Shown one piece after another: positions 1-64,000 of a stretch of 64,000 nucleotides of DNA; position 1 is the first letter of the stretch; each line of letters begins with the position of its first letter. The notes under the pieces are model-generated. The model was not told the DNA's origin and ran no database searches. It saw nothing but the letters and a program-made list of their open reading frames with translations. The position numbers were made by a program, and so were the translations under genes. The DNA comes from Candidatus Liptonbacteria bacterium (lineage in GTDB: Bacteria > Patescibacteriota > Minisyncoccia > UBA6257 > 2-01-FULL-56-20): assembly GCA_016194445.1 (NCBI GenBank), contig JACQBP010000040.1:20402-84401 (forward strand). The letters run 5' to 3'.

Positions 1-57
1 CGTTGTTGGAATAAAAATACAGATCAACTCAAAGATTTATCGAGTCGAATAAAAAAG

Positions 58-930
58 ATGAAAGAACACCTACCTGGATTGGCTGGGGTGTTTTTGATAA
101 TCAATAATGAGGGCGAGAAAGGTAATGCAACCGAAGAGAGTCTTGAGTTGGCGGGTGGAGAAGCAAGCTTTGGCGTACCCATAGTTCCTTTCAGAGTGGA
201 AAATTACACTTGGACAGCAGGTCTCAACTCGGGAGTGGCCTTGTTGAATGAAATCTCGAAGGAAAAGGGGTTAGATGAGAATAAGATTAGGGTGGTTAAT
301 ATGTCTTTTGACACCGACCTTACTGAAGACGAACTCGACAAATTGAATAAGGAGATAGAAGCACAAAGATTTGTTTTTACAGAAAGAGAGACGGGCGACG
401 GAAAACCTCCGATAAGTGAAAGGGGTGGTAAATTGTGGGAAAAGTTCGTAGCCTTACTAAGGAAACCGGAGGAGGCTAATTTGGCGGAGATTTCTTACGC
501 CATGCGAAATACTTTCAACGTGATTAAACTATCGGACGTAGTAGAAATGGGCGGATTCAACCCGGTTTGTAATGGAGTACACGGATCGGACGATCGAAAA
601 TCAAAGAAATCGATATTAAAATCCGTCGATTTTCCTGTCCCCGGAGAGGATCCAAGAGAATATATAAAGGGTATGGAAGATGCCGAATTCTTCATGCGGT
701 TAATTCTAAAAGCCCTACAAGAAGGAGGAGTAAGAACCCTAAAAGACATAAGGGAATCTTTCGACGATCCTGTCGTATATGAGGATAGAAGTTGGACACG
801 TTTTCAAGAGACCGAACGAGTAAACAAAATTATAAACGACATGATCAGTGCGGGTCTTATTTTTCAAGGAAAGGTTACGGATAAATATGTTTTGCCGGAA
901 AGCGAACAGGACTTCAGAATAAGTAGATAG
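58..930 (+). CDS. hypothetical protein (290 aa), no recognisable domain
   Basis: Intact ATG-to-stop ORF with coding-like composition; no catalytic motif I recognise; sits alone upstream of a degraded region. Confidence 0.45.
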   Translation: MKEHLPGLAGVFLIINNEGEKGNATEESLELAGGEASFGVPIVPFRVENYTWTAGLNSGVALLNEISKEKGLDENKIRVVNMSFDTDLTEDELDKLNKEIEAQRFVFTERETGDGKPPISERGGKLWEKFVALLRKPEEANLAEISYAMRNTFNVIKLSDVVEMGGFNPVCNGVHGSDDRKSKKSILKSVDFPVPGEDPREYIKGMEDAEFFMRLILKALQEGGVRTLKDIRESFDDPVVYEDRSWTRFQETERVNKIINDMISAGLIFQGKVTDKYVLPESEQDFRISR

Positions 931-1239
931 TTAGGGGAGTATATCTGAAAACTATATTCGTCCTCGATCCTCTAATTGTCTGACTTTTTGGGGTTATTTT
1001 TTAGACTGCACTTTTAGTTTTCAAGACTTTGGAATAAATCGCTGGGTGGCTTTGACAAATTGGGTATGAAGTTTTAATATGTAGGCAGTTTTTGAAAGCC
1101 GCTCTTTGACATAAGCAACCCCCACACCAAACGAGAAAAACCACTAAAACAGAGAGGAGAAGTTTCTTGTTTGGTGTGGGGGTCAATAAACGAATCAGAA
1201 CGATAAACGAGATAGGGATGGAAGAAGGAGGAGGAAGGT

Positions 1240-1599
1240 ATGGAAGTGGGAATGATGGATTTTATCGAGGAAGTCCGAAGGGAATTTGTAAGTCTGATTC
1301 CTCTGTATCTTAGGACAACTCACAGCAACCGCGATGACAAGATCAAATCGGATGGAACGCCAGTTGGCAACATTGACGTCTACGCAGGGGACCGCTTGAG
1401 GAGTTTGATCCTCCGCAGATTCCCGAGTGACGTCATTATTGCCGAGGAAGACGAGAAAAGCCCAGAAGAGGTGGCGAGAATTCTCGCCGATAAGACAACG
1501 CGGCAGGGTAGTGCTGATGGGCTTGATGGTACTGGAAACAGAGGGATGCGTCTGCTTTCTTATGGCGCGATGCTCTCGCTTCGCCATCGGGCTACGTAG
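1240..1599 (+). pseudogene. inositol monophosphatase/CysQ-family gene fragment (N-terminal about 120 aa only)
   Basis: Translation KSDGTPVGNIDVYAGDRLRSLILRRFPSDVIIAEEDE...DGLDGTGNRG matches the IMPase/CysQ family (K.D.SPVT.AD...FP...I.EE... then DP.DGT). ORF stops after 119 aa; downstream frames are not IMPase-like. Region is GC-rich relative to the window and has ORFs on both strands. Confidence 0.35.
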
Positions 1600-1765
1600 G
1601 CGCGACACAAGATGCGGGGTCGCGCTTGGGAACTTCGGGGTCGTTACGAGCCCATCGTGCTTCAGCACTTACGGCTCGACACGGGACCGAAACACACGTC
1701 AGAGCAATCAGCAGAGGAAGCGCTCGCCTACATCCTCTCGTGATTCGTTTCTGTTTCGAACACGT

Positions 1766-1804
1766 AACCGCCTTGGTGTAATTTGCCGGGGCGGTTTTTC
1801 TTTT
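1766..1804 (+). terminator. rho-independent terminator-like hairpin (aaccgcc...ggcggtt) followed by TTTTTCTTTT
   Basis: 7-bp GC-rich stem at 1766-1772/1790-1796, then a T-tract; contains the 14-mer GCGGTTTTTCTTTT that recurs at 2383 and 3104. Confidence 0.4.
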
Positions 1805-1824
1805 GCCTATAAGTTCGAGTGATT

Positions 1825-2043
1825 TTACGCGCCAATCGAGATAGGGAGTCTCCGGTTACTGACGGCTGACTTAAACTCTTTGGGGAATTTTTTGGAAGCG
1901 TCAAGAATTTCCAGACCAACAATTTTGCCTTTCTTGTCATAATCCAAAATAATACCTTCGCTCACCTCAACGCTTTCAGCGTAAAGATTTTCGTTGAAAC
2001 GAAGGTAGAGAGCATCTTCGGATTTGTCGTAATGGAGGCGCAT
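1825..2043 (-). CDS. DUF2283-family small protein (putative antitoxin partner of DUF4258)
   Basis: 72 aa; MRLHYDKSEDALYLRF...GKIVGLEILDASK matches the DUF2283 pattern (M.I.YD.E.DALYI....G.EIL.AS); immediately downstream of a DUF4258 ORF with a 4-nt gap. Confidence 0.55.
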   Translation of the reverse strand: MRLHYDKSEDALYLRFNENLYAESVEVSEGIILDYDKKGKIVGLEILDASKKFPKEFKSAVSNRRLPISIGA

Positions 2044-2047
2044 GGAT

Positions 2048-2296
2048 TTAAAAGTATTTTTTGATTTTTGAGGTCAAGAAAACGGTAATGACTTTTTGAT
2101 AATTTTTAGTTTCTTCGTAAATAACAACCAGAAGATATTTTTTATTATGGTAGGTGATCTTTTTTAAAGCTTGTTTTCTTAGGTTGGATTGAGTTTTAAC
2201 TTTGTCTGGCTTAGCTACGACATCTAGAACAACCTGGCTACTGATATTCCTTTCATTGATTTGATAACGAGCATGGCTACTAAAGATAACATCCAT
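2048..2296 (-). CDS. DUF4258-family small protein (putative toxin of DUF4258/DUF2283 pair)
   Basis: 82 aa; N-terminus FSSHARYQINERNIS matches the DUF4258 motif (HA..RM.ERGI); tightly paired with a DUF2283 gene. Confidence 0.55.
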   Translation of the reverse strand: MDVIFSSHARYQINERNISSQVVLDVVAKPDKVKTQSNLRKQALKKITYHNKKYLLVVIYEETKNYQKVITVFLTSKIKKYF

Positions 2297-2469
2297 TACT
2301 TAAATATGATATTCCTCTTGCGAAAGTTAGTCAATCAAATAGGAGTGGAAAACATGAATCGCCCCTAGTTGCAACTGGTGGCGGTTTTTCTTTTCTGGGT
2401 AGTAGTCCCGCCGAGCGGGATCACTACTCGCTTTTGACAGAGAGAAGATAAAATTTTATCATTTGGCCA

Positions 2470-3054
2470 TTGCTAAAAAATAAGGAGTATATGCGAGAAC
2501 TAAAAAGCAAGACAATCATCGTGATCTGCGGAGTGGTGCTTTCGGGAAAATCCACGATCGCGCGGGAAGTTTCTAAAGAATTAGGGATTCGGCACTTGGA
2601 TGTTGATAACGATATTCGATTCCCGATTTTTGGAAAACCCGAACAAGGCGCGGATTTGTCGCCGGAAGGAAAAGAGCAGGAACGTTTAGAGATGCTCTCT
2701 TCGTATAAAGTTTTTTTGGCGGCCGCCGACGAATTGATTACGCTCGGCCGATCAGTAATTTTGACAGCGACTTTTTCACGAGAGATTTATTGGGAGATGA
2801 TCCGCGAAGTGATGGCAAAGCATCCGGACGCAAGTTTAAAGGTGGTTCAGTGTTAGATCAAAGACGATAGCGAGGAAGAAATTTGGCGGCGGATTCGAGA
2901 ACGAGGCGTTCACACCGTAAACTCTCCCACTCAATATCGTGAAGCAAAAAATCGATATATAAAACTACCGATTGATCACGCAGTAGTGGATACGTCTGGC
3001 CGCGAAGATTTCGAAAATAAAACGAATCGGGTGATTGAGTACGTCCTCGCTTAA
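2470..3054 (+). pseudogene. P-loop NTPase/kinase (AAA_33-like) interrupted by an in-frame TAG at 2854-2856
   Basis: Walker A GVVLSGKST near the N-terminus. The frame continues directly after the TAG for 65 more codons to TAA at 3052-3054, giving about 194 aa, the normal size for this kinase family. Confidence 0.5.
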
Positions 3055-3103
3055 CACTTCTTTTTTTGTGGCGAATGAAGCTGCTTTTAGTATCAATTGA
3101 GAG

Positions 3104-3117
3104 CGGTTTTTCTTTTA
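3104..3117 (+). terminator. third copy of the GCGGTTTTTCTTTT motif, at the convergent junction of the kinase gene and hddC
   Basis: Exact 14-mer shared with 1789-1802 and 2383-2396; T-rich tail; preceding stem is weak. Confidence 0.3.
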
Positions 3118-3936
3118 CTTCAAATTTTTAAGGTAATTTTCGACAAAATGGTAGCGGTCGACAGTGCCGATGTCTTTGCGCCACTCCCCGGCTTGAAGTT
3201 GGTAGGCATAGTATTTGAAACCCTTGCTTAAAAGATCGGGTACTAAATTGTGATCTATCTCGTAATATTTATTTTTGGGGATATATTCCAGAATTTTTTT
3301 TGAGAAAAGATAGGGCGCGGACATGCCGTAAAAACGCGGAATGGCGCGGACTGGCACCTGCTGGCGGTCGCTGATCGACGCGGATCCCGATTCTTTTTTT
3401 TCTGATCTGATAAGGCGATCGAGCAGATCTTGGCTATGGGGTTTGATTAAAAATTCTTTGACTTCATGGTTTTCTCCGACGATGGCTAAATCGGAATCTT
3501 CGGGATGGTCCGTCTTTCGAACTGTGCCGACTCCAATGGCGTCTTTTTTTGAGAAATACAAATTTTTAAGCTCAGAGTAATCAAGTTGATAAAAAGTATC
3601 GCCATAAAGAACGAAAAAATAATCGCCAAGAGAGTCTTCGAAATCTTTGATGCCGCCGGCCGTACCTAAAATTTCGGGCTGTTCCAGAAAATAATTTATT
3701 TTGACGCCGAACTTTGAGCCATCGCCGAAATGCTCGGTGATGACATCCGGCAAGTAGTGAAGATTGATAAAAAATTCACTGATGCCATGTTTCTTAAGCG
3801 CTTCAATATGCCACTCGAGGAGCGGTTTGCCTTCCAGGGGCACCATGACTTTGGGGATCTTGCCTTGAGTGATTTCTTGGAGCCGAGTGCCCAAGCCAGC
3901 GGAGAGGATGATGGCTTGATGGATGATTTTAGTCAT
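3115..3936 (-). CDS. hddC: sugar-1-phosphate nucleotidyltransferase, likely D-glycero-alpha-D-manno-heptose 1-phosphate guanylyltransferase
   Basis: N-terminal ILSAGLGTRL pyrophosphorylase motif and GTAGG; 273 aa; operonic with gmhB, gmhA and a GHMP heptose kinase. The symbol is inferred from context. Confidence 0.55.
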   Translation of the reverse strand: MTKIIHQAIILSAGLGTRLQEITQGKIPKVMVPLEGKPLLEWHIEALKKHGISEFFINLHYLPDVITEHFGDGSKFGVKINYFLEQPEILGTAGGIKDFEDSLGDYFFVLYGDTFYQLDYSELKNLYFSKKDAIGVGTVRKTDHPEDSDLAIVGENHEVKEFLIKPHSQDLLDRLIRSEKKESGSASISDRQQVPVRAIPRFYGMSAPYLFSKKILEYIPKNKYYEIDHNLVPDLLSKGFKYYAYQLQAGEWRKDIGTVDRYHFVENYLKNLK

Positions 3937-3939
3937 AAG

Positions 3940-4515
3940 TTATTGATTACTCGTGATGCGCTTGATGATTTTGATGGCTCCCTGAAGATTTTGGGTAGTG
4001 AAATCGGGTTTTATTTTATAATAATTGTCTTTGCCGGCGTAGCCGGTTTTAACTAAAATAGTTTTAAGTTTGGCATTTTTACCGGTCAAGATGTCGCGGG
4101 TGTGGTCACCAATCATAAAGCTTTTTTTGAGGTTAATTTTATATTTTTTGGCGGCTTTCAAAATCATTCCGATATTAGGTTTGCGACAATGGCATTTTAC
4201 CCGATATTTTTTTAAGTTGGCGTTGGGGTGATGGGGGCAGTAGTAGATCGCGTCAATTTTCGCCCCTTTTCTAGCCAGGCGGCTAATTAAAACGGCGTGG
4301 ATTTTATCAACTTCTTTTTCGGTAAGCCAACCGCGGGCGATGACTGGTTGGTTCGTAATCACGATGACGAGAAACCCCAGACGGTTGATTTTTTTGATGG
4401 CTTCAGCGGCGCGGGGTAAAATTTTTAGCTGTTTTAAGTCGCGGAGGACATCGACTTCGCGGTTAATGGTGCCGTCGCGATCTAAGAAAACGGCTGGATG
4501 ATGACTCATAAACAA
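3940..4515 (-). CDS. gmhB: HAD-family D,D-heptose 1,7-bisphosphate phosphatase
   Basis: VFLDRDGTIN HAD motif I, later GD..TD; 191 aa typical GmhB size; heptose operon context. Confidence 0.6.
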   Translation of the reverse strand: MFMSHHPAVFLDRDGTINREVDVLRDLKQLKILPRAAEAIKKINRLGFLVIVITNQPVIARGWLTEKEVDKIHAVLISRLARKGAKIDAIYYCPHHPNANLKKYRVKCHCRKPNIGMILKAAKKYKINLKKSFMIGDHTRDILTGKNAKLKTILVKTGYAGKDNYYKIKPDFTTQNLQGAIKIIKRITSNQ

Positions 4516-4563
4516 ATGACTAATAACTTAGGACGGATGACGAAGGATGAGAAATTAATGAAT

Positions 4564-5172
4564 TTATGATTTTGATACAAGATGATCGAAATAGTCTTTG
4601 AAGTATTTAATGATGAGGTGAAGAATTACACCATGTACTCCTTCGACAACAAAATAATTTCCTCCTTTCGTAGGAACATGAAGTTTCGCATCTGACAACT
4701 GATTTAAAGTGTTGGTATTTTCAAAACCGGATAAACCGATAACTGGTACCTTACGTTTCTTGGCAAGCTCAACTGCTTTTACAATATTGGCTGAATTGCC
4801 AGAACTTGAAATTGCAATGATCGCGTCCGCGTCCTGTAAATAGTTTTGAAGAGGGCCGGCGAAGACCATGTCGAATCCCACATCGTTCGCCCAAGCAGTT
4901 AACTCTTCCTCGGTGGTTGGCAGGCGGATGGCTTGAAACCGACGGTGGTGTTTGTCGAGCTCATGACCAGTATGGCCAAAAACGGTTTTATTAAAATCGC
5001 AGACCCAATGAGTGGCGAGAGCAAGGGAACCGCCATTACCAAAAACATAAATGCGGCCGTCGCGTTCATAGGCGGCTTCTAGAATATTTAAAGCTTTGGC
5101 AATTTCTAGGTTAGGCAAGTTTTTAAGCGCGCTTTCTGTTTCCGATACAAATTCTTTTATGTAGCTTTCCAT
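4564..5172 (-). CDS. gmhA: SIS-domain phosphoheptose (sedoheptulose-7-phosphate) isomerase
   Basis: GNGGSLALATHWVCDF matches the GmhA signature GNGGSAADAQHFAAE; 202 aa. Confidence 0.6.
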   Translation of the reverse strand: MESYIKEFVSETESALKNLPNLEIAKALNILEAAYERDGRIYVFGNGGSLALATHWVCDFNKTVFGHTGHELDKHHRRFQAIRLPTTEEELTAWANDVGFDMVFAGPLQNYLQDADAIIAISSSGNSANIVKAVELAKKRKVPVIGLSGFENTNTLNQLSDAKLHVPTKGGNYFVVEGVHGVILHLIIKYFKDYFDHLVSKS

Positions 5173-5177
5173 ATTAT

Positions 5178-6200
5178 TTACACGAAATTTTTATGATAAT
5201 GATCGCCATTATATAGGATTTCCGCCCCGCTTTGGACAAACTTGACTGGGATTTCTCTAAATTCATTTAAACTTTTTTCGGTGGCTACTTTTTTAACTGA
5301 TTCAAGGATGGCATTTTTTTTATCTAAAGGACAGATGAATAAAACACAACCGCCGCCGCCGGCGCCTAAGATTTTACCGCCCCAGGCGCCAGCGCTCACG
5401 CCAGCGTTATAAAGATCGTCGATAGTGGAGTTAGAAACATTCGACGCGAGACTTTTCTTTTTTAACCAACCTTGATGAAGCATGGCGCCGAGCCCCCGGA
5501 TGTCACCGGAGATGATTCTGTCCGCAAAATCAGAGACGGAGTCGGCCATTTCAGAAAGAGTTTGGAAGTTGTCATTAGTATTAGCTTTTTGCTCAGTCAA
5601 GACAGAAGAAGCATCGCGAGTGATACCGGTATAGAAAATTAAGAGACTATCTTCGAGTAAAAGACGTTTTTTGTAATCGATCAAAAGCGGAGAGACATCG
5701 ACAGATTCATCGGGATTGAATTGAAGAATGTTGAAACCACCGAAAGAGGCGGCGTACTGATCCTGTTTGCCGATGGGTTCACCCAAGAGATTAATTTCTA
5801 AGTGACTGGCCGCTTCGGCCGCTTCGCGCTGGTCAATCTTTATACCTTGAAAGGCGTTTAGAACTTTAATTAAAGCCACAGAAAAGCTGGAAGAGGATCC
5901 GAAGCCGGTTTTGGCGGGCATACTGGCGAAAGAAGAAATTTCTATATTCTTTTTTATATTTAAATTCGAGAGGGCGGCTTTGATGCGGGTGTGTTTTAAA
6001 TCTTCTAACTGGTCGACAGATTCAGTGATGGAATAGCGGGCGGTAACTTTGTCGATCATGGGAGTGCGGTTAACGACCACGTAGACAAATTTGTCGATGG
6101 CAGTTGAAATCACCCGGCCCGGGCGGCGGTGATAAAAATCGGGGAGGTCAGTGCCACCCCCAACAAAGCTGATGCGTAAGGGTGCTCGAACTACAATCAT
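5178..6200 (-). CDS. hddA: GHMP-family sugar kinase, likely D-glycero-alpha-D-manno-heptose 7-phosphate kinase
   Basis: N-terminal APLRISFVGGGTDLPDFY and a GHMP ATP-binding G/S-rich motif (GFGSSSS); 340 aa; next to gmhA and gmhB. Confidence 0.55.
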   Translation of the reverse strand: MIVVRAPLRISFVGGGTDLPDFYHRRPGRVISTAIDKFVYVVVNRTPMIDKVTARYSITESVDQLEDLKHTRIKAALSNLNIKKNIEISSFASMPAKTGFGSSSSFSVALIKVLNAFQGIKIDQREAAEAASHLEINLLGEPIGKQDQYAASFGGFNILQFNPDESVDVSPLLIDYKKRLLLEDSLLIFYTGITRDASSVLTEQKANTNDNFQTLSEMADSVSDFADRIISGDIRGLGAMLHQGWLKKKSLASNVSNSTIDDLYNAGVSAGAWGGKILGAGGGGCVLFICPLDKKNAILESVKKVATEKSLNEFREIPVKFVQSGAEILYNGDHYHKNFV

Positions 6201-6259
6201 GAGTTTTAGAGTAAGACATTAAGCCAAGGATGTCAAAAGACGATGACTGGTTCGAAGGG

Positions 6260-7375
6260 TTAGTTTTTGATACCAAGCTTGAGGCGCTTAAGATACTTTA
6301 AGTTAAGTTGCTTGGTGAATTTTTCTTTTTGAAACCATTCAACGTAACTTTTGATTGAATCTTCAGTGGAGAATTTTGGCCGCCAGCCGAGTTTCTTAAT
6401 TTTAGAAATGTCGGAGATTGCTTCTCTTGTGTCGGTGCGCCGGAAACCCGAGATTAGAATAGGGGAGGTGGCGCCGGTGATTTTTTTGACGAGGTTAGCA
6501 AAGTCGAGCACTTTCCAGGCGCGGCCGCCACCGACATTATAAATTTCAAAATCAGTTTTTTTGTTATTGAGCGCTAAAAGATTGGCGCGAACAACGTCGC
6601 GAATATTTACAAAATCTCTGGTTTGCTCGCCATCTTCGTAGACAGTAATGGGGACACCGGCGAGACTCTGACTGACAAAAATGCGGATGGCGCCAGAGTA
6701 TAGATTGAAGGGCGACTGGCGAGGACCTTGGACAATCGAGTAGCGAAGAATCGTGGTGGGAATGCTATAAGTTTTTCCGAGGCGCAAACCCAGGTTTTCC
6801 ATGGCCTGCTTGGAGAGGCCGTAGGAGTTGGTAGGCATCAATTTCTGATTTTCTTTGAAGGGGTGGAAGTTGGCTCGAGAGCCGTGAGGACATTTGATGG
6901 ACCAGTCTTTTTTTTGGAATTGTTTTAAGGGTCGGACTTCTGGGAAAAAAGTTTGCTGGGAATGAGGGCAAGAATACTCGCCGTCGCCGTAGATGAATTG
7001 GGTGCTAGCCAAAATAATTTTTTTGACCGGCAGTTTTTTGGCGGCGATGATTTCATAGAGAAGAGCGGAGCTCAAAACATTAGTTTCGAAAAATTTGGAA
7101 AAGTCGGGACGTTGATCTTGGTAGGCGGCGATGTGGTAGACGTAACTTACACCCCGCAGAGACCGCTCGATAGTTTTTTTGTTTCGAATATCGCCTTTGA
7201 TTAGTTCATAACTTTTATTTTGGACGTATTTAGGCCACCGATGGTTTTGGTGAATGGGAGGTTCGAGCGAATCAAGGATTTTTACTTTGTACCCTTTCCC
7301 CAATAAAGCATCGCCGGTATGACTACCGATAAAACCAGCGCCACCTGTTATAAGAACGGTTGCTTTCTTAGCCAT
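6260..7375 (-). CDS. NAD-dependent epimerase/dehydratase (extended SDR), possibly acting on GDP-heptose
   Basis: TGGAGFIGSH Rossmann motif; 371 aa, with an insert containing CPHGSRANFHPF. Confidence 0.6.
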   Translation of the reverse strand: MAKKATVLITGGAGFIGSHTGDALLGKGYKVKILDSLEPPIHQNHRWPKYVQNKSYELIKGDIRNKKTIERSLRGVSYVYHIAAYQDQRPDFSKFFETNVLSSALLYEIIAAKKLPVKKIILASTQFIYGDGEYSCPHSQQTFFPEVRPLKQFQKKDWSIKCPHGSRANFHPFKENQKLMPTNSYGLSKQAMENLGLRLGKTYSIPTTILRYSIVQGPRQSPFNLYSGAIRIFVSQSLAGVPITVYEDGEQTRDFVNIRDVVRANLLALNNKKTDFEIYNVGGGRAWKVLDFANLVKKITGATSPILISGFRRTDTREAISDISKIKKLGWRPKFSTEDSIKSYVEWFQKEKFTKQLNLKYLKRLKLGIKN

Positions 7376-8111
7376 TACTAATCTTCACCACTTTTTTTAG
7401 ATCTTCCATCCAAACTCGAAGAATATCTTGATTTTCTTTTTCTTTGCCGATTAAATAGGATGAGAGAATTTCTTCAGCGACTTTTAGCTCACTAACATCT
7501 TGACTCGTTTTTCTGGCCACGCAGAGAATATTAGGGATGACGTTGATACCGATAGCGTCCTTGATCGCAGAGGGGGTGAGTTTGGCTATGGCATCGAAGA
7601 TGGTGTTTAATTGGTAATCGACGCGTTTAGCCAGGTTGTTTCTCATCTTCACGATCTTAACTACTTCAAAACCCAGTTTTCCTAAAATGGAGCGGTACTT
7701 CTCTTCGAACCAACCGTCGTAATGGATGGCCCACGCGGCTTCGTTCGAACCGAAAATGTGGCGCAGATAGAGGCCTTTTTTTTTAAAAGGAGCATTCAAA
7801 AAATCTCTGGAAGATTCTTCAAAATCGGGAGTTTCGATCACTAATAATCCTCCGATTTTTAGCCAACGGCGCCAATTGATAAGCAAGGCTAAGGCTTCGG
7901 TTCTGGGAAAATGTTCGAGGACATGGTGGTGACGAATTTCGTCGACGGTACCTTCGGGATAAACGAGGGATCTTATTTCGGTGTATTGATCGGCTTGAAT
8001 ATTAACGATGGAGTGTTGGGCCTGGGGATAGTCGATATTAAAATAACCTTTTAAATAGATTTCCCCACAACCGAGGTGAAGGCGCAGAGGTTTGGGTTCT
8101 TGGTGATTCAT
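7368..8111 (-). CDS. class I SAM-dependent methyltransferase (type 11-like)
   Basis: LHLGCGEIYLKGYFNID and HHVLEHF motifs; 4-nt overlap with the upstream gene. Confidence 0.5.
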   Translation of the reverse strand: MNHQEPKPLRLHLGCGEIYLKGYFNIDYPQAQHSIVNIQADQYTEIRSLVYPEGTVDEIRHHHVLEHFPRTEALALLINWRRWLKIGGLLVIETPDFEESSRDFLNAPFKKKGLYLRHIFGSNEAAWAIHYDGWFEEKYRSILGKLGFEVVKIVKMRNNLAKRVDYQLNTIFDAIAKLTPSAIKDAIGINVIPNILCVARKTSQDVSELKVAEEILSSYLIGKEKENQDILRVWMEDLKKVVKISNG

Positions 8112-8125
8112 GGATGCTTAGAAAA

Positions 8126-9070
8126 TTAGGGGCTGCTTCTTTTGGATCTTTCTCTTGAATGATACCACGAAACAGCTAGGACGTGCCCTTTGTGATAGAA
8201 ACGATTCGGCAGGAAAGATAAGAGATATTGGAGCCAGGTTCTGGGATGGAATGACTTGACTGCTAAAGCTTTTTTTAGATACTCTCTTGCTTCTTTAGGA
8301 CGCGCTAAGCGAATTAGTTTTCCGGCGATGATTTGGAGAAATAAAAGATGGACGCGGGGGTGGCTCGTGATGAAGGAATGGTGTTTTTTATAAACTGTGA
8401 GTTCGGTATTCAGGTAATCCTCGAGGCGATAACTTAAACGGTAGCCTTGGTGAACATAGATATTAACTAGTGGTTTTTTCACGTAGTCAAAATAAAATTC
8501 TTTCGAAAGCCGCAGAAACATTTCGTAATCTTCTCCAGTGGTCACGTTTTCATCATAGGAGCCAACCTTTATAACGGCACTCTTTCTTAATAGAGGATTG
8601 GAAGCGGAACCAGTTAAGGTATCCCGGTGGCTAATTACATAGTTATAGACATGGCCTCTAAGTTTAGGGAAGATGGTTTCGAAAATTTTGCCGGACTCGG
8701 CGGTGATGTGAAAATAGGCGCCGTAGACTAATCCGGTTTTCCCAATTTTATCTTCCTTGAAAATTTGGTATTGATCCTCGAGTTTATTCGGCAACCATTC
8801 GTCGTCGTCATCGAGGAAGGCTAGGAATTCGCCGCGGGATTCTCTGACGCCTAAATTGCGAGCCCAGGAAATGTTCCCGGGGGCGTGACGAATATAGTAG
8901 ATTCTTGGATCATTGAATTCTTTAACGACATCGGCGGTATTATCCGAAGAACTGTTATCGAGAATTAAAAGTTCAAATTCAGTGAAGGTCTGACCAAGGA
9001 CGCTTGAAATGGCTCGGTGGAGCATTAAGGCTCTGTTCCAGGTGGTGATAATGGCTGAAATTTTAGGCAT
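8126..9070 (-). CDS. family 2 glycosyltransferase
   Basis: ISAIITTWNR...LDNSSSD...DDDDEW: GT-A fold DxD architecture. Confidence 0.6.
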   Translation of the reverse strand: MPKISAIITTWNRALMLHRAISSVLGQTFTEFELLILDNSSSDNTADVVKEFNDPRIYYIRHAPGNISWARNLGVRESRGEFLAFLDDDDEWLPNKLEDQYQIFKEDKIGKTGLVYGAYFHITAESGKIFETIFPKLRGHVYNYVISHRDTLTGSASNPLLRKSAVIKVGSYDENVTTGEDYEMFLRLSKEFYFDYVKKPLVNIYVHQGYRLSYRLEDYLNTELTVYKKHHSFITSHPRVHLLFLQIIAGKLIRLARPKEAREYLKKALAVKSFHPRTWLQYLLSFLPNRFYHKGHVLAVSWYHSRERSKRSSP

Positions 9071-9081
9071 AATGGTTCTAA

Positions 9082-10074
9082 TTAAAGAAGAGCGTCTGAC
9101 GCTTGAGAGTACTTTCTCATGACAAATTTTCGGCGAGCATAACGAAGAGCTGGAGAAAAAATAAAGAGGGGTAAAAAGAAAGTGATAACTGAGTTGGCAT
9201 AATAAGTAAGATTGTTTCGGGTAAGGGCTCTTTTTCTTTTAAGCCAATCGATCGCGTTTTTCTTATCTTTGACAATAAGCGCTCCGATGTATCCTTTGGT
9301 CAACCAAACACTTCTCTGATTTTTGATTTGAGACAAGAGATCGGAAAGCTGGATTCCGACATATTTTTTCTTAACTTCAGTTTCTAGCCAGTCGAATATT
9401 TTAATATTGGTCTCGGCGGTTTCGATGAGATAGGAGCCTTGGAAAGAGAGATTTTCCCGATGAAATCTCAAGTGGCCGAGGATTTTATTAAGATACTGAA
9501 ATCTGGCCCCTTTGAGAATAAGCTTGAGCCAAATAATGTGATCGTCGGCGCGGCGGAAACTTTCATCGAAACAGTCGATCACTTTTTCTTTTTTTATGAA
9601 GGTTCCCAGAAAATTAATAAAATTGTGCGCAATAAGATTTTCTAAGTTAACTTCAGGGAAGTAGTGGAGATCAAAGCTAAGAAAATGAGCGGGTCTTTCG
9701 GTTTCGAAATATCGAATGTCTCCGTAATACACATCGTAGCCGCTTTGGATGTTGGCAACTAAAGTCTCACAAGCTTGGGGCAAGAGAATGTTGTCCGCGT
9801 CTAAAAAACTCACCCATTGCCCGTGAGAAGATAGGAGCCCATTTTTCCTGGCGGCGGACTGCCCTCGGTTAACCTGTGAAAGGGATCGGCAATTTTGATG
9901 ACGAGATTCATACCGCTTGATTATTTCGGCGGTTTTATCGGTTGAACCATCATTGATTACAATCACTTCGATATTGGAGTAGGTTTGATTGAACGCCGAA
10001 GAAAGGGTGGCCTCGAGAAATGGCTCGGCATTATAAGCTGGGATGATGATAGATATGAGAGGTTGCTTATTCAT
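9082..10074 (-). CDS. family 2 glycosyltransferase
   Basis: ISIIIPAYNAE...VINDGSTDKT...FLDADN. Confidence 0.6.
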   Translation of the reverse strand: MNKQPLISIIIPAYNAEPFLEATLSSAFNQTYSNIEVIVINDGSTDKTAEIIKRYESRHQNCRSLSQVNRGQSAARKNGLLSSHGQWVSFLDADNILLPQACETLVANIQSGYDVYYGDIRYFETERPAHFLSFDLHYFPEVNLENLIAHNFINFLGTFIKKEKVIDCFDESFRRADDHIIWLKLILKGARFQYLNKILGHLRFHRENLSFQGSYLIETAETNIKIFDWLETEVKKKYVGIQLSDLLSQIKNQRSVWLTKGYIGALIVKDKKNAIDWLKRKRALTRNNLTYYANSVITFFLPLFIFSPALRYARRKFVMRKYSQASDALL

Positions 10075-11117
10075 GGAGAGATCCCAATCTTTTTGAATAA
10101 AGTTTTAAATCTTATTTTGTAGGTATGGTCTTGGAGAGTTCTCTGGTAAGCGGACTGGGCAATGGCTTCTCTTTCTTTGTCGTGCGATAGATAATATCTG
10201 ATTTTTTCGATAAGGTCACGCAGAGAGGTGTAGAATATCATTTCCTCACCTTCCGCATAGGATTGTTTTATATCATCAGAGAGACCAGAGATAACAAAAG
10301 CTCGACAACCGGCAAGTTCGAAGGGGCGGGCATGGGTGTGGGGAATAGCAAAGTGGAGATAAGCCTGGAGGTTGTTCAAGAGATGGAAATCTAGCTTTAA
10401 CTTATCGATGGATTTTTTAAAGAAAAGGCGGGCGATGACTTTAGGGGAAAGGCGGCTAGGACGGACATTGAGGTTGAGGTTAATTTTACTGCGAGAAAAA
10501 ATCTCGAGCATCTTTTCTTGAGAAATTCTGCCGCTCGGCCAACCATAACCAAAAGTTTGGACTTTTAAGCCAGCAGCTTCTAGGGTTTGGATAATTTTAC
10601 CGCGGGGAGTTTTAAATTGACCGATAAAACTTATATCGATATCTTTTTTAAGATCGAGGGGTTGATAAAGGGAGTCGTTACAGGCCCATTGGGAGGGGAT
10701 GACGTTTTCAAAACCTTGCTTACGGTACCAAGCGATGGCTTTTGAATAAGTAGTGATAACCCAGCTGAAATAGGGCGGCCAAGTTTTAGAATAGTTCCAG
10801 AAGCGCCAATAGTCGTCGGCGAACCAAGCGACACTTTTAGTTTTATGTTTGATTTTAAGAAGAAAATTAGGGTCAAGCTCGTTGGTATACATAAAAGCGA
10901 AAAAGAGATCGGGTTTTTCCTTTTCCACTAAAGCCAGAAGTTCTTCATTAAATTTTCGTTTACCGACTTCCAAGATGCGATCAAAGGGATGTTCAATAAC
11001 TTGGAGGCCGGGCATATTTTTTAGAGTAAGGTAAAAATTATTATACTCGAAACTTAGGCCACGATGGGGTTGATAGTTTTCTCTTTGAAGACCGGAGTAG
11101 ATGACCTTAAGAGACAT
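10071..11117 (-). CDS. CgeB-like / DUF3880 glycosyltransferase (paralog 1 of 5)
   Basis: Central WFADDYWRFWNYSK...SWVITTYSKA and C-terminal ELAGCRAFVIS...IRYYLSHDKEREAIAQSAYQRTLQDHTY; closely similar to 37123..38253. Confidence 0.5.
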   Translation of the reverse strand: MSLKVIYSGLQRENYQPHRGLSFEYNNFYLTLKNMPGLQVIEHPFDRILEVGKRKFNEELLALVEKEKPDLFFAFMYTNELDPNFLLKIKHKTKSVAWFADDYWRFWNYSKTWPPYFSWVITTYSKAIAWYRKQGFENVIPSQWACNDSLYQPLDLKKDIDISFIGQFKTPRGKIIQTLEAAGLKVQTFGYGWPSGRISQEKMLEIFSRSKINLNLNVRPSRLSPKVIARLFFKKSIDKLKLDFHLLNNLQAYLHFAIPHTHARPFELAGCRAFVISGLSDDIKQSYAEGEEMIFYTSLRDLIEKIRYYLSHDKEREAIAQSAYQRTLQDHTYKIRFKTLFKKIGISP

Positions 11118-11128
11118 ACTGGAAAAAA

Positions 11129-12136
11129 TTAAAAAGTTTTGAGATTTAGAGGGGTGATCGATGGCAATGAATACTGATGAGTTTTTAAATCAAACTCTTG
11201 ATAGCCAAGAGGGTTGCAAAGATTGACTAGCTTTCCCCAATCTTTTTCAGAAAGATTCTTAGCGAGTACGATATAGCCCCGGAGTAATGGGCTAGTGGAA
11301 CCAGCGGCGGAGGGAGGATACGCTGGAAATAAGATATGATAGTTGTCATTTAGGGTAGGCTCAATAAAGCTTAAATCATTTTTCAAAATTTTCTTCCCTT
11401 CGTAGTATATATCATATTCGAACCAGGGTTTCCCGGGAACCTCAAAATCGTCAATCATAATAACGGCTCGAGGAAGAGATTGGAGTTCATTTAACTCGTC
11501 AAGAATAGGCCAGTAATCGTACCAATGAGCATCGAGGAAGACTAGGGGAAAATTACCGAGGCAAGAAGTCTGGATAAGTTTATGAAGCGCTTTCGGAGAA
11601 GAATCCTTGAGTAAGACAATGTTTTTTGAAGAAAGGAAACGTCGCGCACTTTCTCGATAATATTCTCTTGAGAGTTCGATAGTGTAAATAGAAAGAGCTG
11701 GGAAGATTTTTGATAAGTAAAGAGTGGTGTCACCGAGAAAGGTGCCAGTTTCAACACAAGAAGTAAGAGGAAGGTTTTTGAAGACTTCAACTAAAGCCTG
11801 CCATTTTTTGTCGCCATGAAAAGGTTCGCCGTATTTTTTAAGCGAGGGGGGGGTAAGAAATCTGGCAGCGCGCGCCGGAAAATGTTTGGTTGCCCGACCA
11901 ATTTTGAAGATCAAAGGAGAATGGAAACGTAAAAACTTTTTAAGTGGAGCGGTTATTTTCATAAAACTAATAATATTCTCTAATCTTAGAAAAGGAAAGT
12001 CTTGAGAGGGGTGGTGAACGAAGAATGGATAAGAAGCGAAGGATTTTAGACTCGGTGGTTGATCATCGGCTTTCCTATCTGTTAATATGAAATGGGTGAT
12101 ATTTTTGAATTTGGTTTGAACTAATCCACCGAACAT
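11129..12136 (-). CDS. class I SAM methyltransferase, Methyltransf_24/CmcI-like (putative sugar O-methyltransferase)
   Basis: CVETGTFLGDTTLYL...IYTIELSREYYRESARRF and later MIDDFEVP; paralogous architecture to 38222..39022. Start uncertain: ATG at 12202 overlaps wzx, the internal ATG near 12136 does not. Confidence 0.45.
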   Translation of the reverse strand: MFGGLVQTKFKNITHFILTDRKADDQPPSLKSFASYPFFVHHPSQDFPFLRLENIISFMKITAPLKKFLRFHSPLIFKIGRATKHFPARAARFLTPPSLKKYGEPFHGDKKWQALVEVFKNLPLTSCVETGTFLGDTTLYLSKIFPALSIYTIELSREYYRESARRFLSSKNIVLLKDSSPKALHKLIQTSCLGNFPLVFLDAHWYDYWPILDELNELQSLPRAVIMIDDFEVPGKPWFEYDIYYEGKKILKNDLSFIEPTLNDNYHILFPAYPPSAAGSTSPLLRGYIVLAKNLSEKDWGKLVNLCNPLGYQEFDLKTHQYSLPSITPLNLKTF

Positions 12137-13616
12137 GATTAAAAAGATTAGAAGCTTTCTTTTCTTTAACAAGAATCTACGCCAAACTGTTGCTAAAAAC
12201 ACCTTTTGGCTAAGCGTGTCGAATGTAGTGGGTAAAAGCCTTCGCGCAATTATTATAATTTACGCTGCGCGAGTGTTGGGCGCCGAAGGATACGGGGTTT
12301 TTTCCTACGCATTCGGATTTTCAGCTTTTATAATGGGATTTAGCGACTTAGGGATTACCGGCATATTGAACCGTGAACTTTCAAAGGGACTGGGTCGAGA
12401 GAAAAAAATTATCGCGACAAGTTTTTTTTTAAAACTAATCCTTTCTGCTTTAACCTATACTATTACGCTCGTGGCCGCCTTCACGGTGATGCCGATTGCG
12501 GCCGCAAGAATAGTGGTGTTGATCTTAAGTTTTTCGCTTTTTTTAGATGGTTTACGAGAATTCGGGTTTGGTATTACCCGCTCGTTTCAAAAAATGGAAA
12601 TTGAGGCGGGGGTAACGATAGTTTATCAATTAGGTAGCGTGATAGTCGGGCTGATTGTTTTTGTTATTTGGAAAACACCTTTAGCACTAGCGGCGGCGTA
12701 TCTTTTTGGAAGCTTTTTGGGATTAGTGCTAATTATAAGGTATCTCAAGGAGTACTTTCGGAATATGAGAGAAGGGTATGATTCGAGTTTAGTAAAATCT
12801 ATCCTTCGAGACGCTTGGCCATTTGCTATAACAGCCTTTGGAAATTTGATCCTTCTTTACACTGATACTATTTTAATCGGATGGTTAAGAGCGGAAGCGG
12901 ATGTGGGCTACTACAGCGCGGCTTCTAAGATTATCCAACTTTTAAATATGGCGCCGAGTCTTTTTATTTTAGCCCTTTTTCCGGCGCTGACCCAGAAAAT
13001 TATGGCCAAAGAGGCGAAATCTATAATCGAAAAATCACTGGCTTTGCTTGTATTAATTGGGCTCCCAATAGCCATCGGAGGATTTTTAATACCGGGATTT
13101 ATAATTGGTCTTGTTTTCGGAAAAGAATACGCACTCACGGTGCCGATTTTTAGAATTTTAATTCTCACTACTATTGTCAGCTTTCCTTCCGCGGTCGTAG
13201 CCTATTCCCTTTTGGCTCACAATAAACAGTCGAAGGTGGTTAAATATGTGTTGGGATCAGCGGCTTTGAATTTAGCGTTGAACTATTTATTGATTCGAAG
13301 ATTGGGAAATCCGGGAGCGGCTCTGGCCACGTTGATTGCACAAACCATTACTTTTTTAGGTATGTTTTACGAACTTAATAAATTAGAAAAAATTTTTACG
13401 ATAAAGCCTTTCTGGCGGATTATAGCGAGCACAACGGTGATGACAATGGTGATCTTGGTTTTGAAAGTGGCGGGTGGGCCGCTACCGCTTGTTTTTGGAC
13501 TGGCTTTATTATCGTATTTGGGAGCGCTTAAAATTTTCAGAGAGCCATTACTTGGAGAAATTTTTGATCCTTTTAAAAAACTGATTGAAAATTTGAAAGG
13601 GAGATCTGTATTGTGA
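12135..13616 (+). CDS. Wzx-like oligosaccharide flippase (polysaccharide biosynthesis protein, MOP superfamily)
   Basis: 493 aa, about 12-14 predicted TM helices, N-terminal NTFWLSVSNVVGKSLRA typical of Wzx. Confidence 0.6.
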   Translation: MIKKIRSFLFFNKNLRQTVAKNTFWLSVSNVVGKSLRAIIIIYAARVLGAEGYGVFSYAFGFSAFIMGFSDLGITGILNRELSKGLGREKKIIATSFFLKLILSALTYTITLVAAFTVMPIAAARIVVLILSFSLFLDGLREFGFGITRSFQKMEIEAGVTIVYQLGSVIVGLIVFVIWKTPLALAAAYLFGSFLGLVLIIRYLKEYFRNMREGYDSSLVKSILRDAWPFAITAFGNLILLYTDTILIGWLRAEADVGYYSAASKIIQLLNMAPSLFILALFPALTQKIMAKEAKSIIEKSLALLVLIGLPIAIGGFLIPGFIIGLVFGKEYALTVPIFRILILTTIVSFPSAVVAYSLLAHNKQSKVVKYVLGSAALNLALNYLLIRRLGNPGAALATLIAQTITFLGMFYELNKLEKIFTIKPFWRIIASTTVMTMVILVLKVAGGPLPLVFGLALLSYLGALKIFREPLLGEIFDPFKKLIENLKGRSVL

Positions 13617-13620
13617 TATC

Positions 13621-14037
13621 ATGACAGATATGAACATGGTTACTTCGTTTTTACTTTTACTCGCTGCTCTGATTACTGCGACAGGACAAATATTAATGAA
13701 AAAAGGATCGCAGGTATTGCAGAAAACACTGACGCTTGTGGCACCGGATCAGTTAGGTGGGGGGTGGTTGAAGAAAATTTTCACGATCACCTTTGAGCCG
13801 CATGTTTTAATAGCATTTACACTATATTTTTTGGGGTCATTTCTATGGTTAAAAATTTTAACCCGGGGAAATTTGGGTTCTCTTTATCCTATACTGATCG
13901 GCATGACCATTTTGATCACAAGCGTCGCTTCAGTATTTATTTTTAAAGAAACATTCACGATTGTGAAAATGGCGGGGGTTATTTTTATCATTTTAGGAGT
14001 GACATTACTTTTAAATTTTGGAATCCAGCACAACTAG
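13621..14037 (+). CDS. small 4-TM DMT/EamA-type membrane protein (ArnE/ArnF- or GtrA-like lipid-linked sugar flippase subunit)
   Basis: 138 aa, four hydrophobic segments, GQILMKKG EamA-like motif; adjacent to a polyprenyl-phosphate GT2. Confidence 0.45.
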   Translation: MTDMNMVTSFLLLLAALITATGQILMKKGSQVLQKTLTLVAPDQLGGGWLKKIFTITFEPHVLIAFTLYFLGSFLWLKILTRGNLGSLYPILIGMTILITSVASVFIFKETFTIVKMAGVIFIILGVTLLLNFGIQHN

Positions 14038-14096
14038 ATTTCTCTTTGTGAACCCGCCACCACATTTTACAGTCTCAGAATCGAGGTCTTATATTT

Positions 14097-14834
14097 TCAA
14101 AGGCGAGGTTTCCTGTAGGATGGGGTAAAATAAATACGCCAGATGAGTTTACTGATAGTGCTCGCGACAAGCAGAAAGTTTTTTAGACTCAAGGCCTTGG
14201 CTTTTCCTCCCTCTCTTTTTTGCAAGCGCGTTTCCACTTCTTCGTAGGAGACGCCGGATTTTATAAGCTCGATTAAAATCTCAGACATAAAGGCGAACCC
14301 AGGTGTCCACCGGGGCAACTGCAGTAAAAGATCACGACGGATAAGACACGCACCATTTAAATAATGTAGCTTAAGACCGAAGAGAATATTGAGTATAACA
14401 ACATAACTACGAGAAATAATCTGTCGCGAGCGGGACCTTATTTCAGCATTTGTCGGATAAGAAATGATAAGATCAGTAACACCAAGTTTCTTAACGACAT
14501 TGATGAGTGTTTGTCCGGACTCTTCGTTATCGCCTGGGACCATCATCACATACTTTCCGCGAGCTTTCTCCACGCCCTGCCGGAAGGCGCCGCCGATATT
14601 ATACGGCTTTTGATTGTGAATAGCGGTGATTTTTGGGAATTCGCTTTTCCGAACCGCGTTATCCATCAGGGCGCCGGTGCGATCGCTGCTTCCATCATTC
14701 ACAAGAATAAGCTCGCACGGCGTTTTAAGCTCGCGAGCTACTTTTTGGATGACGGTTTGGATGGTCGCTTCGATAGCCTGCTCCTCGTTCAAGGCCGGAA
14801 TAATAATGGAAAGTTGGAGTGGAGAATCTGTCAT
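14097..14834 (-). CDS. polyprenyl-phosphate glycosyltransferase (GT2, DPM1/ArnC/GtrB-like)
   Basis: 245 aa short GT2; LSIIIPALNEE...VNDGSSDRT. Confidence 0.6.
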   Translation of the reverse strand: MTDSPLQLSIIIPALNEEQAIEATIQTVIQKVARELKTPCELILVNDGSSDRTGALMDNAVRKSEFPKITAIHNQKPYNIGGAFRQGVEKARGKYVMMVPGDNEESGQTLINVVKKLGVTDLIISYPTNAEIRSRSRQIISRSYVVILNILFGLKLHYLNGACLIRRDLLLQLPRWTPGFAFMSEILIELIKSGVSYEEVETRLQKREGGKAKALSLKNFLLVASTISKLIWRIYFTPSYRKPRL

Positions 14835-15298
14835 TTGGGTTTCGAACTCAACCAGGCAAGAAGATCCCGAAAATCTTCTTTATGATTAAAAGCTAAATCC
14901 ATTTTTAAAATATCCGGAACAGGTAAATAAGAAATTTTTTGTCCTTCGGTATGATAAGTGGTGGCCAGGGATAGATTCGCCAAGGCGTAAAAAACAAAAT
15001 TGTGGTTATACCAAGTAAATTGAGAGTCATGAGAAATCCAGAAGTAGTCTCGGAAAAATCTAATTTTTTGAAGATTAACACCGAGTTCTTCTTTGACCTC
15101 GCGGACGACGGTGACTTCGGGATCTTCAAGCACTTCTAGGGCGCCGGAGATGGGAGTCCATTTACCAGGTTCTCTGGTTGCACTGACCGTCCTTAATTGC
15201 ATTAAAAATTCTCCGTTTGAGTTTTCCAGGTAAATTGACACACCCCGAGCTAGCTTGGGTTCTTTTTTAAAAAAATCCTCGTCTTGGTTAAAAACCAT
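14831..15298 (-). CDS. NUDIX hydrolase
   Basis: Nudix box GALEVLEDPEVTVVREVKEELGV. Confidence 0.55.
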   Translation of the reverse strand: MVFNQDEDFFKKEPKLARGVSIYLENSNGEFLMQLRTVSATREPGKWTPISGALEVLEDPEVTVVREVKEELGVNLQKIRFFRDYFWISHDSQFTWYNHNFVFYALANLSLATTYHTEGQKISYLPVPDILKMDLAFNHKEDFRDLLAWLSSKPK

Positions 15299-15410
15299 GA
15301 GAATGATTATACTCCGGAAAATATTAAATCATAGGTTATAGTCCGCCGCCAAAAAAAGAGCCCCTAAAAGGCGGCTCTTTGATGGGTCCACTTTTTAGGG
15401 TGGACGACTT

Positions 15411-17294
15411 TCAGACTGAAGGCATACTGCCTAAGAACTGGCCGGGTCTTTCGCCCCGGAGTAGAGGCTTAGCGGGTTTTTTCCTCATAAAACGCTTCCA
15501 AACATCGAGCCGCAAGGTTTCGAGGAAGAATGCCCACGTTTCGCGCCTACTTTGGTGCATCGGGTAGACTCGTTTCTGGTGCATGTAGATCTTGGAGGCC
15601 GTATAGAGCCACTGATAAACTCGGGTGACCCAACGGAAAGGTATTTCGGCGAACACGTAGACGATGAGTCTACTGAGCGGTTTCGACAACCACCGCATGA
15701 AGCGGTTCCGACTCCCCGAGAACAAGATACAGACAGTTCCGAGGAGGGCCAGATTTTCCATAACCGTTTTCTCGCGTTCAGTGAAACACCCGACGAGAGG
15801 AGACCGATTTTGGTAGCTGGCGTGTAGAGCGCCGTAGTCGCCGTCAAAGTACCCTTTGCGAATGAGGTATTGGGTGACCTCGGTTCGAGGGTACGGACAA
15901 AGTGTCCCGAATTCGCCAAAGCTAGTGTGTAGGTCGGTAGTGTAGAGCACCGATTGGCGGTCGTAGTCAAGCTGGCTACGGTGTAAGTCGGTTTGCCGGA
16001 GGCGATTTAAGATGAGTTGCCGGCAGGGCAATCCGTCTGGGTTGCTGAATTGGCTACGGATCTCTCGAATGACCTGCCCTAAGTCAACACTCTTTCTCCT
16101 CACCGGTTTGAAGTGTTGCGACTCTTCAACGATCTCCGCCACCTTCTCGTCGAAATCTCGGTCAAGCAGACTCGGGATTTTTGGAGCAGGAATAGCCAGG
16201 ATAGTGTTGGAAAAAGTGCAAATACCCAGCTCCTCGGCGGCTCGGAAGCCTCCCTGGATTTCCTCGTCTGACATGTCGCGGGCAATAATGTGATCCCGAA
16301 TGAAAGAATTGCCCGACTCGATTGACATGGTTAGAGAGAAGATGCCGGCTTGCTTCAGAAGTGGCAGGGCCCAAGGATTTTTCATAACCAGGTCGCATCG
16401 GACTAGGCAGTGAAAGGGCAGACCGACTTGCCTTGGGTAAATCTCGGCAAATTTCTCTAACCACTCACGATCTGGAGGGAAAATGGGAAAGACGTCGTCG
16501 TAGTGCTTGATGAAGCGAGTGGGCCAATCCCTCTTCAGCTTCGCCAGCTCGTCACAATAACGTTCGGGCGAGTATCGTTGGAGGATGTTGCCCTTCCCCC
16601 CATACATTGCATTGAAGTCGTGTTCAAAGCAGTAGGTACAGCGGAATGGACAACCGCGCCCAGCCATGTGCGTTCGTTTGAAGCGCTGGCCGAAAAGCGT
16701 GGTTTGATAAACCAGTTCGCGGTCGAGGTAGGGCAGATCGTCCAGGTTGCTTTTCCGATCCGCATAGAAATCCGGAGTGACATAGGTTTCGGTGTGCGGT
16801 TTCCCGGAGGGATCGATGACGGAAAGTTGTTTTAACACCCGACCACAGTTTCTCTTCGTGATCATGTTCGGGATTTCGTCGATACGGCCAGACCCTTCTT
16901 CGAAAGCATCGAGGAAAGCCGGCCAGGCGTCATCGCATTCAAGAAATCCAATGGCGTCCAGACAAGGTTCTTCGGCGATCACTCCCGGATAGGAGCTGCA
17001 ATAAGGACCACCTAAAACCGTCATCACGCTTGAGCCCATTTTGCTTTTGATGGCGCGCATGATATCGATGTAGGCTCGGTGAGAACCAGTGATGGCACTC
17101 GCTGCCACGATGTTCGGCTTTAGTTCTTCAACAACCCGCATGATGTCATCGCGCTCAAGGAGAGCGAGATGACAAGTCCTCCAGGGAGCGTTTTGTTTCG
17201 TTAGCGCAGAGAGGAGCATGAGGTTCATAGGTTCGGTCATGTCTCCGTCGTCTCGCATAATCCACAAAACACGCGTTTCGCTTTTAAGCGGCAT
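15411..17294 (-). CDS. B12-binding radical SAM protein (class B rSAM methyltransferase-like) with about 250 aa C-terminal extension
   Basis: N-terminal cobalamin-binding-like domain, then CPFRCTYC (CxxxCxxC) radical SAM cluster motif; 627 aa. Confidence 0.6.
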   Translation of the reverse strand: MPLKSETRVLWIMRDDGDMTEPMNLMLLSALTKQNAPWRTCHLALLERDDIMRVVEELKPNIVAASAITGSHRAYIDIMRAIKSKMGSSVMTVLGGPYCSSYPGVIAEEPCLDAIGFLECDDAWPAFLDAFEEGSGRIDEIPNMITKRNCGRVLKQLSVIDPSGKPHTETYVTPDFYADRKSNLDDLPYLDRELVYQTTLFGQRFKRTHMAGRGCPFRCTYCFEHDFNAMYGGKGNILQRYSPERYCDELAKLKRDWPTRFIKHYDDVFPIFPPDREWLEKFAEIYPRQVGLPFHCLVRCDLVMKNPWALPLLKQAGIFSLTMSIESGNSFIRDHIIARDMSDEEIQGGFRAAEELGICTFSNTILAIPAPKIPSLLDRDFDEKVAEIVEESQHFKPVRRKSVDLGQVIREIRSQFSNPDGLPCRQLILNRLRQTDLHRSQLDYDRQSVLYTTDLHTSFGEFGTLCPYPRTEVTQYLIRKGYFDGDYGALHASYQNRSPLVGCFTEREKTVMENLALLGTVCILFSGSRNRFMRWLSKPLSRLIVYVFAEIPFRWVTRVYQWLYTASKIYMHQKRVYPMHQSRRETWAFFLETLRLDVWKRFMRKKPAKPLLRGERPGQFLGSMPSV

Positions 17295-17369
17295 AAGTTT
17301 TCCTCCTTATTTTCAGTTAACAAACAGCTAGTGGAAGGTTAACACAAGCCAGAGAAATAGCAAGTAAAA

Positions 17370-17885
17370 TTAGGGCTGCTCCGAAGATGGAAAAGTCCGA
17401 CAAATTTTTTGGATGATATCGGTAGAATGTGCTAACTCTAAAACAAATTCAACTTTTCCACCGTATGATTCTACTAAGTTTTTATCTAATACGAATCCGG
17501 AAGTGGGATGGGTTTGATACTCCGCACCTTTCACCAAAAAATGAGGCTGCACTGCCTCGATGATCTGGCGGGGACCATAATCATCATTGATAATAACGAA
17601 ATCAACCATCTCGAGTGCGGCGATCCACATTGATCTTAGATTTTGATCGAAAATAGGCCGGTTTGGCCCCTTCCGAACATAGTGGTCACCGACAAGAACA
17701 ACGTAGAGAATATCGCCCTTACTTTTGGCGCGCCAAAAGTAATCAATATGGCCCGGGTGGACAAGATCGAAAACGCCATCACATTGAACCAGCACCTGAC
17801 CTTCTTTTTTAAGTTCCCGAGCTAAGGCGATAAAATCTGCGGGAGTTTTTATTTTTGAGTTAGCTCTTTGATTAACAAAACTCAT
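17370..17885 (-). CDS. cytidylyltransferase-fold enzyme, HldE domain II-like heptose 1-phosphate adenylyltransferase
   Basis: CDGVFDLVHPGHIDYFWRAKSKGDILYV...RPIFDQNLR aligns with RfaE/HldE C-terminal domain (GCFDILHAGH); 171 aa. Confidence 0.55.
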   Translation of the reverse strand: MSFVNQRANSKIKTPADFIALARELKKEGQVLVQCDGVFDLVHPGHIDYFWRAKSKGDILYVVLVGDHYVRKGPNRPIFDQNLRSMWIAALEMVDFVIINDDYGPRQIIEAVQPHFLVKGAEYQTHPTSGFVLDKNLVESYGGKVEFVLELAHSTDIIQKICRTFPSSEQP

Positions 17886-17931
17886 ATCAGCCTTTAAAAG
17901 TTAGCGCGCGGGACGGCGTAACCGCGCTGAC

Positions 17932-18924
17932 TTATACATCTCCGGGAAGTTTCGCCATAAGTTTAAGGATGTCGGCCGTGTCTTCTCCTCTTCCTTCCTG
18001 TGAACTTTTGAAGGCTTCCATGTCAATGTGGTGGACATTCTCGGGAAAAGGAAATTTACGTTCTTTCACCTCTTTTACGTATTGAGAGAATACATCAAGA
18101 ATAACCTGCCCCGCAGTTTTATTCCCGACATCTGATTGGTAGTGTTTGATATATTTTGGCACAGGTCGGGTACCCCAGTCGTAGAAATCAATGGGATCGT
18201 GACCAATTAGAAGTTGCCCATCAGTAAAGCGTCCCGATCCGATACCGTAGACGGGGATTTTGAGCTCGTGATGGATGATTCCAGCAACTTCTTCGGTGAC
18301 GCCCTCGAGAAGAATCGCGAAGGCTCCGGCGTGTTCAAGCGCCTTGGCGGTTTTCAATAATTCCATGGTACTTTCTACGGTTTTCCCTTGGATGCGATGC
18401 CCCCCCATCTCATGAATTTTTTGGGGATTTAAGCCCAAGTGCCCCATGACAAGCACCTCCGCGTTCGCGATCGCCTCAAAGCGAGGAAGAAGCTTCATGC
18501 TCGCCTCACACTTCACCGCAGCACACTTCGCTTCTTTAATAAATCTTACAGCGTTGCGCACCGCATCTTCGTTAGACGCTTGATAGGCGCCCAAGGGCAT
18601 ATCCCCGACCGTAAATACTGGCCCAGCGCCGCGCACGGCGGCGGAGGCAAAAACAATCATCTCGTCCATGGTGACGGGAAGGGTGTTCCCATATCCCAAA
18701 ACTGTCATGCCAAGAGAGTCGCCGACGATAATAACATCGACGCCCGCTTTCGCCGCGGTCCTGGCAAAGGGATAATCATAGATACTCAAGGCCGCCACTG
18801 GAATCCCTTTTTCTTTCATATTCTGAAGGGTCGTGACTTTGACGTCGGAGCGTGGCTTTTTTGGAGACACCTCGAGTTGGGCCGCTGGTTGTGGTGAGTG
18901 CGCGGGATCAATAAGATCTGGCAT
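17932..18924 (-). CDS. PanB-like (ketopantoate hydroxymethyltransferase fold) enzyme with N- and C-terminal extensions
   Basis: LSIYDYPFARTAAKAGVDVIIVGDSLGMTVLGYGNTLPVTMDEM matches the PanB core (MTAYD...VGDSLGMV.LGY.ST.PVT.DDM); 330 aa against about 264 for PanB. Confidence 0.5.
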   Translation of the reverse strand: MPDLIDPAHSPQPAAQLEVSPKKPRSDVKVTTLQNMKEKGIPVAALSIYDYPFARTAAKAGVDVIIVGDSLGMTVLGYGNTLPVTMDEMIVFASAAVRGAGPVFTVGDMPLGAYQASNEDAVRNAVRFIKEAKCAAVKCEASMKLLPRFEAIANAEVLVMGHLGLNPQKIHEMGGHRIQGKTVESTMELLKTAKALEHAGAFAILLEGVTEEVAGIIHHELKIPVYGIGSGRFTDGQLLIGHDPIDFYDWGTRPVPKYIKHYQSDVGNKTAGQVILDVFSQYVKEVKERKFPFPENVHHIDMEAFKSSQEGRGEDTADILKLMAKLPGDV

Positions 18925-18982
18925 AATTTTAAACGATAGGCTATTAGCAGGAAAAGGTCAATCTTGGAATTTGATCTCCAAA

Positions 18983-20155
18983 CTAATGCTCCTGTGTAAA
19001 GTCACGGATCTGCTCAACTGCTTTTTGAAGTTCCTGCAATGGAGCGGCAAAACTGAGACGTACATACCCGGGCGCAAGAAAGGCTTCTCCGGGAACCACG
19101 GCTATTTTTTTCTCATCAAGGAGACGGGCGCACCACTTGGCAGACGTGCGGATCTTTCCTTTAAGAAGACGGCGAACATCAATGAAGAAATAAAAGGCTC
19201 CCTCTGGCGGCGCGAAGGAGATCCCATTGATTTTTGAGAGCGCGTTGATTAGAAATTGTCTCCGAGTTTGAAACTCCCGAAACATAAGATTTAACGACTT
19301 TTGAGAACCGGAAAGAGCGGCAAGCGCGGCCTTTTGCGCGATAGAGGAAGTGTTTGAAGTAGTTTGGCTCTGAAGCGAGGTGATGGCCTGAATGATCCAC
19401 TTGGGGCCGGCAGCGTATCCAATTCGCCACCCAGTCATCGCGTAAGCTTTAGAAAATCCATTGACGGTGAGAGTGAGCTCCTCGATACCCGCACCGAGCG
19501 ACGCGATAGAGTGGTGTTGGCCTTTGTAAAAAATCTTCTCGTAAATCTCATCGGATATAACGAAGAAGCCTTTTTTCTTCGCAAGATGCGCGATTTTGAT
19601 CAATTCAGATTTTTTAATCACCGCTCCGGTGGGATTAGAGGGACTATTCAGAAGGAGAGCTTTAGTGTGGCGAGAAACCTTATTTTGAACATCTTGAGCG
19701 GTAAGTTTAAACGGAGGGAGAAGCGGAATAAAAACGGGGGTGGCGCCGGAAAGCTTAATTTGTTCAACGTAGGTAGTCCAGGTGGGAGTGGGAACTAAGA
19801 CCTCATCCCCGCGACCACAGAGCGCTTGAAATGCATGGTAGAGAACTTGTTTTGTCCCCACGCCGACAACGATTTCGCTGGGCTGGTAATGGATATGGTT
19901 GTCACTCAATAATTTTCGAGTAATGGCTTTCCGAAGCTCAAGAATACCCGGCGTTTCGGTGTAGTGCGTAAAACCTCTTGCCATCGCCAACGCCGCCGCC
20001 CTTCGGATATAAAGAGGGGTTGGAAAATCAGGTTCTCCTAGCCCGAGGTTAATAACCGGGATACCGGATGTCTGTAGGGCTTTGACTTTTTCATCAAGCG
20101 CGAGAGTGGGCGAAGAAGAGAGGTGTTGCACTCGGGAAGATAAAGCATCTCTCAT
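18983..20155 (-). CDS. class I/II PLP aminotransferase (AspAT-like)
   Basis: NPTGAV and SKAYAMTGWRIGY (PLP lysine region); 390 aa. Confidence 0.65.
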   Translation of the reverse strand: MRDALSSRVQHLSSSPTLALDEKVKALQTSGIPVINLGLGEPDFPTPLYIRRAAALAMARGFTHYTETPGILELRKAITRKLLSDNHIHYQPSEIVVGVGTKQVLYHAFQALCGRGDEVLVPTPTWTTYVEQIKLSGATPVFIPLLPPFKLTAQDVQNKVSRHTKALLLNSPSNPTGAVIKKSELIKIAHLAKKKGFFVISDEIYEKIFYKGQHHSIASLGAGIEELTLTVNGFSKAYAMTGWRIGYAAGPKWIIQAITSLQSQTTSNTSSIAQKAALAALSGSQKSLNLMFREFQTRRQFLINALSKINGISFAPPEGAFYFFIDVRRLLKGKIRTSAKWCARLLDEKKIAVVPGEAFLAPGYVRLSFAAPLQELQKAVEQIRDFTQEH

Positions 20156-20180
20156 GGGCGTATTATACCGCAGAAACTCC

Positions 20181-22016
20181 TTACTCCAGCTTCTGCCATC
20201 CCTCTTTTTCTTTTTTCCTCGGAAGTGGATCCACGATCATATTCCCAAGAAATTCTTCATCAGGTAGATAGGGTTGCATGTCTTCAAGCGGCCTTCCAAA
20301 ATTAAGTCTGGGAACAAGCGTTTGGTTGGTATCGATGAGTACATTACAGATGACAGGCCGGTCGCTTTTCAAAGCTTTCTCGATAGCGCCCGCCATTTCG
20401 TCGGGTTTCTCGACAGCAAAGGCATCAATCCCATAGGCCTCGGCAACCTTTACAAAGTCTGGCATGGAGTAACCACCCTCGGGAGTGCTGGCGTAATAGC
20501 GACCATCAAAATAATTATCTTGGAACAGCTTGATAATACCCATACTGCGATTGTTAAGAATAAAAAGCTTAATCGGCAATTTATAGTGCGCGATAGTTTG
20601 AAGTTCTTGAATATTGAGCTGGACGCCACCATCGCCATCTAGACAAACAATCTTCTTCCCCGGAGCGGCGAAGGCAGCGCCAATAGCGCCGGGGACCGCG
20701 TATCCCATCGGAGAATTGGCAAAGGCCGTGAGTAACTTTTGACCAGATTTGATTTGCCATGATTGCATCGTCCAGACCAAATTGCCACCCTCGTCAACAA
20801 CAATAATCTCTCCTGGTTTAACGTGATCAGAGAGAGTTCGAACGAATGAGTAAGCATTAATGAAGGGCTGATTAAAATATTCAGGAAGTACTGAAGGATA
20901 TTTAAGCCACCATTCGTTCGTTTTCTTAACCCACAAATCCGCGTCAGGAATTTTCGCCGTCGCGAGTTCTTCCAGCACTCCGGCAAGAAACTCTTGGGCA
21001 TCCCCACAAACCTCGATGGCTGGTTTAAAATCTCGATACTTCTTAAACTCGGCCGGGTCAATATCAACCATAACGACCTTGGCGTTACGGGCAAACCAAT
21101 CGACTTTGCCACCAGTTTGCCGAGAGTCTAACCGAGAACCAACCGAGAGGATAAAATCACTGTTCTGGATAACAAAATTAGCCGCTCGGTTTGAATAAAC
21201 TCCCAGTGAACCTCGAAAGAGTGGGTGGTCGTGGGGAATAATATCAAAACCACCCCAGGACACCACCACCGGGATACCTAACTTCTCAAGAAGAATCCGG
21301 GCCGACTCTTCGGCTTTCGCGTGTTTGACTCCTCCACCAAGCAGAAAAACCGGTCGCTTAGAATTAGATAACAAGGCAACAGTTTCGCTCGCTTTTTTTC
21401 TTAAAATATTTTTAGGATCTGTGGAGGAATCGCTTGTTGCGGGTGGAGTAAATCCTTCGAGTAAATCAACATCGATATCAGTAACTTGAAGGTTCATAGG
21501 GAGATCAATTAGAACTGGCCCCGGTCTCCCGGTGGTGGCAATCCAATAGGCTTTTTCTAATTCGTAGCGGATGCGTGAGGGATCAGAAATCCAAATCGCA
21601 TATTTCGTGATGGGTTTTACGATATTCACAATATCGGTTTCTTGAAAGCCGAGTTGACGAGGACGCAGGGGTCCCTCGACGCTCTCAATGGATTCCCGAA
21701 CATTAACCTGACCAGTGATGAAAAGAGCGGGGATAGAATCAAAATAACAATCACAAATCCCTGTGATTAAATTAGTTGCCCCGGGGCCGCTGGTAGCGAT
21801 GGCAACGCCGATGCCGGGTCCGATGCGTGAATAGTTCTCGGCAGCCATGGCAGCGGCTTGCTCGTGTTGCATGCAGACATAGTTCAAATCCCCTTTTTCC
21901 GCAAACCGTCTTCCAATGGCATCTACTAGATGCGCCACGGAACCACCGGTTACTGAAAAGATATGTTGGGTGCCGCGCTTGGCTATAAAATCCACAAGAT
22001 AATCAGTCAGTTTCAT
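20181..22016 (-). CDS. thiamine-pyrophosphate enzyme of the acetolactate synthase large-subunit family
   Basis: N-terminal TPP-Pyr domain (GGSVAHLVDAI...GPGATNLITGI) and C-terminal TPP-PP GDGG motif (LDGDGGVQLN); 611 aa. Confidence 0.7.
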   Translation of the reverse strand: MKLTDYLVDFIAKRGTQHIFSVTGGSVAHLVDAIGRRFAEKGDLNYVCMQHEQAAAMAAENYSRIGPGIGVAIATSGPGATNLITGICDCYFDSIPALFITGQVNVRESIESVEGPLRPRQLGFQETDIVNIVKPITKYAIWISDPSRIRYELEKAYWIATTGRPGPVLIDLPMNLQVTDIDVDLLEGFTPPATSDSSTDPKNILRKKASETVALLSNSKRPVFLLGGGVKHAKAEESARILLEKLGIPVVVSWGGFDIIPHDHPLFRGSLGVYSNRAANFVIQNSDFILSVGSRLDSRQTGGKVDWFARNAKVVMVDIDPAEFKKYRDFKPAIEVCGDAQEFLAGVLEELATAKIPDADLWVKKTNEWWLKYPSVLPEYFNQPFINAYSFVRTLSDHVKPGEIIVVDEGGNLVWTMQSWQIKSGQKLLTAFANSPMGYAVPGAIGAAFAAPGKKIVCLDGDGGVQLNIQELQTIAHYKLPIKLFILNNRSMGIIKLFQDNYFDGRYYASTPEGGYSMPDFVKVAEAYGIDAFAVEKPDEMAGAIEKALKSDRPVICNVLIDTNQTLVPRLNFGRPLEDMQPYLPDEEFLGNMIVDPLPRKKEKEGWQKLE

Positions 22017-22100
22017 AAAATTTATAATATTCAGCTCAACTGCTGTTTATGTTGGCTTTTCGAACAGAGGGATGGGGTGGAGGTAATATTTGAGATTGTT

Positions 22101-23231
22101 TTAGTTTTGAATGCAGAATTGATGAATAGCCTCGCAAACATAATGAATGTCTTTGGGTTTTAAATATTGGTGGATGGGGAGGGTGACCATGGTTTCGGCT
22201 TGCTTTTCGCAGACCGGAAAATCTCCTTTCTTATATCCCAAATACTTAGCGGCTTCTTGAAGATGAATAGGGATGGGATAATGGACCAAAGCCTCAATCC
22301 CTTGGTTTTTCAAAAATTTAATAAGTTCTTTTTGCTGCTCAGTCTGGATGACGTAAAGGGTGTAGATTGGTTTCACTGGCACTTTGCACAAATCTCGCTT
22401 GGGGATGTGGACTTTCGGCTCTAAATCGGAAAGGAGTTGGTCGTAAAGTGCTGCATTCTGAGCTCTTTTTTCGGTATTTCCTTCAACTTCACTTAAAACG
22501 ATGCTCGCGATGGCGGCTTGAATCGTATCAAGTCGGCTGTTGTGAGCAAAAAAGATAACTTCGTCGCGATTTTTCAACCCGTGGTTCCTCCAAAGCCGAA
22601 GCTTCTCGGCGAGTGCATCGTTGTTGGTAGTAATCATACCGCCGTCACCCCAAATGTTGACGATTTTTTGTGGGTGAAAACTGAACCCAGCGGCATCACC
22701 AAAAGAACCGACATACTTATTGTCGTACATAACTGACGAAGACTGGGCGGCATCTTCGATGACAAAAAGATTGTGACGCTTGGCAATGTCTAAAATAGGA
22801 TACATGTCCGCAGGATTGCCAAAAAGGTGGACTGGGACGATGGCTCGAGTTTTTGAAGTGATGGCTTTTTCTACCGCCTCCGGGTCGATAGTGTAATCGT
22901 CGCGCACATCAGCGAAGACTGGTCTAGCGCCGGCGGTAGCGATAGCCCCAGCGGTGGCGATGAAACTGTTTGGAGCAGTAATAACTTCATCGCCTTCTTT
23001 AATGCCTAAAGCACGAAAGGAAAGGAAGAGGGCATCAGTACCGTTGCCGACGCCGATGGCATGCTTGATCCCGAATTTTTTTGCGTATTCTAACTCAAAA
23101 TCTCTTGCTTCTTGACCAAGAGTAAAATCGCCCCTTTTGGCAATTTCTTGAATTTTGAGAAGGAAGCGTTCGGGGTTTTTGAACTGTTCGGTTAGATATA
23201 CATAGCGAACTTTCCAGTTAGGCTGTTCCAT
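22101..23231 (-). CDS. DegT/DnrJ/EryC1/StrS-family sugar aminotransferase
   Basis: GDEVITAPNSFIATAG and the FHPQK.. lysine region; 376 aa. Confidence 0.7.
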   Translation of the reverse strand: MEQPNWKVRYVYLTEQFKNPERFLLKIQEIAKRGDFTLGQEARDFELEYAKKFGIKHAIGVGNGTDALFLSFRALGIKEGDEVITAPNSFIATAGAIATAGARPVFADVRDDYTIDPEAVEKAITSKTRAIVPVHLFGNPADMYPILDIAKRHNLFVIEDAAQSSSVMYDNKYVGSFGDAAGFSFHPQKIVNIWGDGGMITTNNDALAEKLRLWRNHGLKNRDEVIFFAHNSRLDTIQAAIASIVLSEVEGNTEKRAQNAALYDQLLSDLEPKVHIPKRDLCKVPVKPIYTLYVIQTEQQKELIKFLKNQGIEALVHYPIPIHLQEAAKYLGYKKGDFPVCEKQAETMVTLPIHQYLKPKDIHYVCEAIHQFCIQN

Positions 23232-23274
23232 AATAAGCGAATTGTACTATAAGAATTTAGGGCTGGCAAGAATT

Positions 23275-24288
23275 TTATTTTAATTTGATTTCCTGCATGG
23301 TCTTCACGTTAAAATATTTGGTGTTGTTGAGTGAGTCTTCAAATTTTCCTGCTTTAAACGCTTCGATAAGGTCAGAAACAGCTCCACGGATGTCTCTTTT
23401 GGGTTTAAATCCTAGTTCTTTAAATATTTTCTCGGATGATATGTGGTAGGATCTTTTGTCGTCGCCGGCTTCTTGATGGTTAACCTTAACACTATTGCCA
23501 CTTGAGGATTCGACCTCCGATTTGACGATGTTGGCAATTTCAGAAACGGTATAGTTTCTGGCGCCAGCGTTGAAAACTTTAGAGTGAATTTTTTCACTAG
23601 GATGCGATAGGAGGTCAGAATAAAGATCGGTAATGTCTTCAATGTGGATGTTGGGCCTTTTTTGCTCGCCACCAAAAACAGTGATAATACCTTTACTCCA
23701 AGCGTGATTAGTTAAAATGTTTACTGTTAGATCAAAACGCATGCGAGGAGAATAGCCGCAAACCGTTGCCGACCGGATCGCCACTGCAGTAAAATAAGGG
23801 GCTCCTTCTTTCATTAAGATTTCTTCGCCTAACACTTTGAATTTGGAATAATCAGTGAGTGGTTCAAGGGGCAAATCTTCGGTGATGTTTTCTTCCTGTT
23901 TTAAACCATAGACACTCGAGGTGGAGGCAAAGATGAAACGTTTCACTTCAGCTTGGCGCGCGTGGGATACGACCTTGATCATGGCGTCGTAGTTAATTGA
24001 TTTGCCAAGTTCGGGATTTAACTCAAAACTCGGATCGTTAGAAATACAGGCAAGATGAATAACGGCATCAACGCCCAGAAGGGCTTCGCTCAGAGTATTG
24101 TCATTACGGATATCGCCATGAATTTCTTCGAGGTTGGAATTTCGGTAACCGGCAAAAACGTTAGGTTCATATAAATACAAATCAAGCACTTTGACGCGAT
24201 AGCCTTTCTTTAATAGTTTGGGAACTAAAACAGAGCCGACGTATCCAGCCCCGCCAGTGACTAAAACCGTCTGGATATTACTCATCAT
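23275..24288 (-). CDS. NAD-dependent epimerase/dehydratase (extended SDR)
   Basis: VLVTGGAGYVGS Rossmann motif; 337 aa. Confidence 0.65.
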   Translation of the reverse strand: MMSNIQTVLVTGGAGYVGSVLVPKLLKKGYRVKVLDLYLYEPNVFAGYRNSNLEEIHGDIRNDNTLSEALLGVDAVIHLACISNDPSFELNPELGKSINYDAMIKVVSHARQAEVKRFIFASTSSVYGLKQEENITEDLPLEPLTDYSKFKVLGEEILMKEGAPYFTAVAIRSATVCGYSPRMRFDLTVNILTNHAWSKGIITVFGGEQKRPNIHIEDITDLYSDLLSHPSEKIHSKVFNAGARNYTVSEIANIVKSEVESSSGNSVKVNHQEAGDDKRSYHISSEKIFKELGFKPKRDIRGAVSDLIEAFKAGKFEDSLNNTKYFNVKTMQEIKLK

Positions 24289-24300
24289 TGGACATAGGGC

Positions 24301-25836
24301 CTAGTTTTTGAGCAGAGTGTTGATAGATTTTAACAAGGTGTTGGATTCAACGGAATGTTTGTTGCCCACGATAGTGACAGCTAGAGCTCCGACGGCATTA
24401 CCGATAAAACCGGCGGCTTCTACGGGCAGGCCAGCCCGGACTAAGGGCGAGGTGATGGCTAGAAAAGCATCACCGGCGCCAACCCGATCGAGAACACGAG
24501 TCGAGAGTACAGGAACTTTGTAAAGTTTTTTACCATCATACGATAAACAGCCCTCGTGGCCGAGGGTAACGATGATTCTTTTGGCCTTAAGTTTGTTGGT
24601 AACGGCGGCTAAAATTTCTTTCCATTCGTCCAGAGAAGCGACTTCTTTTTTCTTGGTGATCAGTCGGGCTTCTAAGTGATCAATACAGACAAAATCGGCG
24701 CGCGGATATTTGGTGGCCATATTGAAGCCAAAGTTAGCGCTGTTGGTTTGAGTATTCAAGGCCAGAAAGGGAGCATTGTGACTGAGGTAATCAATGAGGC
24801 GAGGAGTGAGGAGTCCGTGGCCGTAGTCTGCCACGATGACTAAATCATACATGGGTAAAACTTTTTTTAAATGGCTTAGAATTTTTTTCTCAAGAGCTTC
24901 GGGAATGAGCGAGTCTACGAAGTAGTAGACTTCAAACATTTTAGTTAGAAGTGGAGAGTCAATGAATCGCCGTTTGACGATGGTAGGGGCGGTGGGGTGA
25001 TAGAAAAATTGGGGCCGAACATTGGATTTTAGATGGGCTCGAATGAACTTTTCCTTGCTGTCTTTGGCGCCAAGACAAGTAAGGAGGTCAACTTGTTTGC
25101 AGTAACTAGTGAGGTGGTTCGCGCAAGCGATGGAGCCGCCGGCAAAAGCCTCTTCGTGTTCGTACCGAGCGGCAATAATGATATCTTTGGGCGTTTTATT
25201 CATGGCTCGCACATAGTGATACTCGTCAATAATCGCCTCGCCGATGATTAAAACTTTGTAATTTTTGATTTTTTCGAAGTAGCCCAAGATGTCTTCGAGG
25301 CTGAACCTTTTTTGAAATCCTTGGAGGAATTCTTGGGTGGCTTCGGGATAGGGAGTCAAAAAATTATTAATTAGTTTAGTGGAGCTGAAGGTGATGTCAT
25401 CGGTAAACTCGATTTTGCCTCCGACCTTTTTGACAGCTTCAGTTTCCTTATTAATACCGCCGCTGCTAATGGCCCTTTTCTTGCCGTATTCATTACCTTT
25501 GATATAAAAACTGGGTCGCACCGCATAAATGGCCGGAACGGCGGTGGGAGCATCATTCACGGCCACAAAATCAACGGCCGTCAAAGAAGCGACAGCTTCG
25601 GCTCTTAATTGCTCATTAAAGATGGGCCGGTCAGGACCTTTGTTGACATAACGATCCGAAGTAACGGTGACCACTAAGATATCCCCTCTTTTTTTAGCGG
25701 CGGCGAAATGGCGGATGTGGCCAGGATGGAGTAAATCAAAGACACCGTGGCATTGGACGATGCGTTTATGCTTGGCTTTCAAATCACGAAGTACGGGCGC
25801 AAGATTATTAAGTTTGTAAACTTTATTGACTGCCAT
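24301..25836 (-). CDS. bifunctional cytidylyltransferase + PfkB sugar kinase (HldE-like, reversed domain order)
   Basis: N-terminal CHGVFDLLHPGHIRHF adenylyl/cytidylyltransferase domain; C-terminal PfkB domain ending in DRVGAGDAFLA; 511 aa. Confidence 0.6.
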   Translation of the reverse strand: MAVNKVYKLNNLAPVLRDLKAKHKRIVQCHGVFDLLHPGHIRHFAAAKKRGDILVVTVTSDRYVNKGPDRPIFNEQLRAEAVASLTAVDFVAVNDAPTAVPAIYAVRPSFYIKGNEYGKKRAISSGGINKETEAVKKVGGKIEFTDDITFSSTKLINNFLTPYPEATQEFLQGFQKRFSLEDILGYFEKIKNYKVLIIGEAIIDEYHYVRAMNKTPKDIIIAARYEHEEAFAGGSIACANHLTSYCKQVDLLTCLGAKDSKEKFIRAHLKSNVRPQFFYHPTAPTIVKRRFIDSPLLTKMFEVYYFVDSLIPEALEKKILSHLKKVLPMYDLVIVADYGHGLLTPRLIDYLSHNAPFLALNTQTNSANFGFNMATKYPRADFVCIDHLEARLITKKKEVASLDEWKEILAAVTNKLKAKRIIVTLGHEGCLSYDGKKLYKVPVLSTRVLDRVGAGDAFLAITSPLVRAGLPVEAAGFIGNAVGALAVTIVGNKHSVESNTLLKSINTLLKN

Positions 25837-26014
25837 AGTGATGGAGGTAGTAAATGATTTTACTTACTCTTAAAGACTGATTTAAGTGTTATTATTCTAT
25901 GTTAATCATTTATTTTCGTCAATTTTGTGTAAATGGAAACGGCGAGCTCGAATCTTCGAACCCGCCGTTGGTTTTTGGGTTTGGCCTCACTCCTTGAGGT
26001 AATTCCCTGGTTGC

Positions 26015-26560
26015 TTAGGCGCTGGGAATGAGGGCGCGGTATTTCTTGATCAACTCTCGCGCCAAGAGAGTGATGTGTAACTGGCCGTAAACTCGCTCGA
26101 CGGTGGTGACGAGTTTTTTCATAAACTCAATCCACTCGCCAAGGATCTGAGGATAGAAATCGCCGCCATCATAGAGCGTCGCGGTTTTATCGTAGAGCTT
26201 TAGGAGTTGAATCAGTGGCGGCTTACTTAGAACTGCAACTTTCTCTTCCTCAAATCCTCCCTGATAGGTCATCTCATCAACAAGACGCCTGACTTCTTCG
26301 GGTAGATCGTTGGGAAGATCGGCGGAGGTGTCCTCGAAGACATCATGGAAAAGAAGCGCATACGCTCCAGGAATTCGAATGTTCTCTGGTAATTGGGTAT
26401 CCAGAAGGAGCATCACCGCACACCAGAGAGAGTGGGTCCAGTAGGGATTTTTTTCTCCGTTCTGGAAGGTACGGACCGCCTTCGCATTAGGTCGTGTGTG
26501 ATTGTTATGCGCCTCCGCGGCGGCAATAAGGTGTTGGAGGAATACCTGCGTATTGAGCAT
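26015..26560 (-). CDS. HD-domain phosphohydrolase (YfbR-like 5'-nucleotidase family)
   Basis: H...ALLFHDVFED HD motif; 181 aa; in a GC-richer segment. Confidence 0.5.
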   Translation of the reverse strand: MLNTQVFLQHLIAAAEAHNNHTRPNAKAVRTFQNGEKNPYWTHSLWCAVMLLLDTQLPENIRIPGAYALLFHDVFEDTSADLPNDLPEEVRRLVDEMTYQGGFEEEKVAVLSKPPLIQLLKLYDKTATLYDGGDFYPQILGEWIEFMKKLVTTVERVYGQLHITLLARELIKKYRALIPSA

Positions 26561-26596
26561 GCGATCACCTCGATGGGTTGGTTTGAGCCGTAACCC

Positions 26597-27283
26597 TTAT
26601 AGCTGGCTGGCGGTTTGATACCAGATCGAATCCGGAGATTGGATCAGGCCCCAGCACCTGAAGCGCCAGAGGGCGGCTTGGGTGAGACTACAGATGGTTT
26701 TGATCTTACGCACCTCTTCGGGAGGGAAGAATCGCACATGATCGATCTCTTCGTTTGGTTCGGGATGTGATCCAGAAGATCCCAGACCTACCAAAGTCGC
26801 GAAGAGTTCGTGGGCGGCTCCACTAAGCGCTGGGAGGGCGTGGACAAAACCGATGGAGGCCGCCTCTACGACTTTGAGTCTCATTTCCTCCAGCACTTTC
26901 TCTAAAGGAGTGAGAGCGAGGCCATGAACAGCCTCGTATTCCTCGATGCCGGAGCCATACTTTAGAACGCCCAGGATCTGGCTGGGATCTCTGGCGAACG
27001 CAACCGCCGAAATCTCTGGCGGAATGACACTGAACCGCCGATGGAAAACAAACCCCAGATGTCCATCGGACTGACGAATCACGATATGAAGTTCACCCCG
27101 CCGTGATTCAATGGCGATGCCTTCATAGGCCACCTCTCCGGTTGATACATTAACCGCATCGATGATTTGGATGGCCGCGCCGTGAATTGCGTTTTCGAGT
27201 CGGCGTTTCCTCGGATCCCACCGCCATTGTTTTCCAAACCGGCTCTCGGGTCCGGGTGGACGGACGATTAGTCTTGTGCTCAC
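26597..27283 (-). CDS. hypothetical protein (228 aa), possibly a degenerate NUDIX-fold
   Basis: Intact ORF in the GC-rich segment; no clear motif. Confidence 0.35.
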   Translation of the reverse strand: MSTRLIVRPPGPESRFGKQWRWDPRKRRLENAIHGAAIQIIDAVNVSTGEVAYEGIAIESRRGELHIVIRQSDGHLGFVFHRRFSVIPPEISAVAFARDPSQILGVLKYGSGIEEYEAVHGLALTPLEKVLEEMRLKVVEAASIGFVHALPALSGAAHELFATLVGLGSSGSHPEPNEEIDHVRFFPPEEVRKIKTICSLTQAALWRFRCWGLIQSPDSIWYQTASQL

Positions 27284-27521
27284 TCATAACTCCTTTCTAT
27301 GAAAATAGCTACCGTTAAATTCGTTTCCGTGGGTTAGCTCAAGATGCCAAAAAGCTGACTATATTATACTGATGATGAAAGAGAAGTCAAAAACCACGGG
27401 CTTTAGCCTGTGGTTTGAGAGTTGTTCTCTCCTGCGAGAGAAACTGGCTTGACCCTCAGCCTAAAGACCGGGGCTTGCGCTTGGAGTGTCAACGCGGGGA
27501 TGCGGAGCCGTGATATTGCAA

Positions 27522-27923
27522 TCACGGCTCCACTCGACGACCAGCAAGGAAATCCTCAAATCGCTTCCTTTCTTGTCTTTTTCTCTGTCTCTCGTCGAGA
27601 TGGCACCATATCCAATCTATCCACCAAATTGGCACAGCGCCAACGAGTGTAACGGAAAGATGCCAGTGACCCCAAAAAGGGATGGTGGGGTTCACGCGAG
27701 CTTGTTCCAGATCGGCGAGAAAAAAGGTGACGACAAAAAAAGACAGGAGACCGATTCCAAGGATGTGGGACTTTTCAAGCCAACCACCGACGATAACGCC
27801 AATGGCGCCCATGAAAATTCCTTGCAGGACAGTGAATCCAAGGTGCTTAGTAGCGATCACTGAAGTAACGAGAAACAAGGCAGTGAAGCCTATGGTTTCT
27901 CGCTTGGACCTTGTGGGTGACAA
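27522..27923 (-). CDS. hypothetical small membrane protein
   Basis: 133 aa with several hydrophobic helices; preferred over the overlapping + strand ORFs, which are less protein-like. Confidence 0.3.
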   Translation of the reverse strand: MSPTRSKRETIGFTALFLVTSVIATKHLGFTVLQGIFMGAIGVIVGGWLEKSHILGIGLLSFFVVTFFLADLEQARVNPTIPFWGHWHLSVTLVGAVPIWWIDWIWCHLDERQRKRQERKRFEDFLAGRRVEP

Positions 27924-28024
27924 GTGTGCCTCCTAGTTTCAACCCAAATCCACGTGGATTTGGGGCTGGCCACAATATAGGACTTTAAAAAAATAAAGTC
28001 AAGCCGACTAACTTTCTTTTTTAG

Positions 28025-29029
28025 CTAAGATAGATATTTAAACCAATCTTGGGTGGCTTCTTGAATCGTACTTTCCGTCCAAACGGGAGCGTTTTTCCAA
28101 TTATCTATTTCCTTAAGGACAATCTTAACTCCCTCTTTGATCGAAACGATAGGTTTCCAGTGAAGCCGGGTGGTGATTTTGGTGATGTCGGCAAAGGTTT
28201 GGTCGGGTTCGCCGGGGCGCTTTGGTAAATAGACTTTCTTTTCGGAACCGAGAAGCGTGACCAGAGTGTTGACACTCTCTGGGTGACCAGAGCCAATATT
28301 AAAAATTTCTCCGACACAATTTGATTCCGCAGCTTTCAAGAAAGCGTCGACGGCGTCGGTGACAAAAACAAAGTCGCGAGTTTGGGTGCCATCACCTACA
28401 ATGGTGAGCGGTTTTTGATTAGCTTTTTGGGCAAGAAAAACTCCGAGCGCGGCTCCATAACCGGAGTCGGTGCGAACGCGGGGGCCGTAGATATTAAACG
28501 GGCGCAAGGAAACCAGCGGCAGTTTGTAAAGTTTGGCGTAATGGAGGGCAAGATGTTCGCCTAGATACTTTGACTCGGCGTAAGGATATTGGGGGCGAAT
28601 CGCGGCGGTTTCTTTAGTGGGGTATTCATCGGGAATGCCGTAGCAACTCGAGGAGGCGGTATAGATAAATCTTTTCACTCCCCTTTTGCGACTAGCTTCA
28701 AGGATAGAGGCAGTCCCGAAAACGTTGCTCTCGAAATAATCAAGAGGTTTTTGGATGGACGGGATGAGATTGCTTAAAGCGGCTAAGTGGAAAACCCAAT
28801 CGACTCCTTCGAAAATTTCTAACATGGCATTAAAGTCGGTAATGTCAGCTTTAAAAACTTTTAAGCGAGGATGATTTTTGACGGACTCTAAATTGCGTTC
28901 GAGACCAGTAGAAAAATTGTCGATGACACTAACTGTGTGGCCATCTTTAATGAGTCGCTCGACAAGATGAGAACCGATAAATCCAGCGCCGCCGGTGACC
29001 ACGACTCTTTTTTGGTTGAAACTAGCCAT
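28025..29029 (-). CDS. NAD-dependent epimerase/dehydratase (UDP-sugar 4-epimerase/decarboxylase-like)
   Basis: VVVTGGAGFIGSHLVERL; 334 aa. Confidence 0.65.
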   Translation of the reverse strand: MASFNQKRVVVTGGAGFIGSHLVERLIKDGHTVSVIDNFSTGLERNLESVKNHPRLKVFKADITDFNAMLEIFEGVDWVFHLAALSNLIPSIQKPLDYFESNVFGTASILEASRKRGVKRFIYTASSSCYGIPDEYPTKETAAIRPQYPYAESKYLGEHLALHYAKLYKLPLVSLRPFNIYGPRVRTDSGYGAALGVFLAQKANQKPLTIVGDGTQTRDFVFVTDAVDAFLKAAESNCVGEIFNIGSGHPESVNTLVTLLGSEKKVYLPKRPGEPDQTFADITKITTRLHWKPIVSIKEGVKIVLKEIDNWKNAPVWTESTIQEATQDWFKYLS

Positions 29030-29059
29030 AAAAATTTTCGGAACGAGGAGGATTTAAGT

Positions 29060-29845
29060 TTAAGAGAATTCTAAAATGAGCGGAAGATGATCGGAGATGG
29101 CAAGAGTGGGCACGGTGAAATTTTTGATTTTTAAGCTCGGCGAGACAAAACAGTAATCAGCGAAATGCTGGAGGTTGCCTCCATACTTGGCCGCCTCGAT
29201 AATGCTCCGCGTCGTCGAGATTTTGAAATCTTTGATTAAATTCTTCATTCCGTTTTTTTCAATCATTTGGATACTTTCGGTATTGGGCAAGAGATTAAAA
29301 TCACCGCAAAGAATTTTCTCGCCGGGTTGCTCGCTAAGGAAGTTAATAATATTTTGAGATTGCTCAAGGCGCGCTGGGGAGTCTTCCTTTTTTCCGGGCC
29401 AAACAATTCCGTGGAGGTGGGCTATGGTAAGCCGATTACTTTTCCCTTCAATATTGATATATTGTATCGCGACCGGCAAATCAAGTAGGCCGTCTCTTAC
29501 AACGACGTCGTTATAGGAACCATAAATAAAACGTTCTCCATGAGAAAGGATAGGAAGAGAGCGTTTCGCAAAAATAGTTTCTCCACTGGCAGCGGGAAAA
29601 TTAATTTTTTCGTGGAGGTCATACTGTTCCTGAATAGGAGCAAAGTATCCGTCGTGGTCAGGGAGGGCAGCAACTAGATCTGAAAAAATATTCATTTTCA
29701 TTCCGTTGCTCACCTCCGGGCCGGCACTGCTTCGGAATACTTCTTGAAAGCAAAAAATGTCGGTGGAGGACGCTTGGGATTTAATAAATTCCAGGAGTGG
29801 TCCAAATTTTTTACCGCCCCAAATATTTAAAGAGATGAGTTTCAT
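29060..29845 (-). CDS. endonuclease/exonuclease/phosphatase (EEP) family protein
   Basis: MKLISLNIWGG start and C-terminal GDFN...SDHLP. Confidence 0.5.
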   Translation of the reverse strand: MKLISLNIWGGKKFGPLLEFIKSQASSTDIFCFQEVFRSSAGPEVSNGMKMNIFSDLVAALPDHDGYFAPIQEQYDLHEKINFPAASGETIFAKRSLPILSHGERFIYGSYNDVVVRDGLLDLPVAIQYINIEGKSNRLTIAHLHGIVWPGKKEDSPARLEQSQNIINFLSEQPGEKILCGDFNLLPNTESIQMIEKNGMKNLIKDFKISTTRSIIEAAKYGGNLQHFADYCFVSPSLKIKNFTVPTLAISDHLPLILEFS

Positions 29846-29861
29846 ATTTTTACTTTTCTAC

Positions 29862-32198
29862 TCAGATTGATATAGGCGAAAAATAGGGATTAAAAATGGT
29901 TCTAAAAGTTGCAGCACTAAAAGGCCAGTAGGTAAAATCGATAAGGTGATCCCCCCGAGAAAGGCGAACGCCTCGAAAAGTGGTGTGCGCGGTAATAATC
30001 TGACTTTCTTTGCCATCAACAAAAACGCGCCAGCCGGGATAATTGGTCTCGGCCAAAACTAGCAGGCCATCTCTCGCGGCATGAGTTTCAAGGGTGACGC
30101 GATTGGGTTCGCGGTGACTGATTATAACATCTTTTAGCGCTTGACCGTCTTCGGTTTCGATACGAGCGATGGGCAAGGCGGTTTTATTTTCATAAATTTT
30201 CACCTCGTGGTCATAGACGAGTGGGTAAGGAGCATCTTTGGGCAAAGGTTTTTCCGAAACAATATATTTAACACTGGCAACATTAAAAAGTGGCACGAAG
30301 TTTATATCACCTAACTTATCAGCTTCGCCAAAAACGTACATGTCAGACTCGCGCTTAAGAAAACCACCATCAAAAAGCGGTTTTAAACTATTCACGTACG
30401 ACTGAAGCAAGACACCTTCGTAATTACCCATGTTTTTAAGGCCATAGCCGGTGGGTATATGTTCCATCAACGTTCTTCCGATCGCAAGAATTCGATAGGA
30501 ATCAACGTCGGGGCGCGATTTTAAATATACAACAAAGGGTGGTTCTCGGTAGAGATCTTGGAGATTGGAAGTGTCTCGAAGTTTGGGAATATAAAAAACC
30601 ATCTCGACGATAAGGAAGACGAAAATGAGGTTAAAAAGCTTTTTCTTCCATAAAAACAAAAATAGGAGTAAAAAGAAAAAGGTGGTACCAAAAACCAAAG
30701 CCGCCACGGAATACGGATTGTGAATGAGCCAGTTGATGAAGTTTTGAAGAGGGGCTGGAAACCTGCCGATGTATAAACTTATCTTATTCAAATCAATTTC
30801 GTTGAAAACAAGTTTGTACGAGTGACGAAAGGAAGGAGAAAACACCATCAAGCCGGTGAAGGGACCTAAAAACGAGAGGAGGATCGCCCAAAATTTCTTG
30901 AGTGAGACATTTTGACTTTTCATATTCTCGAATCCGATGGCCGCAAGAATCGCAAGAGTAAAATGAAAAGCGCCCACGTATCGGAAAAAAGTCACCCTCT
31001 TTAACACCGGTAACCATTCTAACCAACTTACAGGTGGAACTCCTAGCCACATCAAAATAAAGAAAGACGCAGCTCCACCAAAAAATACAAGCGATGAGAT
31101 ATGCTCAGTTTTCTTCTTAAAACTGAAGGCGGCAATAGTAAGCAAGAGAATGAAGGTCCCCATATAGGTCACAATAAGACTGTCTTCTCTCATAGTGGAG
31201 GTTCCAACAATGCTAGCTTCCAGGAAAAGTGTGGGAGGGACAGGCAAGTGAAAGAATTTTTCTAACTGTACCAGGAAATGGTTATGCTCCGCACGATAAG
31301 CGTCGATCCACTCAACGGTATGCCCTTGCCCCCCAGACCCTTGGCTAAAAAAAAGAGACATATCCCAAAGCATAGGAAGGCTCATAATAAGCGCGACGCA
31401 CAGGGAAAAAATAAAGGCGCGGCCGGTAAATCGAAGGCTTATTTTACTGGTGAAATAGCGGTATACAAAATAGCTAAGAGAAAGGAGGGTAACAATGATG
31501 ACGGCTTCTGGATTACCGCTCAGTACCATAATCCCCCAGGCGATACCTAAAAAAAAGATGTTTTTAATAATAGGAGAGGATAGGAGGCGTTCAATCCCGA
31601 GGAGAAGATAGGGAGTCATCATGTCCGCGGCAAAACCCCAGTGAGTAATCCACAGCACAAAATACGCCGAAAACATATAGGCGACACCCCCGAGAAGCGC
31701 GCTTTGATGAGAAAGTCGCAGTTTTTTAAGAAAAAGGTAGGCTCCAAAGCCCGCGATTAGAAATCTAATAAGAAGATAGTAATCGAAGGTTTTTAGAAAC
31801 GGGAGGAGAGTGAAGAGCGCTAGTTTAAGCGGATTATATATACCGCTCGTGATGCTGGCGGAAAGCGGCTGACCGTTGCCTTGATATGGATTCCAGAAGG
31901 CGAAATGGCCTTTTCTTAGCTCCTGGGACCAGTAAAGAGTTTGAGGAACCTCAAAATGCGACCAATTAGTCGAGTCCAGATCCCAAAAAGTTTTGGGGCC
32001 GTGATAGTAATAAGATCCAGCGCTTAATGGCAAACCGGGACCATCGCTAAAAAAAGTTTGCTGGTTAATGATGATGCGAAAAAAAACAATCCCGATAAGA
32101 ACAGCGAAAAAAACGAAGGCTTTTTTACTCTGGCTTTGCCGACCAACGAAATTCTTTACTTGAGACAAGATATTGCTGAATGATCGGATTGTATTCAT
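29862..32198 (-). CDS. YfhO-family polytopic membrane protein (putative GT-C-type extracytoplasmic glycosyltransferase)
   Basis: 778 aa, many TM helices in the first two thirds and a large C-terminal soluble domain; architecture of YfhO. Confidence 0.5.
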   Translation of the reverse strand: MNTIRSFSNILSQVKNFVGRQSQSKKAFVFFAVLIGIVFFRIIINQQTFFSDGPGLPLSAGSYYYHGPKTFWDLDSTNWSHFEVPQTLYWSQELRKGHFAFWNPYQGNGQPLSASITSGIYNPLKLALFTLLPFLKTFDYYLLIRFLIAGFGAYLFLKKLRLSHQSALLGGVAYMFSAYFVLWITHWGFAADMMTPYLLLGIERLLSSPIIKNIFFLGIAWGIMVLSGNPEAVIIVTLLSLSYFVYRYFTSKISLRFTGRAFIFSLCVALIMSLPMLWDMSLFFSQGSGGQGHTVEWIDAYRAEHNHFLVQLEKFFHLPVPPTLFLEASIVGTSTMREDSLIVTYMGTFILLLTIAAFSFKKKTEHISSLVFFGGAASFFILMWLGVPPVSWLEWLPVLKRVTFFRYVGAFHFTLAILAAIGFENMKSQNVSLKKFWAILLSFLGPFTGLMVFSPSFRHSYKLVFNEIDLNKISLYIGRFPAPLQNFINWLIHNPYSVAALVFGTTFFFLLLFLFLWKKKLFNLIFVFLIVEMVFYIPKLRDTSNLQDLYREPPFVVYLKSRPDVDSYRILAIGRTLMEHIPTGYGLKNMGNYEGVLLQSYVNSLKPLFDGGFLKRESDMYVFGEADKLGDINFVPLFNVASVKYIVSEKPLPKDAPYPLVYDHEVKIYENKTALPIARIETEDGQALKDVIISHREPNRVTLETHAARDGLLVLAETNYPGWRVFVDGKESQIITAHTTFRGVRLSRGDHLIDFTYWPFSAATFRTIFNPYFSPISI

Positions 32199-33121
32199 TT
32201 TTTCTTAAAGACAAAGTTGGATCCCCAGGCGTAATTTTTATCGCCGGAAGGAACGAGGTTTGGGATGTGGACGAGTTCGCCTGATGAAGTAATGCCAAAA
32301 GATTGATAACCTAACTCGTATAAGGCTCGGATAGCGGGGAGGGAAAACTTTTCCCCAATTTTTCCTCTCCAGACCTCCATAAGGATAATCGGACTCGATT
32401 TCTCAAGAGTGTGTTGCCCTCCTTGGATAATGTTAAATTCGCTGCCCTCAACGTCAAGTTTAATAATGGTCGGGTGTTTTCGAGCGCGAACATATTCATC
32501 TAAAGTGGTGACGTCAACAGAGATTTCTTGATAGGTGGAAATATTTTGTTGGGCAACATTTTTTAAAAGGGTACCGCTGCCGCTTTCACCTTCGGCCGAT
32601 CCATCAAAAAATGGAAGGGATCCTTTGCAATCGGATAAAGCGACATTATTGAGAAAGATGTTTTTTCCTCCTCCCGAAAACACTGCGTCCAGATATTGGA
32701 ATATTTTAGGTGAAGGCTCGAACGCATGGATTTCTCCTTGAGTAATAAGTTCCCGAGCTAAAGAAGTGTAAAAACCGTAATGCGCGCCGATGTCGAAAAA
32801 CACGTCTTTTTCCTTAAGGTGCTCAAGAAGAAATAAAATTGATGGCTGTTCTTCGCGAGAGAGCGTACCGTAATAGTAAAGAGATTCGGCTTCTTCGAGA
32901 GACAGCAAGAGTTCCTTTTGCCAAAAAGTCTGGACTCGGAAATTCTTTGGCCGCCACCGTTTGCCCAAACTCATCAGGGTATGATAGGCAAGGTAACGAA
33001 CTCCATGATCGGCCAATTTTTTGAGTTTTCCCTTAAATGATGGATCGCTGGCCGCGAAAACATGTTTAGAGGCGGCTTGGGCGAGAGTGAGAAGGGTGAG
33101 TCTTTTTTCTTCTAAAGTCAT
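32195..33121 (-). CDS. FkbM-family methyltransferase
   Basis: FFDIGAHYGFYTSLAREL...IHAFEPSPKIFQYL. Confidence 0.55.
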   Translation of the reverse strand: MTLEEKRLTLLTLAQAASKHVFAASDPSFKGKLKKLADHGVRYLAYHTLMSLGKRWRPKNFRVQTFWQKELLLSLEEAESLYYYGTLSREEQPSILFLLEHLKEKDVFFDIGAHYGFYTSLARELITQGEIHAFEPSPKIFQYLDAVFSGGGKNIFLNNVALSDCKGSLPFFDGSAEGESGSGTLLKNVAQQNISTYQEISVDVTTLDEYVRARKHPTIIKLDVEGSEFNIIQGGQHTLEKSSPIILMEVWRGKIGEKFSLPAIRALYELGYQSFGITSSGELVHIPNLVPSGDKNYAWGSNFVFKKK

Positions 33122-33169
33122 AATCCATATACTACCGAACTAAACGACAATTTAAAACCCACGAAAAAG

Positions 33170-34225
33170 CTAAGGAGGAAAAACTACTCGCAAGACTTCC
33201 TTCGCTCGGTTTACGTACGTATGTCGTCGTAAGGTCACCTGATAGAGCTGGCTGGCAATATTTTCTCGCTCCTCTTCGTGATTTAAGTAGTACTTAACCT
33301 GATCGGCCATTTCTTTAACAGAGCGGAAAGTGACTAAGTGTCCTTCAAATAATTGTTCCGCATCACGTTGATAGTCGGCGAGAGGAAAACTCCCAGCGAG
33401 AGCAGCCTCAAAGGCGCGGGGCGAGGGAGCGTCTTTATCGCGTGGATGTTCTGGGGCGAGCACAATTTTAGATCGGTTGTAAAGCACGTTCACTTCTTCG
33501 ATTGGTAACGACGAAGTGGTGATAACCTCAAGATTTTTCAAATGAGGAAACTCGGGGCGGCGAATTAATTTTTCTAATCCAGGCCCGGCCGCGCTGACCC
33601 GGAAACCTTCCGCGCAGAGATAATCCAAAATATAGGCCTTAGTAACGGTGGCGGTTGAAATCGAAGAAAACTGGCCCATTAAAAAAAGATCGATATCTTT
33701 TTTAAGACGGAGAGGTTTATAAAATCGCGGGTCACCTGCAAGGGGCAAAATGTGCATAGAAGCATCACTGATTAGGCGAAGGCTAGGAATAGCGGAACTA
33801 TTAATAAAGAAGAGATGGGAGCAATAGATTAAATTGGTAAGGAAATACGAACTGTTTTTAGCGGCGATTAAAGGATCGGCAAAGACCATGTAGGCAGTGG
33901 GGATTTTATAATATTTTTTTATTTTCTTGAAAAGTTTGATTGAAATTGAATTGAAATTATAGAAAAAGATCAAATCGGGCTTGAAAAGTTTTATTTTTTC
34001 TTCGTACTGAGCGCTATTCACTTCCTTGTATCGCTCCCAATATTTCAGGTTTAAGTAGGTAAAGGGAGTCCGGGAGAAGAATTTAAAAAGACCCAAGGAA
34101 ATGCGGTAATGATCATGAAAATATATTTCGGTGGTATGTCCCAAGGATTGAAACGAGTGCTCAAAACTTTCTGTAACCCGATCTAGTCCCCCGCCAGAAA
34201 ATATCAGGATTTTTTTAAAAGCCAT
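33170..34225 (-). CDS. CgeB-like / DUF3880 glycosyltransferase (paralog 2)
   Basis: LPLAGDPRFYKP...KDIDLFLMG and C-terminal VKYYLNHEEERENIASQLYQVTLRRHTY. Confidence 0.5.
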   Translation of the reverse strand: MAFKKILIFSGGGLDRVTESFEHSFQSLGHTTEIYFHDHYRISLGLFKFFSRTPFTYLNLKYWERYKEVNSAQYEEKIKLFKPDLIFFYNFNSISIKLFKKIKKYYKIPTAYMVFADPLIAAKNSSYFLTNLIYCSHLFFINSSAIPSLRLISDASMHILPLAGDPRFYKPLRLKKDIDLFLMGQFSSISTATVTKAYILDYLCAEGFRVSAAGPGLEKLIRRPEFPHLKNLEVITTSSLPIEEVNVLYNRSKIVLAPEHPRDKDAPSPRAFEAALAGSFPLADYQRDAEQLFEGHLVTFRSVKEMADQVKYYLNHEEERENIASQLYQVTLRRHTYVNRAKEVLRVVFPP

Positions 34226-34228
34226 AGT

Positions 34229-35167
34229 TTAAGAAATCAGCTTATAAGCTTTGAGTGTTCGGAGAATTCCTTCGTCTAGACTAATTTGCGGCTCCCAACC
34301 GAATTCTTTCTTGGCTTTTTCATGAGAGACGACGAAGCGGAGCATCTCGCCAGCCCTTTGGGGAAGGTAGAGAGGATGATTATCCGGCTGGCCTAGCAAC
34401 CGCGCAATCTTCTCATATAATACATTTAAAGTTATCTCCTGGCCGGATCCTAAGTTAAAAATAGGTTCGGGATGATGATCATCGAGTTCGAGAACTAGCA
34501 AATTGGCGCGAACAACGTCGTCAACGTAGACATAATCTCGGGTTAGATTGCCGTCGCCATACATCTCGGCATGCTGATGACTGGAAATTTTTCGAATATA
34601 ATCCGCCAGGGCACCCCCAATCTGTCGCGGCCCGTATACTGTAGCGTAGCGCAAAACGACGAAGGGAAGATTGTAGGCTTGGTTGAAAAACCGCAGGTAA
34701 TTTTCGGAGGCAATTTTTGAAATAGCGTAAGGAGAAATGGGCTGAGTGGGGTGTTGTTCGGTTAGTGGAAAACTATGGGTGTTTCCATACACAAAACTCG
34801 ATGAAGCCATCACGACTTTTTTCACTTTGGAACGGTGGGCGTTAAGAAAAATATTGAGCGACCCAGATATGCCCCGAGCGTCGAATAGTGGATTGACCAC
34901 TGACTGAGGAACATTAGTGTTGAAGGCTAAGTGATAGACAATATCGGGTTGTTCTTTTTTGAAAACATCCGAAACTTTTTCATCGCCCATATCGAGATGA
35001 TAAAAACGCGCCCGGGGATGGAGGTTTTCCTTCTTGCCAGTCGATAGATCATCAATAATAGAAACAGAAGCGCCAAGTTCAACTAAGGTGCCAACAAGAC
35101 GAGAACCGATAAATCCAGCTCCCCCGGTGACGATTATATTTTTATTAGATATATCAAATTTAGTCAT
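34229..35167 (-). CDS. NAD-dependent epimerase/dehydratase
   Basis: IIVTGGAGFIGSRLV; 312 aa. Confidence 0.65.
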   Translation of the reverse strand: MTKFDISNKNIIVTGGAGFIGSRLVGTLVELGASVSIIDDLSTGKKENLHPRARFYHLDMGDEKVSDVFKKEQPDIVYHLAFNTNVPQSVVNPLFDARGISGSLNIFLNAHRSKVKKVVMASSSFVYGNTHSFPLTEQHPTQPISPYAISKIASENYLRFFNQAYNLPFVVLRYATVYGPRQIGGALADYIRKISSHQHAEMYGDGNLTRDYVYVDDVVRANLLVLELDDHHPEPIFNLGSGQEITLNVLYEKIARLLGQPDNHPLYLPQRAGEMLRFVVSHEKAKKEFGWEPQISLDEGILRTLKAYKLIS

Positions 35168-36207
35168 GCCACAATTTTTAATATTGCTTCAGCTCTTTTG
35201 TGATAGGTATGTTGATTAAACGCAATAGAACGAATTTTCTGACTGATATGTTCTCTTGCGTTATTGTCACTGAGAAAGCTCTCCACAGTATCAAGCAATT
35301 CGCGAGCTGTGGTAATGGTGACAAGCTCGTTATTGAAAAGCTTGGGGGTATTAATTTTCGCATCAGTAATTAAAAAATTGCCACTTAAAGCGATGTCAAA
35401 CACGGGTTCACTAAAATCAGTCTTCAGAAGCAATGGGTTGATGTAGATAATTACCTTGGATCGATTATAAAGTTTATTTAACTGATCCTCTCGAGGAGCG
35501 GTGGCTTTAAGTTTAGGGAAGAAATAGCGGATTTTCCGAAAACCATCGCCCCTCACTTTGAAATTCAGTCCTGCCTGCTGTAAATGAGAAAGAAGAATGG
35601 CTCGCCCGAAACCAGAAACAATGTGGCGATCGTCCGGGAAAAAAGAGCCGACGAAAAGGAGGTCAATATCTTTTTGAAAAGAAAGTTTTTTGTATAGACG
35701 ATTGTCGCCAGCCATAGGTAGGTAAAACTTCGGAATATTAAAAAGCTGGAGGGATTGAGCCCATAATTCATCAATGACGAATAAATGAGAGTAAGCCGAG
35801 TAGTTAAGCCATCCGGTCGAGTGATACACGTCGATAGCGGCAGGTTCTTCCATAACCCAACAAGCCACGGGAATTTTGAACCTCGCTCGGATTTCGAAGA
35901 CGGTGGCGGGAAGAATGCTTTCGCCCCCGACTACCAAGACAAAGTCAGGATGAGAAGAAGCGATGGCGGCTAAAAGCTTTCGACTTAAAATCTCACGTTG
36001 TTTGGCATAATATCGCGCGATAGTTCCTTTGAGGGGGAGATAGGAAGCAAGCTTCGCGAATTCTAGCGGGAAACCTAGGTGATCGCCAAAAAATGCGGTG
36101 CGATGACCAAGTTCATCGAAAGCAGCTTGGATAGATTCTCCACACTGCCTATTAACACCTAGCCCTGAAACAAAAATAGTCATGGGCGGCACCTTAGTAT
36201 CCGGCAT
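35164..36207 (-). CDS. CgeB-like / DUF3880 glycosyltransferase (paralog 3)
   Basis: LPMAGDNRLYKK...KDIDLLFVG and C-terminal HTY motif. Confidence 0.5.
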   Translation of the reverse strand: MPDTKVPPMTIFVSGLGVNRQCGESIQAAFDELGHRTAFFGDHLGFPLEFAKLASYLPLKGTIARYYAKQREILSRKLLAAIASSHPDFVLVVGGESILPATVFEIRARFKIPVACWVMEEPAAIDVYHSTGWLNYSAYSHLFVIDELWAQSLQLFNIPKFYLPMAGDNRLYKKLSFQKDIDLLFVGSFFPDDRHIVSGFGRAILLSHLQQAGLNFKVRGDGFRKIRYFFPKLKATAPREDQLNKLYNRSKVIIYINPLLLKTDFSEPVFDIALSGNFLITDAKINTPKLFNNELVTITTARELLDTVESFLSDNNAREHISQKIRSIAFNQHTYHKRAEAILKIVA

Positions 36208-36446
36208 TTGAGCATTGTATAAGAAAGACTAACCTTATTCAAGAAGACAGATAAATCAGAAACCCGAAATTTTTCCCGGAGTGGTGGGTTTAGATCAATA
36301 GTTTTAGAGTGAAGCAGAATTCTCCGCAAACATCATTGATAAGGAGGGGTCGCCAACTATAACCGAAAAACCCTGCTGTTTTAGAAATTCTTTGAGCTTA
36401 ACGGAGCTTCCGATAATCGGATCATGAGTTTCGAGTGTAATGCTCT

Positions 36447-37091
36447 TTATCCGTTTAAGATAGGCCGGGGGGTATGAAAAATAATTTCAGACTCAGAACC
36501 TTCGCAATCTATTTTTAGAAAGTCGCAGCGTGAGATGTGATTTTTTTCAAAGATATCTGCAAGGGTTAGAGAATGAACGTCGAACTGGTCAGTTTGTCGC
36601 TGCCCAGGAATAGGAAAGAAGCTAGAGCCAGTTCTTTCGGAGAAAAAGTGGAGTCGGCGCAACCCACGCCGCCCGGAGACGGCAAGTTGAAAAGGAAAGA
36701 CTCGATCGCTTAATGCGTTCAAGTCGATATTGGCTTTCAAAAGAGAGAAGTTCTCAGGAAGAGGCTCGAAGCTAAAAACTTTTGCGCCTCGGATACGCTG
36801 GGCGGCCAAGATAGAGAAAACACCAATGTGAGCTCCAATATCCACAACCACCGCATTATTTTTGAGACGGGAAAGAAATCGGCCATAGTGATCGTAGGTT
36901 GCGATTTCTTTCAGCACGTGAATATCTCCCCGGCTTTTAACTAAAAACTGGGTGCTGTTCCGCAGTTTACAGATGACCGGTTTGGGTTTTTCAAATGTGA
37001 ACACAGAGGCCCAGAGTATCAGCGGCCAACTTTTGTAAACGCGAACGGTTCTAAACACCGACTTTATCTTGTGAAAATATTTCTGAAACAT
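36447..37091 (-). CDS. FkbM-family methyltransferase
   Basis: VVVDIGAHIGVFSILAAQRI...VFSFEPLPENFSLL. The longest ORF reaches 37238 but would overlap the upstream gene by 115 nt; the internal Met near 37091 is preferred. Confidence 0.5.
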   Translation of the reverse strand: MFQKYFHKIKSVFRTVRVYKSWPLILWASVFTFEKPKPVICKLRNSTQFLVKSRGDIHVLKEIATYDHYGRFLSRLKNNAVVVDIGAHIGVFSILAAQRIRGAKVFSFEPLPENFSLLKANIDLNALSDRVFPFQLAVSGRRGLRRLHFFSERTGSSFFPIPGQRQTDQFDVHSLTLADIFEKNHISRCDFLKIDCEGSESEIIFHTPRPILNG

Positions 37092-37122
37092 AGAGGAGAG
37101 TAAGGAGAGCAAGCAGAATTTT

Positions 37123-38253
37123 TTACGGATACCGTAAGCCAGCTTTTTGGAATATCTCAATAAAGCGTTTCTCATAGGTATGGTCACGAAGGGTTCGTGT
37201 GTACCCAGCGAGAGCAATACGTTCACGCTCATCTTCACGCTTAAGATAATACTTGATTTTTTTGATCAGCTCGGGAAGAGAGCGAAAGGCGACGATTTCT
37301 TTGTCGAGTTTATAATACTCGGGGAGGTCATGCGTCATTTGAGTGAGCACAAAACTTCTAGCCGCAAGGCAATTAAACGTCCTTGGCTTGATCATGGGAG
37401 TACGTTTCTGCCACCATTCCCTTATATTATTAAAGAAGTTACCGAAATCAGGGCGAATGCCCTCCTTAGATGGCTTCAAGAAGAAGCGCGCGAAAGGCTT
37501 GAGGCCTAGGTACGAAGAAGGCGGGTTGATATCAATGTTGATCTTCGTCGCGTGAACGACGGGAACCATTAAATCATCAGATAAACGTCCTTCCGGCCAT
37601 CCCGGTCCCCACACTGCGACAGAAATACCGGCTCGGCGGAGGGCGTGAATAACTTGCTCTCGATTGTGATACCAAGCACCAACAAAACTCACATCATACT
37701 TAAAACGATTAGGGCTTGGATTAGAGGGAGGAATAAAAAGCCGATGATTGGCCCCCAAATGCGTGCGGATTACCCGACATCCTAATTTCTCATATTTAGG
37801 AACCGCTTTCGAATAGGTGGTCGCAACCCAAGATAAATGGGGCGCGCCAAATTTTGAAGAGTTGTCGAAATGCCAGTGATCATCCATAAAAAAACCGATG
37901 CTAGTGGTCATCGCTTTGATCGCATCAAGAGTGGCAAAAGTAAGATCTTCGTAATACATGATGCTTAAAAAGGCGTCGGGTTTTTCCCGACGAACCAGAT
38001 CTAGGAGTTCCTGATTGACGCCTTTGGCTCCGACAGATTCCACGCGATCATACTCATAATACACTACTTGAAGGTTGGGGAGTCGTCGCAGACTGTCGTA
38101 TATATTCGAATGATCAAAAGAAAATCCTTGGGCGGGATCGTGGTTGTAGTATTTATTGCCGGCGTATAGAATGCGCAACATGATACGGATGTTGTTTATA
38201 GAGCTTAGATAATAATTGCATTCAACCCGCGGCGTGAGCGCGCTGTAATTCAC
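37123..38253 (-). CDS. CgeB-like / DUF3880 glycosyltransferase (paralog 4)
   Basis: FFMDDHWHFDNSSK...SWVATTYSKA and IKYYLKREDERERIALAGYTRTLRDHTY; closest paralog of 10071..11117. Confidence 0.5.
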   Translation of the reverse strand: MNYSALTPRVECNYYLSSINNIRIMLRILYAGNKYYNHDPAQGFSFDHSNIYDSLRRLPNLQVVYYEYDRVESVGAKGVNQELLDLVRREKPDAFLSIMYYEDLTFATLDAIKAMTTSIGFFMDDHWHFDNSSKFGAPHLSWVATTYSKAVPKYEKLGCRVIRTHLGANHRLFIPPSNPSPNRFKYDVSFVGAWYHNREQVIHALRRAGISVAVWGPGWPEGRLSDDLMVPVVHATKINIDINPPSSYLGLKPFARFFLKPSKEGIRPDFGNFFNNIREWWQKRTPMIKPRTFNCLAARSFVLTQMTHDLPEYYKLDKEIVAFRSLPELIKKIKYYLKREDERERIALAGYTRTLRDHTYEKRFIEIFQKAGLRYP

Positions 38254-39022
38254 TTCTCAGATTAACTAATAGAACAAGATATCCACGCAAGCCATCATTG
38301 ATGAAGTTATTACCGAAGGCTTCTTGCGCTGTGTATTGCGGAAAGAAGACTTGATAATCATGCTGGGCATTAAGCGCGGGCGATATAAATTCAAGATCAT
38401 ATGAGCGTACTTTTCCTAATGCATATTCATAAACATCATGGCCAAAATCGCTCCGTTCCGGAACCACAAAATCATCAATAATAACTATTGCTTGTTGCAA
38501 GCTTGATAAAGCCCGGAGTTCTTCTTGGAGTGGAACATTCCCCCCACTGTGAGCATCAAGAAAAAAGAAGGGTCTTTCCCCTAAAGCTTTTTGCTTAACC
38601 AAGCGGTTCACAAAAACTGGAGACGATAATTGCTGGATGATTACCCCCGGCGCCTTGTGAAGTCGCCACCGACTTTCCCGAAAATATGGGCCAGATATTT
38701 CGCAGGTATAAATCGGCATACGAGTCGAAGCCAATTTGGCTAGAAAAAGCGTTGTGGTGGTCTTGTGCGTTCCTGTTTCCACAAGCGCGGTCGGTCGAAA
38801 TTCCTCAATTATCTCGGATACTAATTCGCGCAATACCCGATCACCGTGAAAACCATAAAAAGTTACATCGGGATACCGACGCCAACGATATGGTACTAAT
38901 TGACGCCACGCACCGAGTTTGTTCCAAAACCAGCTGGGACTCCGTTTAAGAACAACGAGAAATAAAAAAAACCTTGGCCAGCGTTGTAATTTTTGCTTAA
39001 GTATCTGATTCATCTTAATCAT
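38222..39022 (-). CDS. class I SAM methyltransferase, Methyltransf_24/CmcI-like (paralog of 11129..12136)
   Basis: ALVETGTHKTTTTLFLAKL...IYTCEISGPYFRESRWRL and FFLDAH...IIDDFVVP. Confidence 0.45.
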   Translation of the reverse strand: MIKMNQILKQKLQRWPRFFLFLVVLKRSPSWFWNKLGAWRQLVPYRWRRYPDVTFYGFHGDRVLRELVSEIIEEFRPTALVETGTHKTTTTLFLAKLASTRMPIYTCEISGPYFRESRWRLHKAPGVIIQQLSSPVFVNRLVKQKALGERPFFFLDAHSGGNVPLQEELRALSSLQQAIVIIDDFVVPERSDFGHDVYEYALGKVRSYDLEFISPALNAQHDYQVFFPQYTAQEAFGNNFINDGLRGYLVLLVNLRSELQRAHAAG

Positions 39023-39028
39023 TAGAAA

Positions 39029-40021
39029 CTATGATAGCAGTGAAAGTAGAGTATGAACCCGATTGTGAAAAGTATGTTCCTTCAAAACCTTTGCGGTAGC
39101 TTTGGATTGCATCACTTTTCGTTCTTCTTCATGAGCCAAGTAATATGCGACGACTTCAAACCAGTCTCTGTTAATTTTGGGCATTGCCAACTCATCTTCA
39201 TCAAAAAACTCTCGTATTTGGGGTACATAGTCACACACTTCAAATCCTCCACTAGCGGGTATTTTGAAAGTTCTGGCATTAATAGTCCTTATATCAGCAC
39301 CAGGTTGTTTTTCGTGAAAATTGATACTGATTTTTGCCGAGGCATATGCCGAACCTTCTAAATCAATCGGAACTTGCCGCATAAGCCTTAGTTTTGATAT
39401 TACCCCACTTCCAAAAATCGTTCGCTCAATTTTTACGAGAGGATGCAAAAAGTTTCGATCAATAAAATCCCAACCGAAACCATAAATTTTTACATGGTAC
39501 TTTTTTGCAAGCGGGAAAAGTATACGCTCGAAAGCTTCTCGTTTCTTTGGAAGATTGGCCCCGATATAGATAATATCACAATTGTATTTCGGGATGGGTT
39601 TTGCCGTACCATGAATTTTCCTTGACGCGGCAAGCCAATGCATTTTTTTGAAACGATACGCCGGAAAACTTTGAAATTCAACAGTGGGATCCACTTCTGA
39701 AAAATAGACGTCTACAATCTCATCTCTTTTTATAGCGAGCGCCAATTCGGGAGACATTGCACCATGTAGCACTACTTTGCCGCCTTGCCGTTTAAAGTTT
39801 CTCAATACGTCAATCTTTTTTTCCAAATCGTGGATCAAAAATCCGCCTTCTTCTATAAAAATATCCGGCTTAAAGGAGGTGAGTGTTTTCAATAAATCTT
39901 CTTTTTCAGTTAAAGGGTAAACCTCGTGTCCAAAATCTTCAAACGCGTTTTTATAGCCCTCATAGGTAAAGCGATCGTCACCGAGTCCGTAAGGGTAAAG
40001 GATGTGATAGAGAATTTTCAT
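39029..40021 (-). CDS. CgeB-like / DUF3880 glycosyltransferase (paralog 5)
   Basis: C-terminal FEVCDYVPQIREFF...VVAYYLAHEEERKVMQSKATAKVLKEHTF. The ATG at 40099 overlaps the upstream GT2; the Met at about 40021 abuts it. Confidence 0.45.
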   Translation of the reverse strand: MKILYHILYPYGLGDDRFTYEGYKNAFEDFGHEVYPLTEKEDLLKTLTSFKPDIFIEEGGFLIHDLEKKIDVLRNFKRQGGKVVLHGAMSPELALAIKRDEIVDVYFSEVDPTVEFQSFPAYRFKKMHWLAASRKIHGTAKPIPKYNCDIIYIGANLPKKREAFERILFPLAKKYHVKIYGFGWDFIDRNFLHPLVKIERTIFGSGVISKLRLMRQVPIDLEGSAYASAKISINFHEKQPGADIRTINARTFKIPASGGFEVCDYVPQIREFFDEDELAMPKINRDWFEVVAYYLAHEEERKVMQSKATAKVLKEHTFHNRVHTLLSLLS

Positions 40022-40851
40022 ACGCTTAGAGTATGAAATAAATTTTTTATTCGGTTGTGGATTTTGGGGAAATGATTTTTTAAAAATCCGAAAAACCATT
40101 GGAAGTAGACGTTTTTTAGATAAAGGAAGTAGAAACGCGATCGGCAGCTGGCTCCGTTTCTAAAATTGACTTTTTTGGTTTCTCGCCACGACCGGGCATG
40201 GCTACTGGTTGTTTTTCGACCCTCGTGTTCTAGGGTGACTTGAAATACTCGTGGATAATAAAGTAGTTTAGCGCCACTTTTTACAATCCGCAAGAATAAA
40301 TCGTGTTCGGCGACATGACGGAGAGATTCATCGAAGCCACCGACTTGATTGATAAATTTTCTTTTGAAAATAGCGGAGCTTTGAGGAATTTGGCAGGCGC
40401 CATTAATTATATCATTCAGGGTGTAAGGTCGGTGATGGATGGTTGTTTGCTCACCACTTGGGAAAAGGGTGTCGTGGTTGCCATAAATTAAATCGATGTT
40501 GGGGTGAGAAATAAGCTGACTCATAAAGTCTTGGATGGCTCCGGGGACGAGAAAGTCGTCGGAGTTAAGGATGGTGATGTATTCACCAGTGGCTTTCTGA
40601 AGCCCTTTATTCATTGCTTCACCTTGGCCAGAGTCTCTCTCTGAAATCCAAGAAAATAAAAACCCGCGCTTTTGAAATTTAGCTTCGCAGTTTTTAAGTA
40701 GAAGGATGGTGTTGTCGGTGGATTTGGCATCGATGACTAACTGTTCAATGTGAGGGTAAGTTTGCTCAAGCACGCTTGCGAGGGTTTTTTCTAAAAGAAC
40801 TCGACGATTCAGGGAGGTGGTGATAATGCTTAAAAGAGGGGTGTTTGTCAT
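40018..40851 (-). CDS. family 2 glycosyltransferase
   Basis: LSIITTSLNRR...IDAKSTDNT...NSDD. Confidence 0.6.
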   Translation of the reverse strand: MTNTPLLSIITTSLNRRVLLEKTLASVLEQTYPHIEQLVIDAKSTDNTILLLKNCEAKFQKRGFLFSWISERDSGQGEAMNKGLQKATGEYITILNSDDFLVPGAIQDFMSQLISHPNIDLIYGNHDTLFPSGEQTTIHHRPYTLNDIINGACQIPQSSAIFKRKFINQVGGFDESLRHVAEHDLFLRIVKSGAKLLYYPRVFQVTLEHEGRKTTSSHARSWRETKKVNFRNGASCRSRFYFLYLKNVYFQWFFGFLKNHFPKIHNRIKNLFHTLSV

Positions 40852-41792
40852 GGGACGCGATTTAATAGTAAACTCCGAATGACCCTCATGAAAGAGTTTT
40901 TGAAATTATCGAAGATGAGGAAGGGTTTATAGCCAAAGGTTGCAAAACCAGAATATAAAATATTTTTAAAGGAGGGTTGACGTTGTCTTGAGCGTTTTAA
41001 GAAGAGCCTTCCTTTGTCGACTTGGCTCGCGCGCATGTAAACCAACCCGCCAAAAAAACAAAGCCAACTGATGGCTTCTTCGCCTTGGTTTTCGTAAAGT
41101 TTTTCATATTTGGTAAAGAAATTTTCGAAGGAACGAACGAAACGCTTATGATACTCGGAGGAAGAAAGGGCACTTGATGAAGGGCGTGTTCGTAAAAAAT
41201 ACAGCCGAAGGGGAACATCGATAACGTATCCTCGAAAATGTTGCCGAAACTGAAGATGGAGGTCAAGATCTTCAAAACCACTCATACTCGGATCGGAGTG
41301 AATACCGAACTTTTCAAAAGCTGACTGGCGAAAAACCCAGCCGTTACCGATGGATAATTTCCAAAAGGGTTCTAATTGCGGTAGATAATAAGTTTTCCGA
41401 CCAAACTCATCTTCGTTGATGACTCCTCCGCTTAGATAGGCAACGTCGGCTGGCAGATGGCGGAAGGCCTCGACGGCTTTTTGAACGTACTCCGGCAAGT
41501 AGGCGTCATCGTGGTCGTTAAACGCGATAAACTCTCCTTGAGCTTGTTTGATGCCAAAATTTTTGGCGACAGATTGCCCTCCATTTTTTAACTTAAAATA
41601 CTTCAGGCGAGGCTCGTGGGTCATTAAATTTTTTACCTTTTCTTCGGTATCATCTGTTGATCCGTCGTCGATGACTAGGCATTCGATGTTTTGGTAGGTT
41701 TGATCAAGAACACTCTTTATAGATCGATTCATTAAGATCTTTGATAAGTTGAAGGTGGGTATGATAATGCTAACTTTAGGATTATAAGACAT
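40848..41792 (-). CDS. family 2 glycosyltransferase
   Basis: VSIIIPTFN...VIDDGSTDDT...NDHDD. Confidence 0.65.
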   Translation of the reverse strand: MSYNPKVSIIIPTFNLSKILMNRSIKSVLDQTYQNIECLVIDDGSTDDTEEKVKNLMTHEPRLKYFKLKNGGQSVAKNFGIKQAQGEFIAFNDHDDAYLPEYVQKAVEAFRHLPADVAYLSGGVINEDEFGRKTYYLPQLEPFWKLSIGNGWVFRQSAFEKFGIHSDPSMSGFEDLDLHLQFRQHFRGYVIDVPLRLYFLRTRPSSSALSSSEYHKRFVRSFENFFTKYEKLYENQGEEAISWLCFFGGLVYMRASQVDKGRLFLKRSRQRQPSFKNILYSGFATFGYKPFLIFDNFKNSFMRVIRSLLLNRVP

Positions 41793-41822
41793 GATTTCTT
41801 AGTTTATAGCAAAAAGAAAAAA

Positions 41823-42785
41823 TTACCGTTTCGAGGCGCAGTTATTCAAATACCAAGTGATGGTTTCTTTTACTCCTTCTTTTAGATTTTTGGCTGGCTC
41901 GAAACCCCAATTGTTTTTGACGTAAGAGATATCGAGGGTCCGAGTTGAATCAGCTCCAACAGCTCCAACCCATTCAATCTTTCCTTTAAAGCCGGCTGCT
42001 GTGGCTATTATAACTGAAAGATCGCGAAGATTTATTTTTTTTCCGGTACCGATATTGATGGGATTTTCTAATGGGCGCGATTTAAGTGATTGGACAATAG
42101 CCTCGGCGGCATCACTTATATAGAGAAATTCTCTTTCGGCTAGGCCGGTGCCTGAAAAAGTTATTTTCTCTTCATTGCTTGAAACAGCAATACATATTTT
42201 TTTTACCATGTAAGAGAAAAAAGATTGGGATTTTTTGCAGTCTCCCCAGGGACCGTAAAGATTCGGAAAGATTAGATAAGCGGAGTCAAGGTTGTATTGT
42301 TTATGATAAGCCTGACAGCCAACAAGGATCGCTAATTTCGCGATTGCGTAAGACGCGTTCGCTTCTTCTGGATATCCTTGCCAAAGATAAGATTCTTTAA
42401 ATGGCGCAATTGCGTTTGCTGGATAACTATTAATACTTCCGACAAAAATGGTTTTTTTTATTTTTGCTTCACGAGAAGCTTCAAGGACATTTAACCCCAT
42501 CAAAATGTTTTCATAAAAAAATTGACCGGGGGCTTTTTTTTGATCGGTGCTGTCGCCTACTTTACCAGCAAGGTGAATGACGTAGTCACATTTATTAACA
42601 GCCTTAACGCAATCTTCTTTAATTAAAAAATCGCACTCGGCGAAAGTTGGAGTGATAAGATTACTTTTTGGAAAACCTTTGGAAAGCAGTCTCCCAATGA
42701 CGTAGGAGCCTAAAAAACCCCTAGCACCGGTTATAAGTATGCGGGATTTTTCGGGAGAAGGAACAGAATTTGCGTTAATCTCCAT
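41823..42785 (-). CDS. NAD-dependent epimerase/dehydratase
   Basis: ILITGARGFLGSYVIGRL; 320 aa. Confidence 0.6.
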   Translation of the reverse strand: MEINANSVPSPEKSRILITGARGFLGSYVIGRLLSKGFPKSNLITPTFAECDFLIKEDCVKAVNKCDYVIHLAGKVGDSTDQKKAPGQFFYENILMGLNVLEASREAKIKKTIFVGSINSYPANAIAPFKESYLWQGYPEEANASYAIAKLAILVGCQAYHKQYNLDSAYLIFPNLYGPWGDCKKSQSFFSYMVKKICIAVSSNEEKITFSGTGLAEREFLYISDAAEAIVQSLKSRPLENPINIGTGKKINLRDLSVIIATAAGFKGKIEWVGAVGADSTRTLDISYVKNNWGFEPAKNLKEGVKETITWYLNNCASKR

Positions 42786-43503
42786 GGACGTCCCGGTGGA
42801 TGTTTCCTTTTGCCGCCCAGAGACTAGCCTCCAGAAGAGAACCGAAGGTTCCAGCGTCAGCCCAGAAACCAGAAATATTCCCGTAGTTTAGTTTTTTGAT
42901 TTCGGCGTATTTATTTAAGGCGTCGGTAATTTCGAGTTCTCCTCTGCCCGAAGGTTTTAACTCGGAAATTATCTCAAAGACCACTTTATCAAAAAGATAA
43001 AACCCGGTTACGGCGTACCTGGATTTTGGATTTTCCGGTTTTTCCTCAACTTTAACGATTTCCCCTTTTTCAAAAACAGGCACACCAAAACGCTTGAGAT
43101 CGGAAACTTCTTTAAGAAAAATTTTGGCTCCGATTTTGAACTCGTTAACATCTTTTTCGAAATTATCATCAAAAATATTGTCGCCTAGGATCACGGCTAT
43201 GGAGTCGCCTTTGGAAAAATCTCTGGCTTTTTTTAGGGCCTCCGCAATCCCGCCGGCGCCAATCTGAGGAGCGTAAGTAAGGGAAACCTGATGGTCTACG
43301 CCGTTTTTCAAAAAATTAGAAAAAAGCTCGAGGTGTGAGCTTTCTGAAACAATCAAAATTTCGTCGATGCCGCTCTTGCGCAGAGTTGCGATCGGATAGA
43401 AAATCATCGGCCGATCATAAATAGGCAGAAGATGTTTGTTAGTAACGCCAGTGAGAGGAAGCAAGCGCGTTCCAAACCCACCAGCCAAGATAACTCCCTT
43501 CAT
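42775..43503 (-). CDS. rmlA: glucose-1-phosphate thymidylyltransferase-like nucleotidyltransferase (short RmlA form)
   Basis: MKGVILAGGFGTRLLPLTGVTNKHLLPIYDRPMIFYP aligns closely with the RmlA N-terminus; 242 aa, shorter than canonical. Confidence 0.55.
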   Translation of the reverse strand: MKGVILAGGFGTRLLPLTGVTNKHLLPIYDRPMIFYPIATLRKSGIDEILIVSESSHLELFSNFLKNGVDHQVSLTYAPQIGAGGIAEALKKARDFSKGDSIAVILGDNIFDDNFEKDVNEFKIGAKIFLKEVSDLKRFGVPVFEKGEIVKVEEKPENPKSRYAVTGFYLFDKVVFEIISELKPSGRGELEITDALNKYAEIKKLNYGNISGFWADAGTFGSLLEASLWAAKGNIHRDVHGD

Positions 43504-43589
43504 AAAATAGATTTAGATAATAATTAAGCCTATTCAATCTAAGATAGAAAGTCTTTTTTGTAAAGGAGAAATAGAGGATTTCCTTGGAG

Positions 43590-44660
43590 CTATTGCTTGG
43601 TTTCGGTTTTTTTCTGATTTAGATCGTGCCCGCCCCATAGTTCAATGTGGGGGTTAAAAACTCCGGTTTTTTTTCTGATAGCATCAACCCAATTTGGGTT
43701 GCCTAAATACCACTCGATGGTTTCCTTAAAGGCTTTTTCAAATGAAGCTTTCGGCTTCCAGCCAAGCTCATTCCTGATTTTGCTAGAGTCAATAGAATAC
43801 CTTCGGTCGTGCCCTGGTCGCTCAGCGACGAATTCAGTTTTAGATTTATTGTTGTTGAAATATTTCAGGATGGCGTTGGCTATTTCCAGATTATTTTTTT
43901 CGTTATCTGCCCCAATATTATAAACTTCACCAGCTCGACCATTAAAAAGACAAAGGGTTAGAGCTTCGCAGTGATCGAGGACGTAGATCCAATCTCTGAC
44001 GTGCCTTCCATCGCCATAGAGTGGGAGGGTTTCCCCTTCCATTGCCCGCACAATAAAGAATGGAATGAGCTTCTCGGGATACTGGAAAGGGCCGTAGTTG
44101 TTTGAACAGTGGGTGACAACAACTGGGACTTCCCAGGTTGAAAAGTACGCTCCGCAAAGCAGATCTCCGCCGGCTTTGGTGGCGGAGTAGGGTATATGAG
44201 GAGCAAAGGCGGTGGTTTCAGTAAAACGGTTTCTACTATCTAACTCGAGAGATCCATAGACTTCATCGGTTGAGACTTGGAGGTATTTTTCTACTTTGTG
44301 ATTTTTTAGATATTCTAAAAAATTAAAAGGCCCCCATATGTTGGTTTGGATAAAGGATTCGGCGCCGATGTGGATACTCCGATCGACATGAGTTTCGGCG
44401 GCGAAATTTATAATGTAAGAAGGCTTAAAAGAATCTAAAGCTTTAAAGAGAAAAGTTTTATTGACAATATCTCCTTCAACGAATTGGTAGCGGGGATGAT
44501 TTTTGACATCCTGCAGATTTTCCAAATTACCAGAGTAAGTAAGCTTGTCGTAATTCAAAATCGAAAAGTTAGGGTTTTTATTAAGAAGATAGCGGATAAA
44601 ATTTGACCCGATAAAGCCGGCGCCGCCGGCAACAAAAAATTTTTCGTCTTTCAAAGACAT
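43590..44660 (-). CDS. rmlB: dTDP-glucose 4,6-dehydratase
   Basis: FFVAGGAGFIGSNFIRYLL...NYDKLTYSGNLENL...FAAETHVDRSI tracks the RmlB/RfbB N-terminal consensus. Confidence 0.7.
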   Translation of the reverse strand: MSLKDEKFFVAGGAGFIGSNFIRYLLNKNPNFSILNYDKLTYSGNLENLQDVKNHPRYQFVEGDIVNKTFLFKALDSFKPSYIINFAAETHVDRSIHIGAESFIQTNIWGPFNFLEYLKNHKVEKYLQVSTDEVYGSLELDSRNRFTETTAFAPHIPYSATKAGGDLLCGAYFSTWEVPVVVTHCSNNYGPFQYPEKLIPFFIVRAMEGETLPLYGDGRHVRDWIYVLDHCEALTLCLFNGRAGEVYNIGADNEKNNLEIANAILKYFNNNKSKTEFVAERPGHDRRYSIDSSKIRNELGWKPKASFEKAFKETIEWYLGNPNWVDAIRKKTGVFNPHIELWGGHDLNQKKTETKQ

Positions 44661-44696
44661 GATATAGAAAAATTTAACATACTTACTTTCAGAAGT

Positions 44697-44726
44697 GAAA
44701 CCCCCGTGGTAAGACGGGGGTTGGAA
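44697..44726 (-). terminator. hairpin (cccccgt...acggggg) between the LhgO-like stop and rmlB start
   Basis: Perfect 7-bp G/C stem; weak U-tract on the minus strand. Confidence 0.3.
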
Positions 44727-44736
44727 AGGGAAACTC

Positions 44737-45849
44737 TCAAGTAGTCAGCATTGAGGCAACATAACGGCCAATGGCAAGACAAGAAGTGAGTCCAGGAGAT
44801 TCAATGCCGATTAAGTTGACTAAGTGAGGGGAGCAGCTGTCTAAGTGGATCCCGAAGTCATCCTCACCGACGGCGGGGTTGGTTTTGGAGCGAAGACCAG
44901 CGTAAGCCCAAGTTAGATCTCCCTCTTCAAGATCGGGCAGGAAACGCTGAGCGCCTTCTAAAAACTCTTGGGGGGGAGTTTTCTCAAAAGAGTTCCGAGA
45001 TCGGTTCCCCGCCGGCTTAGCGTTTGGTCCGATTAGAAGGCGATTATTCGAAGCGGGTTTGGTTAGGTGGATACCCTTCACGGGATGGCCTGGTCTGAGA
45101 GCAGGATAGACTAAGGTGCGTTGAATGAGGTTGGCTTTCCCACCAGTCACTTCGTAATACTCACCCCGCCAAGGATAGTGACGATAGTGACAAAACCCAG
45201 CTTGATTGGCAAAGATATCAGCCGAGAGACCAGCGGCATTCACGACAATGGGGGCTGAAAAATCTCCTTCGGTGGTCTCGACTAGGTAGTTCCGTCCAAC
45301 CTTAATGAGGGAGAAAACTTCAGTTTGGAATTGCAGACGGATGCCTTGAGAGCGGCACGTCGCCGCCAGTTTTTTCCCCAGAGCAGGCTGGTCAACGACC
45401 CAAACGTCTTCCAGGTAAATACCCAAAGAAGCTCGCACTTCCGGCTCAAGTTCTCGAATCCCACGAGAGGAGAGAACATGAAGATGGAGGTTTTGGCTAT
45501 GGCTATTTCGCCAAAGCAACCAGAGGTGATGAACTTCGGCGGCGAGATGTCTGAAATCGCGACTTGAAGCAACGATCAACATGCCCGACTGGCGAATGGG
45601 AACCTGGTGGAGCTTACAGAAATCGACTAGCTCCCGGCTTCCCTCTCGAGCAAGTTTGGATTTTAAGAGCCCGGGTCTTTGATGAACCCCAGTGTGAATA
45701 ACGCCGCTGTTGTAAAGGCTGGTTTCGCCAAACTCATGAGGGTTTTTCTCCAGAACAGCGACAGTTCTTTCAGGAAACCTTTGCTTGGCGGCGAGAGCTA
45801 CGCCGAGACCGACAGCACCAGCGCCGATGATTAAGATATCTGTTCTCAG
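44737..45849 (-). CDS. FAD-dependent oxidoreductase of the L-2-hydroxyglutarate oxidase (LhgO/YgaF) family, probable CTG start
   Basis: The ORF track gives only the Met-started 281 aa part (44737..45582). The frame stays open upstream to 45849 and encodes DILIIGAGAVGLGVALA (FAD Rossmann) and VAVLEKNPHEFGETSLYNSGVIHTGVH, matching the E. coli LhgO N-terminus. AGGAGG lies 6 nt before a CTG at 45847-45849. Confidence 0.5.
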   Translation of the reverse strand: MRTDILIIGAGAVGLGVALAAKQRFPERTVAVLEKNPHEFGETSLYNSGVIHTGVHQRPGLLKSKLAREGSRELVDFCKLHQVPIRQSGMLIVASSRDFRHLAAEVHHLWLLWRNSHSQNLHLHVLSSRGIRELEPEVRASLGIYLEDVWVVDQPALGKKLAATCRSQGIRLQFQTEVFSLIKVGRNYLVETTEGDFSAPIVVNAAGLSADIFANQAGFCHYRHYPWRGEYYEVTGGKANLIQRTLVYPALRPGHPVKGIHLTKPASNNRLLIGPNAKPAGNRSRNSFEKTPPQEFLEGAQRFLPDLEEGDLTWAYAGLRSKTNPAVGEDDFGIHLDSCSPHLVNLIGIESPGLTSCLAIGRYVASMLTT

Positions 45850-45952
45850 TTAGGACCTCCTTTAAGTTTAAAACCCAGTGTAAAATGACCGAAAATAGTA
45901 TAGCTGGTTTAATGAAGGATAGTCAAATATGAGAGGCGAGGAAAAGACAAAT

Positions 45953-46900
45953 TTAATCGACATTCGAGAAGGGATTACTGATGTGGAGAGCTTGATAGCC
46001 GCCGAGAAGTTCACGAATGCCATCATGAAGATTGACTGAGAGGTCAAAGCCAGTGTTTTTGATTTTAGTATAGGAGACCTCATAATTTCTTTGATCAGGA
46101 TCAGTGCCAAAATCAGCGAAGTGAAGGTGGTAAGGAATAAATTCTTGAATTTTTTTGGCAATGTCTTCTTTGGTAAAATTCATTTCTTCGGAGCCGACAT
46201 TATAAATTTCATTTTTCATTTTTCCGAAATTTTTAACGGCGTGGACAAAACTCCTGCCAACGTCAACGGAATGAATGAAGGTCCGTTTGAAGTGGGCTTC
46301 ATAGACAATGTTAACTTTTTGTTTTAAAGCTCGATAAACAAAGTCGTTGATCATGAGATCTAATCGAGGACGAGGAGAAAGGCCAAAGCCGGTGGCGAAA
46401 CGATAGATGATGTAGTTGGGTTTGGTTTTGATGGCAGATTCAGCTTGAAGTTTGGAGAGGCCGTAGTCGGAAACGGGATTAGTGGCTGTGGTTTCAGTAC
46501 AAATACCATCTACTTTCCCATAGACACTACCAGTGGAACCGAAAATTATCTTCTGATTCTCGGACCTTAAATCATTAATAAGCTTAGTGGCATTAAGATT
46601 GACTTCATAGCAAAGTTCGGGATCTTTTTTACAGGCAGGCTCGCCGACGATACCAGCCAGGTGAATGATATAATCTACCCCGTCAAGAGCTTTCTTAACC
46701 ACCTCTTTGTTTCTGACATCGCCTTTAATAAATTCGAATTTTTTATCGATGAAATTAGGGAAGAGAGTATGCTGGCGGTACATAAGATTGTCTAAAACTC
46801 TCACAGCATATCCATCTTTTAAGAGCATAGGGACTAAAATAGAGCCGATGTAGCCAGCACCGCCAGTAATTAAAATTTTTTGAGGTTGAGATTGGGGCAT
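45953..46900 (-). CDS. NAD-dependent epimerase/dehydratase
   Basis: ILITGGAGYIGSILVPML; 315 aa. Confidence 0.6.
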   Translation of the reverse strand: MPQSQPQKILITGGAGYIGSILVPMLLKDGYAVRVLDNLMYRQHTLFPNFIDKKFEFIKGDVRNKEVVKKALDGVDYIIHLAGIVGEPACKKDPELCYEVNLNATKLINDLRSENQKIIFGSTGSVYGKVDGICTETTATNPVSDYGLSKLQAESAIKTKPNYIIYRFATGFGLSPRPRLDLMINDFVYRALKQKVNIVYEAHFKRTFIHSVDVGRSFVHAVKNFGKMKNEIYNVGSEEMNFTKEDIAKKIQEFIPYHLHFADFGTDPDQRNYEVSYTKIKNTGFDLSVNLHDGIRELLGGYQALHISNPFSNVD

Positions 46901-46901
46901 A

Positions 46902-47687
46902 TTAACCTAAATGAGTGGAAAGAAATTCTCTTAGGTATTCGTCTGAGGTTTTGAGCGGATAGGGTGGGATAAGAGAGGCGAGTTTTAAGGTTGGCATTTC
47001 ATAAATTTGACATTTTGCCTCTTTGGCAAAAGAAATGTTTTTCCCGAAATATTGACTAATACTTTGAAAATCAACGGTGCCGCGCCCACCGACGTTGAAA
47101 ACCTCTTTTTTCACGGGGCGCCGCAAAAGCTCTTCGATCACCTCTGCGACTCCTTTGGTGGTAATCATTTGCAAGCGCGAATCTTCGGTAACGAAGAGGG
47201 GTTGGTTTTGGAGAATATCATGGACGGGACCCTTTTTCAAGTTTTGGCCGAGCATCATTGAGCATCGAAGGATAAGGAAGTCTTGGGTGTGATTACTAAC
47301 GATTATTTCACTTAGATATTTATGAAGGCCGTAAGGGGAAAGGATTTTGGGATCGATGAAGATATCTTCTCGAGTGTGGTCGAGGTGGCTGTGGTTTGGA
47401 TAGACATCACTCGAAGAGATATAGATATATTTGCCAAACTTAAAATCAAACAAACTTTTATAAACAGAAGTAGTTGAGGCTTCAAAATCTTCGAGGATAT
47501 TTTGGTTAGCCCAAAAACGGCGGCTGTTGCCGTTGGCGTTCACTAAAACATCAAACTCCTGGCCTTGGAACTCACTGTAATTATCTTTGTCGATGGCGGT
47601 GGTTTGGTGATGCTCGCCTAAAAACTTAACAAGATCGCTACCCAACATACCGCGGCCACCTAAAATACCTATGGTGAGCTTTTTCAT
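46902..47687 (-). CDS. dTDP-4-dehydrorhamnose reductase-like SDR (RmlD-like)
   Basis: ILGGRGMLGSDL N-terminus, SSSDVYPN...YGLHKY catalytic region; 261 aa. Confidence 0.45.
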   Translation of the reverse strand: MKKLTIGILGGRGMLGSDLVKFLGEHHQTTAIDKDNYSEFQGQEFDVLVNANGNSRRFWANQNILEDFEASTTSVYKSLFDFKFGKYIYISSSDVYPNHSHLDHTREDIFIDPKILSPYGLHKYLSEIIVSNHTQDFLILRCSMMLGQNLKKGPVHDILQNQPLFVTEDSRLQMITTKGVAEVIEELLRRPVKKEVFNVGGRGTVDFQSISQYFGKNISFAKEAKCQIYEMPTLKLASLIPPYPLKTSDEYLREFLSTHLG

Positions 47688-47730
47688 ACAAATCTACGCA
47701 TGAGGGAAAAGTTTTGAAAAGAAGTAATCG

Positions 47731-48402
47731 TCATGGTAACACCCCCCAACCGAAACCGGCATCCGCCAGTTTTTCGAAAATGGCAAAGTGGTCGCGCGAG
47801 TGAAACCCCTTGAACTGAGGCTGGATCTCAACAAACGCGCTAACTACTTTTTCCTTGATGGCCTGACTTCCTCCAGTAAGCACTTCATATTCGGTTCCTT
47901 CGACGTCAATTTTCAGAAAATCGATACTTGATATTCTCTGCTCACGAACAACGTCATCAAGACACCTGATTTGAACAATCATTTTTTTCTTAAAGCCAAT
48001 TTTTTTGTCCAAGAAAGAACTGCCGTCCGGATTAGGGGAAACATAAAACGCGAGCTGGCCTTCGTGGTTATGAAGACCATGTGGAAATAGCCGGACGCGT
48101 CTAGCGTAAGGAGCCGTTCGTTTGACTAACTGAGCGAAAGAATCCGGGAATGGTTCAAAACAATATATTATAGCGTTCGGAAACGCGCTCAAAAAATGGA
48201 GCGCATACTCTCCGGTGGCTGCTCCAACATCGAAAACCGTGTGTATCTTACCGGCTCCACCCGCAAGTCGTTCTGCTTCCTCGATTGCTCGATAAATTCC
48301 GCTCTTGCCCAACAACCGATGTTTAATCGGACGAACCCAGTTCTTGATCCTTTTTACAAACTCGAGCCGATACAATGCACCAAGAATTTTTGACGAGATC
48401 AT
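47731..48402 (-). CDS. FkbM-family methyltransferase
   Basis: VFDVGAATGEYALHF...IYCFEPFPDSFAQL. Confidence 0.55.
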   Translation of the reverse strand: MISSKILGALYRLEFVKRIKNWVRPIKHRLLGKSGIYRAIEEAERLAGGAGKIHTVFDVGAATGEYALHFLSAFPNAIIYCFEPFPDSFAQLVKRTAPYARRVRLFPHGLHNHEGQLAFYVSPNPDGSSFLDKKIGFKKKMIVQIRCLDDVVREQRISSIDFLKIDVEGTEYEVLTGGSQAIKEKVVSAFVEIQPQFKGFHSRDHFAIFEKLADAGFGWGVLP

Positions 48403-48415
48403 ATTTCTATAGAAT

Positions 48416-49381
48416 TTAGTTTTTCACTGCGGAGTCGTAATTCTTATCGAACCAATCTATAGTTTCCTTAATCCCGTCCTCGAGCGAGGTTCCTGGAAAC
48501 CAATGAAGTTTTTCTTTCATTTTACGGGTACTGAGTGTTTTCTTTAGCGCACCATCTGGCTTTGAGGTATTAAACACAATCTCACCGTCGTAGCCGATGA
48601 TTTTTTTAATAAGGCGCGCCAAATCAGCGATCGAAACACCTATGCCGCTTGCAATATTCAACGGTTCAATTTCGTTATAAAGCTCGCCAGCGCAAAGCGC
48701 GGCTTCGGCGCCATCTTCCACGTAAAGCCAATCACGAACCGGTTTGCCGGTTCCCCACACTTCAACGGATGGTAAATTATTTTTCTTGGCTTCGTAGAAT
48801 TTTTTGATAAGACCAGCGAGGGCTTTCGATTGATCGGGGTTAAAATGCTCCCCGGGCCCGTACATATTCGCATAGATTAAATGGATGGAGTTGAAATTAA
48901 ATTGCTTTTTTAAGGCTTTGCCGTAAACAACGCTCATTTTACGGGAAACGCCATAACTGAAGATAGAATCATGAACTTCACCACTCCAATAATCTTCTTC
49001 ATTTAATTCATCTTTTTCGACATAGCCAGGGTAAGAGCAACCCGCAACGATATTGATAAATTTTTGAACGCCGGATGCCTGCGCCGCTTCCATTAAAAAC
49101 AACCCCATCTTCATGTTATATAAGAAAAGTTCCGCTTCTTTCCCTTTATGAAAACCGATTCCTCCTTGAAACGCGGCACAGTTAATCACGACTTCTGGTT
49201 TAACTTTCTCCATGTACTCATAGCAGGTTTTTTCGATCGTGAAATCAATGCCTTGGTTGGTGCGAGGAATAAAAACTTCCGCGCCCGCATGCTTTAAACG
49301 TTCGACAATCCGCAAACCTAGAAATCCCCCTCCTCCAGGGACGGCAACTTTTTTCCCTTGGTAAAAACTAAGATGATCCAT
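48416..49381 (-). CDS. GDP-L-fucose synthase-like epimerase/reductase (Fcl paralog A)
   Basis: KVAVPGGGGFLGLRIVERL...NMYGPGEHFNPDQSKALAGLI...VWGTGKPVRDWLYVED. The longest ORF starts at 49519 and overlaps the upstream gene by 130 nt; the Met at about 49381 (MDHLSF) is preferred. Confidence 0.55.
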   Translation of the reverse strand: MDHLSFYQGKKVAVPGGGGFLGLRIVERLKHAGAEVFIPRTNQGIDFTIEKTCYEYMEKVKPEVVINCAAFQGGIGFHKGKEAELFLYNMKMGLFLMEAAQASGVQKFINIVAGCSYPGYVEKDELNEEDYWSGEVHDSIFSYGVSRKMSVVYGKALKKQFNFNSIHLIYANMYGPGEHFNPDQSKALAGLIKKFYEAKKNNLPSVEVWGTGKPVRDWLYVEDGAEAALCAGELYNEIEPLNIASGIGVSIADLARLIKKIIGYDGEIVFNTSKPDGALKKTLSTRKMKEKLHWFPGTSLEDGIKETIDWFDKNYDSAVKN

Positions 49382-49388
49382 TGATTTT

Positions 49389-50369
<981 letters not shown>

Positions 50370-50402
50370 TTATGTATAACAAGAATTGAGAATGGAGTGA
50401 AG

Positions 50403-50858
50403 TTATTCAAAACCGGCTAATTTTAGCATGTCTTGAGCATATTTTAACCACTTTTTGTCGATGCGGGAAAACCACTGCAACTTCGAACTTTGGAGATCGG
50501 GTTGAATAGTTTGGCCAGGTGGAACCAAAACAAGAAAAACTGAGTTGATACTATGAGTAGGGACCCCGAAAGAACTACTACTGGAAAAAAATTCCCGGGT
50601 AGTGATGAATTTTGAAATTTTAAATTTCTTAAGACCAGTCTCTTCTTCGACTTTTCGAATGACCGCTCGCCTCAAAGTTTCACCCCTTAGAACTCGACCG
50701 CCGGGAATACACCACTTGCCGATTCCAGGTTTGTTTTTTCTTTTGCAAAGGAGGAATTTTTCCCCGCTGACTAAAACTACGTCCACGCAAGGAATGGGCA
50801 TCACAGTCAAAATCTTACGATAGAACTGAGTGCTAATTTTAGCCTTTTTTACTTTCAC
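50403..50858 (-). CDS. gmm: NUDIX hydrolase, GDP-mannose mannosyl hydrolase-like
   Basis: Nudix box [24 protein letters not shown]; [32 protein letters not shown] aligns with Gmm/NudD; directly downstream of gmd. Confidence 0.55.
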
Positions 50859-51874
50859 GATATCCTAATCTCATCGGCTTTTTCCTTTAAGTTATGGCCC
50901 TCAAGGTCGTGCTTCAACATTTTTTTAACTAAATCTTTAAAACCGACTTTGGCCCGCCAACCCAGTTTTTCTTTGGCTTTCCGCGTGTCGGCAAATAGAT
51001 TTTCGACTTCAGTGGGACGGTAGTATTTGGAATCGATCTCAACATAATCCTGCCAGTTCAAACCGGCTAATTTGAAAGCAGTTTCCACAAATTCTTTGAC
51101 GCTGTGGCTTTCGCCCGTGCCAATCACATAATCTTCTGGGTTGGGCTGTTGAAGCATTAGCCACATGGCTTCAACATATTCAGGAGCATAACCCCAATCG
51201 CGTTTAGCGTCGAGGTTGCCGAGGTAAAGTTTTTGATCTAAACCAGCTAAGATTCTCGAAATGCCGCGAGTAATTTTTTTAGTGACGAAAGTTTCGCCGC
51301 GCCGTTCGGATTCATGGTTGAAAAGAATGCCATTGACCGCAAAAATATTGTGAGCTTCTCGATAGTTTCGGGTGGTGTGATAGGCAAAAACTTTGGCGCA
51401 AGCGTAGGGGCTGCGTGGATAAAATGGAGTGTTTTCGCTCTGGGGAGGCGGGGTAGCGCCGAACATTTCGCTGGAACTGGCTTGGTAAAATTTCACTTTC
51501 TTGCCAGTGTGTTCTTCATAGTCCTTGATAGCTTCAAGAAGCCTTAAGGTGCCAAGTCCGGCAATGTTCACTGTATATTCCGCAATATCGAAAGAGACCC
51601 GGACGTGGGACTGGGCACCAAGGTTATAAATCTCATCGGGTTGAACTTTGTAAATCAACCGACGAATAGTGTTGGCGTCAGCCAGATCTCCATAGTGGAG
51701 AAAGAGATGGTGCTCTTTTTCATGGGGGTCTTGGTAAATGTGGTCAATGCGGCCAGTGTTAAAACTTGAAGCTCTGCGGATGATACCGTGAACCTCGTAA
51801 CCCTTAGAAAGAAGGAGTTCAGCCAAATAAGATCCGTCCTGGCCGGTAATGCCAGTAATAAGAGCTTTCTTCAT
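50855..51874 (-). CDS. gmd: GDP-mannose 4,6-dehydratase
   Basis: [48 protein letters not shown] is near-identical to the Gmd consensus. Confidence 0.8.
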
Positions 51875-51891
51875 ACCAACTTTTTATCATG

Positions 51892-52521
51892 CTATTTCTT
51901 TTTAGTCAAGACTTTCGCCATAAAATCTTCCAGAGCTTTTTTGGTTCTTTCTTCATTGGGCCACTGGTTTAAAATTTGATCGGCGATACGTTTGACTTCG
52001 GAGACATTGCCCTCGACCCTATAAACATCAAAAAGTCCAAAAAGGACTTGGGGACGTTTAGGACCAAGTTCATAAGAAGAGAGATAGTATTTCTTAGCCG
52101 CAGCCAAGTAATTAACTTGTTGAGTTTTAAGAAAAGCTAGCTCATTTAAGGAACCAAGGAGATAAAGATTTTGGTTGAAGCTCATGCCGCGACCACTTTG
52201 AATAATAGGATCATAGTTTTGACTAAGATAATTCATAAGATCAGCAATGACCTCGGGTTTGACGTTGGGTTGACTCAAGATATTAGTAAATAAACTGCCG
52301 ACCTGCCGGACTAACTCCTCTTGGCCAAACGGAGAGTGAAAATCGAGTGGAGCAGAAATCCGACTTTTTAGCTCATCGAGAGTGGTCGCTTCGTTTAGTG
52401 TTCGCATGGTCTCTATAAAAAGCTGGGCTTTACGCAGTGGCCGGTAAGACCCGTAATGAGCAACAAAAATGATGAAGCTGCTTAAAGCAACCGCGATGAT
52501 TTTTTTAAGGTTTGGGTTCAT
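51892..52521 (-). CDS. hypothetical protein with N-terminal signal anchor
   Basis: 209 aa; hydrophobic N-terminus then soluble domain; no motif. Confidence 0.4.
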   Translation of the reverse strand: MNPNLKKIIAVALSSFIIFVAHYGSYRPLRKAQLFIETMRTLNEATTLDELKSRISAPLDFHSPFGQEELVRQVGSLFTNILSQPNVKPEVIADLMNYLSQNYDPIIQSGRGMSFNQNLYLLGSLNELAFLKTQQVNYLAAAKKYYLSSYELGPKRPQVLFGLFDVYRVEGNVSEVKRIADQILNQWPNEERTKKALEDFMAKVLTKKK

Positions 52522-53929
52522 AGGACTTTAAAAATTGGTACGAACTAAAAGCCAAGAAAAGGAAGAGGTTGAGGTAAATAGGGAGAACATCAAAGAGGGC
52601 GAGACCTTGGACTAAATAGCCGATCGAGAGAGCAAGCATCATACCCTTGACAACAGACTGGTGAGGGAGCGAAGTTGATTCAGGTGAATGGTCGGCTAAC
52701 GCCGTTTTTCTTCGAGAAAAAATATGCCAGAAAAAAACGACAAAAATCCCTAAATAACTAAGGAGGCCAAAAATCCCAGTCTCAGTTAAGTAATCGAAGA
52801 AAACGCTATGAGCTCGATCGAACCAGGTTTCAGAATTCGTACCCGGGACGTAATGCCGAGGATCGAAATGGCGATCAAAGACGGTGCTGAAATTTTCGGG
52901 GCCCCAGCCCAAGAGAGGGCGTTCTTTAAAACCCTGCCAAGCAGAGTTCCAGGTCCAAAAACGAGTTTTAAAAGTTTGATCACCGGGACTAATATTTAAA
53001 AGTCGGTTGTTGGCAAGTTGGGCATAGAACGAGGAGCAAGTGGTTTTGGCGCAGAGGGGAGAGACATAGAAAGAAACCCAAACCAATAAACCAGCTAACA
53101 AAGCGGAGAGAGTTAATCCAGTAGCAAACCATTTTTTTGCTTTTCCGCGGCTGGTAAAAAAGAGATGGACAAAAAAATACAAAAGAGCGACTAAGAGGCC
53201 TAAAAAGGCGCCGCGGGTGCGACTAAAGTAAAAAAAGAGGAGGAAGAAAATAATGAGAAAACTGTGAGTAGCCCAAATAAACCATTTTTTCTTAGCGGGT
53301 GAAGTAAACCAAAGATAGGCGGCATAGAAAATAGCAAACAGAAGATAGGGAGCGACATAGGCCGGGTTACCGAGAGAACCTTGGAATCTAGCGTTGGTGT
53401 CGGTTAATTTTGCCCAGACACCGGGTAACGAAGACTCGCTGTAGGGAGTGATAAAACTGTGGAACAAACTTGAATTAAACGGGATGCCATAAAGAATCAT
53501 TAAAGAGGCGGCGATCACCGAAAGCATAAAGATTTTTTTCCATTCTTTTTGATCCTGAAACACCAAAAGAAGCAGAACGAAAAAAAGATAATAATGAAGC
53601 ATTTGGAAGCCGCCTTCCCCTCTTTCGTAGTTAGACCAAAAAGCGGAAGCGGGACTGTAGGCAAAAAGCGAAGCCAACAAGTAAAACAAGACAAATGCAG
53701 AAACAGCGACGAAAAGCGGCTGCCGATAAATTTTTTTAAATCGCTCTTGAAGAGATCCGGAGGGTGACCCGAAGGCCCACCAGAGCAATAAAAAGACGAG
53801 GGCAAGTTCAGTGCAAATCCTAAAAAAATAATATTTGCCCCCGATAAAAGGGAAGAAAGTGGAGGGTAGGACAACCACCACGCTAAAAACTGAGGCGTAA
53901 AGAAAAAATTTAGAGATTTTGAGTAACAT
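52505..53929 (-). CDS. O-antigen ligase/polymerase-like (Wzy/WaaL-family) polytopic membrane protein
   Basis: 474 aa, about 10-12 TM helices with a large periplasmic loop. Confidence 0.45.
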   Translation of the reverse strand: MLLKISKFFLYASVFSVVVVLPSTFFPFIGGKYYFFRICTELALVFLLLWWAFGSPSGSLQERFKKIYRQPLFVAVSAFVLFYLLASLFAYSPASAFWSNYERGEGGFQMLHYYLFFVLLLLVFQDQKEWKKIFMLSVIAASLMILYGIPFNSSLFHSFITPYSESSLPGVWAKLTDTNARFQGSLGNPAYVAPYLLFAIFYAAYLWFTSPAKKKWFIWATHSFLIIFFLLFFYFSRTRGAFLGLLVALLYFFVHLFFTSRGKAKKWFATGLTLSALLAGLLVWVSFYVSPLCAKTTCSSFYAQLANNRLLNISPGDQTFKTRFWTWNSAWQGFKERPLLGWGPENFSTVFDRHFDPRHYVPGTNSETWFDRAHSVFFDYLTETGIFGLLSYLGIFVVFFWHIFSRRKTALADHSPESTSLPHQSVVKGMMLALSIGYLVQGLALFDVLPIYLNLFLFLAFSSYQFLKSYEPKP

Positions 53930-54033
53930 AAAATCTTGCTACGGAATACGGATGTAGTACGAATATACGGATAATGCTCTCTTCCTTTTGTATATTCGTA
54001 AGCGATTAGTAATTTGGTAGCTACTTAGCATAC

Positions 54034-54163
54034 CCGGTAGTGAAACTGCGACCATTGAAAAATCCGATGGGTTTAAATTTTGTCTTTGTCTAGAGGATGG
54101 CATGGAATAATTTCTAACTATTTCACTTGTTGAGACAAGTTTAAGTCGCAGTTCTACTACCGG
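54034..54163. repeat. 19-bp near-perfect inverted repeat (ccggtagtgaaactgcgac / gtcgcagttctactaccgg) enclosing about 92 nt, at the 3' end of rny
   Basis: Arms at 54034-54052 and 54145-54163 (one mismatch); inner hairpin acttg...caagt at 54125-54140. Confidence 0.5.
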
Positions 54164-55680
54164 GCGTATTCGACGGCTCGCATTTCTCTGATAACATTCA
54201 CTTTAATCTCGCCTGGATATTTTAACTCAGATTGGATACGGTTGGCAATCTCCCGAGCCATTTCAAGAGCCCGGAAGTCGTCGATTTTTTCGGGCGTGAC
54301 GAAAACCCGAAGTTCGCGGCCAGCTGAGATAGCGTAGGCGGTTTTGACGCCGGGAAAGTCGGTAGCAATCTTTTCGAGTTCGGAGAGGCGTTTGATGTAA
54401 TTTTCCAGGCTGTCGCGTCTGGCGCCAGGACGAGCGCCTGAGAGGACATCCGCGGTAGTGACGAGATACGCCTCGGGGATAGCGTAGGGGTAGTCCTCGT
54501 GGTGAGACTGCATGGCTTGAATGACTAAGTCGGGGAGGTTGTATTTTTTTAAAATTTTGCGACCAAGTTCGACGTGAGTGCCTTCGACCTCATGGTCGAT
54601 AGCTTTGCCGATGTCATGAAGGAGGGCGCCTTTTTTAGCGATCTCGACGTTCAGACCGAGTTCCCCGGCTAGCATACCCGCGATATGCGCCATTTCGATT
54701 GAGTGCAGAAGCACGTTTTGCCCATAACTGGTCCGGAAATGGAGACGACCAAGGAGTTGAATAATTTCTTTGGGTAAATCGTAGATGCCGACTTCCATGG
54801 TGGCGGCTTCCCCGATTTCCATAATTCTTTTTTGGATTTCTTGTTTAGCTTCTTCGACTTTCTCCTCGATTTTAGCCGGCTGGATGCGGCCGTCTTTAAT
54901 GAGTTTTTCAAGAGCCAGCCTGGCAATTTCGCGACGCAGAGGATCGAAGGAAGAGATCACGACGCTGTCGGGAGTTTCATCAATCACAAACTCGACGCCG
55001 GTGGCTCTTTCTAAAGCTCGAATATTGCGGCCTTCGCGGCCGATAATTTTACCTTTGAGCTCTTCGTCGGTGAGATGGAAGGCGGTGGTAGTGAGTTCGG
55101 CCACTTGAGAGCGAGCGTAGCGTTCCAGACTAGTGGTGATGATCTCGGCGGATTTTTTTTCGATTTCTTCTTTTCTTTCTTTTTCTAGTTTTTGGATAGA
55201 GATAGCTAGATCTTTACTATAGGTTTCTTTAATTTCGGACTGGAGTGAACTCAAGGCTTGATCTCTCGTTAAACCGCTGATTTTTTCGAGTTGAACTTCG
55301 AGTTGTTCTTTGAGGCTAGAGAGTTCGAGTTCTTTCTTTTTAAACTCTTCTTTTTTACCTTTGAGGGCGGCTTCGTCGTCGCCAAGGGCAACGATTTTTT
55401 TGTCGAGCATCTCCTCCCGCTTGAGGAATCTTTCTTCTAGACTATCGAGTTTAGTTTTTTGTTCGCGCCCTTCGCGTCTGACTTCGGCCAAAAGATCGGC
55501 TGCTTTACCTTCGGCTTCGAGAATAATTTTTTTCGAGCGCTCTTCGGCGGTTTCGAGTTTAGTTTTGGCCTTTTCTTCAACCGAACCGGCCTTACGAACC
55601 GAGAGAAACTGGCGAAGCGAGTAACCGGCGCCCAAACCTAAAAGAACACCGACTGCGGTTATTAAATACGGACTCGTCAT
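54157..55680 (-). CDS. rny: ribonuclease Y
   Basis: N-terminal TM helix, long coiled-coil, KH domain (GREGRNIRALERATGV) and HD domain (LHDIGKAIDHE); 507 aa. Confidence 0.75.
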   Translation of the reverse strand: MTSPYLITAVGVLLGLGAGYSLRQFLSVRKAGSVEEKAKTKLETAEERSKKIILEAEGKAADLLAEVRREGREQKTKLDSLEERFLKREEMLDKKIVALGDDEAALKGKKEEFKKKELELSSLKEQLEVQLEKISGLTRDQALSSLQSEIKETYSKDLAISIQKLEKERKEEIEKKSAEIITTSLERYARSQVAELTTTAFHLTDEELKGKIIGREGRNIRALERATGVEFVIDETPDSVVISSFDPLRREIARLALEKLIKDGRIQPAKIEEKVEEAKQEIQKRIMEIGEAATMEVGIYDLPKEIIQLLGRLHFRTSYGQNVLLHSIEMAHIAGMLAGELGLNVEIAKKGALLHDIGKAIDHEVEGTHVELGRKILKKYNLPDLVIQAMQSHHEDYPYAIPEAYLVTTADVLSGARPGARRDSLENYIKRLSELEKIATDFPGVKTAYAISAGRELRVFVTPEKIDDFRALEMAREIANRIQSELKYPGEIKVNVIREMRAVEYAR

Positions 55681-55899
55681 GGGAATTTTTTCCTAAATTC
55701 TTCATTTAATTTATTTTGGGTATTTGAATTTTTTAGGAAATAAAAATTTTGACTTTTAACAGTCGCCTTGAGACACCTTTATCCGCCAATCAACTTTTGG
55801 CTGTTGGGCTTAAACAATAAATTCGCTAAACGAATAGGAGAAACGGTTTCGGAAGTAAGGGTTCAAAGACGACATGATTTGTTTAAAGTTTAAAGCGAA

Positions 55900-56270
55900 A
55901 ATGGGGTCTAGTCAAGGGTTGCTTCGCACCTTGTTCCCAGAACCGGTTGTTCTCGCTTTCCAACGAAGCGAGCCAACCTGCGCTCTCGGCGTCAAAAGTC
56001 GCTAAGAGCGACACCAAGCTTTTGGCGCCTCTGAGAGTCCCGTAACTGTCCGCGAGTGTAGCGAGCGGTTATCAGTTGGCGCGATCCCGTGTATCTCCGA
56101 AGCCAGGCAATATAACAAGAGCTTTCATCGCGAACAAACGGGACCAACGCCACTCTACCCTCAAGCTTCGCTTTTCGGAGATTGGCGGGACTTCTCGGGA
56201 TAGACATTTCGCTCTGGAAGGATAGGGTAAGAAAACTCAACACCTTTTATGGAAACCGCAGACGAGGATA
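55900..56270 (-). ncRNA. rnpB: candidate RNase P RNA (rnpB), minus-strand orientation
   Basis: About 750-bp gene-free interval between rny and gpmI, GC-richer with small ORFs on both strands. The minus strand carries GAGAAGUCCCGCC (rc of 56185-56197; compare GGAAAGUCCGGGC) and ACAGUUACGGGACU (rc of 56036-56049; compare ACAGAA.CCGGCUUA), able to form the P4 pairing GUCCCG/CGGGAC. Between them are CGGGAUC (compare E. coli GCGGGAUCAGG) and GAAAGCUC..AUAUUGCC. Ends are not defined. Confidence 0.3.
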
Positions 56271-56436
56271 ATTTAAATTGGGTTCGGGAAAAAGGAGGAA
56301 ATGATTTAAAATAGAAGGCATGAATCCCGTTAGAAGCCGCGATCACTTTTAAACACATGAATACGCAACTTAATACATATTCACTAAAACAAACTAATTT
56401 GCAGATTCACTTAGATTGTGATCTGCTTCTAACGGG

Positions 56437-57966
56437 ATGAAAAGGACGGTACTTTTGGTGATTTTAGACGGATGGGGATTGGGACAGAAAAACCAATCAA
56501 ATCCAGTCCACGTAGCGGATCCTCAAAGTTTTAAGTGGCTTGAGGAAAATTTCCCAGTTACGAGTTTGCAGGCATCGGGCATTAGCGTGGGGCTCCCTTG
56601 GGGCGAAGTAGGCAACAGCGAGGTCGGCCACTTGACGATTGGGGCGGGTAAGGTGATCTACCAGTATTTCCCAAGAATCACGCTCACGATTAGAGATAGA
56701 ACTTTTTTCCAAAACGAGGCTTTGGAGGGCGCGTTCAATCACGCGCGGAAGAATAATTCAGCCGTAAATTTAGTGGGGCTTTTGACGGAAGGGACAGTCC
56801 ACGCGTCTCTAGATCATTTATTGGCGCTCATCGAGATGGGAGAAAAAGAAAAAGTGCCGGTCAAGTTGCACCTTTTCTCCGACGGCAAAGACGGCACACC
56901 GTATCGCCTGCAAGAAATTTTAAAGAAAATTCCTAAAGAAAAAATAGCGACACTAATGGGCCGTTATTACGGAATGGACCGAGAGAAAAACTGGAGTTTA
57001 ACCGAGAGGGCGTATGAAGCCATGACGAGTAGGGATTGGCCGGTGACGGGAGACATCGATGGGGTCATTCAAGAAACTTACCAAAAGAATCTAAACGAGG
57101 AGTTTGTGCCGCCGATGGCGCTTCAAGAAAACGCTTACATCAGGGACGGCGAAGCTTTGATTTTTTTCAACTTCCGGGAAGACAGCATTCGACAGATAGC
57201 GGAGTCTTTTATATCAAAAGATTTTGATAAATTTAAGAGGGTGAATTTCCAAAATCTTTACGTGACGACTATGACGCAATACGAAGACAGCTTCAAAGTG
57301 CCGGTGGCTTTCCCTCAAGAGAAAGTTGAGGCGCCTTTAGGTAAAGTTTTGAGTGAAGCGGGGAAAACCCAGTTACGACTCGCGGAAAGCTATAAATACG
57401 CTCACGTGACTTACTTCTTTAACGCTTACGTTGAGCAACCTTTTAAAGATGAGTATCGGGTATTTCTGCCGTCAATCAAGACACCGCACCCTGATGATCA
57501 TCCGGCAATGATGGCCGAGGCCATCACCGACCGCCTGATTCAGGCCCTCGAGACTCAGACTTTTGATTTTATTTTAGTGAATTACGCCAACCCGGACACC
57601 ATCGCTCACACGGGAAACTTCCAGGCGGCGCTAGAGGCGGTAAAAACGATTGATGATCAAATCGGGAAATTGATTAAAGTGAGCTTGGGGACGGGGGCGG
57701 TGCTTATGATCACCTCGGATCACGGCAACATCGAAGAAATGGTGAACCCCCTAACGGGGGTGGCGGAGACCCAGCACGACCCGAATCCGGTGCCGTTTTA
57801 TTTGGTGGCCACGGATTTTAGAAATAAAAGATTTATGAACTGGCAAAATTACAACGCAGAAACCATCGGCGTTTTATGCGATGTGGCGCCCACGATCTTA
57901 GAAATTATGGGTATCCCCCAACCCAAAGAAATGACGGGCCGGAGCTTGTTCCGAGATTTACTTTGA
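56437..57966 (+). CDS. gpmI: 2,3-bisphosphoglycerate-independent phosphoglycerate mutase
   Basis: LVILDGWGLG start, 509 aa, characteristic iPGM length and C-terminal metal-binding region (SDHGN). Confidence 0.75.
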   Translation: MKRTVLLVILDGWGLGQKNQSNPVHVADPQSFKWLEENFPVTSLQASGISVGLPWGEVGNSEVGHLTIGAGKVIYQYFPRITLTIRDRTFFQNEALEGAFNHARKNNSAVNLVGLLTEGTVHASLDHLLALIEMGEKEKVPVKLHLFSDGKDGTPYRLQEILKKIPKEKIATLMGRYYGMDREKNWSLTERAYEAMTSRDWPVTGDIDGVIQETYQKNLNEEFVPPMALQENAYIRDGEALIFFNFREDSIRQIAESFISKDFDKFKRVNFQNLYVTTMTQYEDSFKVPVAFPQEKVEAPLGKVLSEAGKTQLRLAESYKYAHVTYFFNAYVEQPFKDEYRVFLPSIKTPHPDDHPAMMAEAITDRLIQALETQTFDFILVNYANPDTIAHTGNFQAALEAVKTIDDQIGKLIKVSLGTGAVLMITSDHGNIEEMVNPLTGVAETQHDPNPVPFYLVATDFRNKRFMNWQNYNAETIGVLCDVAPTILEIMGIPQPKEMTGRSLFRDLL

Positions 57967-57992
57967 TAGACGGCGGTGATTTAATAAAAGAG

Positions 57993-58346
57993 ATGAAGGG
58001 GTTAGTAAAAACAGCAGCTATTATAGTGATAAACGCTTTGGTTTTTTGGGCGATGGGGCGTTATCTACCGGGCTTTACTTTAAGCGGAGATTTTAGGCAA
58101 GTGTTAGTGATCGCTTCGATTTTTACGGCGCTCAACTTTATTTTAAAACCGGTTATTAAACTGCTTTTCGGCCCGATTATTGTTTTAACTTTGGGTTTGG
58201 GGTTGGTGGTGGTCAATATGCTCGTGCTCTATATTCTTGACAGATTAGTAAATAGCCTTACTATTCAAGGAGTCTTGACGCTGCTTTACGCGTCGCTCAT
58301 TGTGGGGGTAGTTAATTTCGGACTGCATTCAATTTTTAAAAAATAG
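57993..58346 (+). CDS. phage-holin-family (Phage_holin_4_2-like) 4-TM membrane protein
   Basis: INALVFWAMGRYLPGF...GPIIVLTLGLGLVVVNMLVLYIL matches the holin_4_2/mycobacterial 4TM pattern. The longest ORF (57876) overlaps gpmI; the Met at about 57993 is preferred. Confidence 0.45.
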   Translation: MKGLVKTAAIIVINALVFWAMGRYLPGFTLSGDFRQVLVIASIFTALNFILKPVIKLLFGPIIVLTLGLGLVVVNMLVLYILDRLVNSLTIQGVLTLLYASLIVGVVNFGLHSIFKK

Positions 58347-58559
58347 ATGATCCCAATCATTCAAATAGCGATAGCGGTGGCCATTATTGTGCTTATACTA
58401 CTACAAGAAAGATCGGCGGGGCTTTCGGGTATTTTGGGCGGCGGGGATAGCGGCGGAGTGTATCAGACACGGCGGGGACTTGAAAAGGTAATTTTTAGAG
58501 GGACGATTGTGCTCGGGATAGTTTTTATCGCTCTCGCGATTTTTCAATTTCTAAAATAA
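58347..58559 (+). CDS. secG: preprotein translocase subunit SecG
   Basis: 70 aa, two TM helices flanking the glycine-rich LLQERSAGLSGILGGGDSGG loop. Confidence 0.55.
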   Translation: MIPIIQIAIAVAIIVLILLQERSAGLSGILGGGDSGGVYQTRRGLEKVIFRGTIVLGIVFIALAIFQFLK

Positions 58560-58572
58560 GCGAGAGATTAAG

Positions 58573-60300
58573 ATGCTTCCAGCCTCCAAAAATTTAAATT
58601 GGGGGGTGGCGAAGACAACAAAAAAAGTGAATAAATTTCGAAAAATTTTTTTGAGTCTTTCATTAAAAGAGCAGAGGGTGTTTTTGGCGGCGAGTTTGGT
58701 TTTAATTTTATCCTTAGTGATACTCGGAGCTAATCTTTTGGGAAAATCAACGGAGGCGCTACCGGTGGGTGGCGGGGAGTATACGGAAGGAATGGTGGGG
58801 CAGCCAACTTTTGTTAACCCAGTGACGGCGAAGACGGAAGTGGATAAAAGTTTGGTGGCATTAATTTTTAGCCGGGTGGACGAGGTGGCCACTCAAATCG
58901 ATAATTTGAAAGATAAACCTTTAATCTGGAAGGTGAGGGTGAAAGAAGGATTGGTTTGGCCAGATCAAGAGAAATTAACGAGTGACGATATTGTTTTTAC
59001 CGTTTCGAAAATTCAAGATGAAGACATGCACTCGCCGAGCGCTCCGGATTGGCAAGGAGTGCGGGTCGAGAGACTGAGCGAGTTGGAAGTGAACTTTACA
59101 ATCGCGGCGCCAGATGCCTCTTTTTTAAATAATTTAAAAAATCTTTACATTTTGCCCAGCCATATTTTCAAGAGCATCCCCGCGCCTAACTGGCGAATCT
59201 CGGACTATAATTTAAGCCCTTTAGGAGGCGGTCCTTATAAATTTGTGACTTACGAAAAGCAAGCCAACGGTTTTATTAAAGAATATCACTTGAAGGCGAA
59301 TCCGAATTATCCTGGCGAGACCCTGATTCAAACGATCAACTTAAAATTTTACGAAGAAAAAAATGGTTTGCTAAAAGATTTTAATCGAGGTGGGGTGGAT
59401 GGGGTGGGTGGCTTAGTCGCGAAAGATCTAGAGGAGATAAAAAGGCCTTATGAAGCTTTATCTTTCCGACTACCTAACTACTACGCGATTTTTATGAACC
59501 AGAGCAAAAATGAAGCCCTGAAAGATGGAGGAGTCAGGAGAGCTCTGGAGATGCTGACGCCAAAAAATAACCTGGTCGACGAGATTTGGGGAGGACGAGG
59601 GAAGGTTCAAAACGGCCCGATTCCAGTCGACGCGCCTTATTTTTATACCGAAGAAAAAACGTCCGAAAAGACAGGAGTGCAGTTACTCGAGGCCGCGGGG
59701 TGGACGACGCCAGAGGCAACCAGTCAAACTCAAGGAACCGAAACCCCTGTGGGAGTGAGGCAAAAAACTATAAATAAAAAAACTTTCGGCCTCCAGTTTA
59801 ATTTGACGGTGCCAGATATCCCGTTTCTGGTTCAAACGGCCAAAAAAATAAAAGAGGCTTGGGAGGGGGCAGGAATGGAGGTAAAGATGGTCACCTTGCC
59901 GATAGAAGAAATTGATGGAAGAGTGATCAAAAATAGAGATTACGAACTGTTGCTCTACGGCAATATTCTTAGCGCGGACTCGGATCTTTTCCCTTTTTGG
60001 CATTCATCGCAAAGGTTTTACCCGGGGTTAAATTTTTCTCTTTACAGCAATCCTCAAGTCGACAAAATGCTCGAAAAGGCAAGGCAGACACTCGAATACG
60101 GAGAGCGGCAACAAATTTTCGCCAAAATCCAGAACCTGATAAATTCAGATAACCCGGCGATATTTTTATATTCACCGGATTATATTTATGCAGTGAAAAC
60201 AGATTTAAAGGGAGTCACCCCTAGTTTTATCGCCGAGCCGGCCGATCGGTTTAAATCAATCGGCAAGTGGTACTTGAAGACCGCGAGAGTATTTAAATAA
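58573..60300 (+). CDS. ABC-transporter substrate-binding protein, family 5 (peptide/nickel type), N-terminal membrane anchor
   Basis: 575 aa; N-terminal TM helix; overall SBP_bac_5 size and layout. Confidence 0.5.
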   Translation: MLPASKNLNWGVAKTTKKVNKFRKIFLSLSLKEQRVFLAASLVLILSLVILGANLLGKSTEALPVGGGEYTEGMVGQPTFVNPVTAKTEVDKSLVALIFSRVDEVATQIDNLKDKPLIWKVRVKEGLVWPDQEKLTSDDIVFTVSKIQDEDMHSPSAPDWQGVRVERLSELEVNFTIAAPDASFLNNLKNLYILPSHIFKSIPAPNWRISDYNLSPLGGGPYKFVTYEKQANGFIKEYHLKANPNYPGETLIQTINLKFYEEKNGLLKDFNRGGVDGVGGLVAKDLEEIKRPYEALSFRLPNYYAIFMNQSKNEALKDGGVRRALEMLTPKNNLVDEIWGGRGKVQNGPIPVDAPYFYTEEKTSEKTGVQLLEAAGWTTPEATSQTQGTETPVGVRQKTINKKTFGLQFNLTVPDIPFLVQTAKKIKEAWEGAGMEVKMVTLPIEEIDGRVIKNRDYELLLYGNILSADSDLFPFWHSSQRFYPGLNFSLYSNPQVDKMLEKARQTLEYGERQQIFAKIQNLINSDNPAIFLYSPDYIYAVKTDLKGVTPSFIAEPADRFKSIGKWYLKTARVFK

Positions 60301-60373
60301 GAGAAAACTGTCCCGCCCGAGGACACGACTTTGTGGTTTGATAAAGTTTGGTTTTTAAGATAACTGTGATAGG

Positions 60374-60721
60374 ATGGGAGAAATTAAAATGACTAAAGAA
60401 GAGATCAAAAAATATAAAGGGGTGCTCGAGCAAGAAAAAGCGCGCTTAGAAAAGGAAGTGGCGGAACACGAAAAACTGGTGGACTTTGGAGTCGATATTG
60501 ACGGGGCGGACGAGGAGGCGGACGAGGCGGAGGAGATGGGAAACCAAATGGCGATTAGCCACGATCTTAGAAAGAGGCTCACGGAAATCGAGGGAGCGTT
60601 CGACCGAATGAAGAATGGAACGTACGGGAAATGCGTCAGATGCGGAGGTGAGATTTCGAAGGAAGTTTTGGAGATTGTGCCGGAGTCGGAGTTGTGTGCT
60701 AAGTGTAAGAAAGCAGGTTAA
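60374..60721 (+). CDS. DksA/TraR-family C4 zinc-finger protein
   Basis: Coiled-coil N-terminus, acidic tip (DGADEEADEAEE) and C-terminal CVRCGGEIS...CAKC zinc finger. Confidence 0.6.
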   Translation: MGEIKMTKEEIKKYKGVLEQEKARLEKEVAEHEKLVDFGVDIDGADEEADEAEEMGNQMAISHDLRKRLTEIEGAFDRMKNGTYGKCVRCGGEISKEVLEIVPESELCAKCKKAG

Positions 60722-60749
60722 AGGTTGTAGGTGTTAGGTTATAGATCAG

Positions 60750-62276
60750 ATGCAAAAGAATTTAGCGAAAGTTTATTCGGCGGAACTCGAAGGAATCAAC
60801 GCGCGGTTGATTGAGGTGGAGGTTGACTTAAATGTCGGCCTTCATGCTTTTAATATCGTAGGGCTCGCGGATAAGGCCCTGAACGAAGCGAAGGAGAGAG
60901 TGAACTCGGCTTTAAAAAACGCCGGGGTGAAGCCGCCGAATCGAGAGAATCGAAAAATTACGATTAATTTGGCGCCGGCGGATGTGAAAAAAACCGGGTC
61001 GCAGTACGATTTGGCGATTGCGCTCGGATACCTCCTTTCGACCGGACAGATTAAAAACTTTGAAGCGAAAGATAAAATTTTTTTGGGCGAGTTGGCGTTA
61101 GACGGCCGGCTCCGGCCGATCGCGGGAGCTTTAAATATGGCGCAGTTGGCGAAAGAGGAAGATTTTCAATATCTTTTTTTGCCCGAAGAGAACGCGAATG
61201 AAGCGGCGGTGGTTCACGGAGTAAAGGTGATCCCAATTGATAATCTTCAAGACGCGATAGATTTTTTGGAGGAGCGAAAAGAGATTTCGCCAGCGGTTTT
61301 TAAGGTTCAACATACCAGATCAAGCGTGGTGCCAGATTTTTCCGAAATTAAGGGACAAGAGAACGCCAAGCGAGCGCTCACGATTGCCGCCGCGGGCGGG
61401 CACAATCTTCTGATGATCGGGCCGCCGGGGGTAGGAAAAAGTTTTTTGGCTCAAGCGACGGTGGGGATTTTGCCGGATTTAGGGCGAGAAGAAGCGATTG
61501 AGGTGACAAAAATTTACAGCGCCGCTGGACTAAATCCCGGAGGACTCATAATGTCTCGGCCTTTTCGAACACCGCACCAGACAGCATCATTAATCGCAGT
61601 GACGGGCGGAGGGACTTACCCCCGGCCAGGCGAGATTAGCTTAGCTCACCGAGGCGTGCTTTTTTTGGATGAAGTGCCGGAGTTTCAAAAAAATATTTTG
61701 GAGGCTCTGCGGCAACCGATGGAAGCGGGGGAGGTACACGTGGCCCGCGCTAAGGGCACGCTCGCGTTCCCGGCAAAATTTTCTTTGGTCGCCGCGATGA
61801 ACCCTTGCCCTTGCGGTTTTTACGGCGACGAGGAAAAAGAGTGCCGATGCACGGCTTACGAAGTCATTCGCTACCAGAAGAAACTTTCCGGGCCTATGCT
61901 AGACCGGATTGATCTTCAAATCAAAGTGCCGCGCGTGAAAATCGCGGAGCTTAGAGAGCGGAAAAATCTGAAGCCGGCGAGTCCAGAAATTAAAGCTCAA
62001 GTAGAGAGAGCTCGCTCGATTCAGGCGGCGCGGTTTAAAAATTCTAAGATTAGAACTAACGCCGAGATGAGTTCAAAACAAACCGAGGATTTGGTTAATT
62101 TGGAACCAGCGGCGGAAGATTTCTTAAAAACTTTTGACAAGACGCGGCTCTCGCCCCGAGGCTACTATCGCCTTATTAAAGTGGCTCGCACGATTGCGGA
62201 TTTAGAAGGAAAAGAAGGGGTTTCTGAAAATCATTTGGCGGAAGCGTTTAGTTATAGATTGAGGGAGGAGATGTAG
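60750..62276 (+). CDS. comM: YifB/ComM-family Mg-chelatase-like AAA ATPase
   Basis: N-terminal Lon-like domain (YSAELEGINARLIEVEVDL), Walker A GPPGVGKS, C-terminal Mg-chelatase domain; 508 aa. Confidence 0.7.
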   Translation: MQKNLAKVYSAELEGINARLIEVEVDLNVGLHAFNIVGLADKALNEAKERVNSALKNAGVKPPNRENRKITINLAPADVKKTGSQYDLAIALGYLLSTGQIKNFEAKDKIFLGELALDGRLRPIAGALNMAQLAKEEDFQYLFLPEENANEAAVVHGVKVIPIDNLQDAIDFLEERKEISPAVFKVQHTRSSVVPDFSEIKGQENAKRALTIAAAGGHNLLMIGPPGVGKSFLAQATVGILPDLGREEAIEVTKIYSAAGLNPGGLIMSRPFRTPHQTASLIAVTGGGTYPRPGEISLAHRGVLFLDEVPEFQKNILEALRQPMEAGEVHVARAKGTLAFPAKFSLVAAMNPCPCGFYGDEEKECRCTAYEVIRYQKKLSGPMLDRIDLQIKVPRVKIAELRERKNLKPASPEIKAQVERARSIQAARFKNSKIRTNAEMSSKQTEDLVNLEPAAEDFLKTFDKTRLSPRGYYRLIKVARTIADLEGKEGVSENHLAEAFSYRLREEM

Positions 62277-62372
62277 TGGTTTTATGAGCTTTAAGAGTCA
62301 TATAGCGCTATATGTGACTTGCGTGGAATATACTTGCCCTACTTGATATAATAAAGGTATTATCATTTACTA

Positions 62373-62543
62373 ATGAAAAAGTTGATTAAATTTTTACAAC
62401 CCAAAAAGATGGAGAAAAAGAGACTCCTCGTTTCGCCCATAGAGAGAGAAGAGTTGGAGAAGAAGGCGGTTGAAGGAGCAAAAAAAGCAGTAAAAGAATA
62501 CCGCCGAGTTTTTGAGCGTCTAGCAGAATATGATAGAACCTAG
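62373..62543 (+). CDS. small RHH/Phd-like putative antitoxin (56 aa; may start at Met13)
   Basis: Not in the ORF track (under 60 aa). KRLLVSPIEREELEKKAVEGAKKA has beta-strand + helix RHH character; overlaps the doc start by 14 nt. Confidence 0.3.
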   Translation: MKKLIKFLQPKKMEKKRLLVSPIEREELEKKAVEGAKKAVKEYRRVFERLAEYDRT

Positions 62544-62985
62544 CCATATTCACTATATTGATTTAGTGATGATGGAAAAAATGTGCCATCCAATCGCGGT
62601 GAATCTTTATGACTCAATGGCAGAACCTATGCCGAAATTCACCGATCACGAGGGAGCTTTGCTAGATTCAGCACTTAAAAATCCACAACAGAGTTACTAT
62701 CCGACTTTTACAAGAAAAGCGGCAGTTCTTTACTACGGGTTAATAAAGAATCATCCATTTAAAAATGGAAATAAGAGAACGGCAACCGCTTCGTTGCTTG
62801 TTTTCTTGTTTATTAATAACTTTTGGTTGGGAGTGCCTGACAACGAATTTGAGAGGGACATTGATGACTATCTAGTGAATCTTGCTCAAAAAGTCGCCAG
62901 ATCGGAGGGATCAAGCGGACGAGATAAATTTCTTGCAGAAATCGAAACTTGGTTATCAGAACATATTGTTGTTGCTAAAAAATAG
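62530..62985 (+). CDS. doc: Fic/Doc-family toxin (death-on-curing type)
   Basis: Fic motif HPFKNGNKRTA; 151 aa. Confidence 0.65.
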   Translation: MIEPSHIHYIDLVMMEKMCHPIAVNLYDSMAEPMPKFTDHEGALLDSALKNPQQSYYPTFTRKAAVLYYGLIKNHPFKNGNKRTATASLLVFLFINNFWLGVPDNEFERDIDDYLVNLAQKVARSEGSSGRDKFLAEIETWLSEHIVVAKK

Positions 62986-63016
62986 CCATGATTCTAAAAT
63001 TTTCGAATATGCCCCA

Positions 63017-63105
63017 GACGATTGCGGACATCGAAGGGAGTGCGGGGGGGTTCCGAAAATCATTTGGCGGAAGCGTTTAGTTATAGGTTAAGAGAGGAGG
63101 TGTAA
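63017..63105 (+). repeat. degenerate direct duplication of the last about 88 bp of comM (62189..62276)
   Basis: 63056-63089 matches 62228-62262 at 34/35 with a 1-nt deletion; flanking bases acgattgcgga...gaagg and ttagttatag.ttaagagaggagg.gta also conserved. The copy ends in a TAA-terminated remnant. Confidence 0.55.
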
Positions 63106-63143
63106 AAATTTGTATTTTGCAAGAATGGTAGTATAATAGAGAT

Positions 63144-63728
63144 ATGAATGTGAGTAAGATTAAAATTTTTAGGAAACTACTTGGGGTAATTTCGATAATT
63201 TCTCTGGTTATTTTTCTTACTTCACTTTTGCCTTTGTTGTCGGTAGGAGGTTGTAACACTAATTCCGAACTTAAGGATCTAAATAATCCTAGTAATATAA
63301 ATATATCAGTTACTCCGAATAAATGTATTGGTGGTTTTAAAGTAACGAACAACGGAGATGGTATAAGTTTAATTGCGATTAGAGGAAATATAGAAACTTT
63401 TGACGGTAAAAAACGCGGTTTTCTTTCAAATACTTTAGTGTGTGTGAGTTGGTTTGATAGGAGTAATTGGTCAGAAAAAATCGTTAGCCCAATAAATAGT
63501 ACTGAAACATGTGAGCCTTTTATTTTGGAGGCTGGAAAAGCATACCAATTTTACAGAGTAACAGGACCCTGGGAATTAACAACAAATAGAGGAACTGTAA
63601 CTGGAGTGTCAAAATCTTACAGTGCGCTTGGAAATTTTCACTTACTTTTCTTACTTAATTTATTCGTACTCATATTTTCCTATATTTTTTACACGATTCT
63701 TAAACGAAAAGCGAGAATGAAATCTTAG
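63144..63728 (+). CDS. hypothetical membrane-anchored protein (N- and C-terminal TM segments), AT-rich
   Basis: 194 aa; N-terminal TM, Cys/Gly/Asn-rich middle, C-terminal TM; lower GC than neighbours. Confidence 0.4.
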   Translation: MNVSKIKIFRKLLGVISIISLVIFLTSLLPLLSVGGCNTNSELKDLNNPSNINISVTPNKCIGGFKVTNNGDGISLIAIRGNIETFDGKKRGFLSNTLVCVSWFDRSNWSEKIVSPINSTETCEPFILEAGKAYQFYRVTGPWELTTNRGTVTGVSKSYSALGNFHLLFLLNLFVLIFSYIFYTILKRKARMKS

Positions 63729-63756
63729 GGCTACTAATACATTCTGCCAAAACCCT

Positions 63757-63783
63757 AAAAACCCCGCATAACGCGGGGTTTTT
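63757..63783. terminator. bidirectional rho-independent terminator (aaaaaccccgc ataa cgcggggttttt)
   Basis: Perfect 7-bp G/C stem with A-tract upstream and T-tract downstream, between convergent genes. Confidence 0.65.
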
Positions 63784-63812
63784 AGGGTTTTCTCTGACTT
63801 AGAATTCCCTTT

Positions 63813-64000
63813 TTAGATGTAACCAGAATCGCTCTCGCCGATCAGACCAGGACTGAGAGGCATAGCTTCGGGAGTGGAATTAAGGATCGGCTCGAAGTTG
63901 GGTTCGAGACTAGGAGTTTGGTCGGGCATCACTTCAGGCTCGGTGTTTTTTAATTTCTTTTCTGGATGACGGAAAAAGATGAGCCAAAGAATAAAGAGGA
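63813..64000 (-). CDS. 3' end of a minus-strand CDS running off the window (C-terminus ...PEAMPLSPGLIGESDSGYI*)
   Basis: Open minus-strand frame to the window end; stop is rc of 63813-63815; Pro/Glu-rich tail. Confidence 0.3.
   Translation of the reverse strand, partial: LFILWLIFFRHPEKKLKNTEPEVMPDQTPSLEPNFEPILNSTPEAMPLSPGLIGESDSGYI

Follow-up and report, generated by a model that had tools for sequence, protein, structure and literature searches.

The comM locus and its cassette

The locus lies in a metagenome-assembled genome (MAG) of an uncultured groundwater Candidatus Liptonbacteria bacterium, within a 64-kb stretch of DNA that we analysed as a whole and refer to as the window. Its comM/yifB gene (60750..62276, plus strand; NCBI MBI3589627) is intact and encodes a protein of 508 aa, which matches the Pfam families Mg_chelatase (2e-90), ChlI and Mg_chelatase_C (to residue 503) and is full length against TIGR00368 (6e-170 over 1-499/499). 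The gene order around it, SBP-dksA-comM, a gap, then uvrD-ksgA, is kept in relatives. The last 87 nt of comM (62190..62276, plus strand; TIADLEGKEGVSENHLAEAFSYRLREEM followed by the stop) are found again at 63018..63105 (plus strand), and the two copies enclose 741 nt of inserted DNA (62277..63017, plus strand). Compositionally this DNA is foreign, with a GC content of 37.8% versus 44.2%, a value that only 1.3% of the 741-nt windows across the 64 kb reach or undercut. A reading made from the sequence only had reported that the comM tail is repeated after doc and that a 0.74-kb cassette sits between direct repeats; our alignment confirmed both, the position of the second tail almost exactly.

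The only ORFs between the repeats are an antitoxin candidate and doc. The doc gene (62530..62985, plus strand) encodes a Doc (Fic-fold) toxin of 151 aa that scores over the curated cut-offs of PF02661 (1.2e-11; 45.7 bits, cut-off 24) and TIGR01550 (9.4e-13; 48.4 bits, cut-off 38.65), and NCBI annotates it from an internal start (MBI3589629). Read from the translation, the catalytic motif HxFx(D/N)(A/G)NKR is intact as HPFKNGNKR, and aligns with HCFYNANKR of the PDB entry 9vzc, 'Death-on-curing family protein' (1e-4). The upstream gene (62373..62543, plus strand) overlaps doc by 14 nt and encodes a putative antitoxin of 56 aa. It is a conserved partner: an equal overlap and a partner of 53-59 aa recur in four homologous cassettes (L082, L086, L092 and L100), and a fifth (L088) has a 60-aa partner with a 37-nt overlap. 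The Doc-type toxin with its small overlapping upstream gene, also part of the sequence-only reading, thus stands. Since a small upstream gene, an overlapping toxin gene and co-conservation make up the layout of a type II toxin-antitoxin operon, the cassette is a predicted Doc toxin-antitoxin pair.

The same reading had labelled the upstream protein RHH, and this label found no support: the protein matched no RHH, Phd or AbrB family in Pfam or NCBIfam (E up to 10 or 1) or in the PDB, and its AF2 model, computed from the single sequence with no alignment, shows a disordered basic N-terminus and one long helix (residues 22-54) with no strand, the N-terminal one included. Among the cassette homologues only the C-terminal helix is conserved and the N-terminus varies. 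Judging by the model, the 56-aa protein may lack a folded DNA-binding domain.

Ahead of the two genes, a consensus scan picked out a promoter-like region (62334..62363, plus strand) with an extended -10 (TGATATAAT); a TGnTATAAT-like motif is kept upstream of two homologous cassettes (L088 and L100), and a third (L082) has a plain TATAAT. Farther upstream lies a perfect 16-nt palindrome, CATATAGCGCTATATG (62299..62314), which AGTCA..TGACT extends imperfectly and which is a candidate site for an operator or for protein binding; this stretch is not conserved in the other cassette copies. No tRNA or tmRNA target was present in the 64-kb window, no Rfam family came near its gathering score within 61500-64000, and no integrase was found by Pfam matches in the insert or among the genes from -14 kb to +6.4 kb.

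Homologues of the cassette occur in at least five other genomic contexts, one of them within the S10 ribosomal-protein operon, indicating that the cassette family moves. None of seven other loci carries flanking repeats around the cassette; the repeat at comM thus reflects a single event and is no general property of the cassette.

Two comM tails and their shared core

The repeat copies are identical at 72 of 87 positions and differ by 15 substitutions and by one extra G in a G-run (about 63041-63048). The proximal, attL-like copy is the functional comM tail, which ends ..REEM before its stop. The distal, attR-like copy starts abruptly about 25-30 nt past the doc stop and terminates as a comM C-terminus, ..SENHLAEAFSYRLREEV with a TAA stop, much as the sequence-only reading had described it; its tail type is ..DIEGSAGGSENHL..REEV. 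Upstream of this C-terminal part the extra G shifts the distal copy out of frame with TIADIEGSAG, which makes the copy a displaced, frameshifted remnant. Within the repeat lies a perfect 32-nt core, GAAAATCATTTGGCGGAAGCGTTTAGTTATAG, at 62226..62257 and 63055..63086 (both plus strand). The core occurs twice in the window and gave 0 matches in 100 dinucleotide-preserving shuffles, even when 3 mismatches were allowed, which is beyond chance expectation. Apart from coding motifs common to paralogous genes, the comM-tail repeat is the sole repeat of its kind in the window, and no third tail, which would be a sign of tandem islands, was found in the window or the next 6.4 kb. It is not of low complexity and the relatives do not show the same arrangement, so a coincidental low-complexity match is refuted. 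We also considered an integron gene cassette with attC hairpins and rejected it, as neither copy folds better than shuffled sequence (z = -0.9 and -1.5) and the repeat is a coding gene tail.

By their pattern, the differences between the copies look like those of two comM alleles and not like the decay of a duplicate. Third codon positions hold 10 of the 15 substitutions, and the differences coincide with sites that vary among 42 relatives (permutation P = 0.02). One alternative that this pattern addresses is a tail duplicated in situ, by tandem duplication or by a repair accident during an unrelated cassette insertion, whose non-coding distal copy then decayed. Such a history would suit the G-run frameshift and the strongly diverged left part of the distal copy. 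Decay should nevertheless be even and blind to coding, whereas a run of at least 32 identical positions is improbable under uniform divergence (P = 0.007), and of the 5 changes right of the core 4 are silent, one of them being TAG to TAA (P = 0.002 under neutrality). The best match to the core among relatives is 28/32, and coding conservation alone thus leaves its identity unexplained. Moreover, the distal ending ..REEV matches the commonest ending of the relatives better than the functional copy does. We therefore regard duplication in situ as very improbable.

When the two halves of the repeat were compared with the 42 relatives separately, they pointed in opposite directions. Left of the core, the proximal copy is nearer to the relatives than the distal copy in 37 and further in 2; against the relative L002, for instance, it matches at 31/36 positions and the distal copy at 25/36. 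Right of the core, the distal copy is the nearer one in 31 and the further one in 9, a comparison that covers 5 sites in relatives that are not phylogenetically independent. In line with this, ..REEV is the most frequent comM ending: of the 32 closest relatives (L002-L033), about 16 close the protein with V, the rest mostly with I or other residues, M occurs in none of them, and ..REEM is confined to the present genome among the relatives compared. This chimeric similarity fits one reciprocal crossover in the core between a resident and an incoming comM tail.

Origin of the insert

We favour, as the probable course of events though without great confidence, that an 829-bp segment entered the comM 3' end through one reciprocal crossover inside the 32-bp identity block, with copy 1 as the presumed crossover segment. 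The partners would have been the resident comM tail (attB-like) and a similar, non-identical tail (attP-like) on incoming, most likely circular, DNA. The segment would run from the right end of a comM tail through the promoter, the gene for the small helical antitoxin and doc to the left part of a comM tail. Regenerated comM would then consist of the resident left part, the core and the incoming right part ending ..REEM, so that its last ~19 nt, right of the core, would be supplied by the insert. The displaced original end, made up of the incoming left part, the core and the resident right part ending ..REEV, would come to lie beyond the insert. On this scheme, the predicted attB is proximal-left, core and distal-right followed by AAATTTGTATTTTGCAAG, the predicted attP is distal-left, core and proximal-right followed by TGGTTTTATGAGC, and the uninterrupted comM before insertion is predicted to end ..DLEGKEGVSENHLAEAFSYRLREEV.

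The segment encodes no recombinase and is thus non-autonomous. It may be the deletion remnant of a larger island, or a mini-element moved by a recombinase acting in trans or by RecA on the 32 bp of identity; a site-specific and a RecA-mediated crossover cannot be told apart by sequence alone. Recombination between the direct repeats would excise the cassette, and loss of a labile antitoxin would then release Doc, which in characterised relatives is a kinase that blocks EF-Tu. For this reason the module is expected to stabilise its own retention.

We compared the comM-uvrD gap of 78 relatives, and none of them carries the cassette, a second tail, Doc or a recombinase there. The integrase or longer island that the sequence-only reading had suggested looking for at this site was thus not found in these relatives, though its broader proposal, that an integration event left a minimal remnant here or carried an unusually small cargo, is still the reading that fits best. 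Among 92 gap ORFs of relatives we met LysM/M23 peptidases, SLT_3, Trp_repressor-like and Dockerin/He_PIG proteins and housekeeping genes; no recombinase appeared among the matches listed (the 25 commonest of 80 families), nor among the 20 largest ORFs inspected individually. The 78 relatives share at most 84% ComM identity and their downstream DNA differs, so that the exact attB is not reconstructable from them, and we found no public relative nearer than 83-84% amino-acid identity in ComM.

These comparisons also bear on a different history, homology-facilitated illegitimate recombination after DNA uptake. Here a related donor would already have carried comM with the cassette, homologous recombination in or upstream of comM would have set one end, and the other end would have been joined illegitimately just upstream of the recipient TIAD codons, leaving a wholly native distal copy and a wholly donor-derived proximal tail. 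Patescibacteria carry competence genes, comM included, which makes DNA uptake plausible; such one-sided recombination would need no integrase, in line with the absence of one, and would account for the abrupt onset of the distal copy and for two tails that both resemble functional alleles of different lineages. Against it, the cassette lies beside comM in 0 of 78 relatives, and the left part of the distal copy, which should look native, is the less relative-like of the two, as described above. Sliding-window identity of comM to 8 relatives showed no breakpoint step either, at the low resolution that 75-80% nucleotide identity gives, and the perfect 32-nt block would go unexplained. We consider this history unlikely, albeit the foremost rival of a crossover within the core.

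Because the source is a MAG, we also weighed an assembly artefact, in which the contig threads a separate small molecule or a second strain through the shared 32-mer and comM would really be uninterrupted, with the cassette on an 829-bp circle or in a variant strain. Run SRR12113410, assembled independently at k=31, agrees with the window at 100% identity on either side of the locus, and the assembly is interrupted exactly at the core, with one contig (L091) stopping at 62255 and another (L001) beginning at 63057. This break is expected where an exact repeat of 32 nt has two contexts on its left and two on its right, and a k=31 graph is unable to separate attL plus attR from attB plus attP; furthermore, no short cassette-bearing contig was recovered from this Logan assembly. 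On the other hand, both left and both right contexts of the core are present in this one sample, the core is just 32 nt, and assemblers with larger k and 150-nt reads should span it to unique flanks. The distal left part, moreover, does not belong to a second intact comM: this tail is truncated and frameshifted, and it is joined to the 3' flank of doc. An artefact thus seems the least probable of the explanations considered here, if barely less so than duplication in situ.

Turning back to the crossover in the core, we searched for a cognate element with the same att sequence and an integrase, but collections of viral, metagenome, phage and plasmid sequences yielded none. No contig turned up when comM, the antitoxin candidate, DksA and Doc (as 151 and as 138 aa) were looked up exactly. 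A metagenome scan with a 26-mer of the core found only the comM genes of two relatives (L089 and L090), with different downstream DNA; viral contigs held no match to the core, to degenerate comM-tail patterns or to Doc relatives, and blastn against phages and plasmids gave no match.

A bolder version of the crossover would make the 829-bp unit a functional, integrase-free selfish mini-element: a Doc addiction module with a decoy host-gene 3' end as its only 'integration machinery', circulating among naturally competent CPR bacteria, inserting through the short identity block in a RecA-dependent (possibly ComM-assisted) manner or with a recombinase in trans, regenerating its target and kept by post-segregational killing. 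We hold this to be quite improbable. If true, no smaller CIME-like element would have been described, and toxin-antitoxin modules would have a way to spread in reduced genomes without conventional mobile elements; a new mechanism would be revealed only if the mini-element proves actively mobile.

For Patescibacteria (CPR) there is little documentation of mobile DNA and of the sites where it integrates, and their tiny genomes are usually called poor in classical mobile elements. Against this background, the locus would illustrate cleanly, at the level of sequence, an integration in a Liptonbacteria genome that regenerates its target gene. The comM-uvrD junction is a variable spot, and the Doc toxin-antitoxin family moves about in the group among chromosomal contexts that are unrelated to each other, the ribosomal operon named above being one. 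For annotation, the gain is that the pseudo-ORF after doc is explained and that RHH and AbaR-like over-interpretations are corrected.

Comparison with known systems

The cassette resembles Phd/Doc (P1 phage Doc; TIGR01550) in its Fic-fold Doc with HxFx(D/N)(A/G)NKR, its small overlapping upstream gene and its own promoter. Modules of the Phd/Doc type are frequent cargo of mobile DNA, where they act as stabilising modules. It departs from them in its upstream protein, which by family search is not Phd/YefM, RHH or AbrB-like and appears as a single helix with a basic tail.

An analogy with AbaR islands, drawn in the sequence-only reading from their integration at comM, did not survive comparison, as Tn6022/AbaR and Tsy differ from the present locus in position, mechanism and outcome and share with it only the name of the target gene. 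They enter comM within its coding sequence, at the Walker B region, and inactivate the gene, and they encode TnsABC/TniQ/TnsF or YRec/TnsF, with a 5-bp target duplication for Tn6022 (PMC11014353, PMC10293859). Here, in contrast, comM is full length, the site comprises the last ~30 codons, 87 nt are duplicated and there are no transposition genes.

Closer parallels are the islands at gene 3' ends, namely tyrosine-integrase islands in tRNA/tmRNA genes, SGI1 at trmE and ICESt1/3 at fda, which follow the 'Islander' principle (PMC4383910, PMC8409611); a regenerated target and a displaced fragment that marks the island ends are established for tyrosine-integrase islands (PMC4383910). As in these, comM would be kept intact by a replacement 3' end from the insert, the putative original 3' fragment, now displaced, lies at the far end as part of a direct repeat that holds a block of perfect identity, and the composition of the cargo is atypical. 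Unlike them, the present insert has no integrase or excisionase and measures only 0.83 kb, its repeat, at 87 nt, is long and also imperfect, the host belongs to the Patescibacteria (CPR), the target is the comM 3' end and the search for a cognate autonomous element gave none.

CIMEs (cis-mobilizable elements) are integrase-less elements that keep attL and attR (PMC6323972). The comM insert likewise has att-like direct repeats at both ends and no integration or transfer genes, and it is plausibly the decay product of, or a hitch-hiker on, a larger element. It is far smaller than a typical CIME, and whereas a CIME is defined by a known ICE using the same att site, no such partner was found here and the att sites are putative. 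Taken together, the label that suits the locus best is an integrase-less, CIME-like integration remnant, a familiar type of scar and not a new kind of system.

The comM-uvrD gap and its Doc cassette

The window is part of a 94.6-kb contig belonging to a Candidatus Liptonbacteria MAG (Patescibacteria/CPR), in which comM (60750..62276; 508 aa; NCBI entry MBI3589627) is complete when compared with TIGR00368 and three Mg-chelatase-type Pfam domains. The gene order SBP_5, DksA-like, comM, a variable gap, uvrD and ksgA is kept in dozens of Paceibacteria relatives. In the Liptonbacteria genome the comM-uvrD gap begins at 62277 and reaches about 3.5 kb further downstream (the portion past the window end comes from Logan contig L001, which is 100% identical) and contains the Doc cassette, a comM tail remnant, a 194-aa membrane ORF, a minus-strand Dockerin-domain gene and a 58-aa ORF.

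A sequence-only reading had placed an RHH/Doc toxin-antitoxin cassette here, flanked by a duplicated comM tail. The Doc toxin-antitoxin assignment is supported by matches of the toxin gene (62530..62985, plus strand; MBI3589629) to PF02661, to TIGR01550 above cut-off and to PDB 9vzc, by its HPFKNGNKR motif, and by a 14-nt overlap with a small upstream gene, a 56-aa ORF (62373..62543, plus strand; MBI3589628) that is the putative antitoxin. The RHH label is unsupported: the 56-aa protein matched no antitoxin family, and its single-sequence AF2 model consists of a disordered, basic N-terminus followed by a single long helix (residues 22-54). Among the partners of homologous Doc genes, only the helix EELEKKAVEGAKKAVKEYRRVFERLAEYDR of this protein is conserved. 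The genes are preceded by a promoter-like segment containing an extended -10, conserved 5' of homologous cassettes, and between the comM stop and this promoter lies a perfect 16-nt palindrome, CATATAGCGCTATATG (62299-62314), within a ~50-nt locus-specific stretch that other members of the cassette family lack; it may be an operator or what remains of a recombinase-binding site. The 741 nt between the tail copies (62277-63017) have a GC content of 37.8% (window: 44.2%), in the lowest 1.3% of equal-sized windows.

Directly 3' of the distal comM tail is the 194-aa ORF (63144-63728, plus strand), with N- and C-terminal hydrophobic segments and a promoter-like region of its own; it matched no family, and the comM-uvrD gaps of the relatives contain no homologue of it. 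Since its GC content is 32.5% (bottom 0.2% of equal-sized windows), it is probably a second piece of foreign DNA, outside the repeats. Between this ORF and the convergent Dockerin-domain gene sits a perfect 19-nt inverted repeat with a 5-nt loop (63749-63791; AAAACCCTAAAAACCCCGC / GCGGGGTTTTTAGGGTTTT), which looks like a bidirectional terminator. Elsewhere, a 38-nt motif occurs in nine copies (62-92% identity) in separate minus-strand genes (7314-50303), and 48.3-54 kb carries Epimerase/GDP_Man_Dehyd, RmlD_sub_bind, Wzy_C and methyltransferase genes; the greater part of the window thus resembles a large gene cluster for surface polysaccharide, in which NAD-dependent epimerase/dehydratase genes have many paralogues.

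Two diverged copies of the comM tail

A second version of the final 87 nt of comM (62190-62276), differing by 15 substitutions and by an additional G in a G-run, occupies 63018-63105, confirming that a repeated tail brackets the cassette, in the place first reported for it but with positions corrected by one base. The middle 32 nt are identical (62226-62257 = 63055-63086), and not even one chance occurrence of this core would be expected with up to three mismatches allowed. As proposed earlier, the distal copy retains a TAA-terminated comM C-terminus, reading SENHLAEAFSYRLREEV up to the stop. The segment 5' of the extra G reads TIADIEGSAG in another frame, marking the distal copy, by its reading frames, as a truncated, frameshifted comM end. 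An independent k=31 assembly of SRR12113410 matches the window identically over 13.9 kb upstream and 0.94 kb downstream and breaks at the core (contig L091 ends at 62255, L001 starts at 63057), as expected of a 32-nt exact repeat with two left and two right contexts. Misassembly through the 32-mer is most unlikely, because the distal tail is truncated and doc-linked and the repeat is short.

We then considered the differences between the copies. Ten of the 15 substitutions fall at third codon positions, and the substitutions coincide with sites that vary among the tails of 42 relatives (permutation P = 0.02). Right of the core, four of five changes are silent (AGA/AGG, TTG/TTA, AGG/AGA, TAG/TAA) and the fifth is M/V (P = 0.002 for neutral change). 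An unchanged 32-nt run is itself improbable given 15 substitutions in 87 sites (P = 0.007), and coding conservation does not explain it, since relatives match at most 28 of the 32 core positions. The third-position bias, the silent right-hand changes and the clean core indicate that the two tails come from different lineages and were functional ends of comM while they diverged, so that the distal tail is not a decayed proximal copy; the silent-site bias and clean core contradict duplication of the tail in situ followed by decay, which we regard as very unlikely.

The similarity of the tails to relatives is chimeric. Left of the core, the proximal copy matches the closest relative (L002) at 31/36 positions and the distal at 25/36, and the proximal copy is the closer one for 37 relatives (reverse: 2). 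Right of it, the distal copy is closer for 31 relatives (reverse: 9), a comparison that is suggestive rather than proof because it involves five sites and phylogenetically non-independent relatives. The commonest ending in relatives is REEV (V in ~16 of the 32 closest, L002-L033, with I or another residue in most others); none ends in M, and REEM occurs only in the functional Liptonbacteria copy. This pattern is suggestive of a single crossover in the core. One-sided homologous replacement by DNA of a donor in which the cassette already followed comM would account for the allelic tails and absent integrase, but leaves the reciprocal similarity and perfect core unexplained and has no such donor among relatives; we consider it unlikely.

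The end of comM is aberrant in three relatives: in L011 (~11480-11578) and L031 (~11560-11665) a longer unrelated stretch replaces ARTIADLE before a conserved SAEHLAEAFSYRLKEEV and stop, and in L027 (~2533-2893) the frame continues ~360 nt beyond the usual stop. Indels or frameshifts may be responsible, lying in the same hypervariable segment by which the two Liptonbacteria tail copies differ.

The site in relatives and other cassette contexts

The suggestion that related genomes might hold an integrase or longer island at this site was not borne out: among 78 relatives with downstream sequence, none repeated its own comM tail within 10 kb of comM, none had Doc or its partner after comM, and no integrase was seen in the comM-uvrD/ksgA gap, among the 25 commonest of 80 families or the 20 largest ORFs. 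The junction is nevertheless a variable spot, the gap spanning 3 nt to 4.2 kb across Paceibacteria relatives (L002-L069) and usually holding an opposite-strand LysM/M23 peptidase or lysozyme-like gene. Other gap genes encode SLT_3 lysozyme-like and Dockerin/He_PIG proteins and, in L008, a methyltransferase-like and TrmB pair; family-less plus-strand ORFs lie directly 3' of comM in L007 (299 aa), L016 (309 aa) and L069 (273 aa).

Doc-cassette homologues (64-75% identity) occur in at least five other contexts: between rpsJ and rplC (L082), beside a PIF1 helicase gene (L086), between M14 and VanY peptidase genes (L092), after obg (L100) and in L088. The cassette family is therefore mobile; since none of these copies has flanking repeats, the comM tail duplication is a single, lineage-specific event. 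In L082 (5230-8746; also L083-L085), from another Patescibacteria genome, the cassette lies with an opposite-strand histidine-kinase gene between the S10 and L3 genes, interrupting the S10 ribosomal-protein operon, which is normally contiguous. Searches of viral, metagenome, phage and plasmid collections and of public relatives found no empty site, donor or cognate element.

Proposed integration and comparison with known systems

In the best-supported account, incoming, probably circular DNA with a homeologous comM tail would have integrated by crossover in the 32-bp identity. The attL-like copy would combine resident-left and incoming-right sequence, and the attR-like copy incoming-left and resident-right, so that comM is regenerated and its original end displaced. 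Neither the insert nor the surrounding -14/+6.4 kb encodes a recombinase, and the unit is therefore non-autonomous; the crossover enzyme could be a trans-acting site-specific recombinase or RecA. The 32-bp block has about the length of identity that RecA requires. Recombination between the direct repeats could delete the cassette, a loss that the Doc module would be expected to penalise, and this may explain why so minimal a unit persists. We think it quite improbable that the 0.83-kb unit is an active mini-element lacking an integrase.

We regard the locus as a real, tidy feature of an ordinary kind, notable for its CPR host and unusually small insert. The analogy drawn earlier with AbaR islands does not apply. 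AbaR/Tn6022 and Tsy elements enter the comM coding sequence at the Walker B region, inactivating the gene and leaving a 5-bp duplication (PMC11014353, PMC10293859), whereas here comM is complete, the insertion lies at its end and the repeat is 87 nt; identity with either was rejected. An integron cassette was also rejected, because the tail repeats show no attC-like fold. As a target comM is not unprecedented, being listed for a tyrosine-integrase island of Acidithiobacillus ferrooxidans (PMC10322971). The unit resembles a cis-mobilizable element (CIME; PMC6323972) in being non-autonomous and without a recombinase. Islands that target gene 3' ends as a rule regenerate the target and displace the original end (PMC4383910), and the Liptonbacteria locus appears to be of this general type, unassigned to any named element family. 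It is like these islands, reduced to att sites and a stabilising toxin-antitoxin module.
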